DNA from: Planctomycetota bacterium
GTDB taxonomy: Bacteria; Planctomycetota; MHYJ01; JACPRB01
Length of the DNA: 54,761 bases
Direction of reading: 5' to 3'
NCBI GenBank assembly: GCA_016190155.1
Contig: JACPRB010000082.1
Location: forward strand, 1 to 54,761
How positions within the stretch are numbered: the stretch's first letter is position 1; each line of letters opens with the position of its first letter. Below the pieces are notes generated by a model. It did not search any database and was not told where the DNA came from. It worked only from the letters and a program-made list of their open reading frames with translations. Position numbers and translations under genes: made by a program. Of the stretch, positions 1 through 54,761 are shown in pieces.

Positions 1-865
1 ATGCCGCGCCTTCCAGGAACGCGTCGATCTGCTCCCGTTCGCGATCCGCCTCATATTGGAGTTGTCCGCCGGGATAGACGTCACGGCGCGCGCAATCCTC
101 GAGCTCCGCCGCGACGGGCGCGTCGGATCCCAGTCTTTCTTGGAGGAAGGCCTCGATTTGCGGACGCATCGACATGAACTCCGCGGCGACCGTCGCCACC
201 GCGCGCACGCGGGCGCCCGCGGCTTTCAGGAGATCGATGCCGCGCATGACTCGTTCATAGGATCCTTCGCGGCGGTGGTTCACTCTGTGCTTGTCGTGGA
301 TCTCCGGGGGTCCGTCCAGGCTCACGACCACTTCGACGTCGTGTCTTCGGAAGAACTCGGCGGACTCAGGTGTGAGGAGCAAGCCGTTCGTGAAGATCCG
401 CTTGTACCATCGGCGGCCGGAGGAAGCGGCCTCGTCGAGGACGGCCTGGACCGTCGTCCATGCCAGCATCGGCTCGCCCCCGAAGAGGCTGAGGTCGAGA
501 TGCCGTTCGCGGGTGAGGCTCAGGAGCGCGCGCACGATCCGCCGGCCCATCTGCGGCGACATGACCGTGGGGCTTGCACGGTAATGACCCTGATCCACGT
601 TGCAGTAGCTGCAGGCCATGTCGCATGCGTGCGCGACGTTGATGACCGCCTGGGCGAAGGGATGTTCTTGCCGGCAGGCGGTGCCCGGCCAATAGCCCAA
701 GCGACCCAGCAAGGACCATTCCCGCTCGATCTCGACGGGAGGAGGGCCGCCTTCGCGCAGAACCCGACGCGCGTCGGCGGAGACCTGGTAGAGGCACGAA
801 GTACCGGCCACCAGCGCGAGGTCATCCATCCAATGCAGCCGGCCGGCGAATTCGTCGAGGTTCAT
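1..865 (-). CDS. radical SAM enzyme, second of a tandem pair; N-terminal part only, the gene runs off the left window edge
   Basis: Absent from the ORF track because it has no in-window stop. My reverse-strand translation from ATG 865..863 reads MNLDEFAGRLHWMDD...VINVAHACDMACSYCNVDQGHY...LSLFGGEPMLAW...VVSLDGPPEIHDKHR. CDMACSYC is the CX3CX2C radical SAM cluster motif. The ATG overlaps the upstream TGA (864..862) as ATGA. Confidence 0.8.
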   Translation of the reverse strand, partial: MNLDEFAGRLHWMDDLALVAGTSCLYQVSADARRVLREGGPPPVEIEREWSLLGRLGYWPGTACRQEHPFAQAVINVAHACDMACSYCNVDQGHYRASPTVMSPQMGRRIVRALLSLTRERHLDLSLFGGEPMLAWTTVQAVLDEAASSGRRWYKRIFTNGLLLTPESAEFFRRHDVEVVVSLDGPPEIHDKHRVNHRREGSYERVMRGIDLLKAAGARVRAVATVAAEFMSMRPQIEAFLQERLGSDAPVAAELEDCARRDVYPGGQLQYEADREREQIDAFLEGAA

Positions 866-2277
866 GTGGAAACCCACTCCGGCACGTTCGGCCGTACGGA
901 CGTCGCGGGAAAGAGGAAGATCGGCTTGAGCCCTGGCGACGACGTTCGCGCCAACTGGCGGAGGCGATAGGCCTGATCCAGCTTCTGCAGGGACGCGGCC
1001 TGCAACGGCTCGTACATCCGGCGGATGTCGGGCCATGTCAGATTCGAGGTGGCCGCCACGGCTTCGTGAATGAACTCCGTGGAGTACGCGCAGAACGCAT
1101 CGCTCGGCTCTCGGCCCGCCGCGAAGATCGAGGGACAGCCTTTGGGACACAAGTCGTGGGCCCAGCATGCCTCGCACTTTTTCGGAAGTGCGTCTCGCTG
1201 CGCCCGCAGGGCCGTCATCTTCTGCGGGTCCAGGCCTGAAAAGACGTCTCCGAGCCGGCGAGAGGGATTCCCCAGGTCGGAGCAATGGCAGTTGTAGATG
1301 AAGCCGTCGATGTCGACGAACGGAAAGCCCAAGCCGGACGGGCATTCGGGCCGAGGAGCCGCAGGGCCCAGGAGAAGGACGCCCATCAGGCGTGCCAGCT
1401 GCGTAGGATACCGCCCATCCCGCAGATCGCGACGAGTGGTTTGGAGGACGACGCTCCATGCTTCGCGCGCCTGAGGACCGGAGGTCCATCCGGATTCGGG
1501 GCCGATCGCCACGTGATTCCGCGGCGTCGCCAGTCGTCGGAGGTAGTCCTGCGCTTCCGTCGTACGTTCCGCGCCTTCGGGGGTCATGATGGCGACAAGG
1601 CCCATGGGGGCTCCGGCCGACAGCAGCGCCTGGATTCCGGAAAGCACCATCCCGTGAGAGCGATCGCCGGACTTGGTCGGGCGCCTGGGGTCGTGCAGGT
1701 CCTCCGGTCCGTCGATCGTCACCTTGGTGTGTACGCCGTGTTCCGCCAGGAATCGGGCGCGAGAGGCATCGATCATCGTGCCGTTGGTCGTCAGATGCAG
1801 CGACCACGTGCATTCGGGATGCTCTCGGGTGGCGCGGACGGCTGCTTCGAGGGCCTTCCAATTCAGCGTCGGTTCGCCGCCGAAAAGATAGAGGGAAAGG
1901 CGCGGGATCGAGCGGTTGCGCACGAGCCAACGAATGCTTTCTACGGCGACCTGTGGGGTCATGAGGCCGGGTTTCCCGCCGTAGAATCCCGTCTGGCCGA
2001 CGCAGCAATACGTGCACGCGAGATTGCAATTCCGGGCCAGGTTCAAGGCGAGACCCTGGAATCCGCCGGGCGTTCGCGGCGGGACATGGAATCCGTAGCC
2101 CAAGCGGTCGAGTACGCGCAGATCGCGTTCCGACGGCTCTTCGGATCGGAGTTCGTAAGCCAGCGGAGTGCCCGGAACGATGCCGTAGCGCCGTTCTTGG
2201 CACGTGAAACTTACGAGGCAGGCCGGGCGCACGCTGGTCTGGCCGCCCGGACGGCCTGGCTGTACTGATCCTTGCAT
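862..2277 (-). CDS. radical SAM/SPASM-domain peptide-maturase-like enzyme, first of a tandem pair
   Basis: Track ORF 862..2391(-). NLARNCNLACTYCCV gives CX3CX2C. The C-terminal KKCEACWAHDLCPKGC matches the SPASM CX2CX5CX3C pattern exactly. Start placed at MQGSV (2277) so it does not overlap the upstream gene ending at 2310. Confidence 0.85.
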   Translation of the reverse strand: MQGSVQPGRPGGQTSVRPACLVSFTCQERRYGIVPGTPLAYELRSEEPSERDLRVLDRLGYGFHVPPRTPGGFQGLALNLARNCNLACTYCCVGQTGFYGGKPGLMTPQVAVESIRWLVRNRSIPRLSLYLFGGEPTLNWKALEAAVRATREHPECTWSLHLTTNGTMIDASRARFLAEHGVHTKVTIDGPEDLHDPRRPTKSGDRSHGMVLSGIQALLSAGAPMGLVAIMTPEGAERTTEAQDYLRRLATPRNHVAIGPESGWTSGPQAREAWSVVLQTTRRDLRDGRYPTQLARLMGVLLLGPAAPRPECPSGLGFPFVDIDGFIYNCHCSDLGNPSRRLGDVFSGLDPQKMTALRAQRDALPKKCEACWAHDLCPKGCPSIFAAGREPSDAFCAYSTEFIHEAVAATSNLTWPDIRRMYEPLQAASLQKLDQAYRLRQLARTSSPGLKPIFLFPATSVRPNVPEWVST

Positions 2278-2309
2278 AACTGAGGAAGATGCTCTCGGCA
2301 GGCGAGCGC

Positions 2310-2792
2310 TCAGATAAGTTCGCAGCCCCCCATGCCGCATCCGACGGGGAAGACGGCGCACTCTTGCACGAAGCCTCCGACCCCCGTGCACCCTTGGACG
2401 ATCAGGTTCTCCGGGAGCAGCTCCCTCAACCGGATCTCCTGCAGGCGCATCGGGGTATAGGGTTTACGGGGCACTTGAGGCGTGACCGGTTTTCCCGCCG
2501 GGTCGTCGCCGAAGCGTACCGCGCCGATCGATGCCAGCTTCTTTACGAACGCCTGAAGCTCCTCGGCGGCCGCGCGCGCGTCCGCGTCGAAGGCGGCGCA
2601 TACGGCGTCCAAGACACCGGGGAGATCGGAGCCGTCGAGGATCTTCCAGACGAAGAGCGCGGTGTCGCCGGTCAGCTCGTAGAGCACGTCGGCCGACGGC
2701 TGGGTCGTAGGGATGAGAAAGACGGATTCGCCGGCGTCTCTGGACTCAAAAGCCTCGGTCTTTCGTATCCCCTGGGGGGCGTGTTGTGACAT
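2310..2792 (-). CDS. PqqD-like (RiPP recognition element-like) protein fused in frame to a 46-residue tail with a Cys/Gly-rich C-terminal end
   Basis: Track ORF 2310..2822(-). The core SVFLIPTTQPSADVLYELTGDTALFVWKILDGSDLPGVLDAVCAAFDADARAAAEELQAFVKKLASIGAV has the PqqD-family pattern. The tail is MRLQEIRLRELLPENLIVQGCTGVGGFVQECAVFPVGCGMGGCELI. ATG at 2792 is preceded by GAGGAA; a GTG at 2822 is an alternative start. Confidence 0.75.
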   Translation of the reverse strand: MSQHAPQGIRKTEAFESRDAGESVFLIPTTQPSADVLYELTGDTALFVWKILDGSDLPGVLDAVCAAFDADARAAAEELQAFVKKLASIGAVRFGDDPAGKPVTPQVPRKPYTPMRLQEIRLRELLPENLIVQGCTGVGGFVQECAVFPVGCGMGGCELI

Positions 2793-2877
2793 AGGTTCCT
2801 CGCTGGCCTGGAGCCGCCTCACAGGGCGCCATTTGACCGAAATTCGCGGGCTCGCACAAGGAACAACGCACTGCTCC

Positions 2878-3627
2878 TCAGTCGATCTCTTTCAATGTTC
2901 CGGCGGCGATCCGTTCCAGCGCGCGCACCCATTGTTGCGAATGTGGATCTTCGTGCGCCCGCAGAGGCGGGAAGGGGCGGATGGGGATGCCGGCGAAGGC
3001 GTCGCACTGGGTCTTCCAGCACTCGCGCCAATCCGAGCACAAGGCGTGGCGTCCATTTTGAAACAGAAAGGACCAGGCGTTCAGATCTTGCTCTCCGATG
3101 AGGAACAGGCCCCGCAGCGGAAGCGGTTCCCTACACAACAAGGGGCTTTGGGCCAGGCAGAAGGTCGGCCGGCTGAACCACGCCGCGGGGGCGCCGTGGC
3201 GGGTCAACAGTCGTACGCTGGAATCGCGAAGGGACATGGGCGTCGGAAACGGATGCGCGCGGCGGTCCTTCACGGAAACCGCGACGGAATCGTCGGACAA
3301 GAGGCGCGCCCCCTTGACGGCCATGAACAACGCGGCCGTTGTCTTGCCGGCCATCGATTGTCCGATAAAGCCGAAGGCGCCCTCCGCGGTGGCCACGGCC
3401 GCCCCGTGGAGAATGAGGTAGTTCGGGTGAAGCCGGGCAGCGACGCGGAGGCGAAACTCGTTGGCCTGGTTCGCCGCGCCTTTCGATTGAAGCACGATTT
3501 CTTCGGCTTCGCCCTCGGGCGCGACGCACCACGAGAAGTCGCGCAGGAGCATCTCGATCGCCTTGTCCGATGCGCGTGGCCGGCAGCGCCGGCCGAAGAA
3601 GTCGAAGACTGGGCCCAGAACCGTCAT
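2878..3627 (-). CDS. HPr kinase/phosphorylase-like P-loop protein (HprK-related kinase)
   Basis: C-terminal 249 aa of track ORF 2878..4254(-). LILHGAAVATAEGAFGFIGQSMAGKTTAAL resembles the HprK C-terminal domain P-loop. ATG 3627..3625 overlaps the upstream TGA (3626..3624) as ATGA. The longer ORF version overlaps the upstream gene and is rejected. Confidence 0.7.
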   Translation of the reverse strand: MTVLGPVFDFFGRRCRPRASDKAIEMLLRDFSWCVAPEGEAEEIVLQSKGAANQANEFRLRVAARLHPNYLILHGAAVATAEGAFGFIGQSMAGKTTAALFMAVKGARLLSDDSVAVSVKDRRAHPFPTPMSLRDSSVRLLTRHGAPAAWFSRPTFCLAQSPLLCREPLPLRGLFLIGEQDLNAWSFLFQNGRHALCSDWRECWKTQCDAFAGIPIRPFPPLRAHEDPHSQQWVRALERIAAGTLKEID

Positions 3628-4532
3628 GTCTGATGCGGATCGATCCACTGAAGCGGCACGAATCCGTTCCTCGCCGGCCGGCCTGCAGGGTGCAAACCGA
3701 GGCTCCGATACATCGCCAGCGGCACGCGTCGATAAACCAGGAATCCGGAACGGATGTGCCGGGCGCCGCGCCGCCTCGCCATATGGAGAGCCGCGGTCAA
3801 CAACAGCCGCGCGATGCCCAGACCTTGAAAGATCGCGCGAACATTCAAGTCCCAGAGTTCGAACGAGCCCGGTTCGCGCTCGATGAGATGGACATGGCCG
3901 GCCGGGTGTTGTCCGATCCAGCCTTGGATCTCGGTGACGCTTGCGGTGCGGACCTGTTCCTGAGCGGTCGCACGCGTGTACGGATGCCCGATCCAGGCGC
4001 ACCGGTCTCCCGTCGAGCGGATGGTCACGTGCGGCCGCAGCCAGGGGGCCACCGACACGGCGTAGAAGCGGCTGTGCAGGAGGATGGTGCACCACATTCG
4101 GAAGAAGTCGCGCACGGCGCGTTCCGCCCGCCATAGCCGTCCCCTGAGTCTGCGCAACCCGGCGAAGCGGGGCGGCGTCGCGAGCCTGTCGCGCATCCAT
4201 GTCCCATCGCGCCGGGTGGCGGCGACGAAGCCGACGATTTCGGACGTCGGGCATGGCGGATCGGGCATGGGGCTGCGGTCTCCTTGCGTGACCCAGTGTA
4301 CGCCGTCTCGCCGGACGACGCGATGCGCGATCATGCTTCCCGGGTCGGCGCCGCGTCGGACGACGATTTCGCCGGGGCGTGGCTCCCGCATCAGGGGCAC
4401 GATCAGCAGGTCGTCTCCCGGCAGCAAGGAAGGGACCATGCTGCCGCCGGCCAGCTTCAGAAGCGTGCCTTGCGCGCGGTCGATCATGGTCGTGCAGCTT
4501 ACCAAGATCCGCTCGTCCGCGGCCAGGGCCAA
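3624..4532 (-). CDS. fusion protein: S26/SipW-like signal-peptidase domain plus C-terminal GNAT acetyltransferase domain
   Basis: GGSMVPSLLPGDDLLIV is the S26 SMxP catalytic-Ser box. IAHRVVRRDGVHWVTQGDRSPMPD is a SipW/ER-type HRV...T(K)GD box. FQGLGIARLLLTAALHMARRRG is GNAT motif A (QxxGxA). The start is TTG at 4532; ATG at 4487 is an alternative. Confidence 0.7.
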   Translation of the reverse strand: MALAADERILVSCTTMIDRAQGTLLKLAGGSMVPSLLPGDDLLIVPLMREPRPGEIVVRRGADPGSMIAHRVVRRDGVHWVTQGDRSPMPDPPCPTSEIVGFVAATRRDGTWMRDRLATPPRFAGLRRLRGRLWRAERAVRDFFRMWCTILLHSRFYAVSVAPWLRPHVTIRSTGDRCAWIGHPYTRATAQEQVRTASVTEIQGWIGQHPAGHVHLIEREPGSFELWDLNVRAIFQGLGIARLLLTAALHMARRRGARHIRSGFLVYRRVPLAMYRSLGLHPAGRPARNGFVPLQWIDPHQT

Positions 4533-4597
4533 AGCTCTCAGACCTTTCTTGTCGATATACTTATGGCTCTCTGTGAGGGCCAGGAGAGAGGGGACTG

Positions 4598-5251
4598 ATG
4601 GGAAGAGATCCGATCGGATTCACGCCGGCCTCGATGATGGCCCGGCAGCGGTTGGGGCTGCCGCTTGCCGGCCGAATCGTGCTCTACGCCGGCCGGTTTG
4701 CGCCCACGCATCCGTTGGACTTGCTCATGGACATCGCGCCGGCGCTCATGGATCGCGCGCGGCTGCTCCACTTCGTGCTGATCGGGGACGGAGTGACGCG
4801 GCGACGGCTTGAGGCGATCGCCCGTGCGCGCTCGCTGGACGCCGCGGTCATCTTCGCGGGGGACGTCCCGTCCGAGGAGGTGACGGAATACGTGGTCGCA
4901 TCGGACGTGGGGCTTTATCTGTCGGCCTGTTTCGGCAGCCTGCCGCACTCGTTCTCGATTGATGAAGTCTGGCCGTTCCTGAGCGTCGGGCGCGCGATCG
5001 TGGCGGCGAGCGATCTGCCGGACCCGCGGCTCTTCGTGCAGGGGAACAACATCGGCTGCGCCGCGGAGATCACGGGTCGCCGCTCGCGGGACATGGAGAA
5101 TCTGGTGTTGGCGATTTCCTCCATGTTGATGGACGATCGCGCGCGCATGCGCCGGGCGGAGAACGCGCGGCAGTTGGGACGGAGTTTGCAGGCCGACCAC
5201 GCCGTGATGGGCTTCGCGAAGGCCTCGATGAGGCGCGCGGCGGTGCTGTAG
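4598..5251 (+). CDS. glycosyltransferase family 1 (GT4-like), C-terminal Rossmann domain only; apparently N-terminally truncated
   Basis: RIVLYAGRFAPTHPLDLLMDIAP...FVLIGDGVTRRRLEAIA...VIFAGDVPSEEVTEYVVASDVGLYLS...GRAIVAASD fits the GT1 C-terminal half. There is no room for an N-terminal domain because the divergent gene ends at 4532. GGAGAGAGGGGA lies upstream of the ATG. Confidence 0.6.
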   Translation: MGRDPIGFTPASMMARQRLGLPLAGRIVLYAGRFAPTHPLDLLMDIAPALMDRARLLHFVLIGDGVTRRRLEAIARARSLDAAVIFAGDVPSEEVTEYVVASDVGLYLSACFGSLPHSFSIDEVWPFLSVGRAIVAASDLPDPRLFVQGNNIGCAAEITGRRSRDMENLVLAISSMLMDDRARMRRAENARQLGRSLQADHAVMGFAKASMRRAAVL

Positions 5252-5260
5252 TCCGATTCC

Positions 5261-5850
5261 CGGCACGGTTCAATCTGGGGTTGTGCGAGGACGCAGCGCG
5301 GCGGTGCCGCAACCCGACAAGGGGCGATGGGTTCGGCATGAATTCCCACTCGGCTGGGAAAGACCAACCGCTGAGAACGCAGAGCCCGGGCAGAGGACGC
5401 CGAGATTCCCTTCTTGAGAATAAAACTCTGCGTCCTCCTTCCCGGTTTCAGCGGCCCCTGCGGTTGGTCGGTTGTTTTTCGGTTGATATCTCCGCAACGG
5501 CCTGAGACCGAGTGTATTGCGCAAACGCCCGGAAGAATCTTCGCGCCATGGCAAGCCGCAGCGCGGCGAATGCCGCAACCGAACGGGTTGTTGCGGCGAG
5601 CCGCCGCGCGATTGTTCATTGTTGATTTCAGACTGCGACACCGAGCGCCTTGAGGGCCAAGGCATTACAGGTACACGTGAAACATCTTCGCGCCATGGCG
5701 AAATCTGGATCGTTAGTAGTGCAGTGAGAGAACGAGAGAAATCGCCTCTCTGCCGCCTCTGCGTTCTGCGGTTAGGTTTTCTCTGCGTCCTCGAGTGATC
5801 GATATGCCGGCCACAACTGTTACCTTCATTTGAACCATGCCAGGATTTTC
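5261..5850. repeat. composite copy of the dispersed repeat family (left-TIR-like end, about 200 nt core, internal duplication); boundaries approximate
   Basis: 5261-5292 (cggcacggttcaatctggggttgtgcgagga) matches the ends at 25634 and 28953. 5293-5494 is the reverse complement of 43450-43650. atcttcgcgccatggc occurs twice (near 5538 and 5682). All track ORFs here translate to low-complexity junk. Confidence 0.7.
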
Positions 5851-5899
5851 TCGGGATTGGGGGGGCGGCATTTGAGATTTCTCGTATAATGCCCGCCCC

Positions 5900-6481
5900 A
5901 TGTATGACTACATCACCGGACAGGTCATCGAGAAGAAGCCCGACCACGTCGTGATCGATGCCGGCGGGGTGGGTTACCGCCTCGAGATCCCGTTGTCGAC
6001 ATACGAGAAACTGCCGCGACAAGGGACCGTCAAGGTGTATGCCTACCTGAAAGTGGCGGAAGACGAACACAAGCTGTACGGCTTCGCCACGGAGCGCGAG
6101 CGCGAGACCTTCCTGCGCTTGATCAACCACGTCAGCGGTCTGGGGCCGTCCAAGGCCGTGGCGATCCTCTCCGGAGTGGGCGTGGAGGAGCTGTCGCGCG
6201 CCATCGACGAAGGCAACGCGGTGTTCCTCAAGCGGGTGAAGGGCATCGGCGACAAGCTGGCCAATCGCCTGATCGTGGAGCTCAAGGGGAAACTTCCCGA
6301 GGCCGGAGCGGCAGGGAAGGGTCCGGAAGGCACGTCCTTGATGAAGGATGCCGTGCAAGCGCTGGTGGCGCTGGGCTATGATCGCGCCGAGGCCGACGAG
6401 GCCGTGCGCCGGGCGCAGAAGGATCTGCCGCCGGAAGCGCCCGTGGAGGAGCTCATCAGGAGGAGTTTGGCGAATGTATAG
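5900..6481 (+). CDS. ruvA: Holliday junction branch migration complex subunit RuvA
   Basis: MYDYITGQVIEKKPDHVVIDAGGVGYRLEIPLSTYEKLP...HLVSGLGPK-like HhH region...C-terminal domain III. Typical RuvA length (193 aa). Confidence 0.95.
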   Translation: MYDYITGQVIEKKPDHVVIDAGGVGYRLEIPLSTYEKLPRQGTVKVYAYLKVAEDEHKLYGFATERERETFLRLINHVSGLGPSKAVAILSGVGVEELSRAIDEGNAVFLKRVKGIGDKLANRLIVELKGKLPEAGAAGKGPEGTSLMKDAVQALVALGYDRAEADEAVRRAQKDLPPEAPVEELIRRSLANV

Positions 6482-7502
6482 GATGGGGTCGGCCGTGTGC
6501 GGGTTGGCGTTGCTCGCCGCCTGCGCGACGGAGAGCGAGGTCTTCAAGCACAACATGATGCTCGGCAAGCACTGGTTCGACAACGGTCGCTTCACCGAGT
6601 CGATGAAGAACTACACGCTGGCCCTCGAGGAAGAGCCCGAATACTACCCGGCGCTCCTGGGGTTGGCATGCGCGGCCGCGGAGCAAAGCCACGTTCTCTA
6701 CGGCCAGGCGGAGGACGCGCTGGTCGTGAACAAGCGCGACCTCGGACTGCGCGTGCTGCGGGATGCGGACAGGCACGCGGACTTGGCCAACCGTTCATTC
6801 GCCCGTTGTTTCCGGATGCGCGACGATTCCGCGACCAGCGCCAATTTTGCGCTCTTCCTCTACAAGCGCGCCACGTCGATACGCAACCTGCCTTATCCGG
6901 CGTCAGAGGAGATTCCCGAGGAATACCGGGGAACCGAACAGGAGAAGCGATGGAAGGCGGGCCTTCAGCAGCGGCACCGCGAGCTGGATGAAGCGATCCG
7001 TCAGTTCGAGATCGTGCTGAAGGACGACGCCGGCGGGCTCGGGACCGCCGAGCATGTCCGGCAATGCAAGACGCATCACGCGCACCGGTACCTGGGATTG
7101 GCGTTGTTCCTGCGTTCGGATTGGGACAAGCGCGACGGCGACTCGGGCCGGCAGCACCTGATGGCCTTCCTGGCGTACGTGCAATATGTGCGGGAGTACG
7201 TGATCGCGCGTTGGCCCGTGCGGGAGGAGCCGGACAAGCTGCGCAAGGAGCGGGAGATGAAACGCCTGGATGTCGACCTGGGCGAGATGCGCGCGCTGAT
7301 CCGCGAGCGGCTCAAGGTGCTGACGGAGTACGAGGGGGTCTTGCGCGAGGGGCGAAAGCAACCGGCTTTGACGGCGGAACAGCGGCAGAAGCGTCTGGGG
7401 GCGGTCGCCGTCGAGATCGAGGCGATCAGCGCGCTGGTGCGCGAGTTCGAGAAGGTGACGACGCCCTCTCCGGCCGCGCCCAAGGAACAGGGCCGGCGTT
7501 GA
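6474..7502 (+). CDS. lipoprotein with TPR-like N-terminal region and charged coiled-coil C-terminal region
   Basis: Start moved to MYRMGSAVCGLALLAAC (lipobox LLAAC); it overlaps the ruvA stop by 8 nt. No recognisable catalytic motif. Confidence 0.6.
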   Translation: MYRMGSAVCGLALLAACATESEVFKHNMMLGKHWFDNGRFTESMKNYTLALEEEPEYYPALLGLACAAAEQSHVLYGQAEDALVVNKRDLGLRVLRDADRHADLANRSFARCFRMRDDSATSANFALFLYKRATSIRNLPYPASEEIPEEYRGTEQEKRWKAGLQQRHRELDEAIRQFEIVLKDDAGGLGTAEHVRQCKTHHAHRYLGLALFLRSDWDKRDGDSGRQHLMAFLAYVQYVREYVIARWPVREEPDKLRKEREMKRLDVDLGEMRALIRERLKVLTEYEGVLREGRKQPALTAEQRQKRLGAVAVEIEAISALVREFEKVTTPSPAAPKEQGRR

Positions 7503-7722
7503 ACTTGGCCGCAGAAGCCAGGGCCGGCGACCGTCCAGCGGTCGCGGGCGGCGTCATGAACTCCTTGGGATAGTCGGCGGTGAAGAGGTACAGCGTAAAC
7601 GCGCTGAGACCGACCGCCAGCGACAGCATGGCTGCGTCGAGCAGTTTCATCGATCCGCTCCGTCCCGCGGAACGGCGCGCGTTCCGGCGGGATCCATCTC
7701 AATACCTTGTGGCCCCGCACGT

Positions 7723-8688
7723 TTATCGGCGTGGGGCGGGCAACACTTGAGTCGCCAGCGCGCGAACGGCGCGTTTGAGCGCGGCGACGGGGTGACGCAT
7801 CGGATCCGGATGGTGCGCGATCATCTCCTCGACGGGCACGCCCGGGTCGATCATGCGGCGTCCGCAGACGATCGCCACGGGCGCGGGCGAGACGCGCAGC
7901 ACCTCGCCGACGATCTTGCCCGCCAGCGAGGTCTCGTCAAGACAGCCTTCGCCGGTGATGACGAGGTCCGCCCCGCGGGCGCGCGGCCGGAAGCGGACGA
8001 GGCGCAGGATGGCGGGCGCGCCTGGGACGAGTCGGGCGCCGATGGACGCCAGCCCGCCCGCCAGTCCCCCGGCGGCTCCGGCCCCCGCCATCCGCCACAC
8101 CCGACGGGGCAGCGTTCGCATGCGCGCGTCGAGCTCGGGCATCATCTCGGGCGTCGCGCCCTTTTGGGGTCCGAAGATCCTCGGCGCGTCGAGCAGCCGC
8201 GTCTGGACGTCGCACAGCACCGTGACGTCGCGCGCGTGGTCGAGCACGTCGAGGGCGCCGCGGCCGGCGTCGACGGTGGCGCTGCCGCCCGCGCCCACGA
8301 GGATCCGTCGGGCGCCCGCGCGGCGTGCCGCGAGGATCAACTCGCCGGTCCCGCGCGTCGAGGCGCGCAGCGGATCGCGCTTCTGGGGAGGGACGAGGCG
8401 CAGGCCGCAGGCGTCGGCCATCTCGATGACGGCGGTGCGTCCGGCGAGGAGGAGACGCGCCCACACGGGTTGGCCGAGGGGACCCGTGACGCGGCGGCGA
8501 AGCATGCGCCCTCCCAGGGCGGCGTGGAGGCAATCGAGCGTGCCGTCGCCGCCGTCGGCGACGGGGATGATGATGACGCGGTGAGGCCGAAGGGCCGCGG
8601 CGATGGCCCGGGCGGCTTTCGCTGGGGTGAGCGTTTCCTTGAAGGCGGTCGGTGCCGCGACGACGGTGATCAGTTCTTGCTGAGCCAT
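7723..8688 (-). CDS. glycerate kinase family protein
   Basis: C-terminal 321 aa of fused track ORF 7723..9843(-). VADGGDGT, GAGGSATVDAGRG, VLCDVQ, GPQKGA, GAGAAGGLAGGL and ADLVITGEGCLDETSLAGK are glycerate kinase family signatures. ATG at 8688. Confidence 0.85.
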   Translation of the reverse strand: MAQQELITVVAAPTAFKETLTPAKAARAIAAALRPHRVIIIPVADGGDGTLDCLHAALGGRMLRRRVTGPLGQPVWARLLLAGRTAVIEMADACGLRLVPPQKRDPLRASTRGTGELILAARRAGARRILVGAGGSATVDAGRGALDVLDHARDVTVLCDVQTRLLDAPRIFGPQKGATPEMMPELDARMRTLPRRVWRMAGAGAAGGLAGGLASIGARLVPGAPAILRLVRFRPRARGADLVITGEGCLDETSLAGKIVGEVLRVSPAPVAIVCGRRMIDPGVPVEEMIAHHPDPMRHPVAALKRAVRALATQVLPAPRR

Positions 8689-9860
8689 TCCTGCCACAGG
8701 GTCCTGACGGTGGCGCGGTTGTCTTCGCGCGGCATCGGCGTGGAATGGCCCGTGAGATGTTGGAGGGCGGCCGTCGCGGCGCGACTGATTCCGAGGTCCT
8801 CGTGCATGATGTACTCGACCAGCTTCGGATAGGCGTCGCGACCCATCCGCTTGAGCATCTCCATGGCCTGGCCTTCCGGCCGGGTCGGTTCGTCGTACCC
8901 GCCCCCGGGGCGCAGATCCTGCATCAATCTCTCCCAATCGACGTTCTTCGGATCGATGGGGGCGTGGACCACTTTGAGGGGGCCCAGCTTGTCGCGATTC
9001 TTCGGATACCAGATGAACGACCAGAACTCGAACTCCGAGGCGCGGTAGCGCGCGGAATTGACCAGGGCCAAGTTCACCGGATTGCGTTGCGTTTCCTCGT
9101 TGCGGAGCTCCTTCTCCTCGCAGAACAGGTGCATCGCGTCGAACGCGGAGCGCGCGAGCGTCTCGTCGTCGCCGGCGAGGAGATTGATGACCGGTGCCAG
9201 GTAGCGTTCGGCCTTGGCGACGATGGCTCGATGGTCGCGCTTGCGAAGGAGGTCTTCGGCTTCCTTGGCGACGGCGGGTTCGACGGCGATCGGCTTGGCT
9301 TCGGGATCGACGAGTCGAGTCGCGCCGGGCTCCCACTGAGCGGGCGCTTCGTAGGTGCCGGCCTCCGTCTTCCGAAGGGAAGGGGGTTTCTTGTCGGCGG
9401 GCTTTGCGGGTTCCTCGGGCGTCTCGGGTTCGGGAGGAGGCGCGGTTACGCGCGCCGATCGGCCCGAGGTCGCCGGCTCGGTCTTCCGATCGTTCTTCGG
9501 GGATTGGGAGAAGTCGGAGATCAGGAAGATCATCACGCCGAAGATCGTCACGGCCCCGGCGACCATGACGATGACCAGGGGCGTCGTGTTGGAGCGCCGT
9601 CGGGCGCGGCGTGCCGTGCTGTGGCCGCCGCGGCTGGTCGGTTTGGCCGTGGCCATCTTGTGGAAGATAGGGGTTGCGTGGCGCATCGGGTCGGGCTTGC
9701 CTTCGGGGACCGCGGCCGCCTTGACCGGCACGCGTTCCGTTTCGCCCGTCGGGACGCGCATCGAGACGCCGCATTGGGGGCACGGGATGATCGCGCCTTT
9801 CTCGAGCGTTCCGGCGTCCAAGGAGAACCGGCACCGCGGACACTTGATCTGTTTGGCCAT
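8670..9860 (-). CDS. membrane-anchored Zn-ribbon protein with HEAT-like C-terminal domain (hypothetical)
   Basis: N-terminal CPRC...CPQC zinc ribbon, one TM helix (TPLVIVMVAGAVTIFGVMIFLI), a Pro/Glu-rich linker, then a helical-repeat C-terminus. Confidence 0.65.
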   Translation of the reverse strand: MAKQIKCPRCRFSLDAGTLEKGAIIPCPQCGVSMRVPTGETERVPVKAAAVPEGKPDPMRHATPIFHKMATAKPTSRGGHSTARRARRRSNTTPLVIVMVAGAVTIFGVMIFLISDFSQSPKNDRKTEPATSGRSARVTAPPPEPETPEEPAKPADKKPPSLRKTEAGTYEAPAQWEPGATRLVDPEAKPIAVEPAVAKEAEDLLRKRDHRAIVAKAERYLAPVINLLAGDDETLARSAFDAMHLFCEEKELRNEETQRNPVNLALVNSARYRASEFEFWSFIWYPKNRDKLGPLKVVHAPIDPKNVDWERLMQDLRPGGGYDEPTRPEGQAMEMLKRMGRDAYPKLVEYIMHEDLGISRAATAALQHLTGHSTPMPREDNRATVRTLWQEWLSKN

Positions 9861-9917
9861 CGTGTCCCCTCCTGTCGACCCGCCCCGACGGGGTGATTAT
9901 AGGGCGAGTCGGCGGTG

Positions 9918-9960
9918 CCGTTCAAAGGTTCGATCGTTCGACCGTTCAGCGGTTCAAAGG
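9918..9960. repeat. short GTTCAnnGGTTCG-type intergenic repeat cluster
   Basis: ccgttcaaaggttcgatcgttcgaccgttcagcggttcaaagg. Same unit family as at 20037, 24073 and 25475. Confidence 0.5.
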
Positions 9961-10940
9961 AGCGCGGCCGTCGCCCGCGTCATCTCGCAGGCGACGCGGA
10001 TCGCCCCGGCCATGGGGGCGGGATCGGCCTTGCCGGTGCCGGCGATGTCGAACGCGGTCCCGTGGTCGACGGACGTGCGGATGTAGGGCAGGCCGAGCGT
10101 CACGTTCGTGGCCGCCCGGTCGAGCGTCTTGACGGGGCCGAGCGCCTGGTCGTGATACATGCAGACGGCGGCGTCGAAGGCGCCGTCGAGCACGCGCCGG
10201 AAGATCGTGTCTCCTGGAAGCGGGCCGGCGACGCGCAAGCCGCGGGACTTGGCCGTTTCGATCGCGGGGGCGATGACGTCGATTTCCTCGCGGCCGAATT
10301 GTCCGCCCTCGCCCGCGTGAGGATTGAGACCGCTGACCGCGAGGCGAGGCTCCAGGACGCCGAAATAGCGCCGCAGGCCTTCGCCGGTGATCTCGAGGGT
10401 CGAGACGATCCGATCCGCGGTCAGCGCCATGGCGATCTTGCGCACGGCGAGATGTGTGGTGACGAGGGAGACGCGCAGCTTCCGCGACGTGAAGAACATG
10501 ACGGGATGCTTCACGTGCGCGCGGGCCGCGAGGTATTCCGTGTGGCCGATGAACGGCACGCCGGTCTCGGCGATGTGGCGTTTGGAGACGGGCGCGGTGG
10601 CGACGGCGTCGACCTTGCGCGACATCGCCAGATCCATCGCCAGGTCGATGGCCGCGAGCGCGGCACGTCCCGTCTCGGGAGACGGATGTCCGGGCGCGGG
10701 GGTCATGTCCTCGGCGACGGACCAGAGATTCACGGCGTGTTCCTCGCATTGCTCGACCGCCGAGACGCGGCGGATCTCGAGGCGCAGCCCCGATCGTTCG
10801 GCGGCGGTCCGGAGCACCTTCTCGCTGCCGATGACGAGGACCTTCGCGTCGGGAAGACGCGCGTCTCCGGCCAGGGCGCGGGCGACGACTTCCGGGCCGA
10901 TGCCGGCGGGATCGCCCAGCGTTATGGCGATGGTGCGCAT
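9954..10940 (-). CDS. pdxA: 4-hydroxythreonine-4-phosphate dehydrogenase PdxA
   Basis: MRTIAITLGDPAGIGPEVV...GHTEYLA...SVDHGTAFDIAGTGKADP are PdxA family signatures. Confidence 0.9.
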   Translation of the reverse strand: MRTIAITLGDPAGIGPEVVARALAGDARLPDAKVLVIGSEKVLRTAAERSGLRLEIRRVSAVEQCEEHAVNLWSVAEDMTPAPGHPSPETGRAALAAIDLAMDLAMSRKVDAVATAPVSKRHIAETGVPFIGHTEYLAARAHVKHPVMFFTSRKLRVSLVTTHLAVRKIAMALTADRIVSTLEITGEGLRRYFGVLEPRLAVSGLNPHAGEGGQFGREEIDVIAPAIETAKSRGLRVAGPLPGDTIFRRVLDGAFDAAVCMYHDQALGPVKTLDRAATNVTLGLPYIRTSVDHGTAFDIAGTGKADPAPMAGAIRVACEMTRATAALL

Positions 10941-10949
10941 GGGCCGGGG

Positions 10950-11684
10950 CTATTTGAGGAGCGTTTCGGGCAGTTCGAAGTTGGAGTGGACCTTCTGGAC
11001 GTCGTCGTTGTCCTCGAGAGCGTCCAGCAGGGAGATGAGCTTGCGTCCGGTGTCTTCGTCCACTTCGACGCGGTTCTTGGGCATCATCGCGATCTCCGCG
11101 GACTCGACCTTGTATTTCTTGGCGAGCGCGTCTTTGACTTTCGCGAAATCCGTCGGGGCGCAGGTGATCTCGAAGTAGTCGCCGCTCTTCTCCATGTTGT
11201 CGGCGCCCGCGTCGAGGACGTCGCCCATGAGCTCGTCTTCATTGATGCCGGCGATGGGGATGTTCATCACGCCTTTGCGCTCGAACATGAAGGCCACGCA
11301 CCCGGCGGTGCCGAGGTTGCCCGCGTGCGTCTCGAAGATCTTCCGGATCTCGTGCGCCGATCGGTTGCGGTTGTCGGTGAGCGCGTCGACCATGACGGCG
11401 ACGCCGCCGGGTCCGTATCCTTCGTAAGCGACTTCCTCGAACATGACGCCTTCGAGTTCGCCGGTTCCGCGCTTGATGGCGCGATCGATCGTGTCGCGCG
11501 GCATGTTCACGGCGCGCGCCGATTCGATGGCGTACAGCAGCTTGATGTTGTTGGCGGGATCGCCGCCGCCTTGGCGCGCGGCCATGATGATGAGCCGCGA
11601 CACCTTGGAGAAAGCCTTGCCCTTCTTGGCGTCGGCCGCTCCCTTCTTGTGCTTGATGGTCGCCCAGTGTGAATGTCCCGACAT
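10950..11684 (-). CDS. YebC/PmpR family DNA-binding transcriptional regulator
   Basis: MSGHSHWATIKHKKGAADAKKGKAFSK... is the invariant YebC N-terminus. Length is 244 aa. Confidence 0.95.
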   Translation of the reverse strand: MSGHSHWATIKHKKGAADAKKGKAFSKVSRLIIMAARQGGGDPANNIKLLYAIESARAVNMPRDTIDRAIKRGTGELEGVMFEEVAYEGYGPGGVAVMVDALTDNRNRSAHEIRKIFETHAGNLGTAGCVAFMFERKGVMNIPIAGINEDELMGDVLDAGADNMEKSGDYFEITCAPTDFAKVKDALAKKYKVESAEIAMMPKNRVEVDEDTGRKLISLLDALEDNDDVQKVHSNFELPETLLK

Positions 11685-11713
11685 GCGCGGCTCCGTCTCT
11701 TCTATTGCGAGGG

Positions 11714-11743
11714 ATTATAGGCGCGCCGTTCGTGGAGTGTCAA
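11714..11743 (-). promoter_or_regulatory. sigma70-type promoter for the YebC-family gene
   Basis: The minus strand reads TTGACA-18 nt-TATAAT about 30 nt upstream of the ATG at 11684. Confidence 0.55.
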
Positions 11744-11751
11744 CGCGCGAA

Positions 11752-11780
11752 TTGACGCGTGCGCTCGGGGCGCGTAGACT
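11752..11780 (+). promoter_or_regulatory. sigma70-type promoter; implies a leaderless mRNA for the M20D gene
   Basis: TTGACG-17 nt-TAGACT. The -10 ends 8 nt before ATG 11789. Confidence 0.5.
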
Positions 11781-11788
11781 GCCGCGGC

Positions 11789-12967
11789 ATGACGACACGC
11801 GAATGGGATGTTGCTTCGGAAGCGAGATCGCACGCGGCGGAACTCGTCGCGTTGCGGCGGTTGATCCACCGGTATCCCGAGCCCGGTTTCAAGGAGGAGC
11901 GTACCTCCGCGCTCATCGAACGGAGCCTCAGAGGTTTCGGGGTCGAGACGAAGCGTCTGTGCGGCACGGGTCTCGTCGGTCTCGTTCGCGGCGCGAAGCC
12001 GGGGCCGACCCTGCTCGTGCGGGCGGACATCGACGCGCTGCCGGTGCTGGAGGAGAACCGCGTTCCGTATCGCTCGCGGGTTCCGGGCATGATGCACGCC
12101 TGAGGGCATGACGGGCATGTGGCCATCGGTCTGATGGCCGCGAAGATCCTGGCGAAGCGCCGTTCGATGTTGGCGGGAAACGTGAAGTTCATGTTCCAGC
12201 CGGCGGAGGAGGGGCCGGGAGGCGCCAAGCCGATGATCGAGGCGGGTCTTCTGGAAAGACCGAGGGTCGACATGGCGTTCGCGCTTCATATGTGGAACGA
12301 CCTGAAAGTCGGCCGGGTGGGCGTGCGTCCCGGGCCGGTGATGGCGGGTGCGGATGAATGGAAGGTGACGATTCAGGGTCGCGGGGGGCACGGCGCGGCG
12401 CCGCATCAGACGATCGATCCGGTCGTGATCGCGTCGCACGTGGTGGTCGCGCTGCAGACGATCGTGAGCCGGAAGGTGGATCCCATCAAGTCGGCGGTCG
12501 TGACGGTGGGGCAGATTCAAGGGGGGAATCGGTTCAACATCATCCCGGACAGCGCCGTGCTGGTGGGCACGGTGCGGGCGCTCGAGGAGAAGGTGCGCCT
12601 GCGGGTGAGGCGCGAGGTGCACAAGATCGCCGCGGGCGTGGCGGCGTCGTTCGGCGCGCGCGCGGTCGTCGAGTACGACGACGGGTACCCGCCGACGGTG
12701 AACGATGCGAGGGCGACGGCGCTGATGCGGGCGGCGGCCGCGGAAGCGGTGGGGGAGAGGAACGTTGTCGAGCAGGACGTCACCATGGGTGCGGAGGACA
12801 TGTCGTACGTGCTCAAGGAGGTTCCCGGGTGCTTCTGGATGCTGGGGTCGGCGAATCCGGCGAAGGGGCTGAATCACCCGCACCATAGCGCGCGGTTTGA
12901 TTTCGACGAGCGGGCGCTGCCGATCGGACTGGAGATCTGGCTGCGGTTGGCGGGACCGCGGATTTAG
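11789..12967 (+). CDS. M20D-family amidohydrolase (hippurate hydrolase / N-acyl-amino acid amidohydrolase-like) with one in-frame TGA at 12101-12103
   Basis: Track ORFs 11759..12103 and 12119..12967 are in the same frame, separated only by the TGA. The read-through sequence is ...RADIDALPVLEENRVPYRSRVPGMMHA[TGA]GHDGHVAIGLMAAKIL...FMFQPAEEGPGGAK..., the M20D MHACGHD / QPAEE pattern. Confidence 0.8.
12119..12141 (+). other. hairpin 15 nt downstream of the in-frame TGA (candidate bacterial SECIS)
   Basis: GUGGCCAUC-GGUCU-GAUGGCCGC: a 9-bp stem (one G-U pair) and a 5-nt loop starting GGU. Confidence 0.35.
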
Positions 12968-13046
12968 CGGATTCCAGCGGATTTCACGGATTTGAGGTGA
13001 GCGAGCGGAGCCCCTGGACAGGCTCGGGGGAAGCCTTGTGGTGCGG

Positions 13047-13532
13047 CTACACGTCTCGCACTGAATCCCACCGGAAGTTCGGATTGATCGTGGCGCGCAG
13101 GTGTTCTTCCATCGCGCTGTTCCACCCCGCCACGTATCCGGGATTGGCGTAGCCTTGGTTGGCGTGCATGTCCGCAACGACTCCGCCGCAGCGCGGGCAC
13201 TTGAGGCTGTCCGCGGCCCAGTTGTATTCCTGGCGCGTCATGCAGCGGGGGCACGTCGCGATGCGCACGCTCACGATTGCGCCGGTCTCTTCCCACAGCT
13301 TGCCTTCCGCCACGGCTCGTTGCGCGCCGACCCGGCCGGACTCCCACTCGTCTTTCCAGAGGTTGAGGTCGAGACGGGCCATCTCCTCGTCCTTCACGCT
13401 GCGGCTGCGGAACCAGCTGATCATGCCCGCCGCGCCGCGGATGGAGTCGTGGCACGCCTCCAGCGCCAGGGCGTACATCCATTCCGGCGCGTCGATGCGC
13501 CTCTTGAGGCGTTCAAGGGCTTTGGGATCCAT
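13047..13532 (-). CDS. hypothetical protein with C-terminal CPRC...CPRC zinc ribbon
   Basis: Clean 161-aa ORF with non-repetitive composition. CPRCMTRQEYNWAADSLKCPRCGG. Confidence 0.55.
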   Translation of the reverse strand: MDPKALERLKRRIDAPEWMYALALEACHDSIRGAAGMISWFRSRSVKDEEMARLDLNLWKDEWESGRVGAQRAVAEGKLWEETGAIVSVRIATCPRCMTRQEYNWAADSLKCPRCGGVVADMHANQGYANPGYVAGWNSAMEEHLRATINPNFRWDSVRDV

Positions 13533-13600
13533 CGCTAACTATTATAGTCCACGCCTCGGGGAATGCTTTGGATTCTTTCCGTTGGGACGCTTCACGGCGT

Positions 13601-14536
13601 ATGATCGCGAGCATGGCGGAGCTCCGGAACGAATTCAGCTGGTCCCGGTCGCGCGCCAAGATGTTCGAGGATTGCTCGCGGCGCTATTGGTTCCACTATT
13701 ATGGATCGTGGGGTGGCTGGGACGAGTCCGCCGCGCCCCGCGTGCGTGAGGCGTATATCTTGAAGCGCCTGCAGACGCGATGGATGTGGGTCGGCGACGT
13801 CGTGCACGGCATCGTCGAGCAAGTGCTGACCGGCGCGCGCTTCGGCGAGACGATCTCCGAGGAAGAGGCCGCGCGGCGCGGGCTCGAGAAGATGCGGCGG
13901 GATTTCCGCGAGTCGCGCGAGCGGCAGTATCGCAAGCGTCCCAAGAAGGCGTGCGGTCTGTTCGAGCACGAATACGATTCGCCGATCTCGGACGCCGAAT
14001 GGCGCGAGGCCGCCGATCACATGAAGGCGTGCGTCGGCAATTTCTATCGATCGCCCTACCATGCGTTTCTTCCCAAGCTGCCGCGCGGGTCGTGGTTGCC
14101 GATCGAGGAGCTGAGCTCGTTCTTCCTGGACGACATCAAGGTCTTCGTCAAGCCGGACGCGGCGTTCCGCAGCGGGCCGGAGACGGTGGAGATCATCGAT
14201 TGGAAGACCGGACGCGCGGATCGGGAGGCCGATCCGGTGCAGCTGGCGTGCTACTCCGCCTACGCCGTCGAGAAGCGCTGGGTGCGGGCGATCGGGGACG
14301 TGACGACGACGGAGTACAATTTGGCGACGGGGCGGGCGCTGGAGAGCCAGATGACGGAGGAGAGGCTGGCGCAGGTGAAGGTGGAGATCCGCGCCAGCGC
14401 GGCGGCCATGCGGGAGCCGCTGGACGATCGCGAGCGGAACATCGCGCGGGAGGAGCGGTTTCCGGCGACGACGGATCCGAGGGCGTGTCGCGGGTGCAAC
14501 TTCCGGAGGATTTGTCCGGAGGCGAAGGAAGGGTAG
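13601..14536 (+). CDS. PD-(D/E)XK nuclease, Cas4/AddB-like with a four-Cys (Fe-S type) arrangement
   Basis: N-terminal Cys (FEDCSRRYWFHYY), a D...IIDWKTG (D-EXK-like) core, QLACYSAY (QxxxY), and C-terminal CRGCNFRRIC = CX2CX5C. The start is uncertain (13568 TTG, 13601 ATG, 13613 ATG). Confidence 0.7.
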   Translation: MIASMAELRNEFSWSRSRAKMFEDCSRRYWFHYYGSWGGWDESAAPRVREAYILKRLQTRWMWVGDVVHGIVEQVLTGARFGETISEEEAARRGLEKMRRDFRESRERQYRKRPKKACGLFEHEYDSPISDAEWREAADHMKACVGNFYRSPYHAFLPKLPRGSWLPIEELSSFFLDDIKVFVKPDAAFRSGPETVEIIDWKTGRADREADPVQLACYSAYAVEKRWVRAIGDVTTTEYNLATGRALESQMTEERLAQVKVEIRASAAAMREPLDDRERNIAREERFPATTDPRACRGCNFRRICPEAKEG

Positions 14537-14568
14537 CCTAGTTTTGGGGTTAATGGAGGGCCGTTGTC

Positions 14569-16461
14569 ATGAAGTTGGGTTTGGCCATGATGGTGACGGT
14601 GTCTCTTCTGCTCGGGTGCATCGACTCGGAGGAGACGTTCACGATTAATCCGGACGGCACAGGCAATGTCGTTGTGCGATGGATAGGGGCGTTTGATGCG
14701 AAGTTGCTGTTTATAGAGGTTGTAAACGTGGACGAGGCTCTGGGACTCATGACTCGTAATGAATTGGTCGAGTCCGAGGGCGTGGACTGCTGGAAAGACG
14801 TTTCCTGGCGTCTGCTGGATGACGGGCGATACGAGTTCAAGGGCACGGCTTACTTCAGAGACTTCTCAAAACTCAGGCTGCACCACATGAATCTGAATGA
14901 AGGGTGGTCGGCATTCGCCCTGTCGAGGGACAAGGAAGGGAACCTCCTCATTGAGGCTCGCAAGTCGGATGAAACGCCCAAAGAGCTCACGGAGGATGAT
15001 CTCAAGAAGGAGATGCGCCAAGCGCGCTATCATTATCAGCAAGTGCGCCGTGTGAGCAAGGTGTTCCTGGAGGACTTCCGCTGTAGAATAAGGATTCGCT
15101 TGCCGGGTGAAATCGGCAACCTTACGGCTTGGAAGAGGGACGGGGATAGGGGCGCCGAGCTTCTCCTCGACGGTCCTCGCGTGCTGGAAGCCTTGGATGA
15201 GACGGTGAAGAGCGACGAAAAACTTCGCGAGGCAATTCGGCGCGGATGGAAGGTCTGTTGGGGCTTGCCCTGGGACAAGGACGAGATGCCGGACGGCTCG
15301 CTCTTCTGGGCGGAAGGTTGGCCTCGACTGGCGACCCAGGGTAAACTCGCGCCGCTGTTCGATTATGATCAAGAAGTTACGGAGGAAGCTCGGCAGGCGT
15401 ACCGCGCGCTCCTGCAACAGTTACCGGTCGCCGATCCCTTGGCCTTTACGAAGAAGAAAGAGGAGAAGCCGGTCGCGCTCGATTCGCTCCTCAGGAAGAC
15501 GGTGAGCGTGGATGTGTCCGGGCCGCAGCTGATTCGCGCGGGTTGCGTCGTGGATCGGGAGGCGCGCGAGGCGATGGCTGGCGCGGCTTCCGAGCAAGGA
15601 TATCGCTACGCGCTCTTGTGGGACGGAGGGGCCGAGACGAGCCGGGGCGACGAGAGCGGCCAGGAGTTTACGCTCAAACTCGAGGGGGCGCGAATCACCC
15701 ATTTCTCCATGAGGAGGAGCGATGGAAGCCAGTTGTCTGTTGAATTGGGACCTTTCGGCCGAACCATCGCGTGGATCCAGAATCCGGTGAAGTTGTGGAG
15801 CGCCTTGTTGACCCGCACGATCGCGGAGGGACACCTCATCATCATCCGCGGCACCGAATGTGTGGCGCGTAGCTGGAAGTCGTTCGATGAAGCGCTGCAC
15901 AAGCATGTCTCGGAGTTCGGAGAGTTCGTGGGGGCGCTCAAGTCGTTTCCTGTGCATGTGGAGCCGGCCTTCGTCGATCCCGCGGCGATCGAGGTGGCGC
16001 TCCTGTGGGATCAATTCCCCGAAGAGAAACTGGTGGCGAGGTTGATGCAGGGGATCGAAGCTCTGGACGCCAAGGACGTGGGTGCCCGTGAAAGCGCGGT
16101 GATGGCGCTGAAGAAGCTGCTGACGGAAAACGTAGCACTCGCGCGATATTTCCCGCGCATCGAGGAGAGGATCAGTCGCGACCCGGAGGTACAATCGCGG
16201 GTGCGCGAAGTGCTGAGCTCCGTCGAGGACATCGACGCCATTCGCTTTGCAGCGCAGCGAGCCTTGGATCACGATCTATCGTTCCTCGGCGCCCTCGTTG
16301 AATCCGGAAATCCGGATTGGCGAGCGGGAGCCCGAGAGCGATTGGAGGCGATCACGGGAGTGACGTTCGATACGCGTGAGTCGTTCGACTGCTGGTATCA
16401 AGCCGTCGGGCGGAAGATGCGTTGGGACGAACAGATCGGCAGATACGTTAAAACGCAGTAG
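14569..16461 (+). CDS. large lipoprotein, hypothetical, HEAT-like C-terminal region
   Basis: MKLGLAMMVTVSLLLGC lipobox. 630 aa with no catalytic motif recognised. Confidence 0.6.
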   Translation: MKLGLAMMVTVSLLLGCIDSEETFTINPDGTGNVVVRWIGAFDAKLLFIEVVNVDEALGLMTRNELVESEGVDCWKDVSWRLLDDGRYEFKGTAYFRDFSKLRLHHMNLNEGWSAFALSRDKEGNLLIEARKSDETPKELTEDDLKKEMRQARYHYQQVRRVSKVFLEDFRCRIRIRLPGEIGNLTAWKRDGDRGAELLLDGPRVLEALDETVKSDEKLREAIRRGWKVCWGLPWDKDEMPDGSLFWAEGWPRLATQGKLAPLFDYDQEVTEEARQAYRALLQQLPVADPLAFTKKKEEKPVALDSLLRKTVSVDVSGPQLIRAGCVVDREAREAMAGAASEQGYRYALLWDGGAETSRGDESGQEFTLKLEGARITHFSMRRSDGSQLSVELGPFGRTIAWIQNPVKLWSALLTRTIAEGHLIIIRGTECVARSWKSFDEALHKHVSEFGEFVGALKSFPVHVEPAFVDPAAIEVALLWDQFPEEKLVARLMQGIEALDAKDVGARESAVMALKKLLTENVALARYFPRIEERISRDPEVQSRVREVLSSVEDIDAIRFAAQRALDHDLSFLGALVESGNPDWRAGARERLEAITGVTFDTRESFDCWYQAVGRKMRWDEQIGRYVKTQ

Positions 16462-16466
16462 CCCGG

Positions 16467-17240
16467 TCACGGCCCCCCGCCCGCCCCGCTCTCCGGCCGC
16501 TCCACGAAGACCGACCGCAGATAATCCCGGAACATCCGGGCGATGAACTCGAGGGAGATGTCCTTGGGACACACCGCCTCGCATTCGCCCGTGTTGGTGC
16601 ACGCGCCAAAGCCCTCGCGATCCATCTGGGCGACCATCTTCCTCGCGCGGTCGTAGCGCTCCGGCTGGCCTTGCGGGAGCAGCCCCAGATGGCTGATCTT
16701 CGCGCCCACGAAGAGCATCGCCGATCCGTTCGGGCACGAGGCGACGCACGCCCCGCACCCGATGCACTGCGCCGCGTCCATCGCGCGATCGGACATCTTC
16801 TTGGAGACGGGAAGCGAGTTGGCTTCGGGCGCGGAGCCCGTCGAGGCGCTGATGAACCCGCCCGACGCGATGATGCGGTCGAACGCGCGGCGGTCGACCA
16901 CGAGATCCTTGACGACGGGAAAGCACCCCGCGCGGAACGGCTCGATCGTGATCTCCTCGCCGTCCTCGAACATCCTCATGTGAAGCTGGCATGTGGTGGT
17001 CGAGCGGCGCCGGCCGTGCGGGATGCCGTTGATGGTCAGGCCGCACACGCCGCAGATCCCTTCGCGGCAGTCGCTCTCGAACGCGATCGGCTCCTGCCCT
17101 TCGGCGATGAGCCGCTCGTTGAGCCCGTCGAGCATCTCGAGCAGCGACATGTCCGGACTCACGTCCTTCATGGGATACGTGACGAGGTCCCCTGGACTCG
17201 CGGGTCCCTTTTGACGCCAGATGCGCAGCGTGAAGTTCAT
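16467..17240 (-). CDS. sdhB: succinate dehydrogenase/fumarate reductase iron-sulfur subunit
   Basis: [17 protein letters not shown] (2Fe-2S), [12 protein letters not shown] (4Fe-4S), [12 protein letters not shown] (3Fe-4S). Confidence 0.95.
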
Positions 17241-17246
17241 ATCTCG

Positions 17247-19159
<1,913 letters not shown>

Positions 19160-19163
<4 letters not shown>

Positions 19164-19822
19164 GTGACGAGGCCTGTCATGACGGCGACGGGAATCGAGA
19201 TGTAACCTGCCGCGATGCCGATCGCGAGGACGCGCGCGAGCATCTTCAGCGGCGGGGTGTAGAGCGGATGGTTGAGGCCGACCGATTGGAACATGCTCCA
19301 CGCGCCGTGCGAGATGTGCATGGCGATCAGGATCTGGGCGACGATGTACGCGCCCGACGCCCACCACACGCCGAAGCCGATCACCAGATTGCGGTAGACG
19401 TCGTCGGGATTGAAATCCGGGTGAGCCTGCCCGGTCGTCAAGTGGGCCAGGTGATAGACGATGTAGAAGAAGATGATGGGGCCGCTGAGCATCATGGTGC
19501 GCGAGGCATAGCTCGCCTCGCGCCAGCGCTTGACGCGGTACGGTTCGGGGCGCGCCTTTCGGTTGCGCAGCGTCAGTTGCAAGGACGTGATGAGATGCAG
19601 GATGAGCGCGATGAGGAGGGTGGCGCGGGCCCCCCACAGAAGGCCGGCGTTTTCGTGCAGGAAGCGGCTGTAATGGTTGATGCGCCGGGCGCCATCGGGC
19701 AGGAGGACTTGCATATTGCCCAGCAGGTGGCCGATCACGAACCCGAACAGGATCAAGCCCGTGACGGCCATGACGACTTTCTTACCGATGGTCGACTGCC
19801 ACAAGGACCGCAGCCAAGTCAT
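19160..19822 (-). CDS. sdhC: succinate dehydrogenase cytochrome b subunit (b558-type, five TM helices)
   Basis: [36 protein letters not shown]... Multiple TM helices with conserved His. It lies directly upstream of sdhA. Confidence 0.85.
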
Positions 19823-20036
19823 GGCGGCCTCTCGAAGGGATCTAGGTGCTAGGAAAGTCCGCGAACGTGGCACTCGTGAACGGGAGAAAGACAAACAGCA
19901 TAAGCGGGCAACGTATTCGACCACGGGGTCCGTCGCCCATCACTTCATCTCCCGTTTCCAGAGGAGAGTGCGATCACGGACGGCACAGGTATACAAATCG
20001 CAGGGCGTTGGGGCAAGAAACTCGTTCCCCCCTTTG

Positions 20037-20131
20037 CCCGTTCATAGGTTCACCGGTTCGGACGTTCAGCCGTTCGGAACGCGCGAAGAGTCGAACATAT
20101 GAACGAGTGAACGGTTGAGCGTGTGAACGGG
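20037..20131. repeat. palindromic GTTCAnCCGTTCG-type element, likely bidirectional hairpin/terminator
   Basis: The left arm is ggttcaccggttcggacgttcagccgttcgg. The right arm is gaacgagtgaacggttgagcgtgtgaacgg (inverse units). It lies just downstream of the gene ending at 20139. Confidence 0.55.
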
Positions 20132-20138
20132 GGAAGGG

Positions 20139-20780
20139 TCAGCGTCTGGGTCGCGCCCGCAGCTGCGCGTCGACGGCCAGCAGTTCCTCCTCGCGTTCCC
20201 GCTTCATCCCGATCGGTTTGAGCGTGCGCGTGGAGACGGTGCCCAAGGCCGGGATCTTGCCGCGTCGCGCGGTTCCGATCTCGATGTCGGCGAGTCCCTC
20301 GATGGCCGCGCGCAGCGGCGCGACAAGCGACTCCTCGAGGACGACCGTGTTGATGTCGGCCCGTCCGACGAGCCTGGAGGCGCGCACGACGGCCGGTCCG
20401 GTGGCATCGCTGAACGGGTGGGTGACGACGGCGGCGGGACCGTGCACGATCGCGATCCGGCAAGGCGGCACATCGAGGAATTCCGACGCCAGATCGGCGG
20501 CATGCAGCGCGTGCAGCGCGGCGCGCACCGCCTCCAGAGGGCTGCGGAAGGTGGCGGTCAATCCGTCCGGGAGGTCGCGCGCGACACGGCCTCCGCAGGC
20601 GTCCACGGCGGCGGCATGGAGGGTCTGAAGGGCATGCAGGGCTTTCCCCTTCGGACGCTTCTGCCCGCGCGCCAGGTAGACCGACACGGGTTGCTCCGCG
20701 GGACCGCCGTCCAGCTTGCGCAGTGCGTTGGCCTTGTCCAGGATCTTCTTGAGGGTGCGTCGGTCGAGGAAGTTGACCAT
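20139..20780 (-). CDS. class III nucleotidyl cyclase homology domain protein, probably degenerate
   Basis: GGRVARDLPDGLTATFRSPLEAVRAALHA, CRIAIVHGPA and GPAVVRASRLVGRADINTVVLEESL fit the cyclase fold pattern. The N-terminal F-x-D-x-x-G-F-T metal motif is absent (VSVYLARGQ). Start MVNFLD at 20780. Confidence 0.5.
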   Translation of the reverse strand: MVNFLDRRTLKKILDKANALRKLDGGPAEQPVSVYLARGQKRPKGKALHALQTLHAAAVDACGGRVARDLPDGLTATFRSPLEAVRAALHALHAADLASEFLDVPPCRIAIVHGPAAVVTHPFSDATGPAVVRASRLVGRADINTVVLEESLVAPLRAAIEGLADIEIGTARRGKIPALGTVSTRTLKPIGMKREREEELLAVDAQLRARPRR

Positions 20781-20853
20781 AAGTGGGCCCGATTCTATCG
20801 GCAGGCAATTTCGCTTGCAATGAACCTCGATCGAGGAGAGAGAATAGAGGGAA

Positions 20854-20985
20854 ATGAGATCGCGCGGCCTGCCGATCGTGCTGGCGATGGGCGTCCTCGC
20901 CCAAACGTGGGGCCCGGCGATCGTCCTCAGTGCGACGGCGAGCCGCACGCGAGCGACGGACGTCCGCTTCGACGGGGAATGCTGA
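20854..20985 (+). CDS. possible small secreted peptide (43 aa)
   Basis: Below the track size cutoff. MRSRGLPIVLAMGVLAQTWGPAIVLSATASRTRATDVRFDGEC, preceded by GAGGAGAGAGAATAGAGGGAA. No homology evidence is available. Confidence 0.2.
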   Translation: MRSRGLPIVLAMGVLAQTWGPAIVLSATASRTRATDVRFDGEC

Positions 20986-21292
20986 CGGCCGGCGCGCGTC
21001 TGCAAGGTGTGCGGACGGGAATCGGAGGCGGCGCGCCACATGGCGTGCATCGCGATGTTTCGGGCGCAGACCGCCGCGGCGGATCTGCACGCGGGGACGA
21101 GCGTCAGAGGGGGCGATCTCACCGCGGAGGTCCCTGAACGGCCCGAAGTGGTTCCGATCGGATGCCGGTCGGAGCTTCGCGAAGGTTCGCTGACTCCCGC
21201 TCCCGAGGCCCGACCTCCCTTCAAGGTTCCTGTCTGAACGGACGCCTCTGTCGTGACCTGCGTCTCGTTCGCCTTGATTGCGGAGGAATTCC

Positions 21293-21763
21293 ATGCGCAC
21301 ATCGATCGCATCTTTGTGTCTGTTTCTGGCCGCCTGTGGATCCGCGCCTCGTCCCAAGGACGAAAAGGCGGACGCGTTGCTCGCGCGGCATGCCGAGGTC
21401 TGGAAGATGATGGGCTTGAGTGAGAACGCCCAGAAGGAACTCAACTCCGTCGTGGTGTCGGTCCACGGGAACATGGAGAAGAACCGATCGGCCCATCCGG
21501 AGCTCTTCGCGCTGGAGCCGAAGCGCGCCAAGCAGCTCACGCATGACGAGTTCATCGCCGCGCATCAGAAGCGGCTCGACGCGCTGAAGATCAGCGCGCC
21601 GACGCAGAAGGAGCTGCTGAAGGCGGCGGAGTTCGTCTGGACGGCGTTGCACGATTCGAACGTGTCCGAGAAGGACCGGCAGTTGGCGGCGAAGATCCGC
21701 GACATGATGAAGATGGGGCCGCCGCCGTGTTGCGACGACAACATCTTCCGGAAGGCGCAGTAA
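21293..21763 (+). CDS. lipoprotein, hypothetical
   Basis: MRTSIASLCLFLAAC lipobox. GGAGGA lies 5 nt upstream of the ATG. Ends with a PPPCCDD motif. Confidence 0.6.
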   Translation: MRTSIASLCLFLAACGSAPRPKDEKADALLARHAEVWKMMGLSENAQKELNSVVVSVHGNMEKNRSAHPELFALEPKRAKQLTHDEFIAAHQKRLDALKISAPTQKELLKAAEFVWTALHDSNVSEKDRQLAAKIRDMMKMGPPPCCDDNIFRKAQ

Positions 21764-21825
21764 GGATCTTCGGGCGGTCGGCGGGGCTTTCTCGCCGGCC
21801 GCCCTTTTGTTACCATCGCGCCCTT

Positions 21826-22740
21826 ATGCCGGTCATCGAGCTGCGCTCGCTGGTGAAGCACTACCGCAACGTGCATGCGCTGCAGGGGGTGTCGATCACC
21901 GTGGAGAAGGGCGAGATCTACTCGCTGCTGGGGAAGAACGGCGCCGGCAAGACGACGATCGTGAAGATCCTTTTGTCGATCGTGCGGGCGACATCGGGCG
22001 AGGCGATCCTGCTGGGCCGGCCCGCGGGCCACGTGGAGTCGCGCCGCAAGGTCGGGTACTTGCCCGAGGATCATCGTTTCCCGGACTATCACACCGGGTG
22101 GAGCGCGCTGGACTATTACGCGGCGCTCTCCGGGGTCTCGGGAGCGGAGCGGCGCAGTCGCATTCCGGAGATGCTCCGGCTCGTCGGGATCGAAGAGTCG
22201 GGGCGCCGCAAGATCCGGACGTACTCCAAGGGCATGAAGCAGCGTCTCGGGCTGGCCCAAGCGATGATCCATGAGCCGGACGTGCTCTTCCTCGACGAGC
22301 CGACGGACGGGGTGGACCCGGTGGGGCGCAAGCAGATCCGCGACGTGCTCGTGCATCTGAAGTCGCAGGGCAAGACGATCTTCCTCAACTCGCATCTGCT
22401 GTCTGAGGTGGAGTTGATCTCGGACCGTGTCGGGATCCTGGAGCTGGGCAAGCTGCGCCGCGAGGGTACGGTGGCGGAGATGACGGTGGAGAAGGACATC
22501 TACGAGCTCCGGCTGGAGGGCGCGTTCGACGCGCTCATGCCGGAGATCGCCCGTCGCGTGCGCGGGGTCCGTCGCATCGCCGGCGGCGTCGAGGTGGACG
22601 TGGAGAACGCGGAGAAGCTCAACGCGCTCGTGGATTATCTGCGGGCGAATCGCGTGGCGCTGGTGGGGATGACGCGCAAGAGGCAGAGTCTCGAGGACGT
22701 CTTCATCCAGGAAGTGGGTGTCGCGGGGCAGGGCGCATGA
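21826..22740 (+). CDS. ABC transporter ATP-binding protein (ABC-2 type)
   Basis: GKNGAGKTT (Walker A), YSKGMKQRLGLAQA (signature), VLFLDEPTDGVD (Walker B). Confidence 0.92.
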   Translation: MPVIELRSLVKHYRNVHALQGVSITVEKGEIYSLLGKNGAGKTTIVKILLSIVRATSGEAILLGRPAGHVESRRKVGYLPEDHRFPDYHTGWSALDYYAALSGVSGAERRSRIPEMLRLVGIEESGRRKIRTYSKGMKQRLGLAQAMIHEPDVLFLDEPTDGVDPVGRKQIRDVLVHLKSQGKTIFLNSHLLSEVELISDRVGILELGKLRREGTVAEMTVEKDIYELRLEGAFDALMPEIARRVRGVRRIAGGVEVDVENAEKLNALVDYLRANRVALVGMTRKRQSLEDVFIQEVGVAGQGA

Positions 22741-24047
22741 AACTCGTCGCGTTGTTCAAGGATTCGATTCTTCAGACGCTGGACTGCAAGTCGCTCTATG
22801 TCAGCGTCGCGCTGGGGGCGCTGTTCGTTCTCGTCTGCGCCAGCATCTCGTACAGCCCGATGGACGAACGGGAGGCGATCCAGGGGATGGTCGAGCAGTT
22901 CGATCGAGTCATGATCGTGCGGACGCGGCCGCCCGGGGGGCGCACGTTCGAGGGCGTGACTTGGACGGTGAGCGATGTGCGCAAGGGGAGCGGGGACTTC
23001 GAGGGCGGATACGAATTCAAGCTCGCCGTGTCGAACCTGCGGGAATTCCACGACTTGGTTCGGTTCTGGCGCGGGGTGGAGCAAGGAAAGATCACCGGCA
23101 GCGACGACCCCGTGCCGGAGGGAGAGGTGGACGAGGCCGGCGAGATCAAGTTCCTGCGCGGGAAGTTCCGGGAACGGGTGATCATGAAGACCCGGATCGA
23201 ACGCGGGGAAGCGTCCGAAGACAAGAGGGTCTTCGACGTGGCGATTCGGGCCGCGAGCCCGGAGCGGTTGGAGGGGATGTACCAGGCGCACTTCTTTTTC
23301 GGGGCTTTCTCGTGGCCGCTCGGCGTCGCCGATCAGAAGCTGAGCGTGGCCCAGTTCATGCTCGTGATGCAGTTGGTGCTCTCGCAGTACGTCGCGGGCA
23401 TGGTCGGCATCCTCTTCGGCGTGATCTTCACGGCGAGCTTCATTCCCACGATGCTTCAGAAGGGATGCATCGACGTCCTGCTGGCCAGGCCGATCTCGCG
23501 CACGACGTTGCTGCTGAGCAAGTACGCGGGAGGGCTGATCTACGGGGCCATCAGCGGAGGGGTGCTCGTCGGCGGGAGTTGGCTGGTTCTATCGCTGCGT
23601 TCGGGCGTCTGGAATTGGGGGTACTTGGCGTCATTGGGCACGTTGATCCTGTTCTTCGCGGTGCTCTACTCCATCGGCGCGCTCACCGCCGTCATGACGC
23701 GCAGCACGATTGCTTCGATGATCGTGCCGGTGGGCGCCTGGGGACTGGGCTTCGGAGTCACCTGGGTGAAACAGACGGGAACGCAGCCGTTGAGCCCTTT
23801 CCAATTGCCGTCGAGCATTTCGACGGCGCTGGAGGCCCTGTCGTGGTTCTTGCCTCGGGCCAGCGACATCAACGTCATGAATCAGTGGTTCATGATCTGC
23901 GGCAGCATGGGCCCCGGAGTGGAGGAGATCACCAGCGAAATGGGTTTGCCGGAAGTCGCGTGGATTCGAATTCTCCTGTCGTCGGGCGCGCTCATCGTCG
24001 CGACGCTGGGGCTGGCGAGTTTCGTCTTCTCCCGGCGGGACTACTGA
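22737..24047 (+). CDS. ABC-2 type transporter permease with large extracytoplasmic loop
   Basis: ATGA overlap with the ATPase gene. One N-terminal TM helix, an approximately 170-aa soluble loop, then 5 or more TM helices. Confidence 0.75.
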   Translation: MKLVALFKDSILQTLDCKSLYVSVALGALFVLVCASISYSPMDEREAIQGMVEQFDRVMIVRTRPPGGRTFEGVTWTVSDVRKGSGDFEGGYEFKLAVSNLREFHDLVRFWRGVEQGKITGSDDPVPEGEVDEAGEIKFLRGKFRERVIMKTRIERGEASEDKRVFDVAIRAASPERLEGMYQAHFFFGAFSWPLGVADQKLSVAQFMLVMQLVLSQYVAGMVGILFGVIFTASFIPTMLQKGCIDVLLARPISRTTLLLSKYAGGLIYGAISGGVLVGGSWLVLSLRSGVWNWGYLASLGTLILFFAVLYSIGALTAVMTRSTIASMIVPVGAWGLGFGVTWVKQTGTQPLSPFQLPSSISTALEALSWFLPRASDINVMNQWFMICGSMGPGVEEITSEMGLPEVAWIRILLSSGALIVATLGLASFVFSRRDY

Positions 24048-24072
24048 GCGCACGCATCGTCACCGTAATCCA

Positions 24073-24130
24073 GTTCCGGCGTCCAGCCTCCGGAACGACC
24101 GATGCGACGAACCGATGAACGGGTGAACGG
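24073..24130. repeat. direct-repeat copy A (hairpin ttccggcgtccagcctccggaa plus gaaccgatgaacgggtgaacgg)
   Basis: About 58 nt, nearly identical to 25516-25573. It lies between convergent genes. Confidence 0.7.
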
Positions 24131-25459
24131 TTACGGCCGCGACGTGCGGATGACGAATTGATGGTTCGACGGCACGTTCGTCATGCTGTAGGCGCCCGAG
24201 TTGTTCGTGGGAACCGCTCCCTGGCCCAGCCGGTCGATCGTGGCTCCGGGGATGGCGCTCACCGCCGTCAGCGCGATCAGCGTCCCGCTGACCGTGATTG
24301 AATCTGATCCGGGGGCGTTCGCGACGGGCGAGAGCTGGCCCTGGATCAGCGTGATCGAGTCGGCGAACGTGTCCACGTAGACGCTGCCGCCGAAGCCCGC
24401 CTTCGAGGCGCGTATGAAGAGCGTGCCGGGGTCGCAATTATAGATGTAGAAGACGCCGCTGGAGCTGGTGGAACTTTGGCTCACCGGCCGGCCGTTCGCG
24501 TCGCCGTACCAAACGTCGCCCGTGGGCGCTCCATCCAGCCGGGTGCAGGTGATCGTGTACGTCTCGAGCGTTCCGGAAGCGGGCGTCACTTGGCCGCGGA
24601 CGACGGCCGTGCCGGCGGTCAGCGTGTCGGTGAACGGTTTGAAATCGGTGCTGTCGCGGTCGGTCGGGTGGACGATGAGGAGGTCGCCGGCGGCCGTCGG
24701 GCCCGTGTGGGAATAATGATTGTAGGTGTCGATGAAGCCGGTCTTGGAAAGCTTGAGGAAGTACGTCTGCTGGGTGGCGAGGCTGCCGCTGTTGAAGGGG
24801 CCGCCCGCGTCGGAGGCCATGGGGAAGGGACTTCCGGTCGCCATTCCCGTGATCACCACGGAACCCTCGGGCAGATCGGGCGCGTTCTTCAGCCGTCGCG
24901 TCGTGCCGGAGCAGCCGGCGGTAGGCGCGGGCGCTCCCGGCGTGCCGGTCGGGACGGCGCGCACGGTTACCAGCGTCGTCTCGTCGGCGACGCTCTTGAC
25001 GATCATGTTGCCGGCCGCGCCCGTCACGCAGCGGAGGTTCACGCGCCCGGGGGCGACGTTGAAGATGATGAAGTCTCCGCTGGACGTCGTCGCGCCGAGG
25101 GTCGTCACGAATGCGCCGCTCGTGCTGCGGTAGATGGGCGTTCCGGCCGAGAGCCCCGCGTCGTTGACGGCGGCGAGGATGACGTCGGCGATGGCGCTAC
25201 CGGAGGCGGCGTCGCGCACGTGACCGTAGATGAAGCCTTGTCCGGCCGATTGGGTGATGCCCGTTTGGTTCTGGTAGGCGGCGAGATCGACGCTGGTCAT
25301 GAGCACCTGCGGTTGCGCGAAGATCGTGGAGCTGCCGGGCTTGAAGCTGTACCACGTGGTGGCGCGATACGTGACGTTGCCGAGCGGGGCATCATCCGTA
25401 CCGCCGCGGCAACCGATCGGGACCAGGGCCGCGAGGGCGACGAGCGCGAATCGACGCAT
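24131..25459 (-). CDS. secreted lipoprotein with carboxypeptidase-regulatory-like beta-sandwich repeats (hypothetical)
   Basis: MRRFALVALAALVPIGC lipobox. Recurrent G.V.D...G..I..A.V segments. GGAGG lies 6 nt upstream of the ATG. Confidence 0.6.
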   Translation of the reverse strand: MRRFALVALAALVPIGCRGGTDDAPLGNVTYRATTWYSFKPGSSTIFAQPQVLMTSVDLAAYQNQTGITQSAGQGFIYGHVRDAASGSAIADVILAAVNDAGLSAGTPIYRSTSGAFVTTLGATTSSGDFIIFNVAPGRVNLRCVTGAAGNMIVKSVADETTLVTVRAVPTGTPGAPAPTAGCSGTTRRLKNAPDLPEGSVVITGMATGSPFPMASDAGGPFNSGSLATQQTYFLKLSKTGFIDTYNHYSHTGPTAAGDLLIVHPTDRDSTDFKPFTDTLTAGTAVVRGQVTPASGTLETYTITCTRLDGAPTGDVWYGDANGRPVSQSSTSSSGVFYIYNCDPGTLFIRASKAGFGGSVYVDTFADSITLIQGQLSPVANAPGSDSITVSGTLIALTAVSAIPGATIDRLGQGAVPTNNSGAYSMTNVPSNHQFVIRTSRP

Positions 25460-25474
25460 AAGTACCTCCGAGGT

Positions 25475-25573
25475 GACCGTTCAGCCGTTCGAGAGTTCAC
25501 CCGTTCGAAGACCCCGTTCCGGCGTCCAGCTTCCGGAACGAATGAACGTGCGAACCGATGAACGGGTGAACGC
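25475..25573. repeat. palindromic GTTCAnCCGTTCG-type element containing direct-repeat copy B (25516-25573)
   Basis: gaccgttcagccgttcgagagttcacccgttcg / ttccggcgtccagcttccggaa / gaatgaacgtgcgaaccgatgaacgggtgaacg. Confidence 0.7.
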
Positions 25574-25633
25574 TCACCCTCCGAGGAGGGCCGACTATAT
25601 CAGGACGTCTGCGCGAGGACGAATCCTTTTTCG

Positions 25634-25720
25634 GCACGGTTCAATCTGGGCTTGTGCGAGGAAGCAAAGGGGAGCGGAGCGCGCAAAGGAGAAACCGACA
25701 TCAGAGGACGCCGAGGACCC
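25634..25720. repeat. partial copy (left end only) of the MITE-like element
   Basis: gcacggttcaatctgggcttgtgcgaggaagcaaaggggagcggagcgcgcaaaggagaaaccgaca... aligns with 28953-29040. Confidence 0.65.
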
Positions 25721-25782
25721 TGAGAAGATGCTCCCATGTTCGACAAGACAGTCGCGACCGTTACCCTGCCCCTTTTGCTAAG

Positions 25783-27699
25783 ATGGGCGCCGTGGACGAC
25801 GCCCTGCGCCGTAGGGTGAGGAAGGTGACGCCGGTGGCGGCGCTGCTCTTGCTGGCGTTGACGGTTCGGCTGGCCTTTCTGTTCACGCTGGAGGGCAAGC
25901 CGTTCGTCGCGGAGCCGATCCTCGACGGCGCCGTGGCCGACGCGTGGGGCCAGGAGATCGCCACGCGTTCGTTCTGGGGCGATCGCGCGTTCTATCAGGA
26001 TCCGCTTTATCCGTACGGACTGGGGATCTTCAATGCGATCTTCGGCCGGCACCTCTTGGCGGTGAAGATCCTCCAGGTTTTGATCGGGGTGCTCGGTCTG
26101 GCTTTCCTGTTCGAGGCGGCGCGGCGCATCGCGGGCTACGCGGCCGCGGTCGCCACGTTGGCGGTGGCCGCACTCTACCGCACGACCGCGTTCTACGACG
26201 TCGTGCTTCTTAAGGACTTCCTGGGGCCCTTCTTCATCGAGGCGGCGCTGTTGGCGGGCGTGCTGGCGGTTCAGCGCGACCGCTGGGGGTGGTGGCTGCT
26301 GACGGGGCTGAGCGTCGGGCTGGCGGCGCTGGTGCGGGGCAATTTGCTGCTGCTGGCGCCGCTCCTGGCGGGGTCGTTCTGGTGGATGCGGCAGCGCCGG
26401 GGCGCGGGGCTCGTGCTGGCGGGCGCGGCGCTGGCCATCGCCCCGTGCACGATCCGCAACGCGATCGTCACGAAGGAGTTCATCCTGACGACCGCGCAGC
26501 TCGGGCCGAATCTGTACATCGGAAACAACCCGGAGAACTGGACGGGCCGCTACCGGGCGCCGTCGTTCATGACCGCGGGATCGCCCGAGTTCGAGGAGCG
26601 GGAGTTTCGTCGGGAAGCGGAGCGGCGGCGCGGGGCCGTGAGGCTTTCGGCCGGGCAGGTGTCGGCGTATTGGCGGGGCGAGGCGCTGGAGAGCATCCGA
26701 TCGCAGCCGTGGCACTTCCTGCTGGCGACGTTCCGGCGCGTGATGCTGTTGTTCAACGATTGGGAAGTGCCCGACGATTTCAACGTCTCGTTCATGCGGC
26801 GATTCTCATGGGCGCTGGCGTTGCCGTGGATGACGTTCGGGTTGGTGCTGTGGCCGTTGGCGGCGGCGGGGCTCTACTTTTCATGGATCGAGCGGCGCAA
26901 GCACGTGCTGGGGTATGTGCTGCTGGCGGGGGCGCTCGTGCCGGTGGCGTTCTTCTTCGTGGTGGATCGATACCGCCTGCCGGGGATTCCGCTGCTGTTC
27001 TTCTTCGCGGGATACGGGATCGTGCGCGGGGCGGAGACGCTGCGATGGGGGATGAAGCGGGTCCCGAAGACCGCGGCGGCGATCGCGGCGGCGGCGCTGG
27101 TGCAGGCCAATCTCCCGGCGTCGATCTATGGGGTGGGCGACACGAGCTTCTTTGCGCAGCGGTACAACCTGGCGCGGTGGCACGAGCGGCACGGCGAGCC
27201 GATGTCGGCGGCGTTGGAGATGGAGCGGGCGTTCGAGCTGAGGCCGGAGGTTCGCGATGATCCGCGGATGGCGGTATTCGCGGCCGGGTGCTATCTGGAG
27301 GCGGGGCGGGTGCCGGAGGCGTTGCCGCTGTATCTGCGGGTGCGCGATCACGCGGGGGCCGCGCGGTGTTACGTGAAGTTGGGCGAGCCCAATCGGGCCG
27401 TCGCGTTGTTCACGAAGGCGATGGCGGAGTCGCCTCCCGAGGTGGGGTTGCGGCTGGAGTTGGCGGAGGCGCTCATGAAGGTGGGGCGCATTCCGGAGGC
27501 GCTCGGGTTGCTGTCGCGGGCGGCCGGCGATTTTCCGGGCGATCCCGGACCGCCGCTGGGCCAGGCGCGGATCTATCGTCAGACGCACTTGTGGCGCGAG
27601 GCGGCCGCGGCGGCGGAGGAGGCGATGCGGCGGGCGCCTCGGGGATTGCCCGAGGCGGAGGCGATCCTTCGGGAGGCGCGGGCGCAGCTGGGCCAGTGA
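25783..27699 (+). CDS. ArnT/PMT-like (GT39/GT83-type) membrane glycosyltransferase with C-terminal TPR domain
   Basis: Start at MGAVDD. Multiple TM helices with YQDPLYPYGLG and FLFEAARRIAG loops typical of the PMT_2 family. The C-terminal 200 aa contain TPR-like repeats. Confidence 0.7.
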   Translation: MGAVDDALRRRVRKVTPVAALLLLALTVRLAFLFTLEGKPFVAEPILDGAVADAWGQEIATRSFWGDRAFYQDPLYPYGLGIFNAIFGRHLLAVKILQVLIGVLGLAFLFEAARRIAGYAAAVATLAVAALYRTTAFYDVVLLKDFLGPFFIEAALLAGVLAVQRDRWGWWLLTGLSVGLAALVRGNLLLLAPLLAGSFWWMRQRRGAGLVLAGAALAIAPCTIRNAIVTKEFILTTAQLGPNLYIGNNPENWTGRYRAPSFMTAGSPEFEEREFRREAERRRGAVRLSAGQVSAYWRGEALESIRSQPWHFLLATFRRVMLLFNDWEVPDDFNVSFMRRFSWALALPWMTFGLVLWPLAAAGLYFSWIERRKHVLGYVLLAGALVPVAFFFVVDRYRLPGIPLLFFFAGYGIVRGAETLRWGMKRVPKTAAAIAAAALVQANLPASIYGVGDTSFFAQRYNLARWHERHGEPMSAALEMERAFELRPEVRDDPRMAVFAAGCYLEAGRVPEALPLYLRVRDHAGAARCYVKLGEPNRAVALFTKAMAESPPEVGLRLELAEALMKVGRIPEALGLLSRAAGDFPGDPGPPLGQARIYRQTHLWREAAAAAEEAMRRAPRGLPEAEAILREARAQLGQ

Positions 27700-28130
27700 A
27701 AATGTGAACTCCGGCGCGCGCGGAAGGTGCTATACTCCCATGGGGCGACTGCGGGGAAGGACTGGGGGCCGCACCCGGGGTGTGCCACGGCGCGCGGGCA
27801 CTCCCCGGGGGCCGCGGCCGATGAATCCACAGCGAGTACACGCTAAGGGCCTGTCCAATAATAAGTGCTCCACTTCGGAGAAGAACAGACTGAACCGCCA
27901 AAGCGTCAAATTCAGGATCTGGATCCGTGCCTCGAGATCCAGGATGTGCTTCTGCAGGGCGGCGATCCGTTCGCGGCAGGGCGCGTGAACGTCGGTTGCC
28001 AGTTCCCCCCTCACCATCCACCGCATTGAACACGGCGGCGCAGGAAAAGGATCGAGCTTTCGCCCGAAATCCTGTTCCAATCTGTCGTGCCGTTCGTACG
28101 CTCCGTAGGACCCTTGAAGGAGGAACGGAG

Positions 28131-28916
28131 ATGATGCGCTTGTTGGCCATCGGCGTTGTCGCGCTGGGCTGGATGGGATCCCGCGTGCCGGCGGGGGCTC
28201 AGGAGAAGGACGGGCCCGAGAAGATCGTTCTGGACCTCGGCGGCGGAGTGAAGATGGAATTCGTGAAGATCAAGGCGGGGAAGTTCACGATGGGGGGCAA
28301 TGAGAACGACAACGAGAAGCCGCCGCACGAGGTGACGATCACGAAGGACTACTGGATGCAAACGACGGAGACGACGCAGTCGCAGTGGGAAGCGGTGATG
28401 GGGAAGAATCCCTCGCATTTCAAGGGAGCCGACCTGCCGGTAGAGACGGTGAGTTGGGAGGATTGCCAGGAGTTCCTGAAGAAGTTGAACGAGAAGGCGA
28501 AGGAGCAGCTCAAAGGGAGGGCGGCGAAATTCCCCACGGAAGCGGAGTGGGAGTACGCGTGCCGGGCGGGAGAGAAAGGCACGTGGTGCTTCGGGGACGA
28601 GGGGAAGAAGCTGGGCGAATACGCATGGTATTACAAGAACTCGGACGCGAAGATGCACCCGGTCGGGCAGAAGAAGGCGAACGCGTGGGGCCTCTACGAC
28701 ATGCACGGGAACGCGTGGGAGTGGTGCGAGGACTGGTATGAGGCGTATCCTTCCGAAGCAGTAACGGATGCGACGGGGCCCGCGAAGGGTGATTCCCGGT
28801 GCCTGCGCGGCGGGTGCTGGCATGGCATTGCGTACAGCACCCGCTCCGCGCTCCGCCTCAGGGACGATCCGACGAATCACGACTTCTATGTCGGGTTCCG
28901 GGCCGCGTCGCGCTAG
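28131..28916 (+). CDS. secreted FGE-sulfatase (SUMF1/formylglycine-generating enzyme) domain protein
   Basis: PPHEVTITKDYWMQTTETTQSQW, VSWEDCQEF, PTEAEWEYACRAG, NAWGLYDMHGNAWEWCEDW, RGGCW, VGFRAA. Signal peptide MMRLLAIGVVALG. GGAGGAACGGAG precedes the ATG. Visibly lower GC and AAG/GAG-rich. Confidence 0.9.
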   Translation: MMRLLAIGVVALGWMGSRVPAGAQEKDGPEKIVLDLGGGVKMEFVKIKAGKFTMGGNENDNEKPPHEVTITKDYWMQTTETTQSQWEAVMGKNPSHFKGADLPVETVSWEDCQEFLKKLNEKAKEQLKGRAAKFPTEAEWEYACRAGEKGTWCFGDEGKKLGEYAWYYKNSDAKMHPVGQKKANAWGLYDMHGNAWEWCEDWYEAYPSEAVTDATGPAKGDSRCLRGGCWHGIAYSTRSALRLRDDPTNHDFYVGFRAASR

Positions 28917-28952
28917 TCTCTTCTCCTGACATTTTGAGTCTTTGCTTTTTGG

Positions 28953-29335
28953 GCACGGTTCAATCAGGGCTTGCGCGAGGAAACAGAGGGAAGCGGAGCA
29001 CGTAGAGAGGAAACCGACACCGGAGGACCCAGCGCGGCGACCGCAACCGAACTCGGGGTTCCTCCTTTTTCCGTCCGGAGAATACTATGAGGAAGCCAGG
29101 AAGCCAGGAGGAAGACCGAAGGATAGGACGGCCGACTTCCTTTCCTGGTTTCCTGCCTTCCTCAGAGATACTCAGGCGATTGGCCTGGAGGTTCATGAAG
29201 AATCTTGTCGTAGCACAGCAGAGGGTGCTGAGAGGCGGTTTCTTCCACTTTCTGCGACCCTCTGCGGCTTGGGCCTGGGCTCTGCGTTCTCTTCTTTCTC
29301 TCTGTTTCCTCGCACAAGGCCAAATTGAACCGTGC
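28953..29335. mobile_element. complete MITE-like non-autonomous element with about 36-nt imperfect terminal inverted repeats
   Basis: The left end is gcacggttcaatcagggcttgcgcgaggaaacagag. The right end is ctctgtttcctcgcacaaggccaaattgaaccgtgc; 30 of 36 positions are complementary. No believable ORF lies inside. Confidence 0.65.
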
Positions 29336-29481
29336 GGAAGCATTCAGAGATTCGGCTCCCCACCTCTCCCCTTCACTGCATCTCTCCTTTTCTTACACCC
29401 CTTCCCGGAATTCGTGGCACGTACTGGGGAATTCCTGCCCCTCGCCGCACTCCTTCGCAAAGCGGGCCCGAATCCTATAGA

Positions 29482-30447
29482 ATGGGAACCCTTATGGAAC
29501 GTTCAATCCCGCTGGAGAATCGAGAGGAGGCGGCGCGCCTCTTCGGGACGTACGACCGCAACCTCAAGCAGATTCAGAAGACGACCGGCGCGCAGGTGGT
29601 GCTTCGCAACGGCGCCATCCAGATCCGCGGATCGCGGGCGCAGGTGGATCGCGCGTACTCGGCGTTCACCAAGGTGAAGGAAGTCGTGGATGCGCGCGGA
29701 CAGCTCCAGGAAGGCGATCTCGATCAAATCCTGGAGGGAGAGGAGCGCCCCGCGGCGAAGGCGGCGGCTCCGGAGTCATACATCCCGGGGTCTATCTTCC
29801 GGCGATTGGTCGAAGTCGCGCCGAAGTCCGAAGGACAGCGCACCTACTTTCAGGAAATCGAGAAGAACGACATCGTCTTCGCCATCGGACCCGCGGGGAC
29901 GGGCAAGACGTTCCTGGCCGTGTGCAAGGGCGTGGAGTATCTGAAGGCGGGCGTCGTGCGGCGCATCGTGCTGGTCCGGCCGGCCGTGGAGGCGGGCGAA
30001 CGCCTGGGGTTTCTGCCGGGCGACATCCAGGCGAAGGTGAACCCGTATCTGCGCCCCATCTACGACTCGCTCAACGCGTTCCTCGAGTTCGGCCAACTCC
30101 AGCGGCTCATCGACAACGACGTGATCGAGATCGTCCCGCTGGCGTTCATGCGCGGGCGCACGCTGGACGAGGCGTTCATCATCCTCGACGAGGCGCAGAA
30201 CACGACGAGCGAGCAGATGAAGATGTTCCTCACGCGCATGGGCGGCAAGTCGAAGATCGTCGTGACGGGCGACATCACGCAGATCGACCTGCCGGCGGGA
30301 CGGGTGAGCGGCCTCGTGGAGGTGCGGGAGCTTCTGAAGGGAATCCCCGGCATCGCGTTCGCGTATCTGACGAAGGCGGACATCGTGCGCCACCCTTTGG
30401 TCCAGAGAATCGTGGATGCCTATGAGCAGCACCGGCCCCGGCGATAA
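29482..30447 (+). CDS. PhoH-family ATPase with N-terminal KH-like domain
   Basis: AIGPAGTGKTFLAV (Walker A), LVRPAVEAGERLGFLPGD, FIILDEAQN, TGDITQIDL. ATG 29482 or 29494. Confidence 0.92.
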   Translation: MGTLMERSIPLENREEAARLFGTYDRNLKQIQKTTGAQVVLRNGAIQIRGSRAQVDRAYSAFTKVKEVVDARGQLQEGDLDQILEGEERPAAKAAAPESYIPGSIFRRLVEVAPKSEGQRTYFQEIEKNDIVFAIGPAGTGKTFLAVCKGVEYLKAGVVRRIVLVRPAVEAGERLGFLPGDIQAKVNPYLRPIYDSLNAFLEFGQLQRLIDNDVIEIVPLAFMRGRTLDEAFIILDEAQNTTSEQMKMFLTRMGGKSKIVVTGDITQIDLPAGRVSGLVEVRELLKGIPGIAFAYLTKADIVRHPLVQRIVDAYEQHRPRR

Positions 30448-31048
30448 GCCTTCGACGCCCGTGGCGGGTCGGCCCAGCGCCGTCCAGCCGGACGTCAAGC
30501 TGGAGCGCCGGGTGTCGCCGTTCTTCGCGTTGCTCTTCTACGGATTCCTGTTCGCGGCGGCCTGGGTGTGGGTGCCGAACACGGGACAAGACGCGAAGGC
30601 CCTCTGGACGCCGAGGGCTCTGTGGCTCGACGTGGTTGTGGGGCTGGGCGCGGGTCTGGCGCTCGTGCTGGCCACGCCCGGGCTCACGCGGCGCGTGCGG
30701 TCGCTCGGCGAGCTGGAGCGGGAATTCGGCTGGGTCTTGGGCGAGCAGCGGACCTGGGAGTGCGTCGTGCTGGCGATCGCCGGCGGCGTGGCTGAGGAAT
30801 TCTTCTTCCGCGGGGCGATGCTGGCGGCGGCCGGCCCGTGGGTGGCCCTGGCCGTGTTCGCGGGCCTTCACTGGCCGATCAACGCGCAGTGGCGCGCGTG
30901 GCCCGTCACGGCCGCGCTGGCCGGGGCGGTCCTGACGGGGGAGCGGCTCCTGACGGGCACGGTGGTCGCGCCGGTGATCACGCATGTCATGGTCAACCTG
31001 GTGAATCTCATCCGCATTTCACGAAAGTACCGGATATGGAGAGAGTGA
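30416..31048 (+). CDS. CPBP family intramembrane glutamic endopeptidase (CAAX protease-like)
   Basis: GGVAEEFFFRG (EExxxR motif) and HVMVNLVN (second His motif). Several TM helices. Confidence 0.8.
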   Translation: MPMSSTGPGDKPSTPVAGRPSAVQPDVKLERRVSPFFALLFYGFLFAAAWVWVPNTGQDAKALWTPRALWLDVVVGLGAGLALVLATPGLTRRVRSLGELEREFGWVLGEQRTWECVVLAIAGGVAEEFFFRGAMLAAAGPWVALAVFAGLHWPINAQWRAWPVTAALAGAVLTGERLLTGTVVAPVITHVMVNLVNLIRISRKYRIWRE

Positions 31049-32472
31049 CGAACGTCTACACGAGTCCCTTCGCGGAGCGCTACTCCACGCCGGAGATGCT
31101 CCGGTTGTTCTCGGCCGACCACAAGTTCCGGACGTGGCGCCGCCTGTGGGTGGCGTTGGCGGAGGCCGAGCGGGCGCTGGGCTTGCCGATCACCGCCGCG
31201 CAGATCCGCGAGATGAAGGCGCACGTGGAGGACGTCAACACCGACGTCGCCCGCCGGTACGAGGAGCGGCTCAAGCACGACGTCATGGCGCACGTCCGCG
31301 CGTACGGCGATCAGTGTCCCAAGGCGACGGGGGTCATCCATCTGGGCGCCACGAGCATGTACGTCGTGGACAACACGGATCTCGTGGTCCTGCGCGACGC
31401 GCTGCAGCTTGTCCGGCGGGAGCTCGTGAACGTCATCGCCGCGCTGACGGCGTTCGCCAAGCGGTATGCGGATACGCCGACGGTGGCGTACACGCATTTC
31501 CAGCCGGCGCAGTTCACCACGATCGGAAAGCGCGCGTGCCTGTGGATCCAGGACCTGATGCTCGATCTCGAGGAGGTGGAGCGCCGGCTGGGCTCGTTGA
31601 GGTTCCTCGGCGCCAAGGGGGCGACGGGCACGCAGGCGAGCTTCCTGGAGCTCTTCGAGGGGGATCACGCGAAGGTCAAGGATCTCGACCGGCGAGTGGC
31701 GCGCGCGATGGGATTCTCGGAGACGTACCCGGTCACCGGCCAGACGTATTCGAGGAAGGTGGACGCGCAGGCGGCCGCGACGTTGGGCGGCATCGCGCAG
31801 TCGGCGCACAAGTTCGCCAACGACCTGCGGCTGCTGCAGCACCACGGCGAGATCCAGGAGCCGTTCGAGGAGGAGCAGGTCGGCTCCAGCGCGATGGCGT
31901 ACAAGCGCAACCCGATGAAGGCGGAGCGCATGACGTCGCTGGCGCGGCTGGTGATCGCGCTGGGCCAGAACGCGGCGTTCACGGCCGCCGGCCAGTGGTT
32001 CGAGCGGACGCTGGACGATTCGGCCGGCAAGCGTGTCGCGAATCCGGAGATGTTCCTGGGGGCGGACGCGATCCTGACGCTGTGGATGGAGATCGCGTCG
32101 AGGCCGGTCGTGAACCGCGACATTGTGCGCGCGAACGTCGAGCGGCAGCTCCCGTTCGTGGCGACGGAGAACGTGCTCATGGCGGCGGTGAAGGCGGGGG
32201 GCGACCGGCAGGTGCTGCACGAGCGGATCCGCCGGCACGCGCTGGCGGCGGTCGAGGCGATGCACGACGGGAAGGGAAACGACCTGATCGCGCGTCTCAA
32301 GAATGACGAGGCTTTTCGGGCGATCCGACAGAAGCTGGATCACCTGGGTCGGCCGGAGCGATATGTCGGGCGCGCCCCCGAGCAGGCGCGCGAGTTCATC
32401 GCGCAGGAGGTCGAGCCGGTGCTGCGATCGAGGCGGAAGTTGCTGGGATGGAAGGCGGTGGTGAAGGTATGA
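31036..32472 (+). CDS. purB: adenylosuccinate lyase
   Basis: YTSPFAERYSTPEMLRLFS..., GSSAMAYKRNPMKAE is the fumarate-lyase signature. ATG at 31036. Confidence 0.95.
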   Translation: MERVTNVYTSPFAERYSTPEMLRLFSADHKFRTWRRLWVALAEAERALGLPITAAQIREMKAHVEDVNTDVARRYEERLKHDVMAHVRAYGDQCPKATGVIHLGATSMYVVDNTDLVVLRDALQLVRRELVNVIAALTAFAKRYADTPTVAYTHFQPAQFTTIGKRACLWIQDLMLDLEEVERRLGSLRFLGAKGATGTQASFLELFEGDHAKVKDLDRRVARAMGFSETYPVTGQTYSRKVDAQAAATLGGIAQSAHKFANDLRLLQHHGEIQEPFEEEQVGSSAMAYKRNPMKAERMTSLARLVIALGQNAAFTAAGQWFERTLDDSAGKRVANPEMFLGADAILTLWMEIASRPVVNRDIVRANVERQLPFVATENVLMAAVKAGGDRQVLHERIRRHALAAVEAMHDGKGNDLIARLKNDEAFRAIRQKLDHLGRPERYVGRAPEQAREFIAQEVEPVLRSRRKLLGWKAVVKV

Positions 32473-32909
32473 GGAGATCGGGGCTGCTGGTTGTGGTGCT
32501 GTTGGGGGCGTGTCACACGATGACGCTTGAGGAGCACGAGCTGGCGTCGCGCGGGTTGACCCAGGAGGATCTCGAGGCGCCGCCATCGGACAACGACATC
32601 CGGGCGAGGATCATGACGGACGTGCGTACGACGTGGCTGCCGGAGGCGCAGCTGGACCAGGGGTTGCGCGAGTGCCCTGTGGTCCGTTTCGAGGAGGGCC
32701 GGCCGGTGTGCGCGGCGGACGGGACGGAGATGAAGATGTTCACGCTGCGCAACGACTCGCCGGACCGGCAGCATCCCGTGCGCGAGACCGCCTATTTCTG
32801 TCCGACGGAGAGCGCGTACTGGTACCACTACGAGGGCGGAGACGCGCGGCGTGACGTGTGGTTCGGGCCGCGGCGGGTGAAGATGCGTCCGGGCCGTCAG
32901 GATCATTGA
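32469..32909 (+). CDS. lipoprotein, hypothetical
   Basis: MRRSGLLVVVLLGAC lipobox. ATGA overlap with the purB stop. Confidence 0.55.
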   Translation: MRRSGLLVVVLLGACHTMTLEEHELASRGLTQEDLEAPPSDNDIRARIMTDVRTTWLPEAQLDQGLRECPVVRFEEGRPVCAADGTEMKMFTLRNDSPDRQHPVRETAYFCPTESAYWYHYEGGDARRDVWFGPRRVKMRPGRQDH

Positions 32910-32945
32910 AGTACCGACGGGGAGTCCTACAATCGCCGCGTGGGC

Positions 32946-33632
32946 ATGCCGACCGTCTCCGTGGTCATTCCGTGCTACAACGAGCGCGGGACCCTCGCGG
33001 AGATCGTGCGTCGCGTCTTCGAGCAGCCTCTCGTGACCGAGGTGGTCGCGGTGGACGACGCGTCGGGGGACGGAACGCGCGAGGAGCTGCGGCGGTTGGA
33101 GCGCGAGCATCCGCGACTGCGTACGGTGTTTCACGAGCGGAATCGCGGGAAGGGGGCGGCGCTGCGCCGCGGATTCCGGCGGGTGACGGGCGAGGTCACG
33201 ATCGTGCAGGACGCGGACCTGGAGTACGATCCGGCCGATTATCCGGCGTTGGTGCGGCCGATTGCGGAAGGGCGCGCCGAGGTCGTGTACGGCTCGAGGT
33301 ATTGCGGGCGTGCGGGCGACGCGCGCTGGCACGTGATCGGGAACCGGGCGATCACGTGGTTGTCGAACCTGGCGACGCGCCAGCACCTGACGGACATGGA
33401 GACGTGTTACAAGGTGTTTCTCACGCGGGTCTTGCGGTCGCTTCCGTTGCGGCAGGATCGATTCGGGTGGGATCCCGAGGTGACGGCGTTGGTGGCGCGG
33501 CGCGGGATCGCGATCCGGGAGGTGCCGATTCGTTATCGTCCGCGATCGTATGACGAGGGGAAGAAGATTCGGGCGAAGGACTTGGTGCGGGTGGTGGGCG
33601 TGATCGTGGCGAGGGGGATTCTGGCGCTGTAG
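32946..33632 (+). CDS. family 2 glycosyltransferase (polyprenol-phosphate sugar transferase-like)
   Basis: VSVVIPCYNE, VDDASGDGT, IVQDADLEYDP (DxD). GTG 32940 is an alternative start. Confidence 0.88.
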   Translation: MPTVSVVIPCYNERGTLAEIVRRVFEQPLVTEVVAVDDASGDGTREELRRLEREHPRLRTVFHERNRGKGAALRRGFRRVTGEVTIVQDADLEYDPADYPALVRPIAEGRAEVVYGSRYCGRAGDARWHVIGNRAITWLSNLATRQHLTDMETCYKVFLTRVLRSLPLRQDRFGWDPEVTALVARRGIAIREVPIRYRPRSYDEGKKIRAKDLVRVVGVIVARGILAL

Positions 33633-33652
33633 TACCCAGCAGCGAGCAGAGA

Positions 33653-34357
33653 CTATCTTTCCGACTCCGTGCACGTATGTTGCTTCTGGAGATGCTCGAG
33701 GCGGCCGGGTTCCCGGATATTGAGGGATGTTTCGCGGAGTTCCGCGCGGATGGGGGACCATGGGGGATCTTCGGGCAGGCGGGCGACGCAGGCATCGATC
33801 GCGTCGGCGTGGGCCGGCGCGGGTTGATCGGCGAGCAGGGCGGCGGCTGTTCGGATGAGGATCGGCTCGTTGCTGCGGGCGAGCAGGTCGAGGGCGTGCT
33901 GCGTTCCGGCGCGGAAGTCGCGGAAGGTGCATAGGGCGGCGTGGAGGACCGCCGGGTCTTTCTCTTCGAGGAAGAGCTCGTCGAGCGCGGCGATCATGCG
34001 TTCGCGTTCGTCGGTGCGGGAGGCGAGGGCATGCACGGCGTTGGAACGGATGATGGGCGAGGGGTGGGTGCGCGCGGTGTGGAGCAACCACTGGGTGGAG
34101 GCTTCGTCCGTGGAGCTCATGTGCGCGCTGACTTCGCGGAGGTCGTCGTCGAGGTCGTCCGTAGGAGACGGGGAGGCGGATCTTGTTCCTGGAACGGAAG
34201 GGGGGACATCGCCGGCGTCATGCGGCGGTGAGAGGGAACGGAGCTCAGCGGTCTGCTCGTGAACTCCGTGCGGGCGTCGGCTCTTGACGGCAAAGAACGC
34301 GGCGGCCACGGCGGCCAAACAGAGGGCCGGGATCAAGTGCCGCCGGATCTGATTCAC
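33653..34357 (-). CDS. membrane-anchored HEAT-repeat protein (hypothetical), immediately downstream of the giant protein gene
   Basis: GTG start, TM helix LIPALCLAAVAAAFFAV, HEAT-like SPIIRSNAVHALA...DPAVLHAAL...EPILIRTAAALLA. Confidence 0.55.
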   Translation of the reverse strand: MNQIRRHLIPALCLAAVAAAFFAVKSRRPHGVHEQTAELRSLSPPHDAGDVPPSVPGTRSASPSPTDDLDDDLREVSAHMSSTDEASTQWLLHTARTHPSPIIRSNAVHALASRTDERERMIAALDELFLEEKDPAVLHAALCTFRDFRAGTQHALDLLARSNEPILIRTAAALLADQPAPAHADAIDACVARLPEDPPWSPIRAELRETSLNIREPGRLEHLQKQHTCTESER

Positions 34358-34372
34358 GAGCGCTTGGTCCTT

Positions 34373-37300
34373 CTAGTTCGGGTATTGTCCCGGGTAGGTG
34401 GCCGCGATTCTCTGGTTGACCCCGTTGCGGCACACAAGGCAGTACCTGATGGGGTCCGTCCCTCCGGAGTGGTTCATGAGACAGGAGGCACGCGTCGGAC
34501 GCCAGATTCCCACGTAGGAGCCGGAGTTGTTGTCGCCTCCCTGGTAGAAGTGGATCTTGACCGCCGGACTGGAAAGAGTATCCCAAGCGCCCAGTTCCCA
34601 CTGGGCGGCGGCTACTTTGGTGGTCGTCGAGGGGAAAAAGGTGAGATTCGGACAGGAGGTGTCGGAGGCCTGGCCCGCCGCGATATCGATATCCACCCAC
34701 AGCTCGGCCGTGCCGTTGAGGCTGGAGAGCGCGATCTCATAGGTTTCGCCGGGAGCGGAGGGGGTGAAGGAAAGGGAGAAGGGCGAAGGGGCCTCGTGGG
34801 GCGCGTGGTCGGATGTGGTGACACCTCGGAGGGTGAGCGTGCTGACATACTGGAAGTTGCGATCCGGGTAGATCCCGACAGCGGGGTACAGACGCGTGTT
34901 GCCGGAGCATCGGTAGATGTACAGGTCTGCCATGCCGCTGGACGCGGTGAGTTCGCGGGGGCGCACGACGAAGGCTTTGGGCGGATTCGGAGAGGCCGGC
35001 GCCGTATAGAAGACGCTCAGGGTCGTGGAACCGTTCCACGTCCTTGTGGCGGAGTCGCGGCTTTCGTTGTAGTTCTTGGCGAAGCCTCTCTCCGTGATGT
35101 ACTCGTCGCCCAGGTTGGCGATCACATGTCCGAATTCGTGGACGAAGAGTTGCGAGAAGCGCGTCGTGTTCGGGCCGCCCCACACGATGATGCTGCCGGA
35201 CCCGACGCCTTGAGCGGAACCGGAGATGTCGTTGGGATCGTTGACCAGCACGCACATGAAGTTGTTCCCGGGCGAGACGGACGCAGCGTCTCTGACGTGG
35301 AGATCGTTGTAAGTGTCTCGGTTGATCACGCCCATCGTCCGGGTGTACGGCGACGGGGAGGTGGCCATGACGCGCCAGAAGTTGAACTTGTTGAGATGGG
35401 AGCTGCCAAACGGTTCGGTCGCCCGAAGCGCGTCGGCGGCAGCCAGCGTCTTGTTCCGGAAGAGCGCCACGTTGCTCGAGGCGAATCCTTCGCCCACGAA
35501 GACCACGTCGATCCGGCCGGTGTCGACCAGGGCGGGGTCGTTTGTGGCGGTGCCGTCGGTCTTGTAACCGTAGATGAGCTGATAGGGTTTGTTGAAGGAG
35601 AAGCACCAGAAGTTCTGGATCGTGCGGTTCTGGGGCATGAAGCCATCGGTGCCCCACGTCGTGCCCCAGGAGGTGCTGTATTGGAAGCCCTGGCAGTAAT
35701 CGTTGATGAGGTCGACGGGGCCGTAGGTCAGATCGACGGTGCTGTCGCTCCTGAAGGTGATCGTGAACGTGGCGTGTTTCGAGGTGTTGCGATTGTACGC
35801 GACGGCGTTCCAGGTGATGGCCACGTAGGTCGAGGTCGCGGCCCAGGTGATGGCGCCGTTGGCGCCGCCGGTGGGCAGCAGGTTGTCCCAGAGGCCGGCG
35901 ATGACGTTGGAGACGGAACCGGTCGGAAGGTTGGCCGGTGGAGTCCCCGACGTGGAGATCGAATCCGAGAGGCTTATCCAGCCGTTGGAGCACACGCGCA
36001 GGGGCCAGTTGGTGCTGTAGGTGGTCGATCCGAACTTGAATGGGAAGGGCAGATAGACGGGGACGTTGACGTTGTCTCCCGTAATGGTTCCGCAGTTCTG
36101 GATGACGACGAGGAGGCCGGCGGACCAAAAGGATTGCGGATAAGGTGAGCCCGTGCAGGTGGCTTGAACGCTTACGGAGAACGTGCCTTCCGCCGAGAAC
36201 GCATGGACGGCACTCGAGGCCTGGCTGAAGCTGGTAAGCGGCGATCCGTCGCCCCAGCTGAATCGGTACTTGACGGTGTGGCCCAGGGTGCATGTGGAAC
36301 CAAAGGTGGAGTATGAATAGCCGGCGCCCACGATGCCGTGCGTAAAGCCGGTCGGCTGAGCGGGAGTCGACACGGTGTGGTTGACGGGAACGGCCGAGGC
36401 CGTGTTGCTGTATCCAAGGCTGTTGTTGCCCGCGCCGTCGTAGGCGCGCACTCTGTAGTAGTAGGTCGTGCCGGTGGTGAGTCCGGTATTCGAGTAGGTC
36501 GTACCGGCGGTGGTCGTGATCTCTGAGAAGTTGATGTTATCCGTGGATCGTTCGATCTTGTAACCGGCCAGGCCTGAACCGCCGCTGTCCGTAGAAGCCG
36601 TCCAGCTCAGGTTGATCTGGGTGGAGGAAGCGGACGTGGCGGCGAGGCCGGTAGGAGTCGTGGGAGGGATCGTATCGGAAGGGGCCGTGACGACGACGCG
36701 CCACCAGGACGACCAATTGGACTGCGGATAGGCCGAGGTGGCGCAATACGCCTGAGCCCAGACGTAGTAAGTGCCTGCGGCGGTGTACGTATGGGACGCG
36801 GAGGTGCTCGTGCTGAAGATCGAGAAGGCCGAGGCGTCTCCCCAATAGAAGCGGTATCTGATCGTGCTATGACCCAGGCTGCAGGTGGAGCCGCCCGTAC
36901 TGAATGTCAATGAGGTGCCGGAGAAACCGGAACCGGGACCGGACGGTATGGAGGGCGCGGACACCGTGTGGGTCGTCGGCGTCGTCGCGGTGGCCGTGAG
37001 GCTGTAGCCGCTGTAGTTGCCGGCTCCGTCGTAGGCGCGGACGCGGTAGCCGAACTGCGCGCCGGAGACGAGGCCGATGTCTGAGAAGGTGGTGGCGGCC
37101 GTATTGCCGAGGTCCCACCAGTTGCTGTTATACAAGCGCCAGACGTTGTACCCCGTGGCGCCCGAAACGGCCGCCCACGCGATGTCGATTCGCGAACTCG
37201 AGATTGCGGTGGCGGTCAGGCCTGTCGGGGTGGCCGGTCCAGCAGCGGGGGCCGTGATGGACACGAAAACAGTGTTCGACCATTGGGACACGATGCCCGC

Positions 37301-38698
37301 GCTGCACTGGGCCTGCGCCTTCACGCCGAAGGAGCCCGCCGTGGACCATGTGTGCGACTGGATCCCGCTGCCGAGCATCTGGGGGGAGCCGTCGCCCCAG
37401 TCGAAGCGGTATTGAACCGCGTGGGCCTGGTTGCAGGTCGAGGAGCCGGTCGAGTACGGGTACGACTGGCCCGTGCTTCCGTTGAGGGTTCCGCTGGGCG
37501 TGGACGGTTGTGTGAGGGCGTGGGAGGACATGGTCACGGAGAGCGCGCCGGACCACGAAGAGGACTGACCGGCGCTGCACTGGGCGTGGGCGCGCACGGA
37601 GTAGGTGGCGTTGAGCGTCCATGTATGGGATTGCGTCGATGAGCCCCAAGCGCCGATGGTGCCGTCCCCCCAATCGAGTTGGTACAGAGACACGGCGTGG
37701 CCCTGGTTGCAGGTCGAGGAGCCGGTCGTGAAAGCGTATGAGTTCCCGGTGATGCCGGAGGCGGTACCGCTGGGAGTTGAAGGGGTGGTCAGCGTGTGGG
37801 GCGCGATGATGGAGACGGTGACGGTCGTGGTGGACCAGGCGGATACGAGTCCTCCCGAGCACAGGGCTTGCGCTTTGACGACGAAGGTGCCCCCGGAACT
37901 CCAGCTGTGCGATTGGGTGGCGGCGCCCCAGCCTGAGACCGTGCCGTCGCCCCAATCGAACTGATAGAAGGAGATGGCATGAGCGAGGGTATCGGTGGCG
38001 TTGGCGGCGATGTAGCTGTAGAAGGCGCCCGTGTTTCCCGAGGTGGTTCCGGTGAGCGTGGCGGGCGCATTGACGGCGTGGCTGCCGATGGTGATGATGG
38101 GGCCGTTCACGTAGCCTGTGGTGAGATTGCCGGCGCACATGGCTCGGGCGCTGACCTGGAAACTGCTCGAGAAGGTCCAGGCATGGGATTGGGTGCCGGC
38201 GCCCCAGGGGCCCCAGCTCGTATCGCCCCAGCTGAACTGGTACTGCATCGAGTGGCCCCAGTTGCACGCCGCTCCGCCGGCGGTGAAGCTGTAGTTGGTC
38301 ATGGTCATTCCGTTGGTGGGGCCGGTGACCGTATGGGTAGTGGACCATCCGTGGATGGGTTTCGTTGTGGCGGAGGCGGTCGCCGAGGCGAAGCCAAACT
38401 GATTGTAGGGGTCGCTCCACCAAGACCTGATATAGTAGGAGTACGTGGTGTTGGGCAAGCGGCCGGTGTCGGAGATGGAGGTCGTATTGGGGGCGACGGT
38501 GGTCCATTCCGCCCCGTTTCGCCAGATCGTATAGGCGTCTTCATCGGGGGCATCGGTCCACGAGAGGTTGATCTGCATGTCCGAGACGGCGACGGCTGTC
38601 ACGCCTGTGGGGGCGGCCTGCGCGGCGGCGATGGAAGCGAGGGGGAGCATCAGGCCTAAGGTCGCAATGGCACGGAGTCTTGCAAGAACTCGAAACAT
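34373..38698 (-). CDS. giant secreted multidomain protein: 3 FN3 domains, 6 PKD-like (F/Y)xWGDG domains, C-terminal M64 (IgA-peptidase-like) zinc metalloprotease domain
   Basis: Signal peptide MFRVLARLRAIATLGLMLPLASIAAAQA. FN3: LSWT...Y.V.R...Y.YRVRAYD. Six repeats of about 95 aa contain C..GH...Y.F.WGD...SH.W...G.Y.V...A.C. LFVHEFGHVIANLGDEY is the HExxH...DEY motif typical of M64. Confidence 0.85.
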   Translation of the reverse strand: MFRVLARLRAIATLGLMLPLASIAAAQAAPTGVTAVAVSDMQINLSWTDAPDEDAYTIWRNGAEWTTVAPNTTSISDTGRLPNTTYSYYIRSWWSDPYNQFGFASATASATTKPIHGWSTTHTVTGPTNGMTMTNYSFTAGGAACNWGHSMQYQFSWGDTSWGPWGAGTQSHAWTFSSSFQVSARAMCAGNLTTGYVNGPIITIGSHAVNAPATLTGTTSGNTGAFYSYIAANATDTLAHAISFYQFDWGDGTVSGWGAATQSHSWSSGGTFVVKAQALCSGGLVSAWSTTTVTVSIIAPHTLTTPSTPSGTASGITGNSYAFTTGSSTCNQGHAVSLYQLDWGDGTIGAWGSSTQSHTWTLNATYSVRAHAQCSAGQSSSWSGALSVTMSSHALTQPSTPSGTLNGSTGQSYPYSTGSSTCNQAHAVQYRFDWGDGSPQMLGSGIQSHTWSTAGSFGVKAQAQCSAGIVSQWSNTVFVSITAPAAGPATPTGLTATAISSSRIDIAWAAVSGATGYNVWRLYNSNWWDLGNTAATTFSDIGLVSGAQFGYRVRAYDGAGNYSGYSLTATATTPTTHTVSAPSIPSGPGSGFSGTSLTFSTGGSTCSLGHSTIRYRFYWGDASAFSIFSTSTSASHTYTAAGTYYVWAQAYCATSAYPQSNWSSWWRVVVTAPSDTIPPTTPTGLAATSASSTQINLSWTASTDSGGSGLAGYKIERSTDNINFSEITTTAGTTYSNTGLTTGTTYYYRVRAYDGAGNNSLGYSNTASAVPVNHTVSTPAQPTGFTHGIVGAGYSYSTFGSTCTLGHTVKYRFSWGDGSPLTSFSQASSAVHAFSAEGTFSVSVQATCTGSPYPQSFWSAGLLVVIQNCGTITGDNVNVPVYLPFPFKFGSTTYSTNWPLRVCSNGWISLSDSISTSGTPPANLPTGSVSNVIAGLWDNLLPTGGANGAITWAATSTYVAITWNAVAYNRNTSKHATFTITFRSDSTVDLTYGPVDLINDYCQGFQYSTSWGTTWGTDGFMPQNRTIQNFWCFSFNKPYQLIYGYKTDGTATNDPALVDTGRIDVVFVGEGFASSNVALFRNKTLAAADALRATEPFGSSHLNKFNFWRVMATSPSPYTRTMGVINRDTYNDLHVRDAASVSPGNNFMCVLVNDPNDISGSAQGVGSGSIIVWGGPNTTRFSQLFVHEFGHVIANLGDEYITERGFAKNYNESRDSATRTWNGSTTLSVFYTAPASPNPPKAFVVRPRELTASSGMADLYIYRCSGNTRLYPAVGIYPDRNFQYVSTLTLRGVTTSDHAPHEAPSPFSLSFTPSAPGETYEIALSSLNGTAELWVDIDIAAGQASDTSCPNLTFFPSTTTKVAAAQWELGAWDTLSSPAVKIHFYQGGDNNSGSYVGIWRPTRASCLMNHSGGTDPIRYCLVCRNGVNQRIAATYPGQYPN

Positions 38699-39326
38699 AA
38701 GCCCTCCCAACCGACCCCCTGCGATGGTATGGGCTTAGCAATTCGTATGCCTGATTCTAGCTTTAGTGGCTGTATAACACCTTGATGAGTAGGTTGTTAC
38801 GCTCGCATTCTGACGGGAAGCCTAGTCCGGGCCTGGGTGTGTAATGTGGCGTGACGTAAAGTCTAAAGAAAGGGCTCGATGCAGGCAGGATCGATGTGCC
38901 GGACCGGGCCAAGAGGGAGGCTCGTGTTGTTTGCTTACGTAACACGCTTGTACGCAATGTGATGTATGCGATGTTGTGGTGCAGGGCCCGCTTTGCGAGG
39001 CGCGGGAGTTCTGGCGTGCTTGAGGGGCTGCTTGTAACGTGGCGTGGCATAAGGAGACATCCCAGGAGCCTCGCTTCGCGATGACTGCGCGATGCACACT
39101 AACGAGGAGTTTGAGCCGCCCGCAAACGGCAGCGAGTCGAACCATGGGCAACCCGTGCGACTCCAGCCGCCTGCAATTGAGGGTGCAGTCGGCTTCGGCT
39201 CAGGGAGAGTCCGCCGCAAGGGAGACGACTCATTACGGCGGACTCGAGCTTCGCACTTTCGACAGACGTAGGTTGTCTATCTCGCAGTGACATCGGGCCG
39301 TGGCATTGAATCTGTGGCCAAGCGCT

Positions 39327-39355
39327 TTGCGTTTTGCGAATCGGAATGCTATTGT
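39327..39355 (+). promoter_or_regulatory. sigma70-type promoter; implies a leaderless mRNA for the NtrC-like regulator
   Basis: TTGCGT-17 nt-TATTGT. The -10 ends 6 nt before ATG 39362. Confidence 0.4.
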
Positions 39356-39361
39356 CATTCT

Positions 39362-40684
39362 ATGCTCCACGTCTTGGTTGTAGATTCCGATACGGCGTTC
39401 GTCAAGGCGCTCCAGGATCAGCTCGAAGGCGCGGGCGACGTTCGCGTAGATGTCGCCGGAGCAACGCAGGGGATGTTCGAGCGGCTCCGCGGAGACGGCG
39501 TTGACCTGGTGTTCTTGTCGTCCGAGCTCAAGGAGGCGATGGGTGCCCTTGAGGAGGTCAAGCGCTCGCATCCCGATCTCGACGTCGTGTTGACGGCGAC
39601 GAATTCGAGGATGGAGATCGCGGTGAGGGCGATGAAACTGGGCGCCAGCGATTACCTCGCGAAGCCCTTGCGTGCCGAGCAGGTGGCTATGGCGATCGAA
39701 CGGGCGCGTCGCATTCGCCGGCTGTCCGAGGAGAACCGGCGGTTGCGCGAGCAGCTGCGGGAGCGGGCTTCGACCCAGCAGTTCGTCGGTCACACGATGG
39801 AGATGCAACGTGTGCACGAGCAGATCGCGCGCGCGGCGCAGACCGACTCCTGCGTGCTCTTCGTGGGCGAGCCGGGTACGGGGAAGGAGCAGGCCGCTCG
39901 CGCGGTTCATCAAGGGGGAGCGCGGCGCGAGCATCTGTTCGTCCACGTCGATTGCCGCGGCGGTCGTCCGGAAATCCTGGAATCCGAGATCGTCGCGGCC
40001 TTTCAAAAGGCCTCGGGCGGTGCGGTGTTCCTCGATGAGGTGGCCGACTTGCCTCTGGCGCTGCAAACTCCCGTAGCGCGAGTCATTGTGGATCGCGTCA
40101 TTCGCCCGTCGGGGGCGAGCGCGGATATTGCAGTCGACGCGCGGATCATGGCGTCATCGAGTCGGAATGTCCTCGAAGCGGTCGGACGGGGGAGCTTGCG
40201 ACAGGATCTCGTCGAGCGGCTTTCCGTCACGACGATCGCCCTGCCTGCTTTGCGCGAGCGACTGGATGACGTGCCGCTGCTGGTCGATGCGTTCCTCAAG
40301 CGGCGTGCGGCCTCGGGGAAGCGCGCCCCGCGGGCGGTGTCGGCGGACGCTTTGTCGACGCTCATGGCGTACTCCTGGCCAGGGACCGTGCACGAGTTGG
40401 GACAGGCGGTGGATCGCGCCTGCGAGCTGGGAGAGGGCGACGTGCTGGAGCGGCGGCATCTGCCGCCGACGGTGATTCAAGAGGCGGAGGCGCGCCGCGC
40501 CATGGGAGACACGGAAGTTACGACGCGGTCGCTGCGCGAGATGGAGTCGGAAGTCATCCAGAAGCTCCTGACGGAGCACCGCGGCAACACGGAGATCGTC
40601 TCGAAGCTCCTCAAGATCGATCGGAGCACGCTGTACCGCAAGATCAAGCGGTACGGAATCCCGCTGGATGATCTGAAGGAGTAA
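39362..40684 (+). CDS. NtrC-family AAA+ transcriptional regulator (receiver-AAA+-Fis HTH) lacking GAFTGA and the phosphoacceptor Asp
   Basis: Receiver VLVVDSD...DLVFLSSELKE...VVLTAT...YLAKP. AAA+ VLFVGEPGTGKE (Walker A) and GGAVFLDEV (Walker B). HTH GNTEIVSKLLKIDRSTLYRKIKRYGI. Between ESEI and GGAVFLDE there are only 8 residues, so no GAFTGA loop. Confidence 0.85.
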   Translation: MLHVLVVDSDTAFVKALQDQLEGAGDVRVDVAGATQGMFERLRGDGVDLVFLSSELKEAMGALEEVKRSHPDLDVVLTATNSRMEIAVRAMKLGASDYLAKPLRAEQVAMAIERARRIRRLSEENRRLREQLRERASTQQFVGHTMEMQRVHEQIARAAQTDSCVLFVGEPGTGKEQAARAVHQGGARREHLFVHVDCRGGRPEILESEIVAAFQKASGGAVFLDEVADLPLALQTPVARVIVDRVIRPSGASADIAVDARIMASSSRNVLEAVGRGSLRQDLVERLSVTTIALPALRERLDDVPLLVDAFLKRRAASGKRAPRAVSADALSTLMAYSWPGTVHELGQAVDRACELGEGDVLERRHLPPTVIQEAEARRAMGDTEVTTRSLREMESEVIQKLLTEHRGNTEIVSKLLKIDRSTLYRKIKRYGIPLDDLKE

Positions 40685-40706
40685 CGCGGGAAGTCGCGCG
40701 AGGGCT

Positions 40707-40970
40707 CTACTTGAGGGACGCGACGCGTCCAGCCAAGCGGGCCTTGTGTCGGGCCGCGTTGTTGGGGTGAATCGTCCCCTTGCGGGCCGCGCGATCCAGC
40801 AGCTTGTACGCCAGCTTGAGGCTCTCTCCCGCGGCGGTCTTGTCCTTCTTCTCCACTTCGGCGGCGACCTTGCGGATCTGCGTGCGCAGGGCGGACTTGA
40901 TCGTCTTGTTGCGCAGGCGGCGTTTGTCGTTTCTGCGGATGTTGCGGTGCCCGGTGATCGTGTGAGCCAT
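40707..40970 (-). CDS. rpsT: 30S ribosomal protein S20
   Basis: MAHTITGHRNIRRNDKRRLRNKTIKSALRTQIRK...IHPNNAARHKARL. Confidence 0.95.
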   Translation of the reverse strand: MAHTITGHRNIRRNDKRRLRNKTIKSALRTQIRKVAAEVEKKDKTAAGESLKLAYKLLDRAARKGTIHPNNAARHKARLAGRVASLK

Positions 40971-41085
40971 CTTCAGTACCCGTTTCAGAATGGGGAGGCG
41001 CTTCCGTTCGCGTCTGAGCGCTTGGCCGTCGCCTCGTCAGTGGGGGAGAAGATAAGGAGATTGTTCCAGGATGTCAAGGCCGAGG

Positions 41086-42429
41086 TCATGCGCCGTTCTG
41101 CCATTTCTCCAGCATCTGGCTGATGTCGCGATAGTTGATGTCGATCTCGATGATCTTGTTGGCCAGCTGGATGGCCAGGTCCTTCTTGCCCGCTTCGGCG
41201 CTGCACAGCGCGCGGTAGTACCAGATCTCCAGCTGCACCGATTGTGGGATCGTACCGGCTTCCTCGGCCTTGTGGTACTGCGTCTCGGCCATCGCGTAAT
41301 TCTTCTTCTTCCGGAACGCGTGGCCCAGGTAGATGCACGATTCGACCTTCTTCTTCGGGTCCTTCACCGACTGCTGGAACTCGTGGATGGCTTCGTCCAG
41401 GCGGGCCGATCCCGCCTGGTAGTAAGCCTTGCCCAGCTCGTATCGAAGGACCATGTCGGTGGGCCGGTCCTGGACGCGACGCTCGAAGGACTGGATCACG
41501 AACTTGAGGCGATCCGCCTTGAGCTGGGCCAGCGTCGGATCGTTGTTCTTCAGCGCGGCTTCGATGCCGCCGTCGAGGAGGCGGATGCCGCAGTCGTCCA
41601 CCTTATCTCTCATGACGGAGTCCTGCGGGGCCAGCGCGCTGGCTTTCTTGTACCATTCGCGCGCTTCGGTGAAATCCTTCTTCCGCTCGAAGAAGAGGTC
41701 GCCGATCTTCTTGGGTATCCTCGGGTCGGTCGGGTCCTTGTCCATCTCCTTCTTGAGATCTTCCAGGAGCGCCTGGAACTGCTCGTCGGTCTGGATCGTG
41801 TGATGCTGGATCTCGAGGATCGCCGCCTGGTCCTTGTTCTTGATGATGTTCCGGTAGGTGTCCGCTTTCTCGATTCCGGTCTTCTTCATGGACGTCATGG
41901 CGGCGATGTCGCGGCGCAGCTTCGCGATGTCGCGGTCCTCTCCCGCGTGAGCGACGACCTTCTCGAGGATCTTCTCCGCTTCCTCGATGCGATTGAGTTT
42001 GGTCAGCGCGGCCACGAGGATCTTGGCGGCGCCGAGGTTCTTGCCGTCGATGCTGAGCGCCGTGTCCGCCTCTGCGGCGGCCCCGCCGGGGTGTCCGAGA
42101 TCGAGAAGCAGCTGCGCCAGTGTAGTCCGAACGGCGGCGTCGTACGGCTCTTCGCAAAGGTGCTTCAAGGCGAGTTCGATCTTCTTGACGGGGTCCTTGG
42201 TCGCGGAGAGCTGGACCTGGATCTTGCCCTTGCCGAAGAAGGTCGTGATGCGACTCTTCTGGCCGCGCTCCTGGATCTTCTTCAGGCACGCGGCGTAGAG
42301 GGACTTGTGCGTCAACTCGTGGTCCGGATCGAGAGCGAGGATGTTCAGGAACAGGTCTCGCGCGTAATCGTAGTTCTTCTTGGCGAAGGCCTCTTCCGCC
42401 CGCTTGTACAGACCCGCAACGTCCGCCAT
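41086..42429 (-). CDS. TPR repeat protein
   Basis: MADVAGLYKRAEEAFAKKNYDYARDLFLNILALDPDH..., with repeated TPR-like helical hairpins throughout. Confidence 0.75.
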   Translation of the reverse strand: MADVAGLYKRAEEAFAKKNYDYARDLFLNILALDPDHELTHKSLYAACLKKIQERGQKSRITTFFGKGKIQVQLSATKDPVKKIELALKHLCEEPYDAAVRTTLAQLLLDLGHPGGAAAEADTALSIDGKNLGAAKILVAALTKLNRIEEAEKILEKVVAHAGEDRDIAKLRRDIAAMTSMKKTGIEKADTYRNIIKNKDQAAILEIQHHTIQTDEQFQALLEDLKKEMDKDPTDPRIPKKIGDLFFERKKDFTEAREWYKKASALAPQDSVMRDKVDDCGIRLLDGGIEAALKNNDPTLAQLKADRLKFVIQSFERRVQDRPTDMVLRYELGKAYYQAGSARLDEAIHEFQQSVKDPKKKVESCIYLGHAFRKKKNYAMAETQYHKAEEAGTIPQSVQLEIWYYRALCSAEAGKKDLAIQLANKIIEIDINYRDISQMLEKWQNGA

Positions 42430-42645
42430 AAGCAGCCCCAAAAAGCAGAATAAACCGCGATCTTAGTCGGTGCCGTGGAGAGGGTCAAGACGGTCCGAAC
42501 CCATCCCCTCGGGTGGCGCCGGGCGGCACGTGATCCGAGGCGATCCGCCGACGCGAACGCCGAAGTCGAACGGGTGGAGTCTAGGCCTTCCGCCCGCGAG
42601 GGTCCACTAAATTTGCTCGCCGTTCGGGGATCCTCCGCCGAGACG

Positions 42646-42674
42646 TTGTTACGCCCGAATCGGCCCTGTATAAT
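42646..42674 (+). promoter_or_regulatory. sigma70-type promoter; implies a leaderless def mRNA
   Basis: TTGTTA-17 nt-TATAAT. The -10 ends 8 nt before ATG 42683. Confidence 0.55.
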
Positions 42675-42682
42675 TCCGTGTT

Positions 42683-43243
42683 ATGGGCCTCAAGATGGTC
42701 TTCTACCCCGATCCGCGGCTGCGCGAGGTCTCCAAGGCGGTGATGCCGGAGGATATGACGCAGATTCGGGAAACGGTGCCGCGCATGTTCGAGGTGATGT
42801 ACCGACAGCGCGGCGTCGGCTTGGCCGGCCCCCAGGTCGGGTTCATGAGGCGCATCATCGTGGCCAATCTTACGGCCGATCCGCAGAACAAGGCCGAGGA
42901 GAAGGTCTTCCTCAACCCTCAGATCCGCAAGAAGTCCGGGAGCATGTTCGAGGACGAGGGGTGTTTGTCCCTTCCGGGCATCACGGCCAAGATCCGGCGA
43001 GCGGCCGGCGTCAAGGCGGTCTATTTCGATGTCGAAGGGCAGATGTGGGAAGTGGATTGCGAAGGGCTCTGCGCGAAACTCTTCCAGCACGAGATCGACC
43101 ACTTGGACGGCGTGCTGATGATCGACAAGATGTCCGCGGCGGACATCAAGCAATTCAAGCCGCTGCTGCGGGAGCTCGAAGAGGACTACAAGGCCAAGCG
43201 TGAGCCGAAACATCGTCGGAATGCGGTGCCGACGGAGCTGTGA
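42683..43243 (+). CDS. def: peptide deformylase
   Basis: GVGLAGPQVG, EGCLSLPG and HEIDHLDG are the three deformylase motifs. Confidence 0.96.
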   Translation: MGLKMVFYPDPRLREVSKAVMPEDMTQIRETVPRMFEVMYRQRGVGLAGPQVGFMRRIIVANLTADPQNKAEEKVFLNPQIRKKSGSMFEDEGCLSLPGITAKIRRAAGVKAVYFDVEGQMWEVDCEGLCAKLFQHEIDHLDGVLMIDKMSAADIKQFKPLLRELEEDYKAKREPKHRRNAVPTEL

Positions 43244-43324
43244 CGCCGCGCGATGCCTATAACCGTTCGCCGCAAAGCGCGTTCTGAGGAATAAGGGAGG
43301 CCGGTGCACCCCAATCGACGCAAG

Positions 43325-43650
43325 GGAGAGCCTGGAACGCTCAATCCGCCGGTTGAAAGGTCTTCTCTGCAGTACTCACGATCAACATCCTTCCACGGCG
43401 CGAAGATATTTCAGCGTGTTTACGCAACAAACTGGATCCCAAGCGGTTTCGGCGATATCAGCCGAAGGAAGTCCGATCAATCGCAGAGGACACTGAGACC
43501 AGGAAGGAGAACGCAGAGGATTCTCAAGAGGAGAATCTCTGCGTCCTCTGCCCGAACTCTGCGGTCTCAGCGGTTAGTCTTTCCCAGACGAGTGGGAATT
43601 CATGCAGAGCCCACCAACCCCTTGTTGGGTTGCGGCACCGCCGCGCCGCG
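43325..43650. repeat. copy of the dispersed repeat family, inverted relative to the 5261-5730 copy; boundaries approximate
   Basis: 43450-43650 is the reverse complement of 5293-5494. 43360-43440 matches the reverse complement of the 5500-5560 and 5690-5730 segments. There is an internal 14-bp hairpin acgcagaggattctc-aagag-gagaatctctgcgt at 43511-43544. Confidence 0.7.
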
Positions 43651-43716
43651 ATTCCCTTTGGGTTCGACAAGCTCGCCACAAGCGCGGTTCTCGGCACGCT
43701 TCGCGGTAATCACACT

Positions 43717-44643
43717 ATGATCATCCTGCGAGGTCTCGAGTCAACCCCGGATCCCCGACTGGCCGGCAGCGTGGTCACCTGGGGGGTGTTCGACGGCGTT
43801 CATCGAGGCCACCGCCAGGTGCTGGCGACATTGACCTCCTGGGCGCGAGAGCGGGGAGCGCCGGCGGTCGTGGTCACGTTCGATCGACATCCGGCGGAGG
43901 TCCTGCGGGGGATCGAGGTCCCGCTGGTGTGCCCTCTCGAGGAGCGCCTCGACCTGATCGGCGGGTGCGGAGTGGACGTGACGCTCGTGCTTTCCTTCAC
44001 GAAGGCGTTCGCGCAGAACACCGCGGAGGGGTTCGTTGCGGAGATCATCGTGGGACGCGTCAGAGCGAAGGCGATCCTGCTCGGACACGACTCCCACTTC
44101 GGAAAGGACCGGGCGGGCGATTACGACTTCCTGAAAGGGATCGGCGAACGTCTCGGGGTGGAGGTGCGCGCGTGCGAGCCGCTGCTGCACCGGGGCCGCC
44201 CGATGTCCAGTTCCTTGGTACGGGAGGCGGTGGCGGCGGGCAGGCTCGACGAGGCCTCGGAGTTGCTGGGGCGGCCGTTCTCGTTGCACGGCGTCGTGGT
44301 GGCGGGCGACGGCCGGGGGCGTTCGATCGGGGTGCCGACGGCGAACCTGGAGCTCCGGCACAAGGTGCGGCCTCCGGGAGGAGTCTACGCGGTGTGGGTC
44401 CTGACGGGCGGCGGCACGTGGCCGGGCGTGGCGAACATCGGCACGCGGCCGACGTTCATCGCCGGAGGCTCCGAGAACGTGGAGGTGCACCTGCTGGACT
44501 ATTCCGGCGAGGCGCTCTACGGGCGCGAGCTGGAGGTGCGGTTCGTGGCGCGCTTGCGCGACGAGCGCAAGTTCGCCGGGGTGGAGGATCTGAGGCGTCA
44601 GATCCGGGAGGATATCGCGGCGGCGCGCGCGCTGCTGCGGTGA
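43717..44643 (+). CDS. ribF: bifunctional riboflavin kinase / FAD synthetase
   Basis: GVFDGVHRGHRQVL, ...GRGRSIGVPTANL..., GVANIGTRPTF, EVHLLDY...LYGRELEVRFVARLRDERKF. Confidence 0.93.
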   Translation: MIILRGLESTPDPRLAGSVVTWGVFDGVHRGHRQVLATLTSWARERGAPAVVVTFDRHPAEVLRGIEVPLVCPLEERLDLIGGCGVDVTLVLSFTKAFAQNTAEGFVAEIIVGRVRAKAILLGHDSHFGKDRAGDYDFLKGIGERLGVEVRACEPLLHRGRPMSSSLVREAVAAGRLDEASELLGRPFSLHGVVVAGDGRGRSIGVPTANLELRHKVRPPGGVYAVWVLTGGGTWPGVANIGTRPTFIAGGSENVEVHLLDYSGEALYGRELEVRFVARLRDERKFAGVEDLRRQIREDIAAARALLR

Positions 44644-44646
44644 CGC

Positions 44647-45423
44647 GTGAGACACTTCGATCCAGAGTTCCTACGGCGTCTGGAGGCGTTGCGACTGGCG
44701 GTCCGCCGCCGGGCGGCCGGCGCCCGGGAAGGCGACCGAACCAGCGGAAAGCCCGGAGGCGCGGCGGTGCATCTCGCGCATCGAGCGTACGTTCCGGGGG
44801 ACGACTTTCGCGCCGTGGACTGGAATCTGTACGCGAGGTTGGAGGAGCTCTTCGTCCGCGAGCGCGAGCGCGAGCAGGCGGCGAGGCTTCATGTCGTGCT
44901 GGATGCGAGCGCGTCCATGAATCAGGGAGGCAAGCTCGATTTCGCGTGCCGGCTGGCGGCGGCGCTGGGCACGATCGCGGAGGCCGAAGGCGGCGAGGCG
45001 GTGCTCTGGTGCGGCGCGCCGCGACGGCTCACTCTGGACGCGCTCGACGGGATTTCCGACGGACCGGCCGCCTCGGTTTCGGCTCGGGCGCTGCCGCCGC
45101 GGGCGCTTGCGGTCGCGATCAGCGATCCGTGGGACGAGCCGGTATTGAGCGCTCCCGCGACGCTCGTGCACGTGCTGGCCCGGGATGAGATCGAGCCTTC
45201 GGTCCGGGGGATGGCGCGCGTCGTCGACAGCGAGACCCGCGCGTGGGTCGATCGTTACGTCGGCGAGGAGGAGGTCGCGGAGTACAAGAGGCGGTTGGGG
45301 GAGCGGTTGGCCCGATGGCGCGAGTGGGCGCATCGGCGGGAGGTCGGGTATGTCCGTTGCACGGCCGACGAGTCCCTCGACGAGGTGATCCGGCTGTTCC
45401 TACGCGAGGGAGTCCTCGAATGA
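44647..45423 (+). CDS. DUF58 domain protein (vWA-like, MoxR/Bat-system associated family)
   Basis: HRAYVPGDDFRAVDWNLYARLEELFVRE...VLDASASM is the DUF58 signature. GTG start. Confidence 0.8.
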   Translation: MRHFDPEFLRRLEALRLAVRRRAAGAREGDRTSGKPGGAAVHLAHRAYVPGDDFRAVDWNLYARLEELFVREREREQAARLHVVLDASASMNQGGKLDFACRLAAALGTIAEAEGGEAVLWCGAPRRLTLDALDGISDGPAASVSARALPPRALAVAISDPWDEPVLSAPATLVHVLARDEIEPSVRGMARVVDSETRAWVDRYVGEEEVAEYKRRLGERLARWREWAHRREVGYVRCTADESLDEVIRLFLREGVLE

Positions 45424-46853
45424 GCTTCGCGGTGCCGGCGGCGTTGTGGGGGCTGCTCGCGGTCGGGTTGCCGCTGTTGATCAGCTTCTGGCGATTGCGC
45501 CCGACCTCGGTCGTCGTTCCCAGCGTGGCGCTTTGGCGCGAGCTGCCGGATCGGGTCCCGCCGGTTCGCGCATTGCGGAGTCCGCGGCTCAGCGCGATCG
45601 TGATGGCGCAGATGGCGGCTGTCGCGTGCGTCGTGGCGGCGCTGGCGGGGCCGTTCGCGGAGTTCGAGGCGGCCAAGCCGAGGACCGTGGCCATCGTGAT
45701 CGACTTGTCGGCCAGGATGTATCCTCGCCTGGCGGAGGCGCGGGAGGCGTACGAGCGAATTCGCGGAGCGCTCGGGCGGGAGGATCGGCTGGTGGTCTAT
45801 ACGTTCCCGCCGCCGGCGCGCAACCGTCTGGTTTGGGAGGTGGCGCCCTTCTCGGGTGACGCGACGGTCGCGCTCGAGCTGGCGGCGCGCGAGGCCGACC
45901 TCGTTTTTTTCTTGGGCGACCGTCCGGTGGATGCCCCGTGCGAGCAGGTGCTGGTGGGAGGATCGTTCGCGAACACCGGAGTGATCGACGCCAACGTGGA
46001 CGGCGACAAGGTGTGGATTCGCACGGTGTCTCCCGAGGGCGAGCGCGTGACGCCGCATGATCCGCAACCGGAGATTCGGGTGGCGGAGGACGGGTTCCCG
46101 CTGGACGATGTGTTGTTCCTGGACTCGAGCGCCCGGCCGGTCGAGGTGGCGCTCGAAGGGCGACCTCACGCGGGAGTGAGGCGCGTGCTGGAACGTTTGG
46201 AGGGCGTCCGGTTGGTGAAGGGGGGGCATCCCTCGATCGTCGTTCGGGTGGGTGAAGCAGGACGGGTGGATGATCCGCCTGTCCGTGTCATCATCGATCC
46301 GCCGGAGACGGGAGCGGCGATCGATTCGGACGCGATCGCGTTCGTGCCGCACCCTCTTTTCGAGAGCGTGAGGGCGGAGGAGTTCCCATTGGAGGGCGCG
46401 AGGGAGGTGCGGGGTGGGAGCGCCTTGGCGTTGGTGGGAGGGCGTCCGGTGATGGCGCTGTTCGATCGCGAATTGGTGATCGGGGGGACGTTCCCGAGCG
46501 GCCCTTGGCCGCCGTCCTTGGTCATCTTCTGGTCGAATGTGATAGAATTCCTCGCGGGAGGCCGGACTCGGCAGTGGACGGCGCGGCGGACCGATCGCAC
46601 GCTCGAGCTCGAAGGCGGGCGAGTGGTTCAGCCGCGGCGGGTCGGGAGGAACGAGTTCTTCGGGGAGGTCGTGCACGCGAATCTGCTGGATCGAGAAGCC
46701 TCGGATCTTTCGGGACAGCGGCGTGCGTTTGACGCGTCGCGTCTGTCGGCTGCGCCGGTGGAACGTCGGCGGCGCGATTTGTCGGTGTGGCCGGCGTGCG
46801 TGGCGCTGGTGCTGATGAGTCTATCGTGGTGGCTTGAGAGGAAGGCTTTCTGA
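45420..46853 (+). CDS. BatA-like membrane protein with N-terminal double-TM domain
   Basis: MSFAVPAALWGLLAVGLPLLISFWRLR... is the aerotolerance-type N-terminal double-TM motif. C-terminal TM anchor. ATGA overlap with the DUF58 gene. Confidence 0.65.
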   Translation: MSFAVPAALWGLLAVGLPLLISFWRLRPTSVVVPSVALWRELPDRVPPVRALRSPRLSAIVMAQMAAVACVVAALAGPFAEFEAAKPRTVAIVIDLSARMYPRLAEAREAYERIRGALGREDRLVVYTFPPPARNRLVWEVAPFSGDATVALELAAREADLVFFLGDRPVDAPCEQVLVGGSFANTGVIDANVDGDKVWIRTVSPEGERVTPHDPQPEIRVAEDGFPLDDVLFLDSSARPVEVALEGRPHAGVRRVLERLEGVRLVKGGHPSIVVRVGEAGRVDDPPVRVIIDPPETGAAIDSDAIAFVPHPLFESVRAEEFPLEGAREVRGGSALALVGGRPVMALFDRELVIGGTFPSGPWPPSLVIFWSNVIEFLAGGRTRQWTARRTDRTLELEGGRVVQPRRVGRNEFFGEVVHANLLDREASDLSGQRRAFDASRLSAAPVERRRRDLSVWPACVALVLMSLSWWLERKAF

Positions 46854-47287
46854 TGGCGCACACGATTCTGGCGATCGACGACACGAAGCGGATCCTCGAC
46901 ATCATCAAGTACTTCTTGGAGAACGAGGGATACGAGGTCAGGGCCGCGACGGACGGAGAGTCGGGCATGAAGTTGGCCCTGCAGGGTGGAGTGGACCTGG
47001 TGCTGCTGGACATCATGATGCCCGGGATGGACGGCTATGCGGTGTGCGAACGGCTGAAGAAGGACGCGCGCACGAGAGATCTGCCGGTCATCATGCTGAC
47101 GGCGAAGGCGATCATCATGCACACTCCGAAGGACTTCTTCTACGGCCTTTACGGGTTCTTGGCGAAGCCGTTCTCCAAGGAGCAGCTGCTCAAGGTAGTG
47201 CAGGACACGCTGCGGATCACGAAGACGCCGCCGGACAAGAGGTTCATCAGTCCGCTCGAGTCGCCGCGGGAAGAAATCACGTCTTAG
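46853..47287 (+). CDS. single-domain response regulator (CheY-like receiver)
   Basis: ILAIDD...DLVLLDIMMPGMDG...VIMLTAK. The canonical acidic pocket and phosphoacceptor Asp are present. Confidence 0.88.
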   Translation: MAHTILAIDDTKRILDIIKYFLENEGYEVRAATDGESGMKLALQGGVDLVLLDIMMPGMDGYAVCERLKKDARTRDLPVIMLTAKAIIMHTPKDFFYGLYGFLAKPFSKEQLLKVVQDTLRITKTPPDKRFISPLESPREEITS

Positions 47288-47397
47288 ACCCGTGGCGAGA
47301 ATCCAGTCTTCGCCCGACGCTCTTGACGGATCACGTTGAATCTTCTGCGTCGGACGTCGAACAAGGAGATGTGGACGAGCGCACTGCTCGATGGACC

Positions 47398-47426
47398 TTG
47401 CTTTTAGGCGCGCGCGTCTGTATAGT
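47398..47426 (+). promoter_or_regulatory. sigma70-type promoter upstream of rpsO
   Basis: TTGCTT-17 nt-TATAGT, about 95 nt upstream of the rpsO ATG. Confidence 0.5.
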
Positions 47427-47520
47427 TTCTGACCGTCTGCTGCGCAATCCCGGGTACTTGTGGGCCGATGTGATTGGGCTTGTGCGCTCGGGAGGCGCCG
47501 CGGAGTAAAGGAGACGTGTG

Positions 47521-47790
47521 ATGGCCGTAACGATGGAGCGCAGGAAATCGCTGGTCAGCGAGTACAAGGTGCATGAGGGCGACACGGGGTCTCCCGAGGT
47601 GCAGGTAGCGCTCATTACGGAGCGTATCAACACTTTGACGGAGCACCTCAAGGTGCACCGGAAGGACTTCACGTCCCGGCGTGGGCTGCTTATGATGGTC
47701 GGGCAGCGCGCGCGGTTGCTCAAGTATCTTCAGAAGTCGGACAAGGAGCGGTACCAGTCGCTCATCAAGCGTCTCGGCATCCGCAAATAG
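47521..47790 (+). CDS. rpsO: 30S ribosomal protein S15
   Basis: [51 protein letters not shown]. Confidence 0.96.
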
Positions 47791-47807
47791 GCACAGTGGT
47801 TTGAGTC

Positions 47808-47865
47808 AATCCAGATGCACGGAGGGCGGCCGTAATAAGCTACTCTCTGCGATCTGGATTTTTTA
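47808..47865 (+). terminator. rpsO-pnp intergenic hairpin followed by a T-run (attenuator/terminator or processing site)
   Basis: caatccagat ... atctggatt followed by tttttt. It lies 18 nt after the rpsO stop and upstream of pnp. Confidence 0.55.
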
Positions 47866-48003
47866 TTAGATCCGCGCTGCGGAAGGATGTTTTCGGGCGA
47901 TTGTGACGAAAGACGAGAGCCAACTCATTGGGATGATGACGCGCGTTGGCTCCTGCCTTTCGTCTTCGCCCATGTCCCTCCGCAGGGCCAACAAGGAGGG
48001 TTT

Positions 48004-50379
48004 GTGGCGAATAACCAGCGCGTGGAAGGCGAGATCGCCGGCAAGAAGGTCATCTTCGAGGCCGGTTGGATGGCCAAGCAGGCCAGCGGCTGCGTAACGG
48101 TCAGGATCGGCGATACGATCTCGATGGCGGCCGTGGTCGCGGGAGCGCCTCGGGGATTGGCGTTCGAGATGGTCCCCCTGACGGTGGACTATCGGGAGCG
48201 CATGGCGGCGGCCGGCAAGTTCCCCGGCGGCTTCATGAAGCGCGAAGGCCGGCCCAGCACGGAGGAGACGCTGTCCGCGCGCGAAGTGGATCGTCCCATC
48301 CGTCCGCTCATTCCGGAGGGATTGGACAACGACATCGTGATTTCCTGCCTGGTGCTTTCCGCCGACGGGCAGAATGATCCGGCTCTGTGTGCCGCCAACG
48401 CGGCGAGCGCGGCGTTGCTCACATCGGATATTCCTTTCAACGGGCCCGTGAGCAGCATCCGGGTCGGGTTGATCGGAACCGAGTTCGTGTTCAATCCGAC
48501 GACCGACGAGCTGAAGGAGAGCGCGCTGGATCTGCTGATTTGCGGAACCAAGGACGGCATCATCATGGTGGAGGCCGGCGCGAAGGAAGTCGGCGAGGAG
48601 CAGATGCTGGGGGCGTTCACCTTCGCCGAACCGCTCCTCAAGCAGGTCAACGAAATGCAGCTCCGCCTGCAGCAGCTCATCGGGAAGGCCAAGAAGGAAT
48701 ACGACGTCCTGAAGGTCTCGCCGGAGTTGGCGAAGCGCCTGGCCGAGAAGTACGAAGCGGAGCTGCGGCGGGTCTTCTTTAGCCCGGGCAAGACCGCTCG
48801 CGCTGAGGCCATCGAGCAGGTGGTCGACAAGGCGATCGAGGAGTTCAGCCCGTCCGACGAGCAAGGCCAGACCAAGCCGGGATATCCGACGCCGTCGGAA
48901 GTGAAGGCGGCGTGGGAGATCATGCACACGCGCGTCGTGCGCGAGTACATCTTGGAAGGCCGGCGGGCGGACGGACGGCGCATGAACGAGATTCGGCCGA
49001 TCGATATCCAGATCGGCCTGCTGCCTCGGGTGCACGGTTCGGCGCTCTTCACGCGCGGCGAGACTCAGGCGCTCTGCACCACGACCCTCGGTACGGGGGA
49101 TGACGAGCAGATCGTGGACGGTCTGCGCGAGGAATACTCGAAGCGCTTCTACCTGCACTACAACTTCCCGTCGTTCTCGGTCGGCGAGACCAAGCCCAAC
49201 CGCGGGCCGGGCCGGCGCGAGATCGGGCACGGGGATTTGGCGGAGCGGGCGCTCGAGCCCGTCATGCCGGAGAAGGAGGCGTTCCCTTACACCGTTCGCA
49301 TCATCTCGGACATCCTCGAGTCGAACGGATCGTCTTCGATGGCGACGGTGTGTGGCGGTTCGCTCTCGATGATGGACGCGGGGGTGCCGGTGCGCGCGGC
49401 CGTCGCGGGCGTGGCGATGGGGCTCGTGCGCGAGGGCCAGCGGTATGCGATCGTGAGCGACATCCTCGGCAGTGAGGACGCCTACGGAGACATGGATTTC
49501 AAGGTGGCGGGTACGGAGAAGGGGATCACGGCGCTGCAGATGGACTTGAAGGCGGGCGGCATCCCGCTGGAGATCGTCCGCGAGGCCCTGGAGGAGGCGC
49601 ATACGGGGCGGCTGTTCGTCCTGGGCAAGATGCGCGAGGCGATCGCGCAGCCGCGGGCGGATCTGTCGCCGTACGCGCCGCGCATCGTGAAGATCATGAT
49701 CGATCCGGAGAAGATCGGGTTGGTCATCGGGCCCGGCGGCAAGATGATCCGGGACATCGAGGCGCGTTCCGGGGCCACGGTGGAGATCGAGGACGACGGC
49801 AGCGTGTTGATCGCATCGAGCAACAAGGAGGCGCTCGATTCCGCTCGATCGATCATCGAGAACTTGGTCGAGGAGCTGAAGGTAGGAAAGATCTACCGCG
49901 CGAAGGTGGTTTCGCTGAAGGACTTCGGTGCGTTCTGCGAGATCGAGGGCAAGGGGCAGGACGGCCTCGTGCACGCCTCCGAGATCACCGAGAACTACGT
50001 GGAGCGGGTGAGCGATTACCTGCAGATCGGCCTGGAAGTCGAGGTGAAGCTGATCAACATCGATCCGCAGGGGCGCAACCGGTTCAGCATCAAACAGGCG
50101 CGTCGGGATCGGGGCATGCCTCCGCTGGGGCCGCTTGGAGGCGGCGACGGCGGTGGTGGTGGCGCCAGTGCTGGAGGGCCGGGAGCGACGGGTGCGGGCG
50201 GAGCGCCGGGGGGCCGAGGTCCCGTGCCTGGCGGCCGTGGGCCGAACGACGGCGGCGGCGATGCGCCGGCGGGCGTCGGCGGCGGCGAGCAGCGCTTCCG
50301 TGAATCGCGTCCGAGGCCGGGCGGCGGGCCGCCGGGTGGCGGACGCCGGGATCGCGGCGGCCGCGACCGCGAACGGTAA
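48004..50379 (+). CDS. pnp: polyribonucleotide nucleotidyltransferase (PNPase) with Gly/Arg/Pro-rich C-terminal extension
   Basis: Two RNase PH domains (FNGPVSSIRVG; RREIGHGDLAERAL), KH (IGLVIGPGGKMIRDIE), S1 (GKIYRAKVVSLKDFGAFCEI). GTG 48004 lies 4 nt after AAGGAGG. Confidence 0.95.
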   Translation: MANNQRVEGEIAGKKVIFEAGWMAKQASGCVTVRIGDTISMAAVVAGAPRGLAFEMVPLTVDYRERMAAAGKFPGGFMKREGRPSTEETLSAREVDRPIRPLIPEGLDNDIVISCLVLSADGQNDPALCAANAASAALLTSDIPFNGPVSSIRVGLIGTEFVFNPTTDELKESALDLLICGTKDGIIMVEAGAKEVGEEQMLGAFTFAEPLLKQVNEMQLRLQQLIGKAKKEYDVLKVSPELAKRLAEKYEAELRRVFFSPGKTARAEAIEQVVDKAIEEFSPSDEQGQTKPGYPTPSEVKAAWEIMHTRVVREYILEGRRADGRRMNEIRPIDIQIGLLPRVHGSALFTRGETQALCTTTLGTGDDEQIVDGLREEYSKRFYLHYNFPSFSVGETKPNRGPGRREIGHGDLAERALEPVMPEKEAFPYTVRIISDILESNGSSSMATVCGGSLSMMDAGVPVRAAVAGVAMGLVREGQRYAIVSDILGSEDAYGDMDFKVAGTEKGITALQMDLKAGGIPLEIVREALEEAHTGRLFVLGKMREAIAQPRADLSPYAPRIVKIMIDPEKIGLVIGPGGKMIRDIEARSGATVEIEDDGSVLIASSNKEALDSARSIIENLVEELKVGKIYRAKVVSLKDFGAFCEIEGKGQDGLVHASEITENYVERVSDYLQIGLEVEVKLINIDPQGRNRFSIKQARRDRGMPPLGPLGGGDGGGGGASAGGPGATGAGGAPGGRGPVPGGRGPNDGGGDAPAGVGGGEQRFRESRPRPGGGPPGGGRRDRGGRDRER

Positions 50380-50583
50380 TAGCCGGGATTATTCACGCCC
50401 TAGGCGAGATCGACGACACAATGTCGAAGCGCTGTCTCAGTTCGTGAATGTTAGCCGTCCGACCGCTACCAGCGATCACCAGGAACGGTGATCGCGCGCA
50501 GGCGCGTCATGTTGGAGTCCGTCTCTCGACGCGAGACTTCGCCACGTCGAAGTATCGGAGGGAGTATAATAAGCCGGGGAGTC

Positions 50584-50949
50584 ATGCCGTTGAGCGTCGG
50601 GAGGAGTTGGCTGGCCGGTCTGCTGTGTGCGTTGCCCGCGCTGGCGTCGGGCAAGGACGCCAACGTGTATTACGGGCTGGTGGAGGGGGCGCAGAAACCC
50701 GCCGAGATTGTGGCGGCGAGGGTGTTCGAGCGGATCTCCGAATACCAGGAGATCAAGCGTCGCGGATTGACGAAGGACGATCCCGAGTACTGGGTCCTTC
50801 TGAACAAGGCCAACGACAAGTTCTACAGGGCCGTGAAGAAAGTGGCCGAAGAGAGTAAGTACGACGTGGTGGTGGAGAAGGGGACCGTCAAGTTCGACGG
50901 CGAAGTGCCCGACGTGACGCAACGAGTGATCGACGCCCTCGAAAAATAA
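50584..50949 (+). CDS. small secreted protein, OmpH/Skp-like (tentative)
   Basis: Signal peptide MPLSVGRSWLAGLLCALPALASG. The C-terminal VAEESKYDVVVEKGTV...VPDVTQRVIDAL resembles the Skp/OmpH C-terminus. Confidence 0.45.
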   Translation: MPLSVGRSWLAGLLCALPALASGKDANVYYGLVEGAQKPAEIVAARVFERISEYQEIKRRGLTKDDPEYWVLLNKANDKFYRAVKKVAEESKYDVVVEKGTVKFDGEVPDVTQRVIDALEK

Positions 50950-52196
50950 TGCGCTGCAATGTCCTGGCGGTGGCGTCTTGGCTGGTCGCTCCCTGTTCGG
51001 CGTGGATATGGACGGGCGGGGCGGCGGCTCAAGACGCGACGCCGCCTCAAGAGGTTCCCGTGCCGTCGCGCGCCGACATCGCGAACGGCCCCCCGCAGGA
51101 CGAGATCCTCTACGAGAAGTACCGCTTCGAGAAGGACGGCTTCGTGACGATCTATTACCGGGTCGGGCACGATCACGGTCGCCTTCTCAAGGCCATCCTT
51201 GAAGGCCAATCCCTCCAGGTGACCGGACAGTCGACGCCGGCGGTGAGCGTGACTCCCGAGGCGTCGCGGGCGCGGGTGCTCACGCCGGAAGGATGGGCGC
51301 TGGAGACGGAGAGCCTGCATCTGCTGATCGTGTCCGACAAGAAGGAGAACGTTCCGTTCATCGAGCGGGCCCTCCGCGTGCTGGATGTCCCCGATCCGCA
51401 GGTGATCATCGAGGCGCGCGTCGTCGAGATGAGGTGGGATCGCGATCTCCAGTTCGGGATCGAAGGCGACTTGGCCTCCAGCGCGACCACGTGGATCAAC
51501 AACTCGGGATCGGAGGCGTTCCTGCGCGAGGTGCGCGCGCGGTTCAATCCCACGGAGATCATCTCGGGTGGGCCGTTCCAGGGATCCGTCTTCCGTTTCA
51601 ATCGGGTGAGCGCCCATGATGGCACGATCGGCGGTCTCGTCCAGATGTTCGTGGAAAACGGGAAGGCCGAGATCCTGTCGAATCCTCGCGTGATCGTGGA
51701 AAGCGGCGACCAGGCCATGATGTCGGCCGGCGAGGAGGTCCCGTACTTCGAGAGCGTGCTCAATCCGGCCGGGTCGACGACCACCGTCCGTTATCGGCAG
51801 ACCGGGGTGACGCTGACCGTCCGCCCCCATATCGTGGGAGCGTCGAACGTCCAGATGGACTTGGCCGTGGAAGTGACGGCGCTGCTGGGCTTCGTCACGG
51901 GGCCGTCCGTCGGAGGAGCGACCGCCGCGGCGCCGAGTTTCACCACGCGCAAGGTGAACACGAAGGTCACGGTTCATGACGGAGACGAGGTGGTGATGGG
52001 CGGGTTGACGCGAAAGGAGAAGACGCGCACGCGCCGGGGGCTGCCGTTGCTCTCGGATATCCCCATCCTGGGGTGGTTGTTCGGACGCTACGAGGAAGGG
52101 GAAGTGACGCAGGAGATCCTGTTCTTCATCCGCCCGATCATCGTGCAGGGGGCGCGTATCCTGCCCGCGCCGATCATCGATCCGGACCGGAAGTGA
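50949..52196 (+). CDS. secretin family outer-membrane channel protein (short, GspD/PilQ-like C-domain)
   Basis: IIEARVVEM, LSNPRVIVESGDQA, GVTLTVRPHI, TKVTVHDGDEVVMGGL, GLPLLSDIPILGWLF, EILFFIRPIIV. Confidence 0.85.
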   Translation: MRCNVLAVASWLVAPCSAWIWTGGAAAQDATPPQEVPVPSRADIANGPPQDEILYEKYRFEKDGFVTIYYRVGHDHGRLLKAILEGQSLQVTGQSTPAVSVTPEASRARVLTPEGWALETESLHLLIVSDKKENVPFIERALRVLDVPDPQVIIEARVVEMRWDRDLQFGIEGDLASSATTWINNSGSEAFLREVRARFNPTEIISGGPFQGSVFRFNRVSAHDGTIGGLVQMFVENGKAEILSNPRVIVESGDQAMMSAGEEVPYFESVLNPAGSTTTVRYRQTGVTLTVRPHIVGASNVQMDLAVEVTALLGFVTGPSVGGATAAAPSFTTRKVNTKVTVHDGDEVVMGGLTRKEKTRTRRGLPLLSDIPILGWLFGRYEEGEVTQEILFFIRPIIVQGARILPAPIIDPDRK

Positions 52197-52200
52197 GGCG

Positions 52201-53595
52201 CTATCCTGGAGAAGGCGGCTTGCCGCTCGACGGTGTTCTTTGGCGGCGGGCTTCAAGCATGATCTGGCGCAGGGAGCCGCGACTTTGCCGGCGGCTGATG
52301 ACGCCGGCGAGGACGATGATCACGGCGACGACGACGCCGGCTCCCAGGACGAGCAGCGCGAAGCCGCCGCGAGGATCCTGCGTCGGCTGCGGCGGGATGA
52401 CGCGCACGTTTTTCGCGAAGAGGACGGGGGCCGTCCACGTTTGCTGCGGGTAATCCTGGAAACGTTCGCCTTCATAGGTATAGAGGCGCAGGAACACCCC
52501 TTCCACCTCGACCTGGCAATGCGTCAGGAGCTTGCCGAACTTCAGATAGGGCTTGATCTCGCCTTGCGGAGGGTCGAGGAGATAGAAGTGGACGGGCTTC
52601 TGGTAGGGCGCCGCCATCACCACTCCCCAGTTGACGATCGCGACATTGTCCGGGTTGGTGACGTTCACCGGCTTGGGCACCATCGTGACGAGATGTCCTC
52701 GAACGCGGATGAAGTCGCCGCGGTGGGCGGCCGGAGCGGCCAGGAGCGCATCCAGTCCGACGTCCTCACGCGCCGCCTTGGCGACACCCTCTGAGGTCAA
52801 CGAGTTCTTCATGGCTCCGATGAGGGCGACGAAGGCGGGCGACTCGCGGTCGATGTCGACCGTGCCGTCCTGGAACTCGGCGACGGTTTCCTTCAGGGGC
52901 CGCTCCGGCTGGTCGGGGGAGGTTTGCCGGTTGGAGACGGGCGTCTCTGCAGCACGGATGTTGCGGATCACCAGGATGGGGCGTCCTTGCGCCGTGCCGA
53001 GGAAGATCCCTTCGATCTCCCATGGGGCGTCAGGGGCGGGCAGGCCGGCTTGAGTCGTCAGAACCGTTGTTACGGGGACGGAGGCTCCTTGCGCCAGGAA
53101 GGTCCCCACTCCCACGGCGTCGTCATCGCGACCGGCGAGGGGCACACGGGCGAATCCCTCGGCGCGTCCGGCGAGGAATATGAACTGGCCGCGGCGCGCT
53201 TCCGGATCGTCCGCCAGGAGCTGAACGGGGATGCGCTGCGAGCGGCTGGAGATGCCTTCGGGCGTCATGTCGGTGCGGAGGAAGTCCAGAACGTCGAGGA
53301 AGGGGCGGCTCTGGACGTCGAGCTCTCGGCCGGCCGGCCATGCGAGGGCGAGCTCACGGGCCTTCTTGGAGAGGGGATCCTCGCGGCGGATGGAGTAGTT
53401 GATTTCGTCGGGCGCCAGGGCAGGGCGGGAGGCCTGAGGCTTCTTGGTGAAGACCTGGAGCATGATCATGGCCAGCAAGGTGAGGATCAGGATGACCGCG
53501 ATCACGCTGATCTTCGCCAGGTCCTTCGGATTCAGATGCTGGGGTGGGGGCTCGGGGCGGGCCGGGCGCTTTCCGAAGGGGTTGTGCATCTCCAT
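52201..53595 (-). CDS. bitopic/bi-anchored membrane protein, hypothetical
   Basis: N-terminal TM ([18 protein letters not shown]) and C-terminal TM ([22 protein letters not shown]). No recognised motif. Confidence 0.55.
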
Positions 53596-53698
53596 TTCGG
53601 GTTCCAGTGTATCAAACGGATTTTCGAGCGGACAGGTTCAGGGATGAATCCGCGAGTGGCTGAACTGGGGATGGCGGCGGCCGATCTGGGCGTTAAAA

Positions 53699-53727
53699 TT
53701 GACGGAAGCAGTGACCGCCGTTATAGT
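53699..53727 (+). promoter_or_regulatory. sigma70-type promoter upstream of clpC
   Basis: TTGACG-17 nt-TATAGT, 45 nt upstream of ATG 53773. Confidence 0.55.
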
Positions 53728-53772
53728 GCGCAAGGACGGCGGGAGGTCCATACCAACGTTAAGGGGATCGCG

Positions 53773-54761
53773 ATGTTCGAGAAATTCACCGAACGCGCGC
53801 GGAAAGTGATGAGCCTGGCGCGCCAGGAGGCGCAGCGGCTCAACAGTGAGTTTATCGGAACGGAACATATCCTCTTGGGCATCATTCAAGAGGGCGGCGG
53901 AGTGGCCGCCAAGGTGCTCAAGAACCTCAACGTCGATCTCAAACGGATTCGACAGGAGATCGAGAAGCTCATCACGCCGTCGTCCAGTCCCACGGTGACG
54001 CTCGGTCAGCTTCCGTTCAGTCCCCGCGCGAAGCGCGTGATCGAGCTTGCCGGCGAGGCGGCCAGCCAGCTCGGACATGACGTGATCGGCACGGAGCACC
54101 TGTTGCTGGGGCTGCTCAAGGAGAACGAAGGGATCGCGGCGCAGGTCCTGACCAACCTCGGCCTGAAGCTGGACGAGGTTCGGGACATGGTGTTGGAGGT
54201 CCTGGGGGCCGACATGCAGCAGGAGCCGGGCGAGGACAAGATCGGCGCCAAGGCGTCGAAGTCCAAGACTCCCGCTCTGGACGCGTTCGGGCGCGATTTG
54301 ACCGAGCTGGCGCGCGAGCGCAAGCTTGATCCGGTCATCGGGCGCCGCAAGGAGATCGAGCGGGTCATGCAGATCCTGTCCCGGCGCACGAAGAACAACC
54401 CGGTGCTGCTGGGCGAGGCCGGCGTCGGCAAGACCGCCATCGTCGAGGGCTTGGCGCAGGACATCATCAACAGCAACGTGCCGGAGATCCTCAAGGAGCG
54501 GCGCATCGTCGTCTTGGATCTGGCGCTCATGGTCGCCGGCACCAAGTACCGCGGACAGTTCGAGGAGCGCATCAAGGCGGTCATGAACGAGGTTCGCCGG
54601 GCGAAGAACATCATCCTGTTCATCGACGAGCTTCACACGTTGGTCGGCGCGGGAGGCGCGGAAGGCGCCATCGACGCGGCCAACGTGCTCAAGCCGGCCC
54701 TGTCGCGGGGCGAGATCCAGTGCATCGGGGCGACGACGCTCGACGAGTACCGAAAGTACAT
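53773..54761 (+). CDS. clpC: ATP-dependent Clp protease ATP-binding subunit ClpC (N-terminal part; continues beyond the window)
   Basis: My translation reads [38 protein letters not shown]... (double Clp_N repeat), [53 protein letters not shown]. It is not in the track because it has no in-window stop. Confidence 0.95.

Follow-up and report, generated by a model that had tools for sequence, protein, structure and literature searches.

Five genes with predicted peptide-modifying functions of several kinds lie at one end of a Planctomycetes MAG contig, and they raise the question of which substrate such a set would act on. The window analysed here is the entire contig of 54,761 bp, and the operon, genes A to E, runs from position 4532 to position 1 on the minus strand, with all ORFs present in an ORF check (Table 1). 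The sequence-only reading of this DNA had described five head-to-tail genes with two ATGA overlaps and short gaps; the ORFs bear this out, with overlaps at the A/B (3627-3624) and D/E (865-862) junctions and gaps of 85 nt between B and C and 32 nt between C and D, the latter counted to ATG 2277 of D (471 aa; the NCBI start is GTG 2232, 456 aa). All motifs that it had named were located at their positions. Codon-position GC is about 0.68/0.50/0.80 and equal across genes A to E and the C-terminal tail of C, so that this tail reads as coding. To the right of the operon, the truncated glycosyltransferase and repeat noted earlier correspond to a GT1 glycosyltransferase of which the C-terminal half is present (4598-5251, plus strand) and a dispersed repeat from 5261 on. 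The accompanying remark about an acquired island gains no support from composition, since GC content is level over the boundary.

Table 1. Coordinates of the operon genes and of the two parts of protein C in the window.
Feature	Position	Strand	Description
Gene A	3624-4532	-	302 aa, SipW/SEC11-type peptidase domain + GNAT
Gene B	2878-3627	-	249 aa, HPr-kinase-like P-loop protein
Gene C	2310-2792	-	160 aa, PqqD domain + 66-residue tail
PqqD-like RiPP recognition domain of C	2514-2765	-	residues 10-93, PF05402
C-terminal tail of C	2313-2510	-	residues 95-160, proposed precursor
Gene D	862-2277	-	471 aa, complete radical SAM/SPASM enzyme
Gene E	1-865	-	first 288 aa only, second radical SAM enzyme

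The N-terminus of A is a SipW/SEC11-type (archaeal-type) signal-peptidase-like domain (TIGR02228, E = 6.7e-9) that scores just under the PF00717 (S24/S26) cut-off (23.0 against 23.3 bits). It aligns to human SEC11A/C over GSM, HR and GD, and carries the motifs GGSMVP (4431-4448), AHRV (4317-4328) and QGDRS (4272-4286), in which S31, H70 and D85 form a candidate triad. Residues 203-275 are a GNAT domain (PF00583, 30.8 bits, cut-off 20.7) with the motif QGLGIA (3810-3827, residues 236-241), in agreement with the earlier assignment. Gene A is thus proposed to encode a leader peptidase and N-acetyltransferase. Gene B, proposed to encode a peptide kinase, matches TIGR04352 (HprK_rel_A) with E = 1e-11 and 44.5 bits (cut-off 200) and PF07475 weakly (17 bits, cut-off 33.3). 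Its motifs are GQSMAGKTT (3337-3363) and LSDD (3289-3300), and its PDB matches are to HprK/P only and cover H74-G, GxSxxGKT and LSDD. Both the S26/SipW-like call on A and the HprK call on B are thus based on conserved catalytic motifs and sub-threshold profile scores rather than on family membership.

The radical SAM assignments of D and E are firm (PF04055, 62.7 and 60.6 bits, cut-off 29.5), as is their paralogy (32% identity over 200 residues, E = 1e-27). Gene D carries CNLACTYC (2005-2028) and the SPASM motif CEACWAHDLCPKGC (1135-1176), an exact CX2CX5CX3C as described previously. Its cysteine set is complete, with ten cysteines invariant in 92 homologues (C84/88/91, 312, 330, 368/371/377/381 and 396). 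Gene E carries CDMACSYC (602-625) and is cut off by the contig end ahead of any SPASM domain. The best NCBIfam match of both is PapB, at 144.8 bits for D, under the cut-off of 340, and 108 bits for E. The AF2 model of D (pLDDT 76.6, with low confidence in its N-terminal extension) matches the structures of CteB (E = 2e-17) and anSME (E = 5e-17). We propose that D is a thioether-type crosslinking maturase.

In gene C, the PqqD-like assignment is supported by a PF05402 score of 30.7 bits (cut-off 23.4). All 21 remote matches found in an exhaustive phmmer search (21/21) fall on this region, and a PDB match indicates a weak resemblance to the lasso RRE TbiB1. An AF2 model of C from its single sequence reached a pLDDT of 37. 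Beyond the domain, the tail consists, in order, of a proline-rich linker, the leader-like PYTPMRL (2442-2462) and a Gly/Cys-rich end. The putative core, CTGVGGFVQECAVFPVGCGMGGCELI, follows the leader-like stretch PYTPMRL...LLPENLIVQG. The cysteines of the tail are C135, C145, C152 and C157; the putative core is without Ser, and Thr136 is the sole Ser/Thr near its start. The sequence-only reading had merely hinted at this tail as a substrate.

Distant cassettes with a PqqD protein, a radical SAM/SPASM enzyme, a small Cys-rich precursor, an HprK-like protein and an S24 peptidase occur in other phyla. Among the HprK-like genes retrieved with our alignment A2, a PqqD gene was present in the fetched locus (~10 kb) at 23 of 30 genome loci. 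PqqD, radical SAM/SPASM, HprK-like and S24 peptidase genes were found together in L007, L027, L034 and L036, and the S24 genes of the first three were matched by the peptidase domain of A. The metagenome loci L038, L040 and L043/44 have the order PqqD, radical SAM, small precursor, HprK-like; in L045 all four are present, but the HprK-like gene comes first. The co-location in other genomes that had been set as a test of the earlier reading is therefore seen at the level of distant homologues. We treat these loci (L007 to L045 as listed) as one unnamed cassette family, in which a giant C25-like protein also occurs and NTP_transf_5 is frequent, and whose radical SAM enzymes are ~360-aa MftC/PqqE-like proteins to which D and E are not orthologous.

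Seven stand-alone precursors share KKPYxKPxhxxVxLxPEEAVLxACK and further Cys, and the PqqD proteins encoded at their loci are short, at 96-117 aa. An HMM built from all seven precursors matches the tail fused to the PqqD domain in L007 (160 aa) with E = 9e-7. The same PqqD-tail architecture is found in P0141, the third fused protein, whose gene has a 4-nt overlap with a radical SAM gene. The HMM, made without the window sequence, did not find the tail of C, so it is pairwise scores, together with a common architecture and position, that tie the latter to the precursors. In Smith-Waterman comparisons with 2000 shuffles each, the tail scored z = 6.1 against the L027 precursor and z = 5.3 against that of L034 (0/2000 shuffles reached either score), with p = 0.0025 for L036, 0.0065 for L007 and 0.0075 for P0141. 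The likeness of stand-alone precursors to a PqqD-protein tail is significant for L007 and only modestly so for the window. Roughly the last 50 residues of C are most likely the substrate. A RiPP operon is also conceivable in which the precursor is a separate small gene left of the contig end, downstream of E, and the tail of C extends the chaperone for docking, regulation or the binding of a metal or Fe-S cluster. The contig stops inside E, so a separate precursor, exporter or NTP transferase could sit to the left, and both the failure of the precursor profile on the window tail and the prevalence among related cassettes of a precursor as its own gene would fit such an arrangement. We nevertheless consider it less likely, given the L007 homology and the shuffle results against two stand-alone precursors. 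In addition, no second precursor was seen in the fused-tail loci within the sequence available, and the three fused proteins differ in the Cys spacing of their tails, a point against a structural metal site.

It is unlikely that D and E instead mature a protein encoded to the left, as QhpD does on QhpC (quinohemoprotein amine dehydrogenase) or anSME on sulfatases. The nearest database relatives of D, at 34-37% identity, are indeed QhpD proteins inside qhp operons, and anSME is among its best structural matches, but D scores far under the cut-offs of the QhpD (95.5 against 453 bits) and anSME (77.5 against 349 bits) HMMs. The operon is also without a Qhp subunit or a sulfatase, and its tight coupling with PqqD, HprK-like and SipW-like genes is a RiPP signature, as in LPP and lasso clusters. 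Still less credit can be given to a non-functional remnant or a MAG assembly chimera in which the PqqD-tail fusion is a sequencing artefact, for instance through a frameshift or the loss of a stop codon. The four complete ORFs are intact, with catalytic motifs kept and translational coupling, codon-position GC is uniform through the tail of C, and fusions of the same architecture occur independently in two unrelated assemblies. On the other side, the sequence derives from just one MAG contig, the operon has repeats and a truncated glycosyltransferase as neighbours, and no close homologues of B or C were found among 5.8 billion proteins. Given MAG sequence without close relatives, conservation is no means of confirming the cluster as a unit.

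Several known systems share parts of this set. The SynChlorMet cassette (ScmA/C/D/E/F, NCBIfam TIGR04248-04252) is defined bioinformatically, and we know of no characterisation of it. The window resembles it in gene order (HprK-like ScmC, PqqD ScmD, two radical SAM genes) and in a Cys-rich precursor with a PYxxPxh leader; an SCM-like locus, L030, has 'KLPYEPPEIIDLGG'. However, B, C, D and E gave no match to Scm models at E < 0.01, or none among their best matches, D and E belong to the ~450-aa PapB/QhpD/SCIFF clade rather than to the ScmE/F clade (~355 aa), and the SCM definition is without a peptidase-GNAT. The unnamed cassette family has the same four functional parts, precursors that resemble the window tail, and the PqqD-precursor fusion in two cases. 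In contrast, component identities are only 32-42% over partial lengths (B and the ScmC-type protein of L007 share 42% over 55 residues), and its radical SAM enzyme is of another clade and single, whereas the window has two. The window has no counterpart of its C25-like protein, and the window GNAT domain as query detected no GNAT in its loci. D resembles the PapB/CteB/QhpD (ranthipeptide/SCIFF) maturases in best HMM (PapB), nearest sequence (QhpD), best structure (CteB) and a full cysteine set for three clusters, and the candidate substrate is rich in Cys and contains Glu. Every HMM score is well under its curated cut-off, however, the N-terminal extension of D is short at about 70 residues, and the chemistry of D is predicted. 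To our knowledge, such maturases have no HprK-like or SipW-like partners. Phosphorylated lasso peptides of the paeninodin type share the HprK-like kinase, a discrete PqqD protein (B1) and a Y/WxxP leader, and several of the HprK-like loci retrieved carry lasso-like precursors. By contrast, lasso cyclase and B2 protease are missing from the operon, and the tail of C is without Thr at -2 and without Asp/Glu at core positions 7-9.

Among characterised systems, LPP comes closest: the linear polyphosphorylated peptide clusters LppA/K/B/S/D/N, whose described range is confined to Bacillota (Popov et al., Nat Commun 2026; PMC13381572). Experiments in that work established that leader removal by the SipW-like LppS requires presentation by the recognition protein LppB, and that the HprK-like LppK phosphorylates core Ser3, with Thr not accepted in its place; the leader motif is YxxPxV (PMC13381572). 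The earlier description of the PqqD/HprK-related pairing as uncharacterised has thus been superseded, as the trio of peptidase, PqqD protein and HprK-like kinase is the LPP core and was demonstrated by experiment in 2026 (PMC13381572). The window shares with LPP the SipW/archaeal-type Ser/His/Asp leader peptidase, the PqqD-type recognition element, the HprK-like kinase, a Tyr-x-x-Pro-type leader motif and a position next to glycosyltransferase or polysaccharide genes. It differs in coming from a Planctomycetes MAG, in two additional radical SAM enzymes, in the GNAT fused to the peptidase, in the putative precursor borne as C-terminal tail by the recognition element, in the motif YTPM rather than YxxP, and in the core without Ser. 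Local HMMs gave no match to an NTP transferase outside the operon, again unlike LPP, and no exporter gene is apparent in the operon or its right flank. The words radical SAM, rSAM, SPASM, GNAT and acetyltransferase are absent from the LPP paper, which mentions no natural fusion and uses "fused" for engineered tags only (PMC13381572). The whole set, GNAT and both radical SAM enzymes included, is undescribed in the searched literature, as the sequence-only reading had supposed of the combination.

Domain searches for each gene and co-location elsewhere support the central idea of a RiPP-type peptide-modification operon. We put at roughly 0.55 the probability that it is a RiPP pathway in which precursor and recognition domain form one protein and two modules are joined. 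One module, for recognition, phosphorylation and cleavage, would comprise C (PqqD-type), B (HprK-like) and A (SipW-type Ser/His/Asp peptidase), and is found both in the LPP family and with phosphorylated lasso peptides. The other would comprise the two CteB/PapB/QhpD-clade radical SAM enzymes, D, whose SPASM domain is complete, and E, which is truncated. The departures from LPP in leader motif and core Ser, the sub-threshold HprK and peptidase scores, and the non-orthology of D and E to the radical SAM enzymes of the cassettes weigh against this reading. The PqqD domain would bind and present the YxxP-like motif in the tail of the same protein or of a second copy. D and E would then use the four Cys to build intramolecular thioether crosslinks, and B would transfer phosphate to a hydroxyl near the core start (Thr136). 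The peptidase domain of A would cleave between leader and core, and its GNAT domain would acetylate the newly exposed amine.

The most interesting element of the operon is gene C, whose product joins a PqqD domain (30.7 bits, above the Pfam threshold) to a tail of 66 residues. The tail contains PYTPMRLQEIRL, with a Y-x-P-M motif within a proposed leader (PYTPMRL), and lacks HQ and FET; its proposed core, with four Cys, has no Ser, and Thr136, adjoining the first Cys, is the only Ser or Thr in it. The boldest reading of the data, to which we give a probability of about 0.4, is that C naturally unites a RiPP recognition element and the leader and core that it recognizes. The substrate would thus bring along its chaperone, with recognition taking place intramolecularly or in a domain-swapped dimer; two radical SAM enzymes (genes D and E) would then crosslink it, it may be phosphorylated, and a bifunctional peptidase-acetyltransferase (gene A) would release it by cutting and capping in one step. 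With P0141 and the PqqD-tail protein of the related contig L007, it would form a class of self-guided RiPP precursors. The fusion of recognition element and precursor is in itself probable, being well supported for L007 and only moderately for the window. No description of self-guided precursors of this kind was found in the searchable literature, where only engineered tags turned up.

Five minus-strand ORFs were confirmed at the left end of the window, and their coordinates bear out the five-gene operon with two ATGA overlaps described in the sequence-only reading, each of whose quoted motifs was found in its place. Codon-position GC (approximately 0.68/0.50/0.80) is alike in all five genes, and the proteins carry HYY16_ locus tags from the Planctomycetes MAG annotation. 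Exact-sequence queries with B and C turned up no contig, and the longest one recorded for these proteins in the protein database, 54,761 bp, is the window itself; E is thus truncated by the contig end. To the right lie half of a GT1 glycosyltransferase, dispersed repeats, ruvA, a TPR protein and glycerate kinase; the cluster therefore begins at 4532. GC content is flat across that boundary, giving no compositional sign of the acquired island that had been suggested.

Coordinates of operon genes and of Peptidase_C25-like proteins in related loci
Feature	Sequence	Position	Strand	Remark
Gene A (peptidase-GNAT)	window	3624-4532	-	ATGA overlap with B at 3627-3624
Gene B (HprK-like)	window	2878-3627	-	85-nt gap to C
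Gene D (radical SAM)	window	862-2277	-	32-nt gap from C; NCBI start is GTG at 2232
Gene E (radical SAM)	window	1-865	-	ATGA overlap with D at 865-862; cut by contig end
Peptidase_C25-like	L007	3412-9987		
Peptidase_C25-like	L027	13872-16076		
Peptidase_C25-like	L036	12641-15718		
Peptidase_C25-like	L040	4040-7161		
Peptidase_C25-like	L043 / L044	4941-10217 / 5005-10281		

The flank has features of its own. A 217-aa ORF at 4598-5251 (+), divergent from gene A and approximately 65 nt from its start, covers only the N-terminal ~100 of the 172 profile positions of Pfam Glycos_transf_1, which is the C-terminal domain of GT1 enzymes, and is therefore read as a GT1 fragment. LPP (linear polyphosphorylated peptide) clusters, too, are reported to occur inside polysaccharide loci (Popov et al., 2026; PMC13381572). 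A dispersed intergenic repeat with a core of approximately 40 nt, CGGCACGGTTCAATCTGGGCTTGTGCGAGGAAGCA, is present in at least four copies (5261-5295, 25632-25666, 28951-28985 and, inverted, 29300-29339), and another of approximately 100 nt in two (5321-5421 and, inverted and 87% identical, 43520-43620). Rfam gave no match anywhere in the window, both repeats included, and a promoter and terminator scan of positions 1-6000 returned nothing exceeding chance.

Proteins B and C are rare, with only self-matches among 5.8 billion proteins. An exhaustive phmmer search of 1.84 billion representatives with C gave 21 weak matches (E of 1e-5 or worse), all on the PqqD domain, and two of them, P0124 and P0141, also have a PY(E/T)PP linker and a Cys-rich end. 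P0124 is encoded on NCBI contig L007, where its true ORF of 160 aa is the same size as C, together with an ABC transporter, a radical SAM/SPASM protein, an S24 peptidase, a 2191-aa C25-like protein, a ScmC/HprK-like protein and an NTP_transf_5 protein. L007 has counterparts of B, of C and of the peptidase domain of A, each 32-42% identical over partial lengths (E of 6e-9 to 3e-7). The radical SAM (1519-2100) and SPASM (2042-2674) domains of one L007 gene lie in different frames, an apparent frameshift or assembly error of the public contig.

Wider scans recovered the same association. A genome scan with an HprK-like alignment yielded 30 loci, 23 of which had a PqqD gene within approximately 10 kb by local HMM mapping; L027, L034 and L036 combine PqqD, radical SAM, HprK-like and S24 genes. 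The PqqD-tail alignment confirmed no locus in a genome scan; in a metagenome scan it found L038, L040 and L043/44, where a PqqD gene is followed by a radical SAM/SPASM gene, a small ORF and an HprK-like gene, and L045, with the same four genes and the HprK-like one first. The expected co-location of distant homologues in other genomes is thus borne out by these genomic and metagenomic loci, and the RiPP interpretation of the sequence-only reading is supported by the domain matches and related loci together. At five distinct loci a very large secreted Peptidase_C25-like protein (734-2191 aa) adjoins the PqqD/radical SAM/precursor/HprK-like cassette; the window has no homologue of it. Positions 10496-12712 and 3546-5030 of L034 hold two further features of its cassette, a fusion of NTP_transf_5 with Wza-like domains for polysaccharide export (Poly_export and SLBB) and a gene for a B12-binding radical SAM protein.

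Evidence for the fusion comes from stand-alone precursors. Beside the radical SAM gene of L027, L034, L036, L038, L040, L043 and L045, a small ORF encodes KKPYxKPxhxxVxLxPEEAVLxACK and then a variable stretch with more Cys. An HMM of these seven peptides matched the L007 PqqD protein in its tail (E = 9e-7 among 14,773 translated segments), which indicates that precursor and recognition domain form one polypeptide in L007. PqqD proteins of loci with separate precursors are short (96-117 aa), and loci with fused tails showed no separate precursor in the sequence examined. The third fused protein, P0141, has a 4-nt overlap with a radical SAM gene. Precursor HMMs built without the window sequence left the tail of C undetected, and the match of an earlier leader HMM was set aside as circular, the window sequence having been among its inputs. 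In Smith-Waterman comparisons the tail scored above all 2000 composition-preserving shuffles against the L027 and L034 precursors (z = 6.1 and 5.3), and at p of 0.0025-0.0075 (2000 shuffles) against L036, L007 and P0141, while five further pairwise comparisons fell short of significance at p < 0.01. What aligns is (R/K)KPY, then a hydrophobic position at Y+5, L-x-PE(E/N), three hydrophobics, Gly and the first Cys. Single-sequence AF2 prediction of C reached a pLDDT of 37 and gave no usable model of tail binding in cis. An in-frame GTG at 2472-2474 (Val107 of C) stands five codons 5′ of PYTPMRL, with a purine-rich GGGAAAA approximately 17 nt upstream; initiation at this candidate start would yield a free 54-residue precursor, near the size of the stand-alone ones.

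The domain assignments of the other operon proteins are of unequal strength. Those of the PqqD domain and of the C-terminal GNAT domain of A (PF00583, 30.8 bits) were upheld above threshold, and the HprK and S24/S26 assignments of the sequence-only reading scored below it. The N-terminus of A resembles archaeal-type signal peptidase I (TIGR02228, E = 6.7e-9, sub-threshold) and falls 0.3 bits under the Peptidase_S24 threshold at 23.0 bits; the best PDB matches of A are human SEC11C/A, in an alignment spanning GSM (S31), HR (H70) and GD (D85), and residues 236-241 form the acetyl-CoA motif QGLGIA. Protein B matches HprK-related models alone and weakly (TIGR04352, E = 1e-11; PF07475, 17 bits against a cut-off of 33.3), and its sole PDB matches are HprK/P, aligned over H-G (H74), the P-loop GxSxxGKT and (A/S)DD. 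With conserved P-loop, H74 and SDD motifs and sub-threshold profile scores, B is a putative HprK-like kinase.

D is a complete radical SAM/SPASM enzyme with CX3CX2C and seven SPASM Cys, and C84/88/91, C312, C330, C368/371/377/381 and C396 do not vary when D is aligned with ~91-92 homologues. This Cys pattern is that expected of the thioether-forming clade, with a predicted radical SAM cluster and two auxiliary clusters. Its AF2 model (pLDDT 76.6, nearly all 10-residue blocks of residues 71-420 above 70) had CteB (5WHY, E = 2.2e-17, TM 0.62/0.68) and anSME (4K36, E = 5e-17) as best Foldseek matches, pointing to the fold of a SPASM peptide maturase. The best HMM is that of the ranthipeptide maturase PapB (144.8 bits, cut-off 340), SCIFF scores 99.1 (cut-off 425) and QhpD 95.5 (cut-off 453), so that D exceeds none of these three curated cut-offs. 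Its nearest database relatives are QhpD proteins in qhp operons (34-37% identity). E is paralogous to D (32% identity, E = 1e-27) and has CX3CX2C; its C-terminus is lost at the contig end. From clade and predicted fold, D and E are putative thioether-type crosslinking enzymes.

The operon belongs to no curated family. It would work most like the tailoring modules of LPPs and phosphorylated lasso peptides joined to a ranthipeptide/QhpD-like crosslinking module. LPPs were defined in Bacillota, to which they are described as restricted, and their module is akin to that of phosphorylated lasso peptides: LppK polyphosphorylates core Ser3, and LppS cuts off the leader only if LppB presents it (Popov et al., 2026; PMC13381572). 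According to the same paper, no SpI-like peptidase had previously been described in RiPP pathways; the terms radical SAM, rSAM, SPASM, GNAT and acetyltransferase are absent from its text, in which "fused" refers to engineered tags only (PMC13381572). S31/H70/D85 of A correspond to the Ser/His/Asp triad S29/H68/D93 of LppS, and A is accordingly a predicted SipW/archaeal-type signal-peptidase-I-like leader peptidase with such a triad. Unlike the discrete recognition element of LPP clusters, however, the PqqD domain of C has the 66-residue tail attached, and that tail has neither the LPP leader YxxPxVLxHQxIxFETxxS nor a counterpart of the phosphorylated Ser3. The LPP core set also includes an NTP transferase (PF14907) and an MsbA-like exporter, whereas no exporter is among the operon and right-flank genes as assigned, and the L007 NTP_transf_5 protein, as a phmmer query, had no match in the 54.8-kb window.

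SynChlorMet (TIGR04248-04252) resembles the operon in gene order alone, that of B-C-D-E: B and C have no Scm match at E < 0.01, no Scm model is within the 25 best matches shown for D and E, the ScmA model matches none of the tails, that of C not even at E up to 10, and partner genes are missing. A SynChlorMet-like locus with two radical SAM genes was seen in a Syntrophaceae MAG (L030), where 9848-10210 (-) encodes a 120-aa ScmA-like precursor with the leader MKSKFKLPYEPPEIIDLGG and then many C(L/Q)(T/A)G-x-(S/T)AS-G repeats. The HPr-rel-A system (TIGR04352/TIGR04353) was rejected on scores, B reaching 44.5 bits against a TIGR04352 cut-off of 200 and C having no TIGR04353 match, and QhpD/anSME membership was rejected on HMM scores and absent partner genes. 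Lasso peptide biosynthesis fares no better: the five genes encode no Asn-synthetase-like cyclase or transglutaminase-like B2 protease domain, and the tail of C differs from lasso precursors in having no Thr at -2 and no Asp/Glu ring acceptor at core positions 7-9. Small ORFs with lasso-like leaders, such as RKPYKKPTVTRYGRLKDLT-GGTGNANE, were found in L021 (7426-7584), L026 (7778-7957) and L033 (9159-9578). The ORFs of L021 and L033 end immediately before the HprK-like gene, and that of L026 lies ~1.8 kb upstream of it; all three loci are probably clusters for phosphorylated lasso peptides. No paper combining HprK with SPASM, and none on "SynChlorMet", was found in the searchable literature.

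Under the self-guided fusion reading, the PqqD domain would bind the Tyr-Pro motif of the tail, D and E would put thioether-type crosslinks on its four Cys, and B may phosphorylate a hydroxyl, for which Thr136 is the sole core candidate; related precursors have a Ser/Thr no more than five residues after the first Cys. The SipW-like domain of A would then cut near LIVQG/C, and the fused GNAT would acetylate the new N-terminus, the peptidase-GNAT fusion suggesting a coupling of leader removal with N-terminal capping. Weak points of this scheme are Thr rather than Ser as the sole acceptor, the YTPM motif, the sub-threshold peptidase and kinase scores, the missing left end and the low pLDDT of C.

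If the tail of C is the substrate, recognition element and recognized peptide would form a natural single polypeptide. This would bear on the evolution of leader recognition, because related cassettes include both fused and separate precursors, and would offer a compact engineering scaffold, because the substrate would come with its own chaperone. The recognition/kinase/SipW-peptidase module has distant relatives beyond Bacillota, in the Planctomycetes MAG here and in Acidobacteriota and delta-proteobacterial MAGs in the related cassettes, and its joining to radical SAM crosslinking in these relatives suggests a portable platform common to several RiPP classes. The natural products of Planctomycetes are, to our knowledge, little studied, and the product of this operon would be a new crosslinked peptide.

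Follow-up and report, generated by a model that had tools for sequence, protein, structure and literature searches.

Organisation of the operon

The window (the whole stretch of 54,761 nucleotides that was analysed, which makes up the entire contig) carries an operon of five genes at its left end. All of them lie on the minus strand and encode, in the order of transcription, a peptidase-GNAT protein, an HprK-like protein, a PqqD-like protein with a C-terminal tail, and two radical SAM (rSAM) enzymes named D and E:

3624..4532, minus strand: S24/S26B-type (Ser/His) peptidase (residues ~7-105) fused to a GNAT acetyltransferase (residues ~203-279); first gene of the operon; matches Pfam Peptidase_S24 and Acetyltransf_1
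2878..3627, minus strand: HprK-related/ScmC-like P-loop protein, 249 residues from the ATG at 3627 (start read from the sequence); matches NCBIfam HprK_rel_A and HprK_rel_B
2310..2792, minus strand: MBI2930871.1 (NCBI), 160 residues; PqqD/RRE domain, Pro-rich linker and 46-residue tail
862..2277, minus strand: radical SAM/SPASM enzyme D, start uncertain (456 residues in the NCBI model); Pfam Radical_SAM, with a CxxxCxxC motif and the full seven-Cys SPASM motif
1..865, minus strand: radical SAM enzyme E, N-terminal 288 residues only, the gene being cut by the contig end

ATGA overlaps were found at two junctions, where the start of the HprK-like gene meets the stop of the peptidase gene and where the start of rSAM E meets the stop of rSAM D. 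The gaps of the operon (32-77 nt and 55-85 nt) leave no room for a further small gene, in agreement with the preliminary description of this DNA, which had seen no separate precursor ORF between these genes.

The peptidase-GNAT protein reached 35.8 bits against the NCBIfam model of the archaeal-type signal peptidase I, which is below the cut-off. Its GxSMxP, AHR and GD motifs are invariant between the window and the peptidases of the related systems described below, and the protein is considered a candidate leader peptidase, possibly coupled to acetylation. The HprK-like protein scored 44 bits against HprK_rel_A (cut-off 200) and gave a weak match to Pfam Hpr_kinase_C. Comparison with the ScmC-like proteins of related loci showed invariance of the Walker A G-K, of a His and of an SDD motif.

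The best NCBIfam matches of the rSAM enzymes were the PapB, nif11, SCIFF and QhpD maturases, all of them far below the family cut-offs (144.7 vs 340 for PapB, 99 vs 425 for the SCIFF maturase and 95.4 vs 453 for QhpD). The nearest relative of rSAM D with a solved structure is CteB (5WGG), a SCIFF maturase, and its nearest relative in the databases is a QhpD with 33% identity. Both window enzymes carry N-terminal extensions of ~75 residues. The neighbours of the closest rSAM relatives were those of a QhpD operon and of an unrelated cluster with a Cys-rich protein, and they were uninformative on the tail of the PqqD-like protein.

Layout of the PqqD-like protein

MBI2930871.1 originates from a Planctomycetes MAG and is annotated by NCBI, with the Met at position 2792, as a 'PqqD family peptide modification chaperone'. 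The minus-strand frame runs uninterrupted from 2822/2792 to 2310, with the TGA stop at 2312-2310. After the PqqD-like core it continues with GDDPAGKPVTPQVPRKPYTP (6 Pro in 20 residues) and then with the 46 residues MRLQEIRLRELLPENLIVQGCTGVGGFVQECAVFPVGCGMGGCELI. The single open frame from the PqqD-like core over a Pro-rich linker to the tail, as proposed in the preliminary description, is thus seen directly in the sequence. The following parts were defined:

2508..2792, minus strand: PqqD-type RRE, N-terminal part of MBI2930871.1, fold residues ~8-95 of 160 (PF05402, AF2, Foldseek)
2463..2507, minus strand: Pro-rich linker GDDPAGKPVTPQVPR, residues 96-110, with an in-frame GTG at 2468 as a conceivable internal start (read from the sequence)
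2427..2462, minus strand: leader-like recognition segment PYTPMRLQEIRL, residues 111-122, including the ATG at 2450 that codes for Met115 (motif comparison and AF2)
2391..2426, minus strand: spacer linking the recognition segment to the core, RELLPENLIVQG, residues 123-134 (read from the sequence)
2310..2390, minus strand: Cys/Gly-rich putative core peptide CTGVGGFVQECAVFPVGCGMGGCELI, residues 135-160, and stop codon (position equivalent to that of the Cys core in homologues, both fused and stand-alone)

The tail contains four Cys, all within its last 26 residues, with the spacing C-x9-C-x6-C-x4-C. This corrects the five Cys and the spacing C-x11-C-x7-C-x4-C given previously; the fifth Cys of the protein sits in the PqqD domain. 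Seven Gly are found in the last 26 residues and eight in the whole tail, which ends with CELI. The internal ATG reported earlier is indeed present and in frame (2450-2448). The GC content at the three codon positions of the tail (0.66/0.41/0.87) is the signature of the neighbouring genes, which indicates that the tail is coding in the frame of MBI2930871.1. Two opposite-strand ORFs, 2289-2789(+) and 2332-2460(+), showed the wrong codon-position GC and were dismissed as shadow frames. With a Cys frequency of 1.2% in the likely coding ORFs of the window, the probability of finding at least four Cys in 26 residues is ~2.4e-4 per position; such a stretch is contained in 4 of the 41 likely coding ORFs. 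The spacer between recognition segment and core is likely to be the region of the predicted proteolytic release.

The RRE domain and its predicted structure

The Pfam model PqqD (PF05402) matched residues 53-101 of the 170-residue frame with 30.5 bits, for a gathering score of 23.4. An AlphaFold2 (AF2) model was obtained from the family alignment, with a mean pLDDT of 79.5 for the window protein. In this model the RRE consists of three strands (15-19, 23-28 and 36-41) followed by three helices (43-52, 57-67 and 72-88), and most of the domain exceeds a pLDDT of 90. The best PDB matches of the domain in Foldseek were the complexes of the lasso RRE TbiB1 with its leader (5V1V/5V1U, TM 0.87 on target), followed by 6JX3, and the probability was 1.00 for both TbiB1 and 6JX3. 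The window domain is a true PqqD-type RRE.

The lasso RREs matched by Foldseek were solved with YxxPxL leaders, and according to a published report PqqD, lasso and StsC RREs have a W/Y/L-x-x-P/L/I recognition sequence in common (PMC12710340). RREs of the PqqD family bind such leader sequences in the beta3/alpha3 groove; for the window protein, the predicted strand described next hints at this only indirectly. In the segment YTPMRLQEIR of the window tail (residues 111-121), residues 111-120 were predicted with a pLDDT of 96, and DSSP assigned a strand to residues 116-121. As the model is that of a monomer, this strand implies pairing within the chain. The pLDDT and DSSP values of the model fit a leader-like segment that would lie in cis on its own RRE. 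Further along the chain, the pLDDT drops from 69 to about 40 across the spacer (123-134), and the Cys core is predicted to be disordered (about 40 for residues 129-160). The AF2 model of the second subfamily of homologues defined below had a pLDDT of 50, too poor to inform on the docking in cis.

Fused homologues of the window protein

A word-indexed search with MBI2930871.1 returned only the protein itself, and neither an exact look-up of the contig nor a metagenome scan gave a second copy. An exhaustive phmmer search over 1.84 billion representatives produced 22 weak hits, mostly PqqD proteins of ~95 residues. Two of these hits, P0024 and P0041, have a linker and a Cys-rich tail in addition, and their alignments with the window protein extend through the linker into the tail. 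A profile built from the three proteins added 20 further sequences of 125-167 residues, all of them tailed. Three short PqqD hits on contigs of ~1 kb or less (P0023, P0028 and P0030) had only an S24-like peptidase or an rSAM fragment next to them.

All 22 fused homologues display the same layout, namely an RRE, a variable linker, a Y-x-P-P-x-(L/V) motif and a Cys tail. They fall into two subfamilies (the P0024 and P0041 types), with tails of the form ...PYEPPALTRVPLDARCAVLGFCKQAGTGAGPALPGCRDPLFSPCLSQGS in subfamily 1 and ...YEPPAVAETQxMEVVAALCSSLREGAGGG(KPKPP)GTCRTLGACQKPFE in subfamily 2. All 22 retain Tyr112 and Pro114, at an overall identity of 21-31% to the window protein. The fourth position of the motif is Met115 in the window protein vs Pro in every homologue. 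Each Cys column of the tail is 100% Cys within both subfamilies. The mean pairwise identity in subfamilies 1 and 2 is 95% and 70% for the tail, 70% and 59% for the RRE, and 36% and 42% for the linker, respectively. This pattern of conservation, with a variable linker between a conserved RRE and a conserved tail, is what characterises two functional modules connected through a spacer.

In all collections searched, the window protein was a singleton, with no relative near enough to test its own Cys pattern. A hidden Markov model of the split peptides presented in the next section failed to find the window tail. With a 17-residue motif model, the window site ranked 15th within the window (E=23), and a phmmer search with the tail alone reached an E-value of about 0.1, no better than a decoy. 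Given these three non-significant results, no sequence homology is claimed for the window tail. The earlier proposal of a substrate tethered to its own recognition element gains comparative support from the homologues, while on the side of the window it concerns a singleton with a tail that is not significantly similar to theirs.

Split loci with a stand-alone peptide

A scan with the subfamily-1 profile, using one genome per species, delivered 30 loci, mostly from Desulfobacterales MAGs and one from Phycisphaerae. The fusion is encoded in three of them (L012-L014). In about 26, the PqqD ORF ends after ~100 residues, and a distinct gene in the same cluster, for a peptide of 46-65 residues, corresponds to the tail; it is mostly located directly downstream of PqqD and sometimes elsewhere in the cluster. 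The PqqD and peptide genes of several split loci lie in one frame with one stop codon between them. For subfamily 2, the scan of genome contigs gave no confirmed locus, and the metagenome scan gave one partial locus.

The 26 stand-alone peptides follow the consensus M..KKxYEKPxVTRIxLDAxCAVLGFCK..GP..C..C..GS, in which the four Cys and the C-terminal Gly-Ser are invariant. The recognition motif of the fused proteins recurs in stand-alone peptides as the pattern Y-x-(K/P)-P-x-hydrophobic-x-x-hydrophobic-x-L. A third split type was found next to P0025, which ranks among the top PqqD matches of the window protein (36% identity). The order of this locus is PqqD, rSAM/SPASM, a 52-residue peptide and ScmC. 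The peptide, MSKKAYTKPTIERVELKPEEAALTACKVEHTQGWGGVTHCRTGQSPCFERTS, shows the pattern MSKKAYTKPTIERVELKPEEAALTACKVEH...C...C...S, and its YTKPTIERVEL resembles YTPMRLQEIRL of the window. Neither the window tail nor the stand-alone peptides matched any Pfam or NCBIfam model, and for the tail this held even at E <= 10. The comparison of homologues that had been proposed beforehand therefore came out in favour of the tail: distant homologues keep it, its Cys are invariant within each subfamily, and in subfamily 1 it is a separate ORF in most related genomes.

Shared gene context

An rSAM/SPASM enzyme and a ScmC/HprK-like protein are present in all compared systems and an S24/S26-type peptidase in many of them; the window has all three. 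The subfamily-1 loci are organised as [ABC transporter]-rSAM/SPASM-S24 peptidase-giant C25 protein-PqqD(-peptide)-ScmC-NTP_transf_5, and the order in subfamily 2 is PqqD-tail, rSAM/SPASM, ScmC. The rSAM enzymes belong to different clades, SCIFF/PapB/QhpD-like with ~450 residues in the window and MftC/PqqE/NirJ-like with ~350-390 residues in the fused and split families, so that the window and these systems are not simply orthologous. The neighbour map of the related loci annotated ORFs of at least 45 residues that matched known reference proteins.

A proposed precursor carrying its own RRE, and the alternatives

Taken together, we propose, with a probability of roughly 0.6, that MBI2930871.1 is a self-contained RiPP precursor, made of an RRE, a flexible Pro-rich linker, the leader-like segment PYTPMRLQEIRL and a Cys/Gly-rich core. 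Support for the window protein is indirect and comes from its architecture and from the comparison with the related systems. From these we infer that the window tail is a substrate, as well as the chemistry and the cleavage that it would undergo. The recognition segment would fold back and bind its own RRE as an added beta-strand, in an intramolecular form of leader recognition. The disordered core would thereby be made accessible to the two radical SAM/SPASM enzymes that follow in the operon, which would most likely install Cys-derived cross-links, of the thioether type by analogy. The S24/S26-type peptidase-GNAT protein would then release the core and possibly acetylate it. Release of the tail by the fused peptidase, an idea of the preliminary description, is plausible in view of the recurrence of S24/S26-type peptidases with intact catalytic motifs in the related systems.

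The tail might instead be an extension of the chaperone and not a substrate, either binding a metal or Fe-S cluster or acting as an auto-inhibitory or docking strand in the RRE groove, with the real precursor located elsewhere, for example past the contig end. We consider this unlikely. The contig is cut inside rSAM E, so that a discrete precursor could indeed lie downstream, and the N-terminal extensions of the window rSAM enzymes could recognise another substrate. Four Cys in 26 residues are also typical of metal sites, such stretches occur in other ORFs of the window, and the tails of the fused homologues show a higher conservation than RiPP cores usually do. These points are opposed by the subfamily-1 tail, which in most related genomes exists as a free peptide of 46-65 residues whose leader is basic and PqqA/lasso-like, as is normal for a RiPP precursor, and by the predicted disorder of the Cys segment. 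Moreover, a motif scan of nine related loci and an ORF listing of the related locus L005 revealed no other conserved small Cys-rich gene.

A peptide translated on its own from an internal codon, either ATG 2450 or the in-frame GTG 2468, could also act in trans, the full-length fusion being a by-product. The preliminary description had offered translation from the ATG, which is present, as an option; initiation at the GTG, which lies six codons ahead of Tyr112, would yield (M)PRKPYTPMRLQEIRL..., similar to the beginnings of the stand-alone peptides. The product of the ATG would start without the invariant Tyr, and Met115 takes the place of the motif Pro found in the 22 homologues. Lying inside the recognition motif, it is not a conserved start, and translation from there is unlikely. 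A Met between the RRE and the Cys core is absent from the fused proteins of subfamily 1, and most of subfamily 2 have only a non-equivalent one. No Shine-Dalgarno-like sequence is suitably spaced from either codon, and the persistence of fused ORFs in more than 20 distinct sequences speaks for a use of the fusion as such; we therefore regard a separately translated peptide as quite improbable. Very improbable, finally, is an artefact by which an error of sequencing or assembly in the MAG contig removed a stop codon between a PqqD and a precursor gene. It is true that the window protein comes from one contig of one MAG with no second copy anywhere searched, and the same-frame split loci with their one stop codon imply that one substitution would fuse the genes. 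Against this, the frame is continuous with a uniform coding signature, the linker offers no ATG from which a separate gene could start ahead of the motif, and many independent assemblies contain real fusions with this layout.

Beyond the window, a precursor with its own RRE leads to a broader proposal, which we put forward tentatively and rate at somewhat below even odds. There would be natural 'self-recognising' RiPP precursors, with an RRE that belongs to the leader and serves for a single product. The polymorphism between fused and split genes would identify the so far unassigned precursor of the widespread PqqD-rSAM/SPASM-ScmC (HprK-like) cassettes in Desulfobacterota, Planctomycetota and metagenomes, and the conserved Cys cores would suggest a conserved cellular role (cofactor, signal or metal binder) and not a variable antibiotic.

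Comparison with known systems

The window RRE has the same fold as the discrete PqqD-type proteins of PqqD/PqqA, of lasso systems (B1 proteins TbiB1 and FusE) and of StsC/StsA, and it matches PF05402. Discrete RREs of this type also partner rSAM/SPASM enzymes (PqqE, StsB). PqqA begins with MWKKPAFIDLRL. As in these systems, recognition in the window would involve an aromatic residue, two further residues, a Pro or hydrophobic residue and then a beta-strand (PMC12710340). Unlike them, the window RRE and its presumed peptide form one polypeptide, so that each product would consume one copy of the chaperone and make it a part of the leader. No PQQ genes, lasso cyclase or B2 peptidase were found in the window system. 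A lasso system was discarded as a candidate, as the five operon proteins include neither an Asn-synthetase-like cyclase nor a transglutaminase-like B2 peptidase.

The SynChlorMet cassette (ScmC/D/E/F) agrees with the window in components and gene order, with an HprK-like protein, a PqqD-like protein and two rSAM/SPASM enzymes. To our knowledge, the NCBIfam text on this cassette does not identify its precursor. Membership of the window in this cassette was rejected: TIGR04248-TIGR04251 gave no match to the PqqD-like and HprK-like proteins and were not among the best 25 matches of either rSAM enzyme. The ScmD model also differs from the window protein in having 84 residues and thus no tail, and the window rSAM enzymes are SCIFF/PapB/QhpD-like and not PqqE-like.

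Among enzymes, rSAM D and E are most closely related to those of the SCIFF/CteB, ranthipeptide PapB and QhpD/QhpC systems, the substrates of which are Cys-rich. The window departs from them in that all maturase scores are far under the cut-offs and that its tail matches no SCIFF or RiPP peptide model. Enzymes of the SCIFF/PapB/QhpD type usually contain an RRE of their own, and their substrates are free peptides or, for QhpC, a protein subunit.

The nearest precedents for a substrate and its recognition or catalytic partner in one chain are the borosins (OphMA-type), which are natural, and the engineered leader-enzyme ConFusion and PlpY-PlpA constructs (PMC8429565; PMC11414181). The borosin core is fused to a catalytic methyltransferase and not to an RRE, and the ConFusion and PlpY constructs are man-made. 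In the literature searched, no description of a fused-or-split arrangement of RRE and peptide was found, and the reviews there present natural RREs as free proteins or as fused to enzymes only. Searches for SynChlorMet/Scm names, for CAVLGFC, or for PF14907 together with PqqD returned no relevant literature.

In lasso precursors, HPr-kinase homologues phosphorylate the C-terminal Ser, to which a nucleotidyltransferase then adds a hexose (PMC8498205). Similarly to this tailoring in paeninodin and pseudomycoidin, a ScmC/HprK-like protein is accompanied by NTP_transf_5 in the subfamily-1 loci, the peptides of which all end with Gly-Ser. By analogy, the pair and the peptide end match a phosphorylation of the C-terminal Ser followed by glycosylation, and the HprK-like protein of the systems with Gly-Ser-ending peptides probably phosphorylates this Ser. 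The window differs in both respects, as its tail ends with CELI and it has no NTP_transf_5, and this kind of tailoring does not account for its tail.

Ribosomal peptide natural products of whatever class are found mainly through their RRE domains. If MBI2930871.1 is a precursor with its own RRE, genome miners should look for the substrate inside over-long PqqD proteins, and a natural model would be ready-made for comparing leader recognition in cis and in trans. The pairs of fused and split genes would then point to the precursor of a recurrent, uncharacterised PqqD/rSAM/HprK-like cassette and make the system testable in vitro. With the fusion, a precursor family also comes to light that is fairly widespread and uncharacterised. 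In a recent survey, 21% of the PF05402 proteins exceeded the length of a discrete RRE yet carried no other annotation (PMC12710340).

Stand-alone peptides and the fused form

Among the 30 subfamily-1 loci in other genomes (L012-L041), about 26 encode a family of small peptides as separate genes.

L012-L041, unannotated peptides of 46-65 aa (e.g. L015 3569-3751 and L018 5744-5926)
L015 3566-3568, stop codon of the PqqD gene (example)

The peptides share the consensus M..KKxYEKPxVTRIxLDAxCAVLGFCK...C...C..GS, in which four Cys and the C-terminal Gly-Ser are invariant. Their genes are adjoined by those for PqqD, ScmC (HprK-like) and NTP_transf_5. The pairing of ScmC with the nucleotidyltransferase suggests that the C-terminal Ser is phosphorylated and glycosylated, by analogy with the lasso peptide pseudomycoidin, whose C-terminal Ser carries both modifications. 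In several split loci (L015-L021) the peptide ORF lies in frame with PqqD and a single stop codon separates them, so that one substitution or stop-codon read-through would convert the split arrangement into the fused form.

Start of the PqqD-tail gene and the upstream C25 gene

L004 9896-10378 and L009 9896-10381, PqqD-tail gene as called (likewise in L010 and L011)
L004 3412-9987 and L009 3592-9987, giant Peptidase_C25 protein gene (in L012-L038, 5' of PqqD)

In all four loci the gene caller placed the start at MAIYRLN, giving 125-126 aa. The true start is MQAMNRVF..., giving about 161 aa. As this start lies within the 3' end of the giant C25 gene, database entries of the subfamily are often N-terminally truncated. 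The giant protein (2,100-3,300 aa) carries a gingipain-like Peptidase_C25 domain, and its gene stands immediately upstream of PqqD in most Desulfobacterales loci. The protein might act as another protease in processing, in addition to the S24-type one, or might itself be a target.

Further observations

Two gene pairs of the window overlap start to stop as ATGA: the peptidase-GNAT gene with the HprK-like gene (3624-3627), and the genes for the radical SAM enzymes D and E (862-865). This suggests translational coupling within the operon. Three other ORFs were recorded.

Window 8670-9860 (-), 396-aa ORF picked out by a Cys-density scan
Window 4598-5251 (+), ORF divergent from the operon
L003 1213-1560, 115-aa Cys-rich protein

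The first displays an N-terminal four-Cys zinc-ribbon-like motif (KCPRC...CPQC), the remainder being rich in Pro and Ala and including a predicted membrane segment. The second seems to correspond to the C-terminal half of a group-1 glycosyltransferase, with the N-terminal half missing, and may be a gene fragment. The third, located directly upstream of the gene for P0004 (a distant radical SAM relative) and adjoining a Trp halogenase gene, may be a further uncharacterised radical SAM substrate.

Follow-up and report, generated by a model that had tools for sequence, protein, structure and literature searches.

A gene for an M20D amidohydrolase in a 54,761-nt stretch of Planctomycetota DNA (hereafter, the window) probably encodes a selenoprotein. 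Judging from the sequence comparisons below, we think it likely that positions 11789–12967 encode a full-length M20D enzyme whose codon 105, a UGA, is read as selenocysteine (Sec) by means of a hairpin SECIS just downstream (Table 1). In the mechanism that we propose, the mRNA hairpin at 12118–12142 would act as a bacterial SECIS, bringing SelB with Sec-tRNA(Sec) to a ribosome paused at the UGA, where Sec would be inserted instead of termination occurring. The Cys that Sec would thereby replace, conserved in the C-x-H motif, ligates the dinuclear metal center in solved M20D enzymes, and by analogy with Cys enzymes, the selenolate-bridged Zn, Mn, or Co site may hydrolyze N-acyl-amino acids or short peptides. 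The identity of the inserted residue as Sec, binding of SelB to the hairpin, and the presence of Sec machinery in the source genome are all inferred; Sec might also bring a catalytic advantage (e.g., a bridging ligand that resists irreversible oxidation, or an altered metal preference).

Table 1. Features of the proposed Sec-encoding M20D gene, in window coordinates
Feature	Position	Strand	Details
M20D amidohydrolase gene	11789..12967	+	392 codons + TAG stop, one internal UGA
In-frame UGA (codon 105), proposed Sec codon	12101..12103	+	Cys position of MHACGHD
SECIS-like hairpin, 5' arm UGUGGCCAUC	12118..12127	+	10-bp fold, covariation
Apical loop GGUCU	12128..12132	+	starts 24 nt after the UGA, G first
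SECIS-like hairpin, 3' arm GAUGGCCGCG	12133..12142	+	10-bp fold, covariation

The original prediction started from two ORFs, 11759..12103 and 12119..12967, that share a frame and are separated by a single TGA; the ORFs and their translation agree with this description. The peptide across the junction reads PGMMHA-TGA-GHDGHV, the rest of the M20D frame is intact, and GC3 is 0.80 upstream of the TGA and 0.87 downstream. We set the start at the ATG at 11789, with the GTG at 11759 as an alternative. The read-through product scores 387 bits against TIGR01891 (cut-off 153.75) over residues 19–380 and matches both Pfam PF01546 (Peptidase_M20) and PF07687 (M20_dimer), i.e., a full-length, above-cut-off match with both domains that places it in the TIGR01891/MEROPS M20D family. 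Its alignment to homologues spans residues 8 to 388, and the nearest solved structures are all M20D enzymes, with YxeP (1YSJ) at an E-value of 8e-79. The M20D metal-ligand set is complete: C-x-H, with UGA for the Cys, the two Glu residues of QPAEE, and two further His residues. The read-through product scores 408 bits against the CpsA equivalog model, under the cut-off of 500, and the operon context at the window locus and in the flanks of its relatives gave no clue to the substrate.

Cys occupies the equivalent of codon 105 in 120/120 full-length homologues, and each of the five solved M20D structures has the MHACGHD Cys opposite the TGA. The family profile and the alignments to structures and homologues agree with the original assignment of the TGA to the metal-ligand Cys. 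In CsAga, the conserved Cys has been described as bridging two zinc ions (PMC11511702); for this reason, Sec would be a bridging ligand rather than simply one ligand among several, and the metal site would be selenolate-bridged.

The hairpin had been described as a 9-bp stem, 15 nt after the TGA, with a GGU-starting loop. Refolding recovers this core, GUGGCCAUC-GGUCU-GAUGGCCGC at 12119–12141, and adds a U-G pair that lengthens the stem to 10 bp (12118–12127 with 12133–12142). The hairpin is the minimum free energy structure of 12101–12160, with −16.2 kcal/mol for the 10 bp. Published criteria for bacterial SECIS elements (bSECIS) specify a loop of 3–9 nt, a stem of 4–16 bp, a distance from the UGA of 16–37 nt, a G within the first two loop positions, and a dG of ≤ −7.5 kcal/mol (PMC13188914, section 5). 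The original prediction had suggested running a SECIS predictor on this region; by stem, loop, distance (24 nt), and energy, the window hairpin lies within all of the published limits. No Rfam SECIS family matched the window or loci L001–L040 (see below). Taken alone, the hairpin is statistically unremarkable (z = −1.2 against dinucleotide shuffles of this 65% GC sequence), a score that is uninformative in GC-rich coding DNA, so we relied instead on Cys-form controls, synonymous shuffles, and covariation. Against synonymous-codon shuffles that keep the peptide, p = 0.014. It is the comparison with relatives that gives the hairpin its real significance.

An exact DNA scan for MHA-TGA-GHDxH across 185,579 species genomes returned 40 loci (L001–L040) in as many species-level genomes, where by our own calculation ~1 would be expected by chance (a 40-bit pattern over 1.2e12 positions). 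They are spread over Planctomycetota, Dehalococcoidia, Methylomirabilota, Armatimonadota, Poribacteria, and other phyla. Four metagenome contigs beyond these genomes also carry the TGA form, and TGA is found at codon 105 in >45 independent assemblies, closest relatives included. The gene is otherwise intact at 37/40 loci, with ~100–150 open codons before the TGA and 287–293 after it. Three loci (L004, L006, and L015) have further disruptions, and two (L007, from Bacteroidia, and L031, from Clostridia) are without a convincing hairpin; a minority of the 40 may therefore be decaying.

Selection has acted on the sequence past the TGA. The catalytic residues there are invariant in 34/34 TGA forms, and downstream dN/dS is 0.06–0.38 between TGA forms and 0.14–0.34 between the window gene and its relatives. 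In a 15-species Dehalococcoidia clade, the TGA has been kept across synonymous divergence (pS) of up to 0.69. On a tree that is a rough neighbor-joining (NJ) reconstruction, at least 13 Sec/Cys switches are needed at this codon; such switching is the usual pattern in selenoprotein families. An in-frame UGA thus lies opposite a conserved Cys in an otherwise intact gene, and TGA homologues elsewhere are kept under purifying selection, as expected of a selenoprotein. The original prediction had called for orthologues to be aligned and for signs of decay to be sought: TGA and Cys alternate at exactly codon 105, and the window gene combines purifying selection past the TGA with no other decay.

Both the TGA and the hairpin are common to five of the six nearest relatives of the window gene, i.e., L124 (81% identity), L125 (80%), L126 (78%), L025 (70%), and L127 (68%). 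Their hairpins have 9–10 bp and a GGUCU or AGUCU loop, and L127 is syntenic with the window (pdxA-yebC-M20D, then sdh/frd). The GGUCU loop occurs in L001, L021, L025, L027, L032, L038, L124, L125, and L127. The one Cys relative, the sister L121 (75–79% identical), encodes the same peptide, GHDGHVAIGLMAA, with four synonymous differences, in the 3' arm and loop, through which two stem pairs and the GGU of the loop are lost; the same loss is seen in L122 compared with L027 and in L123 compared with L017. Among the best 120 matches, 19 of the 20 truncated protein calls start just past codon 105. No Cys-form M20D paralogue was found beside the TGA forms; adjacent Cys paralogues have been seen for fdh and fmdB.

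The hairpin is strongly associated with the TGA. The published bSECIS model is passed by 28/41 TGA forms and 12/82 Cys forms, and with bSECIS geometry at dG ≤ −6.5, the counts are 38/41 and 13/82; in a GC-matched comparison, Fisher's exact p = 4e-10. The hairpins fall into two register classes with centers 4.5 nt apart. In class A, 6/9 stem pairs show compensatory double changes, none of 500 shuffles reaches the observed score, and 87% of cells are paired compared with 23–62% in slid registers, although class membership was picked by pairing and the percentage paired is inflated as a result. Covariation in class B is like that in class A. Across TGA forms, the stem is 6–11 bp, and the loop, of 3–7 nt (GGUCU, GGUC, AGUCU, GGGGU, or CGUG), lies 20–25 nt from the UGA. 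Compensatory swaps of Ile and Met also occur in the encoded peptide (A-I-G-L-M-A versus A-M-G-L-I-A). Covariation in the hairpin, proposed originally as a check, is thus borne out, together with loss of the hairpin in Cys sisters. Synonymous shuffles give p < 0.05 individually in only 5/41 sequences, indicating that pairing is partly built into the peptide and the GC-biased codon usage, and some Cys forms (L046, L043, L066, and L107) also have a strong hairpin at the same site.

TGA serves as an ordinary stop codon elsewhere, as had been noted originally. Of the 37 gene calls in the window, 16 end in TGA; among the TGA-form M20D genes, 38 have their terminator inside the fetched DNA, and in 17 of these it is TGA. 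TGA is therefore not reassigned, and we reject global UGA reassignment. An apparent second in-frame TGA, at 52792–52794, was set aside as lying outside any gene; clpC starts ~1.1 kb downstream of it. Genes for selA, selB, selD, and tRNA-Sec were absent from the 54-kb window and from every fetched flank. Pfam annotation of 39 window ORFs gave no selA, selB, selD, or known selenoprotein, and a tRNA scan of the window and L001–L040 gave no tRNA-Sec (an ARAGORN “tRNA-???” call in L027 was discarded as being without Rfam support). In tblastn searches of 0.86 Mb with approximate E. coli SelA, SelB, and SelD queries, one weak GTPase-domain match was the only result; because the queries were approximate, only a positive match would count. 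Among Planctomycetota, the Sec trait has a patchy distribution. Published work documents it for some Planctomycetes (PMC4807772), for Dehalogenimonas (PMC5330540), and for Methylomirabilota (PMC13188914).

Three other explanations of the UGA have to be weighed against its reading as Sec. The gene could be a pseudogene with a recent TGC/TGT-to-TGA nonsense mutation, the hairpin arising incidentally from GC-rich codons for Ala, Val, and Gly. A single substitution suffices to turn TGY into TGA, and M20D genes are so many that some nonsense alleles are expected at any one codon; extra disruptions are present in 3/40 TGA loci, the hairpin has a z-score of only −1.2 against dinucleotide shuffles, and similar hairpins are possible in Cys forms such as L046. 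Against this, the same TGA stands in intact frames in five of the six nearest relatives, which are 68–81% identical, come from independent samples, and include a syntenic locus. Moreover, dN/dS past the TGA is low between the window gene and these relatives, with catalytic residues retained, the TGA persists across the divergence of the Dehalococcoidia clade, and the hairpin is kept in TGA forms but gone in Cys sisters with the same peptide. The conservation data already largely refute the pseudogene explanation, which we regard as very unlikely. For the window, a single unreplicated sequence, the TGA could also be a TGC or TGT codon misread in sequencing or assembly, but the recurrence of the TGA in >45 independent assemblies of related organisms, the closest ones included, excludes such an error for practical purposes; in addition, the TGA and the hairpin vary together, Cys forms being without the hairpin.

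The UGA might also be recoded or bypassed without Sec, through near-cognate read-through as Cys or Trp, a regulated termination ratio, or re-initiation at the GTG or ATG of the hairpin to give two polypeptides. The Sec machinery is only inferred for the source genome, start codons lie just past the UGA (GTG 12119 and ATG 12134) and are used by gene callers, and RNA structures downstream of stop codons promote read-through in other systems. Nevertheless, in every case the stop is a UGA that takes the place of the Cys codon, the signature of Sec/Cys exchange, and a loop 20–25 nt from the UGA with G first fits bSECIS and is unlike a generic structure. A split product would lose two metal ligands, the bridging one and the neighboring His (U-G-H), since the downstream ORF begins past GHDGH. 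The host phyla include ones with a documented Sec trait (PMC4807772, PMC5330540, and PMC13188914). We consider recoding without Sec improbable, and insertion of Sec the likely reading.

Beyond the window gene, there is a reasonable case, somewhat less secure than that for the gene itself, that these loci form an uncatalogued selenoprotein family: a Sec-bridged M20D enzyme found in at least seven phyla, having switched between Sec and Cys a dozen times or more, with a SECIS that constrains the peptide (the Ile/Met swaps). It would be the first selenoenzyme of M20 or clan MH and among very few non-redox hydrolytic selenoenzymes. The 2026 catalogue of 119 families contains no Sec-form M20D enzyme. 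The original prediction knew of no such enzyme, and none appears in the selenoprotein literature searched, a scope that leaves aside Deng et al. (2026, Cell Rep) and Haft (2025, PMC12013261).

The finding has several implications. To our knowledge, almost all known selenoproteins are oxidoreductases, and redox chemistry is the usual reason given for the use of Sec. If the reading is true, a Sec bridging two metals in a hydrolase would be a tractable case for the role of selenium outside redox chemistry, M20D enzymes being soluble, readily crystallized, and simple to assay. Selenium could, for example, affect how strongly or selectively metals are bound, tune Lewis acidity, or guard a metal-bound thiolate from irreversible oxidation. 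The arrangement of TGA and hairpin recurs in dozens of uncultured bacteria, and it matters for the annotation of metagenome-assembled genomes (MAGs): in many of them, TGA-form genes are at present split into two calls or labeled “partial” M20 peptidases, and the NCBIfam models leave them unflagged. Sec/Cys sister pairs with identical local peptides offer a natural experiment on the rise and decay of SECIS elements inside coding sequence.

The closest known systems are Cys-containing M20D enzymes, i.e., B. subtilis YxeP (1YSJ), S. aureus 4EWT and HmrA, Arabidopsis ILL2 (1XMB), C. striatum CsAga (6SLF), and Sulfolobus CpsA. The window protein shares their fold and domain order (M20 catalytic plus dimerization), matching solved structures with E-values between 8e-79 and 9e-63; it also has their MHA-x-GHD and QPAEE motifs and later His ligands, and it is 75% identical to Cys-form Planctomycetota orthologues; unlike all of these, its gene has UGA for the metal-binding, bridging Cys, followed by a SECIS-like hairpin. 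Another M20 peptidase tied to selenium biology is the YgeY family hydrolase, encoded next to genes for selenium-dependent molybdenum hydroxylases; it belongs to a different M20 subfamily and is not a selenoprotein, and we rejected a YgeY identity for the window protein (NF009555, 21.4 bits with a cut-off of 321). The hairpin resembles the E. coli fdhF SECIS, and bSECIS generally, in being an in-ORF stem-loop directly 3' of the UGA with a loop of the G-starting type. The likeness to fdhF drawn originally holds for the GGUC-type loop, but there is no sequence homology past it, and the bulged U of the fdhF element is not evident. With FdhA (Mo/W) and [NiFeSe] hydrogenases (Ni), the window enzyme would by analogy share Sec in place of a Cys that coordinates an active-site metal, along with the coexistence of Sec and Cys forms in close relatives and a hairpin within the gene after the UGA. 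Those enzymes carry out redox chemistry with Mo, W, or Ni-Fe cofactors, whereas the window enzyme would be hydrolytic, with a dinuclear Zn/Mn/Co-type site of clan MH, no redox chemistry expected, and a Sec that would bridge two metals.

The gene of interest in the window reads, on the + strand around the codon in question, CCG GGC ATG ATG CAC GCC TGA GGG CAT GAC GGG CAT GTG GCC ATC GGT CTG ATG GCC GCG. The ORFs 11759..12103 and 12119..12967 lie in one frame, and sequence and translation bear out the original prediction that a single TGA is the sole interruption. Third-position GC bias is gene-like on both sides of the TGA (GC3 of 0.80 upstream and 0.87 downstream, in 65% GC sequence). The 491-aa ORF that runs antisense to the gene is a shadow ORF. 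A second apparently interrupted gene, with a TGA between two long same-frame ORFs, was rejected; the real gene there is clpC. The window is a housekeeping region (radical SAM, pdxA, yebC, sdhAB-like, purB, phoH, def, ribF, rpsT, rpsO, pnp, secretin, and clpC genes), with succinate dehydrogenase/fumarate reductase genes a few kilobases downstream of the M20D gene. Nothing in the pdxA-yebC or sdh neighborhood points to an operon or a substrate.

Features of the window and of related loci
Feature	Location	Strand	Basis or remark
M20D gene (392 codons)	window 11789-12967	+	TGA at codon 105
In-frame TGA	window 12101-12103	+	direct sequence reading
SECIS-like hairpin, UGUGGCCAUC-GGUCU-GAUGGCCGCG	window 12118-12142	+	RNA folding
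pdxA-yebC pair	window 9957-11714	-	divergent, upstream of M20D gene
491-aa ORF	window 11702-13177	-	rejected
Second apparently interrupted gene	window 52108-54759	+	rejected; TGA 52792-52794, clpC start near 53950
pdxA-yebC	L127:5951-7545	-	divergent, upstream of M20D gene
DDE_Tnp_1 (IS4-type) transposase gene	L124:1911-3251	+	
Lysine riboswitch	L031:2545-2722	+	RF00168, 78.6 bits
97-nt "tRNA-???"	L027:3903-3999	-	ARAGORN

With Cys placed at the TGA position, the 392-residue product matches the M20D amidohydrolase model TIGR01891 at 387 bits (cut-off 154) and contains the Pfam domains Peptidase_M20 and M20_dimer. It scores 408 bits, under the cut-off of 500, for the carboxypeptidase CpsA equivalog, and no selenoprotein-specific model in NCBIfam release 20 matches it. 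Among solved structures, the nearest are YxeP (1YSJ, 8e-79), 4EWT, ILL2 (1XMB), CsAga (6SLF), and AbgB (3IO1). The MHACGHD motif of all five aligns with MHA-TGA-GHD in the window, placing the TGA, as proposed, at the motif Cys. This is the family's only conserved Cys, present in 120 of 120 homologues; in CsAga it is described as a bridge between the two zinc ions (PMC11511702). YxeP and ILL2 use it and the His of the C-x-H motif as metal ligands.

Folding also yields the SECIS-like hairpin with a GGUCU loop that had been predicted after the TGA. It has a 10-bp stem, in which one pair is U-G and one G-U, and represents the minimum-free-energy fold of 12101-12160. The hairpin falls within the published criteria for bacterial SECIS elements, i.e., a loop of 3-9 nt, a stem of 4-16 bp, G in the first two loop positions, a distance of 16-37 nt from the UGA, and dG <= -7.5 kcal/mol (PMC13188914). 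We applied these criteria to 41 homologues with TGA at the codon ("TGA forms") and 82 metagenome homologues with Cys ("Cys forms"): 28 and 12, respectively, passed at -7.5, with median best dG values of -11.1 and -1.75 kcal/mol. At -6.5, the counts were 38 and 13; the ten TGA forms gained belong to one Dehalococcoidia clade with the hairpin ACGUAGC-CGUG-GCUAUGU (-6.7 kcal/mol). For sequences with local GC >= 0.6, 36 of 38 TGA forms passed vs 8 of 33 Cys forms (Fisher p = 4e-10). Shuffling synonymous codons is less discriminating here, given the strong codon bias: in 38 of 41 sequences the native hairpin exceeded the shuffle mean in stability, with individual significance (p < 0.05) in only five, the window among them (p = 0.014). 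Therefore, part of the pairing is inherent in the choice of amino acids. One Cys form, L046 (54% identical), has a strong hairpin, GUGGCCAUG-GCGCU-CGUGGCCGC, 19-41 nt after its TGC (-14.6 kcal/mol), and three others (L043, L066, and L107) have similar hairpins at the SECIS position. A recent Sec-to-Cys switch may have left them behind, or the peptide could be pre-adapted to SECIS formation.

Comparison of closely related Sec and Cys forms shows that the hairpin follows the TGA rather than the peptide. The Cys sister L121 (protein P0001; 75-79% identical) has TGC and an identical local peptide, GHDGHVAIGLMAA. Its four synonymous differences from the window (GGU>GGG, CUG>CUC, GCC>GCG, and GCG>GCU) disrupt two pairs of the stem and eliminate the GGU that starts the loop; the predicted fold no longer contains the hairpin. 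Similarly, the TGA forms L027 and L017 have perfect stems of 9-10 bp, with two to three mismatches in their respective Cys sisters, L122 (82% identical) and L123 (74% identical). TGA and Cys alternate at this codon, with the hairpin broken in all three Cys sisters.

The predicted hairpin also covaries. Two pairing registers were found, counted from the U of UGA: Class A, with 24 sequences including the window (i:60-i), and Class B, with 15 (i:51-i). Compensatory double changes (CG/GC, AU/GC, and UA/CG) occur in six of nine Class A pairs and in two of seven Class B pairs. In Class A, 87% of cells are paired, vs 23-62% after a shift of the 3' partners by 1-3 columns, and in Class B 94% are; these percentages are inflated because class membership was assigned by pairing, which leaves the compensatory changes unaffected. 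None of 500 column shuffles reached the Class A covariation score. At window 12122-12139, A-I-G-L-M-A (AUC...GAU) corresponds to A-M-G-L-I-A (AUG...CAU) in L027 and L017, a swapped Ile/Met pair that keeps the RNA stem closed. The RNA stem appears to constrain the peptide, as coordinated changes of this kind would be expected to reflect.

Because gene callers stop at TGA, only Cys forms appear in protein databases: the 120 best protein matches are all full-length, Cys-containing proteins from Planctomycetota. We therefore scanned DNA directly, searching a collection of 185,579 species' genomes (1.2e12 positions) for ATGCAYGCNTGAGGNCAYGAYNNNCAY (M-H-A-stop-G-H-D-x-H, ~40 bits). By our calculation roughly one match is expected by chance; 40 loci were found. 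About 20 are from Dehalococcoidia or Chloroflexota, nine from Planctomycetota, and five from Methylomirabilota, with the remainder from Armatimonadota, two "Candidatus Fervidifonticultor" MAGs, Poribacteria, a deltaproteobacterium, Bacteroidia, Clostridia, and unclassified MAGs. Apart from the TGA, 37 of the 40 genes show no disruption or are cut off by the end of the fetched DNA; intact loci have ~100-150 open codons before the TGA, 287-293 after it, and a normal stop at the end. Two loci (L004 and L015) have one frameshift each, with the protein continuing cleanly in another frame, and in L006 another in-frame stop precedes the TGA by 17 codons; these three may be decaying copies or MAG assembly errors. 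The Clostridia form, L031, is without a convincing SECIS hairpin; a lysine riboswitch adjoins its gene and is divergent from it. Some M20D enzymes act in lysine biosynthesis as N-acetyl-diaminopimelate deacetylases.

A search with the downstream ORF alone returned, among the 120 best matches, twenty proteins of 278-294 aa, 19 of which start at the first start codon, 5-10 residues past the Cys position. Four of these twenty, L124-L127 (81%, 80%, 78%, and 68% identical, respectively), were examined at the DNA level. Each carries TGA in place of the Cys codon, followed by 288 open codons, and in the same place a 9-10 bp hairpin whose loop is GGUCU or AGUCU; L025 (70% identical) is also a TGA form. 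The TGA and hairpin in five of the six nearest relatives rule out a sequencing error and a recent private nonsense mutation. L127 is a true orthologue, since it and the window have a common gene order (pdxA, yebC, split M20D gene, then succinate dehydrogenase/fumarate reductase genes). In L124, the closest TGA relative, a transposase gene lies directly downstream of the M20D gene.

Between TGA-form pairs (0.29-0.69 synonymous differences per site), downstream dN/dS is 0.06-0.38, equal to or below upstream values; for the window it is 0.21 vs L025, 0.34 vs L027, and 0.14 vs the Cys form L121. All 34 full-length TGA forms retain unchanged the His of U-G-H, the QPAEE motif, and the later His residues. 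Such patterns are not those of a pseudogene, and the downstream region is, judging from its sequence, very probably translated. A split enzyme produced by re-initiation past the TGA would be without both the bridging ligand and the adjacent His. Global UGA reassignment, already discounted in the original prediction, is ruled out: TGA ends 16 of the 37 called genes of the window and 17 of the 38 TGA-form M20D genes for which the fetched DNA includes the terminator. Therefore, recoding must depend on local context, as SECIS-directed Sec insertion does.

A neighbor-joining tree of 34 TGA forms and ~200 Cys forms splits the TGA forms among 14 groups, of which a 15-member Dehalococcoidia clade is the largest, and parsimony requires at least 13 Sec/Cys switches, on a tree that is rough and over-samples Cys forms. 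Sec and Cys forms are clearly interleaved at 70-82% identity, a pattern described for other selenoprotein families.

No tRNA, Rfam match, selA, selB, selD, or other selenoprotein gene was found within the 54-kb window, and no tRNA-Sec or sel genes in the flanks of the 40 loci. Just downstream of the Planctomycetales TGA-form gene in L027, a "tRNA-???" whose anticodon is malformed is probably a spurious call; Rfam at gathering threshold gives no tRNA or tRNA-Sec there. The literature gives indirect support: full Sec-insertion gene sets have been reported for several Planctomycetes, though not all (PMC4807772), tRNA-Sec has been reported for Dehalogenimonas (PMC5330540), and 63 selenoprotein genes were predicted in one Methylomirabilota MAG (PMC13188914).

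The belief that no Sec-containing M20D enzyme is known agrees with the literature searched. M20 peptidases and amidohydrolases are absent from a 2026 catalogue of 119 prokaryotic selenoprotein families/subfamilies (PMC13188914, Table 1) and from the S9 selenoprotein-candidate table of the planctomycete paper. Neither term occurs in the deep-Sep paper and its supplements, the BSepDB paper, the GOS survey, the 2022 review, or the marine deltaproteobacteria study. Literature searches for "selenocysteine" with "M20D" gave no match, and with "hippurate hydrolase" only an unrelated one. An earlier listing as a selenoprotein candidate is possible, e.g., among groundwater MAG selenoproteomes; several TGA loci are groundwater MAGs. 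Public annotation gives TGA-form genes as two fragments or as "partial."

Recurrence, a hairpin tied to the TGA, covariation, and purifying selection together uphold the predicted Sec at the metal-ligand position. The likeliest reading, and one we hold with considerable confidence, is a genuine Sec-encoding UGA with a SECIS in an M20D amidohydrolase, in which Sec would replace the metal-bridging Cys. If so, the M20 metallopeptidases include a selenoenzyme in which Sec is a ligand of a hydrolytic dinuclear metal site, and the putative Sec form is widespread yet unannotated in uncultured lineages. The UGA would be recoded by ordinary bacterial SECIS-directed Sec insertion; with an ordinary mechanism and a well-known enzyme family, the novelty is the combination of the two.
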